A stretch of DNA of 64,000 nt, taken from positions 225,370,001-225,434,000 of the forward strand of contig OZ024742.1 in assembly GCA_964016885.1 (NCBI GenBank), written 5' to 3'. The DNA comes from Eledone cirrhosa (Eukaryota). The notes under the pieces were generated by a model. It was not told where the DNA came from and made no database searches. It saw only the letters and a program-made list of their open reading frames with translations. Of the stretch, positions 1 to 64,000 are shown in pieces; the stretch's first letter is position 1; each line of letters starts with the position of its first letter. Position numbers and translations under genes: made by a program.

Positions 1-2615
1 TACACTGGGGTACATGGTGGGCACGGTTACGGTTCAAGAAATGAAGAAGGAGTGAGACTTCTTGAATTTTGTGATGCGGGTACATTGACTATTTGCAACA
101 CAAACTTCCAGAAACCTGCCAATCACTTAATAACCTACAAATCTGGTGAGCACATAAGCCAGATTGACTTCCTGCTAGTTAGGCAGCGGGACAGGCAGAT
201 AGTGTCTAATACCAAGGCATACTCTGGGGAAGAATGTACCCCACAGCATAGGTTAGTTGTTAGTGATATCTCAGTAAGCAAGAGATGGAATGAGACATAT
301 AGGAAGGTGTGGAGAAGAAAGGTCTGGAAGATAAAAGACCTTTCATTAAAATACAAATTTAGGAAAGCCCTTCAAGATGTATATGACGAAAAAGAAGACG
401 ATTTAGAGACGGATGACATAGATAATAACTGGAATTTCTTACGTGACAACTTGCTGCAGGCTACTGATGAAACCTGTGGCTGGAGCAGAGATCCAACCAG
501 ACAGAGAGTGACCTGGTGGTGGAACAGCACAGTAGATAATGCTATTAGAGACAAAAGACTAGCATGGAAGGCTTGGAAAAAGGGTGGGAGTAGGGAAGAA
601 TATACAGCCACTAAGAGAGAAGCTAGACGTCAGGTGTACTTAGCACGCAGGGAGGCAGAGAGTAGGAGGTTTGCCAATGTTCTGCGACGGGAAGATCAGA
701 GGCGTGCGGTGTTCAACATTGCAAGGCAGTGTGTCAATGCAAATCAGGATGTTGTTGGAGATAAATGTGTCCGGGATGATGCCGGTGTACTTAGTGTCAC
801 GAATGATCAGAAAAAGGAGGCCTGGAAATGTCATTATGAGAGACTGATGAATGTGGAGAACGAATGGGAGAGAGAGAAATTACCCTTGGTAGATCCGACA
901 GAGGGACCAGCTATTGAGATTGACGAATATAGGGTCCAAGAGGCGATTAAGGAAATGAAAAATGGTAAGGCTGCCGGACCATCGAGAATAGTTGCTGAGA
1001 TGCTGAAGGCATCAGGGGACGTAGGCACTAAACTGGTTGCACGCATCATCAATCAGGCTATATATGGTGGTGTCATACCCAAAGACTGGTGCCGCAGTAT
1101 TCTCATAAATTGCTACAAAGGTAAAGGGGATGCTTTGGAGAGGAGCAATTATAGGGGTATAAAACTGATAGATCAGGTTATGAAAGTGGCAGAAAGGATT
1201 TTAGCACAACTAATTAGAGAAAGGGTCAAACTAGATGAGATGCAGTTTGGTTTTGTGCCTGGGAAGAGTACAACAGATGCCCTCTTCTTGGTGAGACAAT
1301 TGCAAGAGAGGTTCTTAGAGAAGAATAAGCCACTATACTTAGCCTTTGTTGACCTAGAGAAGGCCTTTGATAGGGTACCCCGATCTGTCATCTGGTGGTC
1401 CCTAAGGAAGCTAGGTGTTGAGGAATGGCTTGTGAGGACAGTGCAAACTTTGTACAGAGGTACTCTCAGTAAAGTCAGGGTAGGAATGGAGTTTAGTGAG
1501 GAATTCCAGATACAAGTATGAGTACATCAAGGTTCGGTCCTCAGCCCACTCTTGTTTATTATAGTCCTCCAAGCCATAACAGAGGAGTTTAAGACTGGCT
1601 GTCCATGGGAACTTCTCTATGCTGACGATCTGGTTCTTATAGCAGAATCAGTAGAGGAGCTAGAGAATAAATTCTGGCTATGGAAACAGCAGTTGGAAGC
1701 AAGAGGACTGAGAGTGAATCTAGCTAAGACAAAAGTGTTGATGAGTAGAAAAGAGGACAAAACCCTGATTCCATCAGGGAAATGGCCATATTCGATATGC
1801 AGAAAAGGAACTGGCATAAATTCTATAAAATGCACACAATGCACATCCTGGGTACACAAGAGATGTAGCAGGATAGCAGGCAAACTAACAGGTAGGGAGA
1901 AATATGTATGCAGTAGATGTACAGGGAAATTAGACAGTAGAAGTCGCACTGATAGACACATTTTTCAAATGCAAGAGGGCGCTATAGAAGTGGTGGATAG
2001 CTTCTGGTACCTAGGAGATCAGATTAGCATGGGAGGAGGGTGTTCCGAGGCCATAGTATCTAGAATAAGGACGGGTTGGAAGAAGTTTAGGGAGCTGCTT
2101 CCTCTGTTGACGAAAAAGGGCTTCTCCCTGCGTACGAAAGGCCGGTTGTATGATGCCTGTGTGAGGAGCGCGATGCTGCATGGTAGTGAGACATGGGCAG
2201 CAACTGCAGAGGATATGCGACGGCTGGAGAGAAATGAGGCAAGCATGCTCCGTTGGATGTGCAGTGTAAATGTGCGTGAACGACCCAGCATAAATGTGTT
2301 GAGAGAGAAACTGTGTCTGAGAGGGATAGAATGTAGTGTACGGGAGAGGAGACTGAGGTGGTATGGACATGTGATGCGCATGGTGGATGACCGATGGGTG
2401 AAGAAGTGCCAGGAATTGCCAGTTGAAGGAAGACGTGGTAGAGGTAGACCACGAAAAACATGGGCGGAGGTGGTGAGAACAGACCTCAGATCATTGAAGC
2501 TCACGGTGGAGATGACGAGGGACCGTGACGAGTGGAGAGATGCTGTGCTGAATAAGACCCGTCCCACCCTTGCAAGCAGGGAAAAGCGGACGTAAAATGA
2601 TGATGATGATGATGA
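1..2615 (+). mobile_element. RTE-clade LINE, subfamily A: APE C-terminal part, RT, PHD-like finger and C-terminal domain; 5' end outside window; one premature stop at 1519-1521
   Basis: ORFs 52..1521 and 1552..2595 contain SQIDFLL/QHRLVV (APE end), QFGFVPGKSTTDA, FVDLEKAFD, LLYADDL and [14 protein letters not shown] at 1519 corresponds to GGA in the copy at 61402-62626. Ends ACGTAAAA(TGA)n. Confidence 0.95.
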
Positions 2616-3298
<683 letters not shown>

Positions 3299-3698
3299 AA
3301 ATGAAAGGTATAGAAATTGTATAGAAATTATAATAGACTTTAAGACTATACAGAGCATTTGATGTTTTTCCAAATTGAAGGATAAGTATTTTGAACTTTA
3401 TTTTATCATGAGTTAAGGGTCTATTGATTTTTCCCTGGATTTCACTAAATTCTGTGGATGAATTTGTATCCTGATTCTCTTTTGAGATGAGTTTGAATTA
3501 TTTTTCCTAAATCTTACGTTAACTACTTTTCCCATCTTGACGACATAGTTGCATATATGTTATAGAATACTATTAGCTTCTCGCTAAAACAATTTCTATA
3601 CCTTTCATTTATACTTATACTCGGATTCTTTTCCTAGAGTGCTTAAATTATCTGTGACTAATCCCGGTTTTTTTTATAAAAACTGTGATAATATTGCT

Positions 3699-3763
3699 AT
3701 ATACATATATGTATATATACGTATATATATATATATATATGTGTGTGTATATATGTGTGTATG

Positions 3764-3798
<35 letters not shown>

Positions 3799-3939
3799 GT
3801 GTGTATGTATATATATATATGTGTGTATGTATATATATATATATGTGTGTATGTATATATATATATGTGTGTATGTATATATATGTGTGTATATATATAT
3901 ATATATATGTATGTGTATATATATATGTGTGTATATATG

Positions 3940-3970
<31 letters not shown>

Positions 3971-3991
3971 GTGTGTATATATATATATATA
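3699..3991. repeat. Degenerate (TA)n/(TG) microsatellite
   Basis: Direct inspection. Confidence 0.95.
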
Positions 3992-4326
3992 TCATCATTT
4001 CATTTTACGTCCGCTTTTTCCCTGCTTGCAAGGGTGGGACGGGAACTGATTCTGGCTTGATTTCTACAGCTGGATGCCCTTCCTAACACCAACCTCATTT
4101 ACAGTGAGTGCTGGGTGCTTTTTTACCGTGGGACCTCCACGACCACTTTGCAGTGGAATGATATGGACCCCAGTCCCTATCATCTCATTTCTACAGCTGA
4201 GTAAACTGGAGCAATGTGAAATAAAGTGTCTTGCTCAAGGAAACAACACATCACCCGGTCTGAGAATTGAACTCGCAACCTTTCGATTGCAAGGCCAATG
4301 CTCTAACCACTAAGCCATGTGCCTCC
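3992..4326 (-). mobile_element. tRNA-derived SINE with CORE-like domain and RTE-derived body and tail
   Basis: Minus strand starts GGAGGCACATGGCTTAGTGG (A box) and has GAGTTCAATTC (B box). CORE-like TCCTTGAGCAAGACACTT...CAGTTTACTCAGCTGT follows. Tail CCCGTCCCACCCTTGCAAGCAGGGAAAA is shared with RTE subfamily A. Confidence 0.9.
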
Positions 4327-4424
4327 ATATATATATGTATATATATATATGTATATATATATATATGTATATATGTATATGTATATATATAAATGTATAT
4401 ATATATATATATGTATATATATGT

Positions 4425-4552
4425 AGCCTTTCGTAGTGACACTTCCAAGCTACCTTCGTATCAGCGTCAGTGATGGCAAGTACGCCATCATCATTTAGTA
4501 CACACTTCTCCCCGACAATATCACGGTTTTCCTTGACACATTTCCTTGACAC
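4425..4552 (-). mobile_element. Internal RTE fragment embedded in (TA)n
   Basis: Translates [40 protein letters not shown], matching the RTE at about 59540-59670. Confidence 0.9.
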
Positions 4553-5010
4553 ATATGTATATATATATATATATATATACATATATGTATATATATATGT
4601 GTATATATATATATGTGTATATATATATATACATATATGTATATATATATGTGTTTGTACCAGAGTTTTCAAGTCGCTGGCTGGACTAAAAAGTGACACT
4701 CGTTCAGCGCATCGGTAGGGGTTCGCCTACATGGATATAAAGTAGTGGCTGTACTCGAAAACGAGTTGGCAGCCACCATATATATATATATGTATATATA
4801 TATATTTCGTTTCTGAATTTGTTTAGCAAGATTCTTTATGTGAAATCGTGTGTTGAAACCGATATTGTTATACTTTGGGAGGGTCATGTTGCCAATAAGA
4901 AACACACGCACCAGTTGCTTTCACTTCAATTTATTATAATAAATTTACAATAAATTTATAAATTTCTGGTTGGTTGGTTGGTTCCACAACCAGATAGTTG
5001 TTTATATATT

Positions 5011-5053
5011 GTCATAGTTCTTTTGTCACACACTCTGTGACCTCTTCAGTGAC
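5011..5053 (-). ncRNA. Degenerate type I hammerhead ribozyme motif in PLE 3' UTR
   Basis: Minus strand: GTCA-CTGAAGA-G-GTCAC(agagtgt)GTGAC-AAAA-GAAC-TA-TGAC. Helices I and II are intact but the GAAA core is mutated. Confidence 0.55.
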
Positions 5054-6018
5054 TGGGGGATTCCTTTCTTTGTTTCTGTGCCTTTCCTTTCTTCTGTCCT
5101 ACGCCATTTTGTTTCTGTGTGTGTGTGTTGTGTGCTCAGTCTGAGCATGCGCCACATCCGGGTGTCTGTGTGTGTTTATGTTCATTTATTTATTTGTTTA
5201 TTTACATGTTACTGGTTGGTTGTTTGTTCTATGTGTGTGTGTGTTTTCATTTTGTCCTTAATTGTAAGTTGTGATGTTGCTGTTCCACTCATATTTTCTA
5301 TTTAATTTTGGTGGTAATTCTTTTATGTTTATTGCCTCTGTAATTTGTCTAAACATTGCGTCTTTTCTGTGTGTAGATTCTATTTTTATTTCTATGTTCT
5401 CTAATTTACCCTTGTGTTCTATTTTAGCATGTTGGTAGAGTACAGATGATTCTTTACTATCTTGAAGGTCTCGCCAGTGTTCATTTATCCGTTCCCCTAC
5501 ACTACGAGCTGTCTCACCTATGTACACTATATTTTTTTTGTCTCTACATTGTCCTTCAGTACATCTTATGCAATACACTACATTTCTAGTTTTACAGTTA
5601 ATATGGGGCTTATTTTACAGGTTATACATTTCTTATCTATACATGAGGGTCTTTGAAAAGGGTATGTCTTGCTAATAAGTATTTTTACGGAGGTACCTGG
5701 TCTTTCTACTATCTTAATATTGAGTTTATGTTTATTTAGGGCCCTTCTAAATTTGTAAGCTAATTCACCTCTAGGGGTTGAATCGATGAACATTACACTC
5801 TGGTATTTATTGCTATCATACCATGAGTTTATTCTATCATCCACCGTATGCAGTTCTCTGGCTACAATCAGAGAGATAAAATCAGAGTGTATAGAGGAGC
5901 CAGAACCAAATGGGAAAAAATGGTAAATAATGACATAAATGGGACCTGCCCCTTGTATAGGAGCAAATTTTGGAATAGAATAGAAAGAACTAGGAACAAG
6001 GCTAATAGAATAAACTCA
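5011..6018 (-). mobile_element. Penelope-like element 3' part: linker, Cys-knuckle, GIY-YIG endonuclease and 3' UTR; frameshift near 5600; 5' segment 5846-6018 inverted
   Basis: CIDKKCITC, VYCIRC..., YIGETARSVGERINEH, LN.K.EW. Upstream motif SGY...PLYRS..W lies on the + strand at 5848-6018. Confidence 0.88.
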
Positions 6019-6608
6019 AAGCATAAATGAATTTAGAGAGAGACTGAGAATAAAAGGAATCAAATGCTGTGTGCAGGAGAGGCGGTTGCGCTGGTATGGA
6101 CATCTGATGCGTATGAAGGATGACAGCTTCATAAAAAGGTGCAGAGCACTAGAAGTCGATGGAAACCGCGGAGTGGGGAGACCCAATATGACCTGGGATG
6201 AGGTGATAAAAGCCGACCTTACCCAATTACACCTCTCAAGGCAATGACACACGACCGTGACCTCTGGCATCACACAGTAATACAGAGTACCTGACCTCCC
6301 ATGGGTACAAGCTGAAGCATATAGACAATATGCCCCCACACACCCCACCGCAAGGTGGTCGTGGAGGTGCCACGGCAAAAAAGCACCCAGCCAACACTGT
6401 AAAGTGGACGTGTACGCACCACGAAAAAGCACCCAGCACTCACTGTAAATGAGGTTGGTGTTAGGAAGGGCATCCAGCTGTAGAAATCAAGCCAAATCAG
6501 TTCCTGAATGAGCAAGGCATGGTCAGCCGACCAGACACTGCCCACAACAGGACAACCCGTTTAACCCATGCTAGTGTGGAAGAACGAACATAAAACGGTG
6601 ATGATGAT
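6017..6608 (+). mobile_element. RTE subfamily B, 5'-truncated 3' end with long 3' UTR and (GAT)n tail
   Basis: Near-identical to about 47895-48498; [11 protein letters not shown]. Confidence 0.9.
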
Positions 6609-6758
6609 ATATATGTATATATTTATATATATATATATATATGTATATCTATATATATATGTATATCTATATATATGTATATGTATATATTTATATATGT
6701 ATATGTATATATTTATATATATATATGTATATATTTATATGTATATGTATATATTTAT

Positions 6759-6789
<31 letters not shown>

Positions 6790-7151
6790 TGTATATATTT
6801 ATATGTATATATTTATATATATATATATGTATATATTTATATGTATATGTATATATTTATATATATATATGTATATATTTATATATATATGTATATATTT
6901 ATATGTATATGTATATATTTAAATATATATGTATATGTATATATTTATATGTATATGTATATATTTATATGTATATATTTATATGTATATGTATATATTT
7001 ATATATATATGTATATGTATATATTTATATATATATGTATATGTATATATTTATATATATATATGTATATGTATATATTTATATATATTTATATATGTAT
7101 ATATATATATGTATATATATTTATATATATTTATATATATATATGTATATG

Positions 7152-7222
<71 letters not shown>

Positions 7223-7233
7223 GTATATATATG

Positions 7234-7280
<47 letters not shown>

Positions 7281-7686
7281 GTATATGTATATATGTATAT
7301 GTATATGTATATATGTATATGTATATATGTATATATATATATGTATATGTATATATATATATGTATATGTATATATGTATATGTATATATATATATGTAT
7401 ATATGTATATGTATATATGTATATATATATATGTATATGTATATATATATATGTATATGTATATATATATGTATATGTATATATATATATGTATATGTAT
7501 ATATATATGTATATGTATATATATATGTATATATATATATGTATATATATATATGTATATATATATATGTATATATGTATATGTATATATATATATGTAT
7601 ATATATATATGTATATATATATATGTATATATATGTATATATATATGTATATATATGTATATGTATATGTATATATATGTATATGT

Positions 7687-7760
<74 letters not shown>

Positions 7761-7885
7761 GTATATATATATATATATGCATATACATATATGTATATAT
7801 ATATATATATGTATATATATATGTATATATATATATATATATGCATATACATATATGTATATATATATATATATATATATGCATG

Positions 7886-7936
<51 letters not shown>

Positions 7937-8246
7937 GCATGTATATATATATATATATATATATATACATGCATATATATATATATATATATATATACAT
8001 GCATATATATATATATATATATATATATACATGCATATATATATATATATACATATATGTATATGCATATATATATATATATATATATACATGCATATAT
8101 ATATATATATATATATATGCATGTATATATATATATATATATATATGCATGTATATATATATATATATATATATATGCATGTATATGCATGTATATATAT
8201 ATATTTATATATATATATGCATGTATATATATATATTTATATATAT
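6609..8246. repeat. Degenerate (TA)n array with TATG/TTTA/TGCA variant blocks
   Basis: Direct inspection. Confidence 0.95.
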
Positions 8247-8885
8247 CGCCCGCCACTTTGGTGGCCCTGGACACTCCGCACACCATCTCACAGTCTGTGG
8301 CCTACTCCAGTGCCACGGAACACCCGCCCATCGCCTCACGGTCGAACAACGTACTATCTTCATCTTACAGACCCCCCCCCCCGGCCTGAACTCCCCACCC
8401 TTATTCCTTTAGCGTTCGACCGCCCCCCTCCCCCACTTATCCCCCACTAACACCACTAACACACCCCTCCTTTTCACCGCCCACCCCACACTAACAATAC
8501 TAAGACCTCCACTCCACCCCTCATCTGACCACCCTTCCCCAACTAACATACTAACATCCCTTCCCTCCCCTCTTCTCCTCCTCCCCCCTCCTTATCACAT
8601 GCACACACTTACACCACCCACCCCACACGCAACTAACATCACTAACACCCTCCAACCCCACGCACACGTCCCACACACCCTCGTACACCACCAACTCTAC
8701 ACACCCTACCCCCACTAACCCCCACTCACCTGCATTCCACCCCTCCCCACCTCCCGTCTACTAACACCCACTAACACCTCCTCACCAAACTACACACACA
8801 CCAGTACACCACACTCCCTCCATAGAACCACACACACCCTTCTCTCCCCACTCCACACTCACTCATCCCACTAACACCCCTACTA

Positions 8886-8924
<39 letters not shown>

Positions 8925-9875
8925 CCTCACTCCAACTCTCACACCTACCCATCCTCGCCTCCCTACCATTCCGCTGACTGCTGCTATGCCCTTCCGACCA
9001 CTGTCGCAACACCAACTGACCACAGCACTTCCACTGCTGACCACTTCCTGTTGCGCGCGCACCCCACATCTCTCCTCTTCCGACCACCGCTTCTTGGATT
9101 ACCTACACGCGTTTTGAATTCCAACCAAAATCTCCATACATCCGTGTAACTTACCACTTTTCAACCATCCTCTAACACCATCACCTATATAACTCACCCA
9201 CACACACATCCCAAAACAAATTTTTTTATCCACACGCCACCCACACCCACAACACGCTTAAACCACACACACGTGCTTCCCACCACATATTTACACCCTC
9301 AGCCCCCTGATTCCTCTCCCCCCACCCCCTATCCACACACGCACAGACCCTCCGACACACAAAAACACCCCCCACACACACCTTCCTGAACATGCAACCC
9401 CGTTCTTCCCCCAACCCTCACTTTCACATACACACACACACACACACACGCACACCTAGCCACACACACCACCTTCAGCCCTCCTCGCTCGGACACCCCG
9501 TCTCCCTCTCCTCACTCCACCCGCCTCCACCTCTACTCACCCCACACCCTTCCACCACCTGTTTACCCCCCTTTTAATTTCAGTTTATTTTGATCATGCC
9601 TTTATTTTTAAATGTTCTCATTCCTTGTATTTTGATCATGCTTTATTTTTATTTATTATTTATTATATTTTTGTCTTTATTTGTTAATTTTTCATTCGCA
9701 CCGTTTCCTTTCGCTATATGTCTCTCCACCACTCCCCTACACACCTTTTGAACTCTTACCTGAAGAAGGGCTTATGCCCGAAACGTCGTCTTCCACCTAC
9801 CCCCCACTCTCCTGAGTGTGAATCTAATAAACATTTGTCGTACTGCCTCTCTGTTCTGTCCCTGTTCAATTTTTT
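8246..9875 (+). mobile_element. Penelope-like element (second lineage): GIY-YIG C-terminus, ~1.3 kb C/A-rich 3' UTR and pLTR with hammerhead motif
   Basis: [25 protein letters not shown]...[14 protein letters not shown]; homologous to the minus-strand copy at 33114-34762; AATAAA at about 9826. Confidence 0.85.
9757..9790 (+). ncRNA. Minimal hammerhead ribozyme motif (PLE-type)
   Basis: CTGAAGA-A-GGGC(ttat)GCCC-GAAA-CG-TC; helix I only about 2 bp. Confidence 0.65.
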
Positions 9876-12278
<2,403 letters not shown>

Positions 12279-12279
12279 A

Positions 12280-12680
12280 CATAGAAAAAGCATATAACGA
12301 TATGTGCTTTTACGATTCTCTAGAGAAGCCGGAAGATAGGTATATATTGCTGATGAGATGTAATAACATCGAAACTAGTCCAATATTCCTGTCTGGCTCT
12401 CTGGAGAATAGAGGAAATGTGTTTCCTTGAAAACCCGTATGACTCTAAAACCCGGTTTGTCTGTTTGGTTACATACAGACTAGCTGGACACTCACAGTAA
12501 AGTGTCCAGTGAAAAACTCAGTACATGTACATATGTATACATGTGTGTATTTATATGCATACTAATATTTCCGTATACATATGTAGATGTACACTTTTAA
12601 CTTAATTGTTTAAGCGTCAGTCATACAAAAGTGAGTTAGAAGCGAAACGAAATTTAATTTCGTTTCGTTATTTGTTTTTA
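12280..12680 (+). mobile_element. Non-coding hammerhead-bearing element (solo pLTR-like), copy 1
   Basis: Colinear with about 25337-25728; ends in the self-complementary AAACGAAATTTAATTTCGTTT. Confidence 0.8.
12344..12386 (+). ncRNA. Minimal type I hammerhead ribozyme, intact core, GUC cleavage triplet
   Basis: ATATTG-CTGATGA-GATGT(aata)ACATC-GAAA-CTAG-TC-CAATAT. Confidence 0.88.
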
Positions 12681-12774
12681 TATTTATATATATATATATA
12701 TATTTATATATATTTATATATATTTATATATATATGTATATATATTTATATATATATGTATATATATTTATATA

Positions 12775-12805
<31 letters not shown>

Positions 12806-13407
12806 ATACATATATGTATATATATATGTGTGTGTATATGTATATACACACACACACATATACCCGGTACACCCTGTAAGCTGGTTGGTGATAGGAAGGG
12901 TATCCAGCCATAGAAAGCTTGCCAAACAAATGTTTGGAAGCACCCTTCACTTGGGCCAAGGACATAATTTCCCTAGTGCTTGTGACACGATAAAATGCAC
13001 TTGGTAGAAGATGGAACCATATGTAAGTGAGATGCAGGGACCCAGCCTGTCTTGGAGGTCAGTATCTCCGCCTCTGTACTGGCTCAGTCTGTGAAGACTT
13101 ATCCAACTCTTGCTAGCAGGGAAAGTGGACATTAAATGATGATGATGATGATGATATATAAATGGGAAAATTAAACTACATGACAGATGTTACACCTAAT
13201 CAAGTACCCACTTCATGTCACAATGTTTATAAAATAAACCAATAAAATAGCACTTGATTATAAACGTGAGTCAACCAAGAGGTGAGAAATATATAACATA
13301 GGTAGTGACATCTAGCATGAAAGCAGTCATAAAATTATGATAAGTGATGAGAGGATTCTTCAATGTCATGACAACCTCTCTAGTGTTGCTAACATATTAA
13401 AACACAC

Positions 13408-13916
13408 ACGACGATTTGATAAATTCCGACCTTGCACACTTACACCTCTCTAAGACAATGTCACTGGACCGAGATCTTTGGCGCTACACAGTAATACAGA
13501 AAACCCGCCTTGCCTAAGTACAAAGCGAAACCTAGAGTCAGTATGCACTTCTTAATCAAATATACACCCACACCCACACCCCACCACACCACACCCCTCC
13601 CACTACCCCCAACTCCCCCGCCCCCATCAACACCACCCTTTCTCTGTAAAGTTATGTTGGCACCACAATATCCAGTCCTAAATAAATGAGGTCGTGTAGG
13701 TGTCACGACAAAAAAAAAAACACAGTCTACGCTGTAATGTGGCCGTGTAGGTAACACGGTAAAAACCTCCCAGTCCACACTGAAGGGCATCCAGCCGTAG
13801 AAAACCTGCCAGACAGTCCCATACGTGCGAGACGACCAATATTGCCTTAAGTGGGACAATTCCCGTCTAAACCCATGCTAGTGTGGAAGGTAGAGGTTAA
13901 ACAATGATGATGATGA
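13408..13916 (+). mobile_element. RTE subfamily C, 3' end and UTR
   Basis: DDLINSDLAHLHLSKTMSLDRDLWRY; UTR homologous to about 41560-41944; (GAT)n tail. Confidence 0.85.
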
Positions 13917-14241
13917 CAGTACACTTTGTAAAGTGGTGGATCATAGGATGAGCATCCAGTTGTAGAAAACTTGCCAGACAAAGGATAAAGAGGGCTCTTC
14001 TGTGTTAAATATGTAACAACCTCCCTAATGGCGGTGTTGATGCCATGATAAAATTCACATGATGCACTCTATAGAATGTGAGATCACTGGCTCCTCCAAT
14101 TAAGCACTGACTTGGTCTGTGACAACACATCCAATCCATGGTAGCAGGGAAGACTGACATTAAATGATGATGATGATTATGATGATTAACATCAAACCCA
14201 TAACAAAATAGATGATAGACCTGAGAAGTATACAGTACATA

Positions 14242-14612
14242 GTAAAATGGTAGTGCTCGTGCTGTGATAAAATGCACCCAGTACACTCTGTAAAGTTGGG
14301 GTGCTGGTGCCATGATAAAATACACCCAGTATTTTCTCAAAGTAATCGGGTTAGTTTCATTATAATATGCACCTAGAACACTTTGTAAAGTGATAGTGCA
14401 GGTACCACAATAAAATATATCCAGTAAATTCTGTTAAGTGGTAGTGCTGGTGCCACAATAAAATACATCCAGTACACTCTGTAAGGTTGTAGTGTTGCTG
14501 CTACCTTAAAATGCATCCAGGACACTCTGTAAGGTGGTAGTGTTGGCGCCACCTTAAAATGCATCCAGGACATTTTGTAAACTGGTTGTCATTAGGGAGA
14601 ACATCCATAGAA
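14242..14612 (+). repeat. About 7 tandem diverged 48-bp units derived from the SINE/RTE-UTR module
   Basis: Unit approximately GTAAAGTGGTAGTGCTGGTGCCACAATAAAATACATCCAGTACACTCT, followed by a GGTTGTCATTAGGGAGAACATCCA motif. Confidence 0.8.
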
Positions 14613-15364
14613 AACATCAATAAAATGGAATGTATAAGAAATATATGGTTCTCTATCTATGACAACTCATCTAACTCATGCCAGCACGAAAAATGTCTTT
14701 CTTCTGCCATCTTCATTGTATGGGATATAGTTTCTTGAAATCATCCTTCACCACCTCTGCCCATGTCTTTTTTGGTCATCCTCATCCATGGTTTCGTTCT
14801 ACTTGACATTGCTAGCTCTTCTTCTTTACCCAACTATCATCATCCATGGATTAAATGAGTCCTCTTTAGTACAACATCTTTCCACTTGTTTTTTTCCTCT
14901 ATCTCTTTTATGAGGTGTGGTTTCTAGAGATCAGCTTTCACCACCTTAGCTCCCATTCTTGGTCTACCTCTACCACAGCTTCCTTCCACTTGGAGATTCT
15001 GACACCTCTTCACCCAGCAATCATCGTTCATATGCCTTAGATTTCTATACCAGTAGTGTTTCCCTTTATGCTCAGCTGTTCTCTCACCTCATCCATGCTT
15101 CATCATTCATGCATGTGGATTATATTATATATAAATGTTTATGTGCAAATATAGATATGTACTTATGAAGGTTTGATATATATATGTGTGTGTGTTGACA
15201 AGGCTGGACCTTTGAATTATAGGTACAACCCAATAAACAAACCTAGGACCTTATGATTGTGTGAGTTATCTTACCCACTCAACCATGGCTATGTAGATTA
15301 TAAATAACTGTTTATGTGCAAATATAGATTTGTGTCATGGAGGTTTGTGATATAAATAAATATA

Positions 15365-16015
15365 TATTAGCAGTGAATCCTGCCGTTGCACGGGTAAGAA
15401 CATTGGTAATAGCACCTCCAATGAGAAACATTTATTTGTGAGTGCCTGTTAAAAACTCACAAACTGGACTTGCTCACCGACATCCAGAGTTGACACTGCA
15501 CTCAGTGCTCCTGTGGGAGCCCCTGCATGAACACACAGGAAGAGAAAGACCGAACCAGACCCCAAGCAATTTAACCGGTCCTTCTGTCCAGCGCCCCACA
15601 ACGCTGTCGGGCGGCATGGACTTGCCTCTCCAGGTGCCGAGCTGCAAGCCCACCGACTTTTCCTGGTTTAACTTTGCTCCTATCACTGCTTCATATTCCT
15701 TGAGAGCGGTGCCGAGCATCTGGACATGTCCGGCGCTTGACCGGGCCCACTCTGATTATGCCCCTGTAGACTGAGGAGTGGAAAACTGAGAGAGGGCGCT
15801 TGCCCTGGTGGTCAGGGTGGCCGTGGTCTTTTGTGTGGTTTTCGCCACGAGTGACCCTCGGAAGTTTCCTATTGGGAAGGAAATTTTTGAATTTTTTGAT
15901 ATTTCTATCTTCTTATAACCTTTTTTACACGGTCAAAACCCGCGCTGAAGAGAACTCGTCCATGGATCTCGGGAATTTTACCCACCCTAGATAGATAGGT
16001 ATATTTATATATAAG
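15365..16015 (-). mobile_element. Putative non-autonomous Helitron-like element containing an L1/Tx1-type RT fragment (about 15545-15720)
   Basis: Left end TATTAGCAGTGAATCCTGCCGTTGCACGGG resembles a reverse CTAG plus GC hairpin. Minus ORF reads YEAVIGAKLNQEKSVGLQLGTWRG...VKLLGVWFG. Confidence 0.55.
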
Positions 16016-16149
16016 TATGTGTATTTTTATATATATATATATATGTGTTTGTATATGTATGTATGTATATATATGTGTGTATATATGTATATATCTGTAT
16101 ATATATATGTGTATATATATATATATGTATATGTGTGTGTGTGTGTGAA

Positions 16150-17112
16150 TGACATGTTCGTCAGAATGTCGTTATGCAGACATACAGACAGATATTATAA
16201 GGGCTCAAACGTTTATTTGTGAGTGCCTGTTAAAAACTCACGAAAATATACCGACAGAAAACTTGTTTTATTTGGAGAAAATTAAGAAGTTGAAAGTACA
16301 ATTTAGCTGTCTACGTGCATTGTTCATAGAAATATTGTTGAGCCCCTTCTTTTCATACTCCTCTGTTTTGGCCTTTTGGAGTAAATGTGAAAGAGAAAGT
16401 CACAGGTTAAGTTGGCAGAAGGTTCCAGTGTCATAGCAGTAAGGCGTAGGCTACTTACCTCAAAAGTTCATTCGCACTCTTTCCACTAAGTTACTCTTTC
16501 TCTCTATCCCTGTCGATGCAGTCCCTTGCGAATTTCTCGCGTAGGCCTGGTGTAGATTTGCACCCGATCCATGTACCCAATGCACATGTCCGCTTTGTAC
16601 GGCTTTTGGAGGAAGGAGTGACCAGCAGTACGTTGTTCGTTATTATTACGGAAAGGTGTAGCAGAGAATCACGCGGGAACTAACAGCTCGGGAGGAAACT
16701 ACTTACCTCGAAGATTCATTCGCCATCGGTCTTGTCAATGCTCTGTTTAGTTGGTATTTGTTAGTCTACAGTTAGATGAATGGTGCACAAAGGGTTAATG
16801 TTTATTGGCAAGAAGTGCAACTGGGCTGGTTGCCTCACTTATATTATATATTAAAATAACAGATTAAAGTTTAAGCAAAGAATCACTGCTTTCACCCTTA
16901 ACGGGATCTTCTGAAACTAAAAAAAATCAATCTGTGAACGCAGAAGTAAATATTTCGAAAAACGTTGCAACCAAAGGAAAACAGGAAGACAAAACTTGGG
17001 TTCGTGAAGACGTTCCCTGGTAATGAACGGAAAATAGCGAACATAATACGTCATCAATGTTCGTCAGAATGTCGTAATGCAGACAGCCAGGCATACAGAC
17101 AGATATTATAAG
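16150..17112. mobile_element. Related Helitron-like pieces
   Basis: TTTATTTGTGAGTGCCTGTTAAAAACTCAC at 15431 and 16213; ATGTTCGTCAGAATGTCG...CAGACAGATATTATAAG at about 16155 and 17057. Confidence 0.45.
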
Positions 17113-17689
17113 AGCGCGGCGGAGTTGGATAACCGGAAAATTGAAAAATAAAAGTTGCAGTTACTATATTTAGACTGCAAGGAATATATAAATGCAAGTT
17201 TGAAGTCAATCAGAGTAGAAATGTGGATTTGTATAGACTTTGCAAAAATGAGGACATACACACAGACAACTACAGTTTTATATAGTGGCAAATGCCACCA
17301 GTGTCATTACAATCAGATTCAAAAGTGACCTGTGAACTTTATCAGTCTATTATAGCAGATTGTCACCTGCTGATAACAGTTTTTTTACTTAAATATAGCA
17401 GTTGGTGATCTTCTTTGAATTCACAGGGTTGCTTCTTGTCTGTTGTTCTCATTGTAAACACAAACCTGTTTTTGAAGTCCCTCAACACTTTTATTCCATT
17501 GGTAAGAAATTTAATTAAATTTTCTTAATCACTCTTAATGCCCTGTATTGCATGAACCACATTAGCAAACATTCTTGAAAAGTACAAAACAACACTACAA
17601 CTGTATCACTTTAAATACTGAGGTATTTATTCTAATATTGTAAATGTTTCTATCCACTAGATACATGATACAAACATATGAATGAACAA

Positions 17690-18860
17690 ACCCCTTTTCT
17701 AATATTATTTTGCTAAATCATTACAAGATGTTTCTGCTTGGTTAATTTGATACCAAGCCACATGAAACCTCTCTCAGTTCCATGATACAATACTGTTATA
17801 AAAAGATTATATCTATCTAAAAGCCTTCCATCATAATTTTGTGTAAAAACCTTTATGTTCCAAACACTAACTTAATGAGAAAGTTATGTTACTAAATGCC
17901 TCCAAATTTTTTATTAATTTTAAAATCATTTGACTATCATAGGCAGTATTTTTCATTACAAATATGACAATGAAAGGGTTAAAGTGTTTATATATATCGT
18001 AATTTTGTGTAGAAACCTTTATGTTCCGAACACTAACTTAATGAGAAGGTTAATTATATTACTAAATCTCTCCAACTTCTTGATTATATTGAAAATGATT
18101 TGAAAATCACAGGCAGTGTTTTTCTTTAGAAATGTGGTAATGCAAGGGCTAACATCCATTTTTCCGTGCTGACATGGATTAAATAGGTTGTCACAGTCTG
18201 AGACGAAACATGGTTGGATTACTATCTGTTCCATGTCACCACTTATCCCATATGTTTTCACCCTTTCATGCCCATATTCCTAATGAGGATTTTGAGAAAT
18301 TTGCTAAAATTGTTAATCATTTCATTACTAAGATAGTAATTTAACATATGGTCCTTAGATAAAATTGTTAGAAAATTTTAATCTGAATACAAACTCATTA
18401 AAATGGATAGTTTTGTTTCATAGAACCAAAGCCTGTTTGAGACCAAGTTAGTATCAAAAGGGTTAATGAAGAATTTTGAACGATTTACTAAAATTATTTA
18501 TTATTTCATTGATAAGATAGTAATTTATTTAAAATTGTTGAAAAATGTCAATTTAAGTAAATATAAACATTTTAGTCCTTTTGTGATCATACTTCTAATG
18601 AAAGACACTGCCTTAATCTTTTCATGACAGTATTTCTAATGAAATACACTTTATAATGAAGAATTTTGAGGGATTTGCTAAAATTATTAATTATTTCATT
18701 AATAAAATAGTAACTTGATGTAAGATTCTTATATAAAATTATGTTGGAAGATTTTAATTTAAAATGGAAACCTTTAAAGTGGGTGGTTTTATTTCATAGA
18801 ATCAGAGCTGGTTTTGGTTGGGTTGGTTACTAACTTCTTGATTATATTCAAAATCATAAC
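17690..18860. repeat. Cluster of degenerate AT-rich MITE-like copies (TTAACCC...GGGTTAA, piggyBac-like ends); more copies near 35270-36490, 42633-43060, 43490-43580 and 46429-46583
   Basis: Recurrent ATATTTCTAATGAAA, TGTTCCAAACAC, CATAGAACCA and AAAGGGTTAA blocks. Confidence 0.55.
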
Positions 18861-19182
18861 TTAACACTTTAAAACAAAGGTTCTCAACGGGGGGGGGGGG
18901 GGGGGAATATTAGGGGGGCACTGGAAGGCTATCTACTTAGGTAAGTTTTATAAGCCATATTTGTACGTCTCTGAGACAGTCAGTGTGAATGCATTTGAAT
19001 GAAGAAAACGAAGAAAATAAATAAAAGAAGCTTGTCAACGAATTCCCTAGGGAGATGAAAGAAAAACAAAGAAATCAAAGAAAATGAAAATAAGGACAAC
19101 TTCAACTTTTACAACAGTTACAAGAACAACAGAAACGACAAGAAAAAGAAGCAATGGTGATGAAAGGTGTGGGTGTATACAT

Positions 19183-19224
19183 ATACATACATAAAATCAT
19201 ACACACATACATACATACATACAT

Positions 19225-19315
<91 letters not shown>
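19183..19315. repeat. (CATA)n-(CA)n microsatellite
   Basis: Direct inspection. Confidence 0.95.
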
Positions 19316-19734
19316 GGCCGGCATTGGCATTTGATGAGGTTGAGAACCTGATCATCTTTCAGCCAGAGGTGTGGTATTTAATCTCCCTAGGTAATAAAAT
19401 CTGAAGACAAAATTCTCTCCTTACCAAAAAAAAACCATAAATCATGTCAACATCCTTACACACTTAAATATAAATGCATGTATATATACAAATGTATAAA
19501 TGGATAGCTTCTGTCTAGTCTACCTCTGGATAGAACTCAATGTAATCTTGTAAAATCCATAGAGAAGTTCTGTTATTTGCTGAATTCATTCTTTAGATAC
19601 AGAGTCAGATATTAGGTATTAAATTAACAATAAAAATAAAAACAACAAAATAAAAACAAAGTTATAATGTAACTTGACTTTGTTCTTTTTATTTTCATTG
19701 TTAATTTGATAACACACATACACACATGTATATG

Positions 19735-19870
19735 TATGCACAGTGTGACAAGAAGCTTGCTTCCCAACCACATGTTTCTGGGTTCAGTCCCACTGCCCGG
19801 GCCGACCAAAGCCCTGTGAGTGGATTTGATAGACCGAAACTAAAAGAAGCGCGTTGTATATATGTTTGTG
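19735..19870 (+). mobile_element. tRNA-related SINE fragment (second copy at about 40345-40490)
   Basis: B-box-like GGTTCAGTCCC followed by GCCGACCAAAGCC.TGTGAGTGGATTTG; homologous to the 40345-40490 copy. Confidence 0.6.
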
Positions 19871-19967
19871 TTTGTCCCACCAATGCTTGTTGGTTTGTTG
19901 ACGTCCCCATAACTTACCAAGGTGATGCTCCAGCATGGGCATAGTCCAGAGACAGAAAAAAAGTAAA

Positions 19968-20017
<50 letters not shown>

Positions 20018-20109
20018 AGAAAGACATAAAAGGGCCATTACGTCCTGGAGGAGAGGCACAGTGGGCAAACGTGGGTAATGATTTTCACCAGTTATAATCA
20101 TTTCTACTA

Positions 20110-20300
20110 TAGGCACAAGGCATGAAATTTAGGGTTTAGGGTCCCATCAATTACATCAGTCCCAGTTCACAACTGGTACTTAATTTATCGACCGCAAAAG
20201 GATGAAAGGCAAAGTTGAGATCGTCATTTGAACTCGGAACGTAAAAACGGAAGAAGTACCGCTAAGCATTTCGCCAGATGTGCTAACGATTCCACCAGTT
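20110..20300 (-). mobile_element. tRNA-derived SINE with Nin/Deu-like central domain
   Basis: Minus strand GAGTTCAAAT B box, then CTTTGCCTTTCATCCTTT..GGTCGATAAATTAAGTACCAG. Confidence 0.75.
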
Positions 20301-20410
20301 ATAATGGAATCTGAAATATTGGTTCTACCACGGGCCATAGAAAAGTAGTTCGTGGGCCCCATGTTGGAGAGATAGATAGACGTGTACCAAATACACACAC
20401 ACATTTCTTA

Positions 20411-20498
<88 letters not shown>

Positions 20499-20777
20499 AA
20501 ATTGTCTAGACAATTATTAAATATATAAATAAATAAATGCCAGAGTTAATTAATAAATAAATTAACTAATACCTTAACACTTCACACAAAGTACAATATT
20601 TTGTTTTAAACATTTTCTAACCCCAGAAAAAAGAGAAAAAAATAAAAAGAAAAAATATGTTTTTCTTCCTAATAATCATCTTTTTCTCCCTATTTACATA
20701 TATATATATATTCCAACTCATGTGCTCCTTCTCCACATTTTATAATTAATATATATATATATATATACATATATATA

Positions 20778-22175
20778 TCATCATCATCATCATCATCGTT
20801 TAACATCCATCTTCCACGCTTGCATGGGTTTGGACGGGAGTTTTCCCACTTGAGGCAAGATTGGTTGTCTTGCTCGCATAGGACTGTCTGGCGGGTTTTC
20901 TACGGCTGGATGCCCTTCCTAACACCAACCACGTTTACAGTGTGGACTGACTGGGAGGTTTTTAACGTGTTACCTACACGGCCACATTACAGTGTGGACT
21001 GTGTGTTTTTTTTTTTGTGACACCTACACGACCTCATTTATTTTGGACTGGATGTTGTGGTACCAACATAACTTTACATTGAAAGGGGTGGTGTGCATGA
21101 TGCGAGGCTGTATTTTTGTTAGAGGTGCCTACTGACTGTAAGTTTTGCTTTGTACTTAGGCAAGGCGGGTCTTCGGTATAACTGTGTAGCGCCAAAGATC
21201 TCGGTCCAGTGACATTGTCTTGGAGAGGTGTAAGTGTGTGAGGTCGGAATTTATCAAGTCATCCCAGGTTTTTCTGGGTCTGCCTACTCCGTGGCTACCG
21301 TCTATTTTTATCGCCCTGCACTTTGTTATACAGCTGTCGTCTTTCATGCGCATCACGTGACCATACCAACGTAGTCTTCTCTCGAGTAAACAACATCTGA
21401 TTCTTCTTATTCCTAATTTCTCCCTTAGTTCATTTATGCTTTGCCGTTCACGTATATTACTATTACACATCCAACGGAGCATGCAAACTTTGTTCCTCTC
21501 CAGTCTGCGTATATCCTCTGCACACAATGCCCAAGTCTCACTACCATGTAACATTGCTGTTCGTATGCAGGCATCATACAGCCTGCCTTTCATTTTTAAC
21601 GGCCAATAGTGGTATAAGCTCTCTGAACTTTTTCCATCCCGTTCTGACTCTAACTACTGTACTTTCAGAGCACCCTCCACCACTGCTGATTTTTGTCACC
21701 CAGGTAACGGAAGGTGTCCACTATTTCTATAGAACCATCTGTGCAATGGAATGAGCTAGTATTCTGTTGGCGCTTGCGGCAACTTATTGCACCTGAGCAC
21801 CGGCCACATATAAAATCTATATTCTTAGTTAGCTTACCTGTGATCCCACTACATCTTTTATGCACCCATACTTTGCATTTGGGACATAAAATGGAGTTTC
21901 TGCCTACTCCTTTCCTACACACTGAGCATGGCCATTTCCCAGATGGGACCAGTGCCCTATTTTCCTGCCTACAAACTAGAACTTTAGTCATAGACAGGTT
22001 AATTTTAAGGCCTTTTGATTCTAGGCCATGTTTCCATGTTTGGAATTTCTTCTCTAGTTCAGCCATTGATTCAGCTATGAGCGTTAGATCATCTGCGCAT
22101 AGAAGTTCCCATGGGCAGCCGCTCTTGAACTCCTCTGTTATAGCCTGAAGGGCAATAATAAATAGTAGGGGGCTT
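20778..22175 (-). mobile_element. RTE subfamily C, 5'-truncated
   Basis: ORF pieces 21665..22066 and 21156..21593; (CAT)n tail on + strand. Confidence 0.93.
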
Positions 22176-22792
22176 GTTGTTCTTTAATCCGATATTATAG
22201 AGCAGGTTGTTTTTGTTGCGAGGCTTAACATTGTATTATTTTCTGTAATATTCCAACCTAATTCAGCAAGCATCCAATATTGAATCATCGTAGATTATGT
22301 GAAGGACATATAATCTATATATTACGTTTCCTGGATTGTGAAAATGGTGGTGTATACGAAAAACCATAACACTGTTTTGCTTCTCATTTTTAAATATTTC
22401 TCTGCACACAAGCTTCTATATCTTACATATAAAATACTATACAACCCCCATAATACTCTTGATTGCCCGCTTAAAGTGCTTATATTCCATATAACACCTT
22501 ACCGCACTATAATCTTATATAAATAGGACATACATGCATGCCCTACGTGTAACTATTGCATACACTAACTACTTCTAACTACCCTCCTGCATCATCTTCA
22601 TTAACTGCCATTATTGTATTATAACTTTAATTTTGTTGTAATTTTCTTTTAATATGTCTTTAATCTTTGAATGTAAACTGCCATGCTTAAATATTATAAT
22701 GGATCTCAACCCACTGTGCATCAATATATACATATGTTTCTGTATGTCTCTTGTGTTGGAAAGGAGGTCAAGTATGTAAATAATCATTGAAA

Positions 22793-22846
22793 TATTGTTC
22801 CGAAGACTCCAAACCTCGGTTTGGAAGAAACAATTGTAAGCGAATA
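22793..22846 (+). ncRNA. Type I hammerhead motif with one core substitution
   Basis: TTGTT-CCGAAGA-C-TCCAAAC(ctcg)GTTTGGA-A-GAAA-CAATTG-TA-AGCGA. Confidence 0.7.
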
Positions 22847-23047
22847 AATGATTTGAACAGAACTTAGATTCATGTAATTTCTATATAACTGCTCTGTAGA
22901 ACAACTGATGCTAATACATTGAGCTATATATCTTACTGGTAATAAGGTAGTAAGAAATTACTGACTTACACTGTTTAGGGTTTAAAATATATATAACTAT
23001 AAAAAGTTTTAGTATAAACATAACCATAAATAATATCCTTAATACTA

Positions 23048-24298
<1,251 letters not shown>

Positions 24299-24424
24299 CA
24301 AATAACGAAACGAAATTAAATTTCGTTTCGTTTCGTTATTTGTTTGTAATGGATGTACATCTTTAACTTAATTATATACATATATATATATATATACATA
24401 TATATACATATATATATATATTTT

Positions 24425-24718
24425 TTTTCATTTCATTTTACGTCCACTTTTCCCTGCTTGCAAGGGTGGGACGGGAGCTGATTCTGGCTTGATTTCTACA
24501 GCTGGATGCCCTTCCTAACACCAACCTCATTTACAGTGAGTGCTGGGTGCTTTTTTGCCGGGGCACCTCCACGACCTCATTTCTACAGCTGAGTAAACTG
24601 GAGCAATGTGAAATAAAGTGCCTTGCTCAAGGAAACAACACATCGCCCAGTCTGAGAATTGAACTCACAACCTTTCGATTGCAAGGCCAATGCTCTAACC
24701 ACTAAGCCATGTGCCTCC
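24425..24718 (-). mobile_element. Second copy of the tRNA-CORE-RTE SINE, about 40 bp shorter internally
   Basis: Near-identical to 3992-4326 except that the segment near 4145-4183 is missing. Confidence 0.9.
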
Positions 24719-24788
24719 ATATTGTATATATATACATATAGACGTACAGTAGCGGAAGAACGGACATAAAACGGTGATGATGATGATA

Positions 24789-24903
<115 letters not shown>

Positions 24904-24936
24904 CATACATATATATATATACATATATATATATAC

Positions 24937-25005
<69 letters not shown>

Positions 25006-25008
25006 AAC

Positions 25009-25063
<55 letters not shown>

Positions 25064-25067
25064 AACA

Positions 25068-25141
<74 letters not shown>

Positions 25142-25142
25142 C

Positions 25143-25175
<33 letters not shown>

Positions 25176-25727
25176 AAAAACAAATAACGAAACAAAATTA
25201 AATTTCGTTTCGTTTGTAACTCACTTTTGTATGACTGACGCTTAAACAATTTCGTTTCGTTATTTGTTTTTATCGTCTCCGTTGAACCGGTACGTACTCA
25301 CACTCTATGCAAATTAGTCTGCCCACTACTAATTTTCATAGAAAAAGCATATAACGATATGTGCTTTTACGATTCTCCAGAAAGGCCGGTAGATAGGTAA
25401 ATATTGCTGATGAGTTGTAACAACAACGAAACTAGTTCAATATTCCTTGTCTGGCTTTCTGCAGAATAGAGGAAAGGTGTTTCCTCAAAAACCAGTGACT
25501 CTAAAAACCGGTTTGTCTGTGTGTTTACATACAGAATAGCTGGCCACTCACAGTAAAGTGACCAGTGAAAGACTTGGTACATCTACATATGTATACGTGT
25601 GTGTATTCATATGCATACTAGTATTTCAGTATACATATGTGGATGTACATTTTTAACTTAATTGTTTAAGCGTCAGTCATACAAAAATGAGTTACAAACG
25701 AAACGAATTCGTTTCGTTATTTGTTTT

Positions 25728-25728
<1 letters not shown>
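25176..25728 (+). mobile_element. Hammerhead-bearing non-coding element, copy 2, with an inverted copy of its 3' end at the 5' side
   Basis: 25176-25250 is the reverse complement of about 25660-25728; body homologous to 12280-12680. Confidence 0.82.
25400..25444 (+). ncRNA. Minimal type I hammerhead ribozyme, GUU triplet
   Basis: AATATTG-CTGATGA-GTTGT(aaca)ACAAC-GAAA-CTAG-TT-CAATATT. Confidence 0.88.
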
Positions 25729-30030
<4,302 letters not shown>

Positions 30031-30032
<2 letters not shown>

Positions 30033-30192
30033 CAAGGCCAGCAATTACCCAGTACATTACTGGTACTTTATTTTATCGACCCGTAAGGATGAAAGGCAAA
30101 GTTAACCTCGGCGGGATTTGAACTCAGACTGTAAAGGGACGTAACTATGCTAGAAAGCATGGTGTCCAACCCTCTACCGACACTGCCAATTT
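30031..30192 (-). mobile_element. tRNA-derived SINE with Nin/Deu-like domain
   Basis: Near-identical to the reverse complement of about 43308-43470. Confidence 0.8.
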
Positions 30193-30194
30193 GT

Positions 30195-31752
30195 TTATTG
30201 AAAAAAAACCAACAAAGATTTAATATAATAGGTCTGTTTGGGAACAGGTTTTGAATTGACCAATAGAAAGTAGTAAGAGGTCAAGTTGATAGAATAGTAG
30301 TAGTAGAAATTTAATTTAGGGGTAGAGGAATGCAAACTTAAGTTTTGAATGGAAAGAAATCTTTGAATGAAAAGAATACTTTGGGGATGAAAAGAGGTCA
30401 AGCCGGTGAAAGGTACACGAAAATTTGATGTTATTAAAGAATAATGCTAATGTTAAAATCGAAGGAGAATAACATTTTAGGGTAAAGGTGTTAGTGAGAA
30501 ATACCAATCTTATAAATACCAATCTTAGATCTATAACAAGAGATTAAATTAATTGATAGGTATACGTGTAGGGATAAATTTATATTAATTCATATGGATG
30601 TGATAAATAAGATGTTATTAAAGAATGTTGTTTAAAATGAAGGAAAATAAAATTTTGGGATAAATGTAGTAGTGAGAAATACCAATCTTATATAGACTAC
30701 AAGGAATCTAGATTCATAACAGGAAATTAAATTAATTTATATGTATACTTTTAGGTATTAATTTTAGGAAAAGAGAGCTGTAAGAGGGAAATAAAATTAT
30801 GAAGTTCTCTGTAGTAAAGTACTAATTATAGGGAACTAAATTAAATAAACTAATTATTATAATATGTAAAATATAAGTGTAAGGTGTATATTAATTAGGT
30901 TTATAATATTTGAAAGTTCTTCTAATTCTATATTGCAAGATATAATTAATTCTTGTCGCTTATTTAATAGGATATCCTTAGATTTCATTATTTCAAAAAG
31001 TTCCTGGGAGCATAATCTACACTCATATCTGTTATTTTGATAAGGGGTGGCCCTTTTGAGCACACTCCAGGTCAGGTTGTAATCGATATTCTTTTTTCTA
31101 TAATTATTAATTGTTTCAGCCAAGGATGTTGTATTAGCTAATGCGGCATTTTTAAAAATATGTTTGTGGGTATTAAATCTTACTTTAAATTGGTTAGACG
31201 TAGCTCCTATATATGAATAAGTTGAGTCCTTAGTGGTAATTTTACATTTATATACTATGTTATTAATAAGACAATTTCCCTTTAATGGGCAATTTCTTTT
31301 GTTTCTACAGTTACAACCATTCGTGAATATTATATCAGGGGAGTTAGTCAAATTTGGTGTGGAATTTACTCGACTTGTTATATGAGGAGATGGTGGTTTG
31401 TTGCGGTTTATTTTAGTATTATGGTTGGTTTGATGTGTTGGTGGTATATTCGTGTTTTTTTTACACTTATATTTTGTTGTATATTTTTGGTAGTGGAGTA
31501 GGAAAATTTGACAGTTGATCTATTTAAAATTTGATGGTATTTATGGTTTGGCGGGAAATTTTTCTCTAGGATAGTAAAAAAAATTTTAGGGATATTATCT
31601 TTAATTTGTAAATTAAATGGAGCATTATACCAAGTAACTCGTCTATTACGGTTCCGATGTTGTTTTTAATATTTATACGATGTATCAGGATGTTTACTAA
31701 GAGAGTTAGTATTAGTGAATTTATTATATATAGGTTTAGTTAGATTAACTGA
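30195..31752 (-). mobile_element. Penelope-like element (third lineage), 5'-truncated: linker, GIY-YIG and AT-rich 3' UTR with a ~185-bp duplication
   Basis: VTWYNAPFN...NFPPNHKYHQILNRSTVKFSYS; CNCRNKRNCPLKGNC...IVYKC...YIGATSNQFKVRFNTH...CRLC..E...LNKRQE. Confidence 0.88.
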
Positions 31753-31775
31753 TTTATATATATATATACATATAT

Positions 31776-33083
31776 CTATACGCAGATGATCTAACACTCA
31801 TAGCTGAATCAATGGCTGAACTAGAGAAGAAATTCCAAACATGGAAGCATGGCCTAGAATCAAAAGGCCTTAAAGTTAACTTGTCTAAGTCTAAAGTTCT
31901 AGTTTGTAGAAAGGAAAATAGGGCACAGGTGCCCTCAGAGAAATGGCCATGCTCAGTGTGTAGGAAAGGAGTAGGCAGAAATTCCATTTTATGTCCCAAA
32001 TGCAAAGTATGGGTACATAAAAGATGTAGTGGGATCACAGGTAAACTATCTAAGAACGTACACTTTATATGTGGCCAATGCTCAGGTGCAATAAGTAGCA
32101 AGTGTCCACAGGATACTAGCTCCTTCTATTGCCCAGATGGTTCTATAGAAATAGTGGACACTTTCCGTTACCTGGGTGACAAAATCAGCAGAGGTGGAGG
32201 GTGCTCTGAAAGGGTGTTCTGAAAGAGTCAGAACGGGATGGAAAAAGTTCAGAGAGCTTATACCGCTGTTAGGTTTCTCTCTAAAAATGAAAGGCAGACT
32301 GTATGATGCCTGTATACGAACATCAATGCTACATGGCAGTGAGACATGGGCATTACGTGCAGAGGACCTGCATAGACTGGAAAGGAACGAAGCATGCATG
32401 CTCCGTTGGATGTGTAATAGTAATATACGTGAACGGCAAAGCATAAATGAACTAAGTGACAAATTAGGAATAAGAGGGATCAGATGCTGTTTACTTAAGA
32501 GAAAACTACGTTGGTATGGTCACGTGATGCGCATGAAAGACGACAGCTGCATAAAAAGTGCAGGGCGATCAAAATTGATGGTAGTTACGGAGTAGGTAGA
32601 CCCAGAAAAACCTGGAATGATCTGATAAATTCTGACCTCACACACTTACATCTCTCTAAGACAATGTCTCTGGACCGAGACCTTTGGTGCTACGCAGTAA
32701 TACAGAAGACCCGCCTTGCCTATGTACAAAGCGAAACCTACAGTCAGTAGGCACCTCTTAACCAAATATACACCCCAATCTACTACCCCTACCCTATCCT
32801 CCCACTCCCAGCAACAGCATGAGAAAATGAGATCGAGTTCGATCAAAAACACATACAGTCCACGCTGTAATGTGGTCGTGTAGGTAACACGGTAAAAAGT
32901 TCCCAGTTCCACACTGTAAATGTGGTTGGTGTTAGGAAGGGCATCCAGCCGTAGAAAACCTGCCAGATAGTCCTATATGAGTGAGGCACGGTCACCCGAC
33001 CAGCCTTGCTTCAAGTGGGACAACTCCCATCTAACCCATGCTAGTGTGGAAAACGTACGTTAAAGGAAGATGATGATGATGAT
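31776..33083 (+). mobile_element. RTE subfamily C, 5'-truncated at YADD
   Basis: ORF pieces 31812..32750; UTR and (GAT)n tail. Confidence 0.93.
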
Positions 33084-33113
<30 letters not shown>

Positions 33114-33118
<5 letters not shown>

Positions 33119-34762
33119 AAAATGGAACGGGAACAACACAGAGAGGCAGTACAAACAAAGGTTTATTTGTTTCACACTCGAGAGTGGGGGGGGGACAACG
33201 TTTCCGGCATAAGCCCTCCTTCGGGAGAAAAGTGGGTGGGAAGAGAGTTCCGAGGGTGTGTGAGGGAGTGGTGGAGAGATATTTAGAAAAAAAGGTGGGG
33301 TGGAAGGGTTACAAATAAAAATAAACATGAAGATAAACAAGTGGTGGAAGGGTGTGGGGCATGTAGGGGTGGTGGAGGGTGGAGTGGGGAGAGGGAGGCG
33401 GGGTGTCCGAGCGGGGAGGGCTGAAGGTGGTGTGTAGGTGTACGTGTGTGTGTGTGTGAATGTGAGAGTTGGGGGAAGAACGAGGTTCCATGTTCAGGAA
33501 AAGGTGTGGTGTGGGTGGGGTGTAGGTCGGTGTGTGCGTGCGTATGGATGGGGAGGGGTTAGAGGGGTGGGGAGGATTCCGGAGGCTGAGTGTGTATATA
33601 TGTGGGGGTACGCACGTGTGTGTTGGTGTTTATACGTTTTGTGGATGTAGGTGGCGTGGTTCGAAAAAAAATTGTGAGTGTATGTCCGTGGGTAAGTTCC
33701 TAAGGTAGTTCCGTAGACGGTGTGAAGAGGTGCCGAATGTTTTCCATGTTATGGAGTGGATAGTGGGAACGATGGGCAATGGTGTGTAATCCGTTGGTTG
33801 TGGTAGCTGGAAGAAGGGATATGTGGTCAGAGGGTCAAGGCAGGAGGAGGGTAGAGGAGAAAGACAGGTGGAGAGGGCTGTGTATCTGTGTGTGCGGAGA
33901 AGTGGTGAGAGGGTCAAGGCAGGAGAAGGCATAGCAGCAGTAGAGGAGGATGGCAGGTGGAGAAAGTCAGTGTGTCAGTGTGTGCAGAGGTGCGGTGGAC
34001 AGGTGTGAAAGGTGGAGTGGGGAGGGGGTCATGCGGAGGGATGGGGTGTGTATTAGTAGAGGTGTTAGTGGGATGTGTGTGTGTGTGAAGAGGTGTGGGT
34101 GGAGTGGGGAGAGAAAAGGTGTGGGGGATGGTGGAGGGAGTGTAGTGTACTGGTGTGTGTGCGTGTTTGGATGAGTGTGTGTGTGGTGAAGGGGGTATTA
34201 GTGGGTGTTAGTATACTGGTGGTGGATGGTGTGTGTGTTCGTGTGCGTGGGGTCGGGGGATGTTAGTGGTATTAGTTGTGGGGTGGTTGGAGTGGATGTG
34301 TGGGTGAGGGTTAGTGGTGGTAGTAGGGTGTTTGAATAGTGTGAGTGCTTGTATAAATGTACAGGTTGGTGTGTGCGTGGTAGGGGAGGGGTGGGGGTGT
34401 TAGTATTGTTAGTTGGGGAGGTTGGACGGGGTGGGTGGGGGTTTTAGTATTGTTAGTTGTGGGGTGGGCCAAGGGGGTGGGCGGTGAAAAGGAGTGTGTT
34501 AGTGGTGTTAGTGGGGGATATGTGTGTGTGGGGCAGGGCGGAACAGGGCGGTCGATGGCCAAAGTGGCGGGCGATGGGGGAACTCCCGCCAAGACGAATA
34601 TCCCGGAGGTGTTCGGTGAAACGGTCCGCCAGGCGATGTCCAGTCTGTCTGACGTAGGTTGCACTGCACTCCGTGCAGCGAAGTCCATAGACTAGGTTGG
34701 AGGAGGTGCAGCAGAAGGTGTGCCGGACAGAGAGAGAGTGGCCGTTGGGACCCTGGAAGGTG
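33114..34762 (-). mobile_element. Penelope-like element, second lineage, copy 2 (GIY-YIG with internal deletion, C/A-rich UTR, mutated hammerhead at 33194-33226)
   Basis: FCCTSSNLVYGLRCTECSATYVRQTGHRLADRFTEHLRDI...PIARHF; UTR homologous to about 8420-9875. Confidence 0.87.
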
Positions 34763-35065
34763 GTGGTGTTTTTTTGTCGTGACACCTACACGACCTCATT
34801 TATTTGAAATAGCTTGCCTTTGTTTTGGACTGAAACGTTTTTGTATTTAATTCATACAAGTATTTTTTAAAGATCTTTTTAAAGATTCTAACATAACTTG
34901 ATTTGGCCCAGTAATCTACTGATATTAAAATCAGTAGTATATTGAAAAATGGAAAAATAAGGTGTGTGTGTGGGGGGGGGGGGGGGGGCGTTTCGTGATT
35001 TTTATGGGCAAAACCTTTGCTTTAAAACAAGGAGTTTTATATCAAAAGATTACTATTTTTCTAAG

Positions 35066-35250
35066 GGCAGTGGATTGGCAGTATCGGTAGAGCAACAGAC
35101 ACCATGCTTTGTAGCATAGAGTTATGGCCCTTTGTGTTCAAATCCCACTGAGGTTAACTTTGCCTTTCATCCTTACGGGGTTGAATAAATAAAGTACCAG
35201 TAATGCACTGGGATAATTGCTGGCCTTGTGCCAATAGTAGAAACAATTAT
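35066..35250 (+). mobile_element. tRNA-derived SINE with Nin/Deu-like domain
   Basis: TTGGCAGTATCGGTAGAGC (A-box-like), GTTCAAATCCC (B box), CTTTGCCTTTCATCCTTACGGG. Confidence 0.8.
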
Positions 35251-37373
35251 GTTTTTAATGAAAGCCATTCCCTAAGGTTTTCAAATATTTTTTTAACAAA
35301 TCAAGCAATATAATTAACTTTATTATTATTGTACTGGTGTTTGGAACATTACTTAACGAAGGTTCTTAGAATTAATAGTTTTATATAAAAGTAAATAGTT
35401 TTATATTGTAGAACCATAAGTGGCTGGGTATCAAAAAGATTCAATTTTCTTTATCTTTCTTGGAAATAACTTTGCATGTCTTTCTCTAATGTTTATGCAG
35501 GCATTTTTGTCTGTTTATTCTCAACAGCTACTGGAAATAATGTTTTGTCCTTCTCAGTAGTATCAGCCAATAGCAAGGATGTGTGTATGAGTATTTCTTT
35601 ATTTACTGCTTCTAACATTACACATCTGCTGACTTCAGTTCTGTCCTACATTTTAACTATTCTTGTAAAATATTTACTCTTGTCAATTAAAGCACAGATT
35701 TTTCACTATTAGCAATTTCTTCATTTAACACCCTTTCTTGGGATATTGTGTGTAGTTTTATTTTTATATAATTTTTTTAATCATTTTACAACCCTTTTCA
35801 ATGTTTTACCACTAGAATTATCTATAACACAACAACAATTTTAACCCATCGTCATCATATTTCTAATGAAAGACACTGCCTATGATATTCAAATATTTTT
35901 TTTAAATAATCAAGAATTTGAAGCAATTTAGTAATATAACAAATTTTCTCATTACCTAGCATTTAAACCAGCTGTATCCAGCCAGAATTCTCTCACCTCA
36001 TTCTGTTCAAAACGGTTGCAACTGGCCACTCCTACTGATGTTAAGGTATTGTTCTCAAAATAAATATCAACATCTCATAGATATGTGAGATATTCGATAT
36101 GTGAGATAACTCTGAGAGATTCAGCCTTTACTGTGAAAATACAATATTAAATATAGTCATGGAAATGCTAAATGGTTAAGCTGGTGTTTGGAACATAACT
36201 AAACTGAGATTATTATATAACATTATAATAGAAGGATTTGTTTATATAAATATAAATACTTTACCTTTTTGTTACTATATTTCTTTCTAATGTATGACAC
36301 AAATAATTATTAAAATAATTAAGAATTCAGCAAAATTTAGTTATACAACTAACTTTCTCATTAAGCTGCTACTTGGAATATAACTTAAAGGTTCTTACAT
36401 AAAATTATAACTTTTTAGACAAATATAGACATTTTAAAACAAACAGCATTATATTGTAGAACCAGGGGCAGTTTTAATCAGTTCAAATGCTACTTCATAT
36501 CACTAGGAAAATGGTTACATGATAGGATTGTGGCCCCTATCATTAAAAAATTTAAAGACACCTCCTATGAGATGTAACTCCCTGCATGTGTGAACTGTAA
36601 CAACTATATATTTTATTGATGCTCCAATAGTTAATTGGCAAAGCTAATTGTTATGTGATTTGGACTCAGAATGTAGAGAGCAACACTCCCTCCAAACTGT
36701 ACAAGTGTATGACTGTGCAGTTATCATATTGGTGCCATGTACATTGAAATGATGCAACTCAGTCATTTTGCAATGTTGTCGTGCACACCAAAAGTAGCCA
36801 CGACAAAATTTTACCATGCATATCAAAATATTGTTGATACAATAACATTACAATGCTATTGCACATATCAAAATATTGTCAACACAGTAGTTTTGCAATG
36901 TTGCTTTAGCAGTATGGTTTATAGAGGTTATTGAGACACGAGTGACATAATGATTTCAACAGCAGAAATTAGAGATGAAATATATGTTTATTTTGATGTA
37001 GCACAAACAATGGTGTGGTACAGAGGCTGGTTTCTGGCGTGTGATCAGTCTGCTTTCCAGTGGCTGTCTGTTTTATTTCTCGCGTTCTCAACCAGCGGGA
37101 GATAACTAGGGTTGTTCTATCAAGAGGCGTGAGGCGTCTTACTACAGTACATCCTGCCAGATTTTCAAATCAGCAAAAATCGATGTCATTACTCACATGT
37201 GGAGTAAGATGGCGAACAATGGAACAAGGGGGAGCTATTCGCTCTACCAAAAATTGAATCCAGAATAAGGATTTTAAAAATGTTAAAAAAAAAAACAACA
37301 TGCATGCATAAAAAACAAGGCAAAGAAAAAGCAGAAACACAGAGGCAAAAAAAAAAGGTGCAGCTAACATAGT

Positions 37374-37745
37374 CTAAATATAGACGGTGCTGCAAAATTT
37401 TTTAGGCCAGTGGACCCTACGACCTGAACGGGTCGTAGTCTTGTAACGTGGCGATGGTGGTGGTGTAGGGACAGGCGATGATGGTGGTTCAGGAACAGGC
37501 GTTCGCTCAACAGGCAAATACGAAGGGGTTTGTGGATCAGGAACCACAGTGTCCGTGTCAAGGTGCGCCTGCTTAAGCCTGTCTATTGTAACTGTCTCCC
37601 CGGACCCCTTAATATCTAACGTGAAATGCTTAGCCAAGCGCGCTAAGACACGGTAAGGTCCAGTGTAAGGCTGTGTGAGCGGGGGCTTCACAGAATCTTT
37701 CCTTACAAAGACATGCGTCCACGAGGCAATATCCCTCGGGACAGC
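37374..37745 (-). pseudogene. Gypsy integrase C-terminal (GPY/F module) remnant
   Basis: HVFVRKDSVKPPLTQPYTGPYRVLAR..KHFTLDIKG..ETVTIDRLK.AHL...TTRSGRRVHWP. Confidence 0.88.
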
Positions 37746-39679
37746 AGTCTTGACAGTTTTTTTCCAGAAAGCTGAAACCTACTGTCTCAATTTCTCGAGT
37801 CCCTGTGGTAACGAGACAGAAGGTAAAGTGGTGACCGACGTAAGACTTTAACACAGCCCTTCTTTTTCATTCAGTTGAACTTTTATTGCCACGTTGCCAA
37901 CCTTTTTCGCAACTTGCGAAAATACAATATATTCCTTTCAAAATTTTTTTGAAAAATTGGCAGTATTTCAAAAAATTTCAAGATGGCTACCGACAAGTCC
38001 TAACTACACTCGACAACAACAACAATGACAGCAGCAGCGACAGCGTTGTTTAACCACTGACCAATACAGGGAACAGTGAGTGGCAGCTTCATAGCCTTAC
38101 CGACGCAAACCACCACACATCGGAAATTTCAAAACGGCTTGTAACTTTACCGACGCAACCACCATACCTTCTGTCTCGTTACCACAGGGACTCGAGAAAT
38201 TGAGACAGTAGTTTTCTCACCATTATGGCGTCAGACGTGGCTGCCATGTTTGGTGACTGCTACTCTACAGAAGATTCTTTGACTTTGCTTTAACAATAAG
38301 CAACACAACCTTGTAGCAGGACGGTAAAATGGCCACAAAAACTCACAAAAACACCATACATCTAACCCCTAACGGCATTAACAAACTTCTTTTTCAGTTT
38401 TTAGATAGAACTAGTGTCTGTACACTGGTGATGTGTGAACTATTTGACTTTGAAAAACTTTGAACTTATTGAGCAATTTCTCTGCTCCCTTAGATTGACT
38501 TTGAATTATCAGTTTGTTACATTCACATATTTCTTTGTAGAATGCATTTACTTGTTTTGTGTTCTTTTGCTATTTGCTTGCTCATGGTTTTTGTTCATTC
38601 ACATTCTTTGCTGTTTTACATGCCTGCATATGCACACATTTTTTTTATCACACACCAACATGTTGTTCTTGGTATATGTTCTTCAAACGTAATATTCTGC
38701 GAGTCCCTTTTCACCTGGTCGAGGTGCTGTCACATGCTAGCAGCTCACAGAGCTTAATCCACTGGATTCAAACAGGCACCGCAACACGAGAATACTAATT
38801 GCAGCTAAACTCAAACAGCTTCGCATCTCGTTGCACACTGATCGTCCATGACGGCCATCCGTCTTGTTGTTTTTGCCCGACTCGCTGGGAAAGCAACAAA
38901 TTGAACTGGACTTGTCAGCATTTCGGCCACTTCTGTGGATTCGCCCGAATTATGGAATTTACACTGCAACCCACCTACAGATTAAACTTGCCTTTTTTTT
39001 TTTTTTTTTTTTTTTTCTTTACAAAGCAACCAGCCATTTTTTTCTGGCTCCACAGCACTTTCGGCAATATATCTGGGAGGCCAACATTTTCTCGCCTACC
39101 CATCATCTTCTTGCCAGCACTGGTGAACTACCATAATAGCTTCGTCCACAACTACTGGTGCAGCACTTGCCATTGACATTTAATGCAAGAACAGCAACTT
39201 CGCCCATGTCAGACTTTATCCGTTTTTGTTAGACCTTTGGCGGTCACGTATAAACAACAAAACAACTGGTCATTTGACACAGCGGCTCAACACGGCCCGT
39301 AGCGCCTCATTTTTTTTCTTGCATGCAGCCTTCTGTTCAATTATTTTGTCACTGATGTGCTCTTTCGGCATTTGTTCTTGCTGATTTAATAATCTGTATC
39401 GACTACCGTCTAGAAAGGGGGTATTGTAGTGACCTACATTCCGCGGGCTCACATACATTCTCTGTGCGTGATTTGGCTCAGTTCAGCCAATCAGCGCCAG
39501 TAGAAGAGGATGTATCCCTACGCGCCCGGAGGAAGAAATTCCCCGCGAAGATTTGAAGAATCTCTCTCTTGTACCAGAAACTTCGAGCCAGCACACGCAT
39601 AATGTAACGGTGAGATATTGCACCCTAGCCTCGCCGGCTTTTCGGCGCAATGGCACATTCCCTTTTGTAACCTTTTTTT

Positions 39680-39697
39680 ATCACGTCGGGGTCACCA
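39680..39697 (-). promoter_or_regulatory. Primer-binding site complementary to the tRNA-Trp 3' end
   Basis: Minus strand TGGTGACCCCGACGTGAT, 1 nt from the LTR end. Confidence 0.9.
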
Positions 39698-40643
39698 CTT
39701 TAGCAGTATGGTTTATAGAGGTTATTGAGACACGAGTGACATAATAATGATTTCAACAGCAGAAATTAGAGATGAAATATATGTTTATTTTTGATGTAAC
39801 ACAAACAATGGTGTGGTACAGAGGCTGGTTTCTGGCGTGTGATCAGTCTGCTTTCCAGTGGCTGTCTGTTTTATTTCTCGCGTTCTCAACCAGCGGGAGA
39901 TAACTAGGGTTGTTCTATCAAGAGGCGTGAGGCGTCTTACTACATTGCTATATAATAGCTTTGACATATAATTACAGCCATGCATGTAACTATCATCATC
40001 ATCATTTAACGTCCATGTTTCCACGCTGCATGAGTTAGACGAGTTATCCTGTTGTGAGCAATGCCAGGTCAGATGACCATGTCTTGCTCGTACAGAACTG
40101 ATTTTGGCTTGGTTTCTATAGCTGGATGCCCTTCCTAATGTCAATCTCATTTACAGTGAGGACTGGGTGATTTTTGTCATGACACCTACGCGACCACTTT
40201 ACAGTGTGGACTGGGTGCTTTTTGTTGCAACACCTACATAACTACTTTACAGTGTCGACTGGGTGCTTTTTGCCATGTCACCATCACGACCACTTTACAG
40301 TGTGGGCTGGAGGCTTGGGTATTTTAATCATAATTTGTGAATGATAAGGGCGTTAACTTTACAATCACATGGTTTGAGGTTCAGTAACACTGTCACACTT
40401 TAGGAAAGTGTCTTCTACTATAGCCTCAAGCTGACCAATGTCTTGTAAAAGATATTTGGTTAACAGAAACTTTCTGGAAGCCCATTGTATATATGTATGT
40501 ATACTTACATATATATATATATACTTATTTATGTGTGTATATATATATATATATGCATGTGTGTGTGTGTGCCATCATCTTATGCCAAGTTTTTCCTTCA
40601 GTTTGCTTATGCTCATGCACACTAACCTTGCACATCCATCAAA

Positions 40644-40707
<64 letters not shown>

Positions 40708-41145
40708 GTGTGTGTGTGTGTACATAATGTTGTGGGTTCAATTCCTTGTTCCGGTGGCATGTTGTATGCTTGAGCAAAACACTTCATGTTACTCAAGTAC
40801 ACTTAGCTGAAAATGAATACCACCACACATCATGCCACCAGACCAAGGAATTGAACCCACAACAGTATGCTCATGAGTCATTTACCTTAACCACTAGGCT
40901 ATACACCTTCATATCTATATATACATAAATCTTGCCTTCACATCTATGTATATATAAAACTTGCCAAAGAGTCAAGAGGACTCTTCAGTTGTGTAAAGAG
41001 CGTGACAACTTCTCTGGTGTTGGTGACATCATGAAATGCACTGATTGCACTCTGAGAAATGCTGGAGGATAGGAAAGGCATCCAGCCATATAAAACTTGC
41101 CAAACAAATGGTTGAGAGGACTTCTGAGGTTTGTCAAAGATATGC

Positions 41146-41944
41146 TGCATACGAACAGCAATGTTGCATGGCAGTGAGACCTGGGCATTGTGTGCAGAGG
41201 ATATACGCAGACTAGAGAGGAACGAAGCTTGCATGCTCCGCTGGATGTGTAATAGTAATATACGTGAACGGCAAAGCATAAATGAACTAAGGAAAAAATT
41301 AGAAATAAGAGGGATCAGATGTTGTTTACTCGAGAGAAGGCTACGTTGGTATGGACACGTGATGCGCATGAAAGTCGATAGCTGTATAACAAAGTGCAGG
41401 GCAGTAAAGATAGACGGTAGCCACGGAATAGGCAGACCTAGAAAAACCTGGGACGAGCTGATAAACTCCGACCTCACACACTTACACCTCTCCAAGACAA
41501 TGTCACTGGACCGAGACCTTTGGCGGTACTCAGTAATAGAGAAGACCCGCCTTACCTAAATACATAGTAAAACTTACTACAGTCAGTAGGCATCTCTAAC
41601 AAAATACACCCCCGTCCCACCACCCCCACCCCATCCACACCACCCCCTTCTATGTAAAGTTATGTTGGTGCCACACCATCCAGGCCGAAACAAATGAGAT
41701 CGTGTAGGTGTCACGACAAAAAAACACACAGTCCACGCTGTAATGTGGCCGTGTAGGCAACACGGTAAAAAACTCCCAGCCCCACACTGTAAATGTGGTT
41801 GGTGTTAGGAAGGGCATCCAACTGTAGAAAACCTGCCAGACAGTCCTATGCGAGCAAGACAATCACTCTTGCCTCAAGTGGGAAAACCCCCGTCCAAACC
41901 CATGCAAGCGTGGAACACGGACGTTAAACGTTGATGATGATGAC
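41146..41944 (+). mobile_element. RTE subfamily C, 5'-truncated
   Basis: ORF 41131..41559; nearly identical to about 57418-58225 (reverse complement). Confidence 0.93.
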
Positions 41945-43061
41945 AACCTTTCTGGTGCTGGTTTAACATACTAAATTGAAGTAACTTATATTGCAACCTG
42001 GAGTTTTTTTTAAGATGTCAGTGTTGAAGTAGCTTACATTGTGACCTAAACAAAGCACCCTGACCTCAGAAACCAGAGACATTTGACAGCTAGAATGTTG
42101 ATATCAGTTTAAAAGAATTTCTAGGAAACATGTACAGAACATTAATTTTTCTTTTGTTCTCTGACTTAACATGATGTGTTCAAAGTTTAGAAGATCTAAA
42201 CAAAAATAGAAAACTGAATTGAATTACATTTTATGGTTGAAAAAATATTTCTTTTTTAATTTAATTTTTATTTTACTCAGTCTGTAATACCCTCTCTATT
42301 CTGCCTGTCGGGCGATCAGTCCGCCGGGGCCACAGGGCGGCCCACACATGCGCCCCCATTTACTGATATTAGTGAGAGATGGGGAGAGCAGGAAAGACGG
42401 AGGCACTGACAGTGGGAGTTTGGTTCATTTCTGTTCAGACCTGGTGTATATGTATATGTTTCATGGACACACGCTTGCACATCTGTTTCCCTACTACCAT
42501 ATTACAACCTGTTGTTGCTGACTTTGAAAACAGAGAAAGACAGACAGCAAGTAATAAAGAATCGAGAAAAAAAAAATTCTTATATTTATATCCTGTTATT
42601 AAGTTGTCATGAAAAACCAGTGAGATTGATGCTATTAACCCATTTAATACCAAACTGTCCCTAATTCTACAATACAAAACTATATTTCTCGGACTCTAAT
42701 GAAGCAGTGAGGGGATAAAGTTAATATAAAGAGTGGTGCGTTCATGTGCTGAGATGCTTATAAAATAGAGTAAAGACCCTTACAGACAGAAAAAAAATAT
42801 TCATCTAAAAATCTTCCGTCATAATTTTATGTAAGAACCTTTGTTAAGTTATACTTCAAATACTAGCTTAATTATGAGAAAGTTAGTTATATTACTAAAT
42901 CCTTCCAAATTCTTAATTATTTTCAAAATAATTTGAAAATGATAGGCAGTGTCTTTCATTAGAAATATATTGATGAAGATTTATCTCAAAGCCTTCCATC
43001 ATAATTTCATGTAAGAATATGTTCCAAACATCAGCTTAGTAATGAAAAGGTTTGTTTTATA

Positions 43062-43492
43062 AGGGTGGTGGATTGGCAGTATCAGTAAAGCATTGGACAA
43101 TGCTTTGCAGCATAGAGTTATGGTCCTTTACGGTCAGGGTTCAAATCCTGCTGAGGTTAGCTTTGCCTTTCATCCTTACAAGGTTGATAACATAAAAGAC
43201 CAGTTATGCACTGGGGTCAATTTAAGTGATGTTCCCTTCCCCAAAAATTGTTGGCCTTGTGCCTATACTAGAAATCATTATTAAATCCTTCAAATTAACA
43301 GTCGGTGAATTGGCAGTATCGGTAGAGGGCCAGACGCCATGCTTTCCAGCATAGTTACGTCCCTTTATGGTCTGAGTTCAAATCCCGTCGAGGTTAACTT
43401 TGTCTTTCATCCTTACGGAGTCGATAAAATAAAGTACCAGTAATGTATTGGGTAATTGCTGGCCTTGTGCCAAAAAGTAGAAACAATTATTA
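43062..43492 (+). mobile_element. Two tandem tRNA-derived Nin/Deu-like SINEs
   Basis: A/B boxes and the CTTTGCCTTTCATCC domain occur twice. Confidence 0.8.
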
Positions 43493-44859
43493 AATCCTTC
43501 AAATTCTTGATTATTTTCAAAATTATTTGAAAATCAAAGGTTGCATTTTTCATTAAAAATATGGTAACAAAAAGGTTAATCTGAGCTATTTTTTTATAAA
43601 GCAAAGCCCAAATATTGTAAAAGAAAACGTGAAGTTTGAAATGAAATCTGAATTTTAAAAATTAACCTTAAATCGAAATTGTTATATTTTCTCCTGGGAC
43701 ACATTTTTATTGTATCTACCAGGGGTGTATTTATATGCACCTGTAGTTGGTACTACTTAGCTCCAGGTTAACCCTGATCCAGCAGACCTACTGTCATCAT
43801 TGTTTAGCATCCATTTTTCCATGTTTGCATGAGTTAAACGGGTCGTCCACGTCAGGAGACAAGTCTGGCCAGAATTGGCCACACCATACCATGCTCCGAC
43901 GGGTTTATAAATTTGGCCAGGGATTTTACAGCTGGATACCCTTCCTAACACCGCTGCATTTACAGTGTGGAACCTATGATCAAAGATATTCTGTGACCAC
44001 TCTTGTGTGATTGTATATCTATGACTACATTGTTCAATGTGTCTTTTTTTCCTATACAGTAAGGTGTGATTTGAGGGAGATTAGTTGCTATTTTTAGCAA
44101 TATCAAGCAACTACATAGAGTTCGGTAATTGTTGTTTAGTCCCAGCTGATCAAAGTCATTCCATATCCATGTACCACCATAAACTGCTCCCAATACATTT
44201 GAACATTCTAAATAATTTTCAATTTAGATTTGTTTACATTAATTGTCTTCTACAAGTCAACCTTTAAAAAAATGAACCTCACAACAGGTATGACAAATGA
44301 CAAAGGGTTGTGAGGGCTGATGCTATATTGTGCTGGTAAAGACTGACCAACAGCATAAATGTGACCTGACTTATCCCTCTGTCCCCTCTCTCCCTCTCCC
44401 TTTCTTTCCACTAGCACTTCCTGCAGCTATCTTCATCATCACTACACACTCCCACTCTATCCATTGTCCCTCCAGTATCATTCCTTAGCTACCCCCCCCC
44501 CTCTCTAAAACCATTAGCTTCACTTTCTCACTGGAATATTTACCCTCACCACACCTATACACCCCATCCATTCCCCCTCCACTATCACTCCTTAGCTATC
44601 CTCTCCACTACACCTCCCCTTCTGACACTGGTGAGAGCCATCTGTCCCAACCCATGCTATTGACCACACAATCCATACTCCCCCACCACATCCCTCCCTA
44701 TGCTATCAGAAGTCACACTTTTCCCTTCCCTGCTCATTACATGGTGAAATCATACCACATTTGCTATAAGTTCATACTTATCTCCCCTTTCCTCTCACTC
44801 CCACCCAACCCTCACAGAGCAAAGAGTGCTCTTCCATTGGGACAAGGACCAATAACTTC

Positions 44860-45490
44860 TCAATTGTTGGTGCCACAAAAAATGCACTTGGTGCACCCTG
44901 TAGGGTGGTTGGTGACAGAAAGGGCACCCCACTGTAGAAACCATGCCTACAAAGGGCTGAGAGGACCCTTCAGTTGTGTCACAACATGACAACCTCTCTA
45001 GTGTTGGTGATCTACACAATAAATGTATCCAGTACATGCTGTAAAGTTGGTGGTAGGGAGGGCATCCAGCTGTAGAAAGCTTGCCAAAGTTGTGTAAAGG
45101 TCAAGACAACCTCCCTTGTGTTGGTGATTTACACGATAAATGCACCCAGTACATACTGTAACGTGGTTGGTGAAAGGAAGGACATCCAACTATAGAAAGC
45201 TTGCCAAACACCCCCACCAAGTACATGCTGTAAAGTGGTTGGTGATAGGAAGAACATCCAATTGTAGAAAGTTGCCAAATAAAGGGTTAGAAGGTCCCTT
45301 AATTGTGTCAAAGACATAACGACCTCTCTTGTGTTGGTGCACTTGGTAGAACATGAGACCGTACAGAAGCGAGATGCAAACACCCAGTCTGTCTGGGAAG
45401 TTTGTAGCCCTGCTTCAGTACTGACTTGGTCTATGAAGACCCATCCAACCCTTGCTAGCAGGGAAAGCAGATGTTAAAGGAGAATGATGA
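44860..45490 (+). repeat. Tandemly reiterated SINE/RTE-UTR module followed by an RTE-type tail
   Basis: About four repeats of GTAAAGTGGTTGGTGA.AGGAAGG.CATCCA.CTGTAGAAA; ends CCCTTGCTAGCAGGGAAAGCAGATGTTAAA. Confidence 0.65.
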
Positions 45491-46126
45491 CTGCAGAATG
45501 AAACATCTCAGAATGATACCAACCTACCCAAAACTGCCAAGGTCCTCTGAAACAAAACCACCCATTTTAAAAGCAAACTCCTTCTCCATGCAGCTATACC
45601 TGCACCCTTGTACTGAAAAATTTGGTAGAGAGGTAGGATGAAGGGTTTGCATGTACACACATACACCCTCTCTTTCTTTCTCTCAAATGCATACACACAC
45701 AGAGATAAAATACAGAATACATATGGGAAAGAAGAATTAAGGTGTGGGAATCATTATGTAAACCTTGTTTTATTCATTAAAAAAATAAACACATAAAAAT
45801 GTACATATGTGTGTGTTATGTGTGTATGTATGTATGTATGTATGTATGTATGTATGTATGTATGTATGTATCATCATCATCATCACATGTGGGTGTGGGT
45901 GTTATTCATGTAATCCAAGAATATAAGTCTTAAATGTGAAGTTTCAGGAAAGGTCATCAAATTTCAAATTTTCCCATTGGCTGATAAATTTTGGGAAAAT
46001 AAATATAATGAAATATTAAAAAAACACTTTTGTGTTCTATATCCTGCTCAAGACAATTTATTCTATGTGTCTGTGTATGTGTGTATATATATATATCTCA
46101 TCGTTTTATGTCTGCTTTTCCTTGCT

Positions 46127-46176
<50 letters not shown>

Positions 46177-46645
46177 TCACACACACATATTGTGTGTTTT
46201 ATTAAGCTGTCAAATGCCTCAGACAGTGGACAGGAAAAAACCCACTGCTTTTTTTTTTCTTTCTTAATTATTCCAATTCTCACCAAACAAGATATATAAT
46301 AGAACAAAGGTATTTTATAATTACCTGTCCACCTAAATCTAGGTGAATATATAACATCTTTTCCTATATATTATCTTCCTAATTAATTAATTGTAATAAT
46401 TCGATTATATTATATATATATATGTATATTAAACCTTTCATAACTATATTTCTAATGAAAAACACTTTTAGGATTTTCATATAATTTACATAAAATTATA
46501 TTGAAGATCTTTTAGATAAATATATTCTATTTAAAACAAATAGTCCTGTATCATAGAACCAAGACTGGTTTCAAAAGGGTTAATTAATTGTCATTACTTT
46601 ATTATATTATATCATCATCATCTTTTATATTGCTATTTCACTTGT

Positions 46646-48498
46646 GTTGGTCACACTATAACCACACGTATTGTTAACCAGGTAATACTAGGTGTCATAC
46701 CAAAAGATTGGTGCAGTAGCATCATTGTCAACTGCTACAAAGGTAAAGGTGATGCACTCGATAGAGGAAACTATAGAGGTATAAAGCTGATGGACCAGTT
46801 CATGAAGTAACAGAAAGAGTTATAGCACAGTTGATTAGGGACCGGGTGAAACTAGATGAGATGCAATTTGGGTTTGTACCAGGAAGAGGCACCACTGATG
46901 CCCTCTTCCTTGTGAGGCAGTTACAGGAAAAGTACCTAGCTAAAAGTAAGCCACTCTACTTGGCATTTGTCGACCTTGAGAAAGCCTTTGACAGAGTTCC
47001 ACGTGCTGTAATCTGGTGGGCTCTTAGAAAACTAGGAGTAGATGAATGGCTTGTGAAAGCGGTACAAGCCATGTATAGGGGAGCAGTCAGCAAAGTTAGG
47101 ATTAGCAATGAGTATAGCAAGGAATTTAGCGTACAGGTTGGAGTCCACCAGGGCTGTTCTTAGCCCTCTCCTGTTCATCATAGTCCTGCAGGCAATAACG
47201 GAGGAGTTTAAGACTGGATGCCCATGGGAACTCCTGTATGCAGATGACCTCGCACTTATAGCTGAATCTATGGTAGAACTAGAGAATAAATTCCAAACTT
47301 GGAAGCAGGGACTAGAAAGAAAGGGTCTCAAAGTCAACATGACAAAGACTAAGGTCCTTGTAAGTAGACGAGAAAACAGAACCCAGATCCCATCGGGAAA
47401 ATGGCCTTGCTCAGTATGTAGGAAAGGTGTAGGTAGGAACTCCATTCTCTGCCCCAAATGCAAACAATGGGTACACAAGAGATGTAGCGGGATCTCAGGA
47501 AGCTTAATTAAGAATGTAGTCTTCACATGCAGCAGCTGTACTGGGGCAGCAAACAGCCACAGGAAACAAGTACCACCAATCTCTGGGAGGGCTTTGTAGA
47601 GACAGTAGACAGCTTCTGCTACCTAGGTGACCGAATTAGCAGCGGAGGTGGGTGTTCAGAAAGTACAATAACTAGGGTAAGAACGGGATGGAAGAAGTTC
47701 AGGGAACTACTACCACTGCTAGCTGCAAAAGGCTTCTCCCTCAAAATGAAAGGCAGACTGTATGATGCGTGTATCCGAACAGCGATGTTACATGGTAGTG
47801 AGACCTGGGCACTGAAGGTGGAAGACTTACGTAGATTAGAGAGAAACGAAGCCTGCATGCTCCGATGGATGTGTAATAGTAATATACGCGAACGACAAAG
47901 CATAAATGAATTGAGAGAGAGACTGAGCATAAGAGGAATCAAATGCTGTGTGCAGGAGAGGCGGATGCGTTGGTATGGACATGTGATGCGTATGAAGGAT
48001 GACAGCTGCATAAAAAGGTGCAGAGCACTAGAAGTCAATGGAAACCGCGGAGTGGGGAGACCCAAGATGACCTGGGATGAGGTGATAAAAGCCGACCTTA
48101 CCCAATTACACCTCTCAGAGGCGATGACACACGGCCGTGACCTCTGGTGTCGCGCAGTAATACAGAGTACCCAACCTCCCATGGGTACAAGCTGAAGCAT
48201 ATAGACAATAGGCCCCCACACCCTTCCACTGCAAGGTGGTCATGGAGGTGCCATGGCAAAAAAGCACCCAGCCCACACTGTAAAGTGGACGTGTAGGCGC
48301 CATGGAAAAAAGCACCCAGCACTCACTGTAAATGAGGTTGATGTTAGGAAGGGCATCCAGCTGTAGAAATCAAGCCAAAATCAGTTCCTGTATGAGCAAG
48401 GCATGGTCAGCCGACCAGACACTGCCCACAACAGGACAACCCGTCTAACCCATGCTAGCGTGGAAGAACGGACGTAAAACGGTGATGATGATGATGAT
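46646..48498 (+). mobile_element. RTE subfamily B, 5'-truncated and frameshifted
   Basis: ORF pieces 46831..48195 with RT motifs and the PHD-like finger; 3' UTR; (GAT)n tail. Confidence 0.94.
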
Positions 48499-48822
48499 AT
48501 ATCAATAATATTAATAAATGGAAAATGTCTTTATAAAACCATATGTATTTTATTATACATATTTCAAGGGTTCCAGTATTTTGGTACGCTATCATCAGAT
48601 AAAATACTCTATTTGGTTTACAGGTAATGACATATCGACATATGAACTTAATGTTATGAGTTCAATGTAGATGAACTCATAACATTAAGTTCATATGTCG
48701 ATATGTCATTATTGTATTTTATCTGACGATAGCGTACCGAAATACTGGAACTCTTGAAATATGTATAATAAAATAAATATGGTTTTATAAAGATATTTTC
48801 CATTTATTAATATAATTGATAT
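48499..48822. repeat. About 324-bp palindrome with a hammerhead-like motif in each arm
   Basis: Inner arms 48625-48664/48672-48711 are perfect; outer arms 48499-48607/48714-48822 are near-perfect. Confidence 0.9.
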
Positions 48823-49250
48823 TATACTCCCGAAATCTGTTGAGTGCTTCTAATCTGTTATAAATTAACTTTGTTGAATAATCGACAAATTAAATAACTC
48901 ATTGTTTATATATATATATATAGGGTGTCCAAAAAAATATATACACCCTTTGATTACTTGTACAGCAATATTTATTAGAGTGCTGTTGAAGTATGTATAC
49001 ATTTTGGGGGGAAACTATGTGTGTATATATATATATGTGTGTGTGTGTTATGTGTGTATGTGTGTGTGTATATATATGTATATATGTGTATGTAATAATT
49101 ATATTTATATATAATAATATAAATAAGATAAGGGTAATATGATATGTTACCCGATTACCAGTAAGACAAGTAGCTCAATGTAAAATATCAAGTATAATAC
49201 AGAGCAGAAATACAATATAAATAACTATCAAATTGTGTTTAAAACATTTA

Positions 49251-49300
49251 ATAGCTTACGATCCTTTCATCCAGATATAGGTCTGGAATCATCAGAGCAT
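49251..49300 (-). ncRNA. Type I hammerhead motif
   Basis: Minus strand: GCT-CTGATGA-T-TCCAGA(cctata)TCTGGA-T-GAAA-GGATCG-TA-AGC. Confidence 0.75.
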
Positions 49301-49439
49301 ATAAAGGTTAAAACAAATATGTTCCTAATCACTAGAGCATTTAGTAGGATACATTATAAGTGAGAAGACTAATTATAAGTGTTAACACCAATATTGGTAT
49401 CTGCTCTACAGCAGCCACAACTTCAATTTGTTATAAATA

Positions 49440-49606
49440 CCGTATTTCCCGGCGCTAAAGATGCTTCGTCCTTGAGGACGCACCTAATTTTGACAACGAA
49501 AAATTTGAAAAAAAATAATAAACAACCCTCGGCCTCCAGTACACATTATAGATTTTTGAGACTTATTTTAGGAAAAAGGTAGCGTCTTCGATGCCGGGAA
49601 GTATGG
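49440..49606. mobile_element. Tc1/mariner-superfamily (Tc2-like CCGTA end) MITE
   Basis: TA|CCGTATTTCCCGGCG ... TGCCGGGAAGTATGG|TA. Confidence 0.75.
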
Positions 49607-49813
49607 TAATTAAGTATTGCATATGATTGAACAATATATATTATAGTCAGCATATGTAGACAATTATAATGCACACAGAAACATATGTTAAAGCAAATAA
49701 ATTCCTAATTCCTTTCTTGACAATGTTTATATTTTTCTTGGTGCAATACTTGCTTAAACATTTTTTCCTATTCCGCCCCGCCCGTCCTTTCAATCTTTCT
49801 AATTTCTCATTCT

Positions 49814-49850
49814 TTCTTCTGATGAAGGACTAGCATCCGAAACGTTAAAA
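49814..49850 (+). ncRNA. Minimal hammerhead motif
   Basis: TTCTT-CTGATGA-A-GGA(ctagca)TCC-GAAA-CG-TT-AAAA; weak helix I. Confidence 0.6.
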
Positions 49851-50286
49851 CCCTCTTCCTGTTATTTCAATTGTTAACCTAATATATTCCTTCCATATAC
49901 TGTACTGATTGTGTAGTTATTTCTGTTTACCTTTTACATATAAAAATATGTGTGTATACATCTCAATCTATGTATGTATATATTATGTATGTATCTCCAT
50001 CTATGTATCTGACTTTATAGCTATATATTCTTTCAAAAATGATCTGACACTTGTATATAACACAGTGAAATGAAGGCTGGAAATCGTGCTTGGAAATGCA
50101 TGGGCACTCCTGCATATATACAAAACACACACACGTCACACCCACAAGGCTGATCCCACCACCACCACCATAAAAGTAATGGACTATGTGATAAAGTTTT
50201 TATAGTTCACTGAAATGTAAAAAAACGGGATAGAGTGGGTGTGTGTGTGTGTGAAAAGTGATAGACATAGTGTTATAGTGAAAGGA

Positions 50287-51805
50287 AGAGTCCCACACAC
50301 TTTAATCTGGTGGGCTCTTAGAAAACTAGGAGTGGAAGAATGGCTTGTGAGTGCTATACAAGCCATGAATAGAGGAACCGTCAGCAAAGTTAGAATTAAC
50401 GAAGAATATAGTGATGAATTTAGCATAATGGTAGGGGTACACCAGGTCTCCGTTCTTAACCCCCTCCTGTTTATTATTGTCCCACAGACTATAGCAGAGG
50501 GGTTTAAGACTGGCTGTTCATGGGAACTTCTATATGCAGATGATCTAACTTTCATAGCTGAATCTATGGCTGAACTAGAGAGGAAGTTTCAAACATGGAA
50601 GCATGGCCTAGAATCAAAAGGCCTTAGCGTCAACTTGTCTAAGACTAAGGTTCTAGTAGGCAGAAAGGAGAATAGGGCACAGGTACCCTCTGGGAAATGG
50701 CCATGCTCAGTGTGTAAGAAAGGAGTAGGCAGAAACTCCATTCTATGTCCCAAATGCAAAATATGGGTACATAAAAGATGTAGTGGGATCAGAGGTAAGC
50801 TATCTAAGAATGTAGATTTTATATGTGGCCGATGCTCAGGTGCAGTAAGTAGCAAGGACCCACTGGATGATATCTCCTTCATGCCCAGATGGTTCTATAG
50901 AAATAGTAGATACCTTCCGTTACCTGGGTGACAAAATCAGCAGTGGAGGAGGGTGCTCTGAAAGTGTAGTAGCCAGAGTTAGAAGGGGTTGGAAAAAGTT
51001 CAGAGAGCTAATACTGCTGTTAGCCACAAGGGGTTTCTCTTTAAAAATGAAAGGCAGATTGTATGATGCACGTATACGAATGGCGATATTACATGGTAGT
51101 GAGACTTGGGCATTGTGTGGTGAAGACCTGCATAGATTAGAAAGAAATGAAGCTTGCATGCTCCGATGGATTTGTAATAGTAACGTGCGCGAAAGACGAA
51201 GCATAAACGAACTAAGAGGGAGACTAAGCATAAGAGGTATCAAATGTTGTGTTCTGGAGAGAAGATTGCGTTGGTATAGACATATGGTGCATATGAAGGA
51301 TGACGGCTGTATAAAAAAAGTGCAGGGCAATGAATATTGATGGAAGCTGCGGAGTGGGTTGACCAAGAAAAACTTGGGACGAGGTGGTAAAAACTGACCT
51401 TGCCCATCTACACCTCTCTAAGACAATGACACTGGATTGAGACCTTTGGTGCCATGCAGTTGTACAGAAGACCCCACTACCATTGCATACAAACCTACAG
51501 TCAGTAGGCACCTCTTAACTCAATGTACACCTCACTGCCACACCCTACCCCACCCTCCCTCTCCCGTACCGTTCCAACCACTGTGTCGATGACACAACAG
51601 TGCACACTGTAAGGTGGCTGTATAGGAGACATGGTGAAAAGTCTCCCAGTCCACACTGTAAATGTGGTTGGTGTTAGGAAGGGCATCCAGCTGTATAAAA
51701 AACCTGCCGGAGACGCTTCCATGCGAGTGAGACACGGTCTCCCAACCATTCCCGCATCAAATGGAACAAAACCGTCTAACCCATGTTAGCATTGAAGATG
51801 GAGGT
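50287..51805 (+). mobile_element. RTE (C-related), 5'-truncated and degraded
   Basis: ORF pieces 50239..51340. Confidence 0.92.
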
Positions 51806-52004
51806 ATTACATGCCCATGGGGGGGGGGGGGGACAGTGGCCCAAAAAGTTTGAGAACTTCTGATGTACAATTTCAGTGACAGGCAGAACATGTGAATGTT
51901 TGATTGGAGTATCAATCCGGGTGCCTCTTTTCTTGCTTCTCTTAGTAATGTTAAGTGTACTTCTTCTTTATGTCCTCAATCTGCTTCTAATAATTGTTTC
52001 TACG

Positions 52005-52560
52005 TTAGGCACAAGGCCAGAAATTATCCAGTGTATTACTGGTACTTTATTTTATCGACCCCGTAAGGATGAAAGGCAAAGTTAACCTCGGCGGGATTTG
52101 AACTCAGAATGGCAAGGGCCGTAACTCTATGCGCCAAAGCATGGCATCCGACACTCTACCAATACTGCCAATCCAAATGGTCTCTGATTTAGGCACATGG
52201 CCAATAATTTTAGGGGAGGGGAAAGTTAATTAAATCGATCTCGGTGCATTACTGGTGCTTTATTTTATCGACCCCACAAGGATGAAAGACAAAGCTAACC
52301 TTGGCGGGATTTGAACTCAGAAAGTAAAGGGATGTAACTCTATGCTGCGAAGCATGGTGTCCAATGCTGAAACAATACTGTCAATCCACCACCTGATAAT
52401 GTTTTCTTATTTAGGCACAAGGCCAGCAATTTTGAGGAGAGGGGAAAGTTGATTAAATCAACCCAGTTCTTGACTGGTAATTCCCTTTCATCTTTCTGGG
52501 GTCAATAAAATAAAGTTGACCTTGGCAGGATTTGAAATCAGAATGTAAAGAGCCAGAATG
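52005..52560 (-). mobile_element. Three head-to-tail Nin/Deu-like SINE copies
   Basis: Repeated AGGCACAAGGCC...GGATGAAAGGCAAAG...GGATTTGAACTCAG. Confidence 0.8.
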
Positions 52561-52659
52561 GATAGTAGCAATGCTTAAAGACTCTTAAAGAGTCTTTAGT
52601 CCTTTCACAAACAATGACTATGGTTTATCAGTTCATAGAGGATCCTATGTGGGAGATGT

Positions 52660-52965
52660 GAATTAGAATTATGCACTACATGCCCAAACCATCTCTATTG
52701 ATGCTTGTATACTGTGGTGTTGGTTCAAAGGAGAATTTCTAGGTGTGCAAACCCTATCTTGCCAGGTGACTGAAAGGATCTTTTGGAGTCTGTATATTAA
52801 AGGCCTCAAGAGCCTTAATATGTCAGTTGTATGTGGTCAGTGTCTCATACCCATACAGCTGAGTGGAAACCCAGACTGCCTAGTAAAGAACCTTGATAAG
52901 AAGCTTGAGATGGTTATTTAAAAAGACCCTAACTTTTAGCCTTCCAAAATTTACAGATGTCTAAA
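52660..52965 (-). mobile_element. Old BovB-like RTE fragment
   Basis: Minus-strand degraded translation NFGRLKVRVF...AVWVSTQLYGYET...HIKALEAF...KILSVTWQDRV...RWFGHV. Confidence 0.65.
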
Positions 52966-53164
52966 GCAGATCAGAATCTCTTCATCCAGTGTTCATCTCC
53001 TTCACAACAAAGATTGTGGTACTGGGAAATACACACTTCTACACCACTATTAAGCTTCATTGTACAGCTATCTTTTCCTAATGTGGATCATGAATCTGGT
53101 AGCCTACACATACTCACACACACATACCCCTTTAACTCCTGGTGGAGTCATAGGGACACTGTCC

Positions 53165-54548
53165 TCAGCATTTAAACCTGGCAGAGCCCACCCCTGTTTA
53201 GGTCTGATACAGTTGGTTTCTTCCAGAGAGAAGGTGAAAGAGTCAGAGAATGGAAGTAAGAAAGAGATATAGAGAAAAAAAATCAACCTCAGTACTTAAC
53301 TGGTACTTTTTTCATTGACTTCAAAAGGATGAAAGGCAAAGTTGATTTCAATGGAATTTGAACGGGGGAGTGCAGAGAGCTAGAATGAATATTGCAAAGC
53401 ATTCTATCAAACATTCTAATAACTCTGCCAATTTGCTGTCTAAACGTAGATACAGACAATTATACACACATAAACACCTATACACACACACACGAACACC
53501 TGTATACACACACAAATACCTATATACACACACTCACACACAGGAAAGGCTTTCTCCAAAACATGTTTAATAGAAAGGTGTGTACAAACAACCAATGATC
53601 TTATATACTTTTATATATACTCAGATTATATACATAGATAATATATATAACTGGGAAGATAGGAAAAACATGATGTTAAGATAAACATACATAGAATTTA
53701 AACAAAAGCAAAACAATGGTTGAAATAGAGAAGACATTTGTGTATGTGTATGTGTGTAAATTATTATTATATGTATATATGTATATATATATTCACACAC
53801 ACATACACGCGCATATATACAATTATACTTTGGCTTATGTCCTTTTGAGTTTCATCATTTTCAAAGTTACTGGTGTTTTTATTAATAGATGCCAAAAATA
53901 AACCTTGTGCTATGTCAATCGACTCAACATGGGTCCACCTAAAATATTAAACCATAAAAAAATCTAAAGGAAGCAATAAAATCATGTAAAATCACATTAG
54001 GGAGTTTAGTTCGACATTCGTCATTTTTCAACTTAACTCTTGACTTCTAGAACCAATTTACAGCTTAGAGTGAAGTATGATATGGTTCTGTAACTCCTGA
54101 TAGTCGTAGGGGCACCATATTGACATACTGCGTTTCTTGAGCATTTTAAGCCTGGTGGAGCTCATCACTTTCATGGTCTCAACACAGCACATTTCTTCCA
54201 GAGAAAGATAGAAAGTGAGAGAGAGGAAATGAGAAAGAGATATAGAGGAAGAATCGACCTTCAGTACTAGACTGGTACTTTTTTTATTGACCTTGAAAGG
54301 ATTAAAGGCAATTTGATAGAATGCTTTGCAATATTCATTCTAGCTCTCTGCACTCCCCCGTTCAAATCCCATTGAAATCAACTTTGCCTTTCATCCTTTT
54401 GAAGTCAATAAAAAAAGTACCAGTTAAGTACTGAGGTTGATTTTTTTTCTCTATATCTCAGCGGAATTTGAACTCAGAGATCAGAGAACCGGAACAAATC
54501 CCATAGAGTATTCTATCGGACGTCTAACAACTCTGTCAATTTACCGCC
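53165..54548. repeat. Two diverged SINE-containing direct repeats (about 53165-53437 and 54140-54548); the second is interrupted by an inverted copy of the first
   Basis: 54312-54459 is the reverse complement of 53264-53411. Confidence 0.8.
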
Positions 54549-55172
54549 TTAGAGTGTGGTATGCCTGTATGTATATATATTGACTACAGGCATGCTGTGC
54601 TGCAGAAGACCTGCCTACCAGTATAAAATGAGACCTGACTCATCCTCCCCTCTACTAGTACTCCTTATTAGATATCCTCATTATCACACCTCAGTAGCTA
54701 TTCCATCCCTGTACTCTCCCACCTCCACTCCATCCATGCTCCCTCCGCTATCAGTCCTAGCTATTCTCAACATCACGAAACCCACCCAAATCCCGACACA
54801 CCATTGAGCACTACCCCCTATGCTAGTGACTACCTCATCCACACCCCCACCATTATCACTTCTTAGCTATTCTCATCATAACTATTACATCCACTCTCTA
54901 AAATTCCTGACACTTCTGTAACTACTCATTCTACAATCAGATGTTACCCTTTTCATCCTACTCTTCACCCTGCATTCCTTATACCATATGTAAGCGAGAT
55001 GTAGGCCTCCAGTCAACCTGAGAAGTAAGTAGTCTCACATGAGTACTCACTTGGTCTGTGAAGACCCCCTCCAACCTTTCAGTCACGAATGACCATGGGA
55101 TTTGCACCTAGAAGGTTCCCCTCCTAGGCTCAAGTTTGGGCAAGGCTGTTTGCGGAAGACCGGAGTTGCCCA

Positions 55173-57417
<2,245 letters not shown>

Positions 57418-60166
57418 TCATCATCATCATCATCAACGTTTAACGTCCGTGTTCCACGCTTGCATGGGTTTGGACGGGGGTAGTCCCACTTGAGGCAAGA
57501 GTGATTGTCTTGCTCGCATAGGACTGTCTGGCAGGTTTTCTACAGTTGGATGCCCTTCCTAACACCAACCACATTTACAGTGTGGGTCTGGGAGGTTTTT
57601 ACCGTGTTGCCTACACGGCCACATTACAGCGTGGACTGTGTGTTTTTTTGTCGTGACACCTACACGATCTCATTTGTTTCGGCCTCGATGGCGCGGCACC
57701 AACATAACTTTACATAGAACGGGGTGGTGTGGATCGGGTGGGGGTGGTGGTGGTGGGACGGGGTGTATTTTGTTAGAGATGCCTACTGGCTGGAGTAGGT
57801 TTTACTATATATTTAGGTAAAGCGGGTCTTCTCTGTTACTGAGTACCGCCAAAGGTCTCGGTCCAGTGACATTGTCTTGGAGAGGTGTAAGTGTGTGATG
57901 TCGGAGTTTATCAGCTCGTCCCAGGTTTTTCTAGGTCTGCCTATTCCGTGACTACCGTCTATCTTTATTGCCCTGCACTTTGTTATACAGCTATCGACTT
58001 TCATGCGCATCACGTGTCCATACCAACGTAGCCTTCTCTCGAGTAAACAACATCTGATCCCTCTTATCTCTAATTTTTTCCTTAGTTCGTTTATGCTTTG
58101 CCGTTCACGTATATTACTGTTACACATCCAGCGGAGCATGCAAGCTTCGTTCCTCTCTAGTCTGCGTATATCCTCTGCACACAATGCCCAGGTCTCACTG
58201 CCATGCAGCATTGCTGTTCGTATGCAGGCATCGTACAACCTGCCTTTCATTTTTAGTGAGAACCCTTTAGCAGCTAATAGTGGTATAAGCTCTCTGAACT
58301 TTTTCCAACCAGTTCTGACTCTAGCTACAGTACTTTCAGAGCACCCTCCCCCACTGCTGATTTTATCGCCCAGGTAACGGAAGCTGTCCACTATTTCTAT
58401 AGAACCCTCTGCGCAATTGAAAGAGCTAGTATTTTGTGGGCACTTGCTGCTACTTATTGCACCAGAGCACCGGCCACATGTAAAATCTATGTTCTTAGTT
58501 AGCTTACCTGTGATCCCACTACATCTTTTATGCACCCATACTTTGCATTTAGGACATAAAATGGAGTTTCTACCTACGCCTTTCCTACACACCGAGCACG
58601 ACCATTTCCCAGAAGGGACCGCCGCCTTGTTTTCTTTCCTACAAACTAGTACTTTGGTCTTAGCCAGGTTAATTTTAAGTCCTTTTGACTCTAGGCCGTG
58701 CTTCCATGTTTGGAATTTCTTCTCTAGCTCGGCCATTGATTCCGCTATGAGTGTCAGGTCGTCTGCGTATAGGAGTTCCCATGGGCAGCCTGTCTTGAAC
58801 TCCTCTGTTATAGCCTGAAGGGCAATAATAAATAGTAGTGGACTGAGAACAGAGCCCTGATGGACGCCAACTTTTACGCTAAACTCTTCACTATATTCGT
58901 TGTTAATTCTAACCTTGCTGACTGTTTCTTTATACATGGCTTGTATAGCCCTCACAAGCCATTCGTCAACGCCTAGTTTTCTAAGAGCCCACCAGATAAT
59001 GGAGCGGGGGACTCTGTCGAAGGCTTTCTCCAAGTCGACAAAAGCTAAGTAGAGGGGTTTACCTTTAGCTAGGTACTTCTCCTGTAGTTGTCGTACTATG
59101 AAAAGAGCGTCTGTGGTACTTTTGCCTGACACAAACCCGAACTACATTTCATCTAGGTCAATTCTCTCTCTGATTAGTTGCGCTATTACTTTTTCCGTGA
59201 CCTTCATGACCTGGTCGATTAATTTAATGCCTCTATAGTTACTCCTATCTAGGGCGTCTCCTTTACCCTTATAACAGTTAACGATGATGCTGCTATGCCA
59301 GTCCTTCGGAACAACCCCATTCTGTACGACTTGGTTAACTATGCGGGTGACCATGGTGTGTCCCACCGTGCCAGATGCCTTCAGCATCTCAGCAACTATT
59401 TCCGAAGGCCCAGCCGCCTTACCAGTCTTCATATCCTTGATTGCCTTACTTATTATACTCCCCTCGACTAACACTGCTGGTCCCTCTATTGGGTCGATAT
59501 GGGGGAGACTGCCTTTCTCCCAATTATTCTCCTCATTTAGTAGCCTTTCATAGTGACACTTCCAAGCTACCTTCTTGCTACCTTCTTATCAGCGTCGGTG
59601 ATGGCAAGTGTGCCATCGTCGTTTAGTACACACTTCTCCCCGACAATATCACGGTTTTCCTTGACGCATTGCCTAGCAATCCTGAACACCTCACGTTTTT
59701 GGTCATCGCGTTGTAGAACATGCTTGAACTTTCTTTCCTCAGCTTCCCTTCTTGCTAAGTACACTTGTCTCCTAGCTTCTCTCCTGGCCACTTGATAGTC
59801 CTCTCTACTTCCCCCATCCCGCCATACTTTCCAAGCCTGCTTTTTGGCCTTAATTGACCCCTCCACCTTACTGTTCCACCACCATGTTACTCTCCTCCTG
59901 CCTACAGGCCTGCTCCAGCCACAGACTTCGTCTGTCGCCAACAGCAGGTTTGCTTTCAGAAATTCCCACTCTCCCTCTATATTGTCAGACTCTAAATGTT
60001 CTTCCTTACTGTCGAAAGCATCAAGTAATATGCTTTGAAATTTATTCCTGGCTGTGGGGTCCTTTAGCTTCCATATTTTCCTCCTGAGGATAGTCCTCTT
60101 CTGTTGTCGAGTACGTCTCGTCCTGACTATGAGGTCGCTAATTATCAGTCTATGTTGGGAGGTGCA
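57418..60166 (-). mobile_element. RTE subfamily C, longest copy (truncated at the APE C-terminus; small duplication frameshift near 59575; stop at 59142)
   Basis: ORFs 59567-60166, 59142..59474 and 57813..59132. Confidence 0.95.
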
Positions 60167-63850
<3,684 letters not shown>

Positions 63851-63851
<1 letters not shown>

Positions 63852-63947
63852 CATCATCATCAACGTTTAACATCCGTGTTCCACGCTTGCATGGGTTTGG
63901 ACGGGGGTTTTCCACTTGAGGCAAGAGTGATTGTCTTGCTCGCATAG
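63851..63947 (-). mobile_element. RTE subfamily C, extreme 3' end only
   Basis: Matches about 57420-57520. Confidence 0.88.
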
Positions 63948-64000
63948 AGCTAATAATATGTGGTCCAAGAGAACCAACAGAGACAAAAGAAGCTCCGGGA

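What the first reader, a model, noticed from the sequence alone, without database searches (positions are those of the whole stretch)
12314..12410. Hammerhead ribozyme pair with compensatory base changes and a long extended helix I
Seen: copies at 12344-12386 and 25400-25444 keep CTGATGA, GAAA and palindromic CTAG. Helix II changes from GATGT/ACATC to GTTGT/ACAAC (A-U to U-A). Helix I extends about 25 bp further with bulges (ATTCTCTAGAGAAGCCGGA.../TCTGGCTCTCTGGAGAAT versus ATTCTCCAGAAAGGCCGG.../TCTGGCTTTCTGCAGAAT), apparently also covarying. Known: minimal type I hammerheads with a palindromic stem III occur in Penelope pLTRs and retrozymes and can cleave as dimers. Inference: a selected self-cleaving RNA in a mobile non-coding unit.
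Basis: partly seen in the sequence, partly recalled or inferred. Interest (0 to 1): 0.8.

Follow-up and report, generated by a model that had tools for sequence, protein, structure and literature searches.

The report
Hammerhead retrozyme riding Penelope-like retrotransposons
The two hammerhead motifs are real and are two separate copies of a roughly 470-base non-coding repeat whose hammerhead core occurs over 30,000 times in this animal genome; the RNA is predicted to cut itself, and the ends of its insertions show the pattern left by Penelope-like retrotransposons, which therefore likely copy it around.

Summary
Both motifs are canonical (not minimal) type I hammerheads: 6-bp helix I, one-pair helix III, palindromic CUAG loop; predicted cuts follow 12380 (GUC) and 25437 (GUU). 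They are not a functional pair but independent insertions of two subfamilies of a 466-471-bp non-coding tandem unit: 9,448 exact cores, plus 23,965 of sister families 62-66% identical. Across families the catalytic core is invariant, helices covary (10 of 20 pairs) and the whole unit keeps a similar branched fold. This is a non-LTR retrozyme, a known class. The useful addition is insertion anatomy: 3' ends face outward, stop at two fixed sites 74 nt apart, one of each in 31 of 32 insertions, with 12-13-bp duplications in (TA)n. Neptune-type Penelope-like elements of the same genome end the same way. That is direct anatomical support for the proposed Penelope-driven mobilisation, with reverse transcription starting internally rather than at the ribozyme cut. 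Cleavage, expression and the partner enzyme are untested. The scan noted similar insertion patterns for tRNA-bearing units in other genomes, not this sequence.

The parts
12275..12681 (+). Copy A: 5'-truncated monomer of subfamily A (unit positions 366-471 then 1-301, counted from the predicted cut), ending at the long 3' site; no inverted arm; one hammerhead only
   Evidence: (L001)
12344..12386 (+). Canonical type I hammerhead, GUC triplet, predicted cut after 12380
12314..12410 (+). Extended helix I with the internal loop of canonical hammerheads and the closing stem of the branched unit fold
12608..12681 (+). 74-nt 'tail' between the short (about 12604-12607) and long (12681) 3' end sites; inferred reverse-transcription start sites
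   Evidence: PMC11167929
25176..25251 (-). Inverted arm of copy B: just the tail (unit 224-299), 3' end facing outward
25248..25730 (+). Copy B: slightly more than one unit of subfamily B, ending at the long site; one hammerhead only
   Evidence: L031
25401..25443 (+). Canonical type I hammerhead, GUU triplet, predicted cut after 25437
25307..25314 (+). ATGCAAAT, invariant in all five subfamily representatives; octamer-like (label recalled); absent from the truncated copy A
24294..24372 (.). 79-bp mini insertion of the same family: inverted long end on the left, short end on the right, no ribozyme
9878..12276 (.). (TA)n array, left flank of copy A (right flank 12679-12846)
25728..30030 (.). 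(TA)n array, right flank of copy B (left flank 24789-25175)

Best explanation
This is a high-copy non-coding tandem repeat with a canonical hammerhead in each unit (a non-LTR retrozyme) that is likely copied into TA microsatellites by the reverse transcriptase-endonuclease of a Penelope-like element, probably of the Neptune type. Shown: unit, copy number, covariation, insertion anatomy. Inferred steps: (1) tandem donors are transcribed, possibly from an internal octamer-containing promoter; (2) hammerheads cut only when two units pair their ACUAGU palindromes, releasing monomers that would be ligated into branched circles; (3) a dimeric Penelope protein binds the folded RNA, nicks both strands of AT-rich DNA about 12 bp apart and primes two cDNAs, one at each of two internal sites (unit 227 and 301); (4) the two 5'-truncated cDNAs are joined head to head, giving outward 3' ends, a tail on one side and a 12-13-bp duplication. 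Insertion would not depend on ribozyme cleavage. The two window copies hold one hammerhead each and are likely dead-end daughters.
For: 9,448 + 23,965 exact cores, controls 0; best hits 98-100% identical on many chromosomes. Tandem period 466-471 bp, up to 31 units in one insertion. Core invariant while N7 (U/C) and N17 (C/U/A) vary; 93.9% of cells paired, 10 of 20 pairs with two-sided change, slid controls at most 45.5%. Circular folds z -9.5 to -18 against 25 shuffles; A versus D at 62% identity: 13 compensatory, 8 one-sided, 54 same, 16 broken of 91 pairs with letters in both; hammerhead strand folds 20-37 kcal/mol better than the other strand, shuffles 4-14 +/- 5-7. Of 50 delimited insertions, 36 have 3' ends outward on both sides; 31 of the 32 with two canonical ends have one short and one long end (about 8e-9 if chosen independently at 50:50, my arithmetic); 43 of 50 have a TA flank; 12-13-bp duplications at 10 sites with informative flanks. 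RT plus GIY-YIG ORFs exist in the genome, end in (TA)n at two sites 40-66 nt apart, and 3 of 4 inverted pairs show one of each. PMC11167929 shows in vitro that a Penelope-like protein nicks both strands of AT-rich DNA, starts at two internal RNA sites that define the tail, and does not need hammerhead cleavage. Monomer helix III costs about +6 kcal/mol; the palindrome duplex gives -6.2.
Against: No cleavage, expression or circle was shown. No autonomous element sharing sequence with the unit was found in 75 loci around GIY-YIG hits (a small part of 10,595 candidates). Window copy B itself is the one long/long exception, and 14 of 50 insertions show no inverted arm by my script. One inverted Penelope pair (L102) ends at the same site on both sides. 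About two thirds of the A/B/C cores are not GUC (3,164 of 9,448 are), D/E have a U.U at the base of helix II, and Li et al. 2026 saw cleavage in only 1 of 9 predicted Xenopus dimers. The covariation rests on two or three independent lineages, and family E was found by a pattern that presupposes the core. The loci are mostly best hits, so young and complete copies are over-represented.
Confidence: 0.8

Rival explanations
1. Same element and enzyme, but the template is a monomeric circular RNA copied by rolling-circle reverse transcription, as the retrozyme model proposes, rather than an uncleaved linear multimer.
For: Insertions are circularly permuted relative to the cut and read through it; a 31-unit array is bounded by one short and one long end; the circular fold is stable and conserved; circles are shown for coral, mussel and axolotl retrozymes (PMC7229834, passages).
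Against: In the 30 complete units of that array the same variants recur at non-adjacent units (one in 9 units, another in 8, partly with period 7). Repeated copying of one monomer circle should give identical units with private errors. This fits a heterogeneous multimeric template or later local duplication; I cannot separate those two. In PMC11167929 unprocessed RNA was the main substrate.
Confidence: 0.3
2. The unit is only the terminal repeat (pLTR) of an autonomous Penelope-like element not yet found, and the copies are its truncated 3' ends.
For: The insertion anatomy is that of Penelope elements (PMC8557442 passages); Xenopus retrozymes are homologous to pLTRs (bioRxiv 10.64898/2026.07.22.740005).
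Against: Units join head to tail without any ORF for up to 31 copies. None of 75 loci around GIY-YIG hits has the unit as its pLTR; the two with matches (L121, L122) are separate insertions in TA beyond the element's end. The pLTRs seen carry different, minimal hammerheads.
Confidence: 0.1
3. A satellite spread by DNA-level recombination, with a vestigial hammerhead and hairpins that are merely DNA palindromes.
For: Long arrays with interspersed variants; many short palindromes; GUU in the most numerous A/B/C subfamilies.
Against: Dispersed, near-identical insertions with fixed ends and target duplications; invariant core with covarying helices at 62% identity; strand asymmetry of folding.
Confidence: 0.05

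Closest known systems
Non-LTR retrozymes of animals (Cervera and de la Pena 2020, PMC7229834; Li, Clavereau and Pollet 2026, bioRxiv 10.64898/2026.07.22.740005)
   Same: Non-coding tandem unit, one canonical type I hammerhead per unit, GC 35-36%, stable branched fold, thousands of copies, monomers to long arrays, co-occurring with Penelope-like elements.
   Different: Unit 420-550 bp, at or above the 150-450 bp of the 2020 paper but within the 51-972 bp of the preprint. Helix III is the weak one-pair, palindromic-tetraloop type described for axolotl HHR_Amex1. The passages and sections I read do not describe inverted outward ends, a tail or two fixed termini for retrozymes.
EN+ Penelope-like elements (Neptune, Poseidon; Craig et al. 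2021 PMC8557442; Frangieh et al. 2024 PMC11167929)
   Same: Tandem plus inverted 5'-truncated copies, tail at one end, AT-rich or (TA)n targets, hammerhead upstream of the 3' ends.
   Different: No ORF; canonical rather than minimal hammerhead; tail 74 nt (about 60 in family D) against 30-40 bp in print and 40-66 nt in this genome's Neptune-type elements; no sequence homology to the pLTRs examined.
Newt satellite 2
   Same: Tandem repeat with dimer-dependent hammerhead; reported snRNA-type internal promoter (as cited in PMC2220036, passage); here an invariant ATGCAAAT.
   Different: Promoter function is untested here; the primary paper was not held, so that its promoter has an octamer is recalled.
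Rfam Hammerhead_HH9 (RF02275)
   Same: Best ribozyme model for both copies; core and helix lengths align.
   Different: 34-39 bits, below the gathering score of 52; helix III shorter.

Membership tests
Canonical type I hammerhead | Core CUGANGA ... GAAA ... UH | tested here: met
   N17 is C, U or A by subfamily
Canonical type I hammerhead | 6-bp helix I, about 4-bp helix II, 1-2-bp helix III with palindromic loop, conserved loop nucleotides | tested here: met
   GGUA, UAAYA and UUC stretches conserved; definition from PMC4209133
Canonical type I hammerhead | Self-cleavage | not testable with these tools
   needs an in vitro assay
Minimal PLE hammerhead | Lacks helix III and tertiary loops; lies in the pLTR of an ORF-bearing element | tested here: not met
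   extended helix I with internal loop and a tetraloop are present; no ORF-bearing element with this unit in 75 loci
Non-LTR retrozyme | Short tandem repeats, one type I hammerhead per unit | tested here: met
   period 466-471 bp, up to 31 units; the two window copies are monomers
Non-LTR retrozyme | Non-coding, GC under 50%, no LTR organisation | tested here: met
   GC 0.35-0.36; no ORF of 120 aa inside either copy other than frames running through TA repeats; PBS/PPT not searched separately
Non-LTR retrozyme | Target duplications longer than 4 bp when present | tested here: met
   12-13 bp at 10 informative sites of 50
Non-LTR retrozyme | Stable self-paired fold of the unit | tested here: met
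   z -9.5 to -18; conserved across families; prediction only
Non-LTR retrozyme | Expressed as linear and circular RNA | not testable with these tools
   no RNA holder listed; contigs cannot show it
Autonomous Penelope-like element | ORF with RT and GIY-YIG | tested here: not met
   none in the unit or arrays
Penelope-type insertion | Inverted 5'-truncated copy, tail at one end, AT-rich target | tested here: met
   36 of 50 outward on both sides; 31 of 32 short+long; 43 of 50 TA flank
Penelope-type insertion | Identified partner protein that acts on this RNA | tested here: inconclusive
   Neptune-type ORFs with the same end pattern exist but share no detectable sequence

The most novel reading that the evidence does not exclude
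A lineage of viroid-like, 420-550-nt RNA parasites with their own internal promoter, conserved over its whole fold at 62% identity, recruits a Neptune-type enzyme by shape alone (no shared sequence with any pLTR), and every insertion is made by obligate twin priming, one enzyme subunit at each of two fixed sites. The ribozyme serves an RNA-level life (circle formation) apart from insertion, and is being tuned down (GUC to GUU) in the most numerous subfamilies to leave more uncleaved template.
Probability: 0.3. Interest if true: 0.72.

Novelty: new member of a known kind. Interest (0 to 1): 0.48.

Why it matters
Which enzyme moves animal retrozymes, and whether the circle is the template, is stated as open in the papers read: Penelope elements are proposed from co-occurrence (PMC7229834, PMC7761336) and pLTR phylogeny (2026 preprint). 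This young, abundant family carries the Penelope insertion signature itself and names exact predicted start sites (unit 227 and 301), so the published in vitro assay (PMC11167929) can test it directly. The 31 of 32 one-short-one-long rule is a sharp constraint on the Penelope mechanism. At over 33,000 hammerhead cores (about 0.5% of the genome if each stands for one unit, my estimate) it also gives natural GUC, GUU and GUA variants of one ribozyme for comparison. The ribozyme itself is ordinary.

Tried and rejected
Whole-window Rfam and repeat searches were swamped by TA microsatellites; their miRNA hits are artefacts. Expression: no RNA holder listed. X1 and X2 have summed depths of 10^5-10^6 and look like DNA of the same species; X4 and X5 (other organisms, kind unknown, depth 11 and 2) each hold one 497-499-nt contig, X4's closing on itself, which fits a tandem repeat as well as a circle, so it is not used as evidence. 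All three other organisms show GUC and the A-type helix II there, a hint that GUU is derived. X4 and X6 also hold low-depth pieces of D/E. Partner search: no pLTR homologous to the unit in 75 loci. A 9-nt match between one Neptune long end and the unit's short end was set aside as possible chance. A search for further families with another tetraloop was not carried out, so more divergent families remain unsurveyed; Rfam RF00163 found only an unrelated family F (18 matches). The row labelled E was a mislabelled A variant and is not used; the true E unit is. A functional pairing of the two window copies was rejected: different subfamilies (89% identical), separate ends; at 9,448 cores in 3 Gb about 0.2 are expected per 64 kb, so some windows with two are expected. 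Not held: Coats et al. 1994 and Lunse et al. 2017. The reduced rate of GUU is recalled; PMC3138052 (passages) only lists it as a cleavable triplet. Searches for prior description; none listed this family or the end pattern for retrozymes, but most subscription papers, Repbase and the preprint's supplements were not visible.

Full report
Observation. Both motifs are present as described. Copy A has the core at 12350-12380 with a GUC triplet; copy B at 25407-25437 with GUU. Rfam HH9 matches both below its cut-off. The architecture is a 6-bp helix I followed by an internal loop and further stems, a 5-bp helix II, and a single A-U pair capped by palindromic CUAG. This is the canonical type defined in PMC4209133 (passages) and resembles axolotl HHR_Amex1 (PMC7229834, passages). 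In a monomer, closing helix III costs about 6 kcal/mol and the predicted minimum pairs core bases wrongly; two copies can pair ACUAGU at -6.2 kcal/mol. Dimer dependence is therefore predicted, not shown. In the extension the two copies differ by one compensatory change, one wobble repair and one break that is private to copy B.

The unit. The window lies in a 3.0-Gb genome. The homology between the two sites covers about 400 bp. Searches return 1,813 and 987 candidates, 40 scored each, the best 98-100% identical on many contigs. The exact core pattern occurs 9,448 times, control 0; 3,164 are GUC. The unit is 466-471 bp and occurs as monomers, short tandems and long arrays. Three subfamilies appear: A (GUC), B and C (both GUU), 92-97% identical. 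A BLAST hit beside a GIY-YIG locus revealed families D and E, 62-66% identical to A, with 23,965 exact cores.

Selection on RNA. I aligned 9 hand-picked variants of the 40 distinct ones, leaving out mostly single-copy mutants. The catalytic residues, the CUAG loop and the loop stretches GGUA, UAAYA and UUC are conserved; N7 and N17 vary. Of 20 pairs, 10 change on both sides and 93.9% of cells pair, against at most 45.5% for slid structures. Helix I is 100% paired with 3 of 6 pairs covarying; the first pair of helix II is unpaired in the 4 D/E rows. These rows represent two or three lineages, so the shuffle counts are not probabilities. Whole units fold as branched circles with z of -10.9 (A), -18.1 (B), -14.9 (C) and -9.5 (D) against 25 shuffles. 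With the variable central hairpin left out, A versus D gives 13 compensatory, 8 one-sided, 54 unchanged and 16 broken pairs among 91 with letters in both, of 106 predicted. The hammerhead strand folds better than its complement by more than shuffles give (15 shuffles each). ATGCAAATT is invariant in all five representatives while its pairing partner varies, a hint of a sequence-read promoter element; newt satellite 2 is cited as having an snRNA-type promoter (PMC2220036, passage).

Insertion anatomy. From loci L001-L069, after removing overlaps and elements running off a locus, 50 insertions were delimited. In 36 both outer ends are 3' ends, joined internally at truncated 5' ends; 14 showed one defined end. 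Ends cluster at unit positions about 227 and 301, 74 nt apart and far from the ribozyme cut. Of 32 insertions with two canonical ends, 31 have one of each; window copy B is the exception. 43 of 50 have a TA flank. At 10 sites with informative flanks the duplication is 12-13 bp (15 at L003, counting overlap with the element's ends); pure TA flanks are uninformative. Most of these loci are best hits, so the sample favours young copies. Craig et al. describe this arrangement for Penelope-like elements, with the tail often at one end only and microsatellite bias (PMC8557442, abstract and passages). Frangieh et al. show that the tail lies between two internal reverse-transcription start sites, that both strands of AT-rich DNA are nicked and extended, that the protein is predicted to be a dimer, and that hammerhead cleavage is not needed (PMC11167929, parts 1-2 of 4 read). 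In this genome GIY-YIG has 10,595 candidates. Three of four ORFs scanned match both RT and GIY-YIG, the fourth RT only. Their cysteine-rich linker suggests Neptune (by eye; no tree was built). Three families end in TA at two sites 40-66 nt apart; inverted pairs L122, L123 and L124 have one of each, L102 does not. None of 75 such loci has the unit as its pLTR.

Template. A 31-unit array is bounded by one short and one long end in TA. Its 30 complete units share variants at non-adjacent positions, which does not fit simple rolling-circle copying of one monomer circle and fits a heterogeneous multimer or later local duplication.

Mechanism. Shown: unit, numbers, covariation, ends. Inferred: transcription of tandem donors, dimer-dependent cleavage and circle formation (by analogy with PMC7229834), and twin target-primed reverse transcription by a Penelope-like dimer from two internal sites. 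Each window copy has one hammerhead, and copy A lacks the octamer-like motif, so neither could release a unit-length RNA alone.

Comparison and novelty. Every testable feature of non-LTR retrozymes is met; expression and cleavage could not be tested. The class is described, and its dependence on Penelope elements is proposed in PMC7229834 and PMC7761336 (passages) and argued phylogenetically in the 2026 preprint (parts 1-3 of 5 read). My searches listed no description of this family or of the two-site, inverted end pattern in a retrozyme; supplements and repeat databases were not seen. The scan's earlier notes hold nothing on this sequence or genome but report similar insertion patterns for tRNA-bearing units elsewhere; these are unchecked and not used as support. 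Verdict: a new member of a known kind with unusually clear evidence on how it moves; interest 0.48.

Noticed in passing
L111, L112, L116, L120, L122, L123 and others (pLTRs downstream of GIY-YIG ORFs): Neptune-type pLTRs carry minimal hammerheads with the U3-A8 core variant and a palindromic CCGG loop; one family has GCAA for GAAA; another (L114) has U17 and a U.U pair at the base of helix II. U3-A8 is known from a Schistosoma element (PMC4209133).
   Followed up: partly
L121:6890-7400, L128-L157, L055:370-860: Sister families D (468-553 bp, with an internal TA hairpin of variable length) and E (420 bp): 23,965 exact cores, GUA triplet, U.U at the base of helix II, same two kinds of end (262 and 321 in D; short+long in L146, L147, L150).
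   Followed up: yes
L158-L175: Unrelated hammerhead family F (Rfam RF00163 above cut-off), single or inverted copies ending in TA; not seen in tandem; probably another Penelope-associated end.
   Followed up: partly
G000:C1:5738000-5752800 (L070-L090, L126, L127): 31-unit, about 14.5-kb array that is one insertion with a short and a long end; variants recur at non-adjacent units, partly with period 7.
   Followed up: yes
window 9760-9800 (+), 49819-49850 (+), 48598 (-) and 48723 (+), 11519 (+): Further minimal or decayed hammerhead-like motifs, one inverted pair, several ending next to TA arrays; likely ends of other Penelope-like elements.
   Followed up: no
window 30857-31519 (-) and 5578-6015 (-): Frames that read like C-terminal or endonuclease fragments of Penelope-like proteins (by eye).
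   Followed up: no
window 1522-2595, 46777-48195, 57813-59585 and others: Many fragments of one abundant LINE-type reverse transcriptase family (RTE-like by eye).
   Followed up: no
window 14380-14586, 40150-40310, 48227-48332: 48-bp tandem repeats of related sequence.
   Followed up: no
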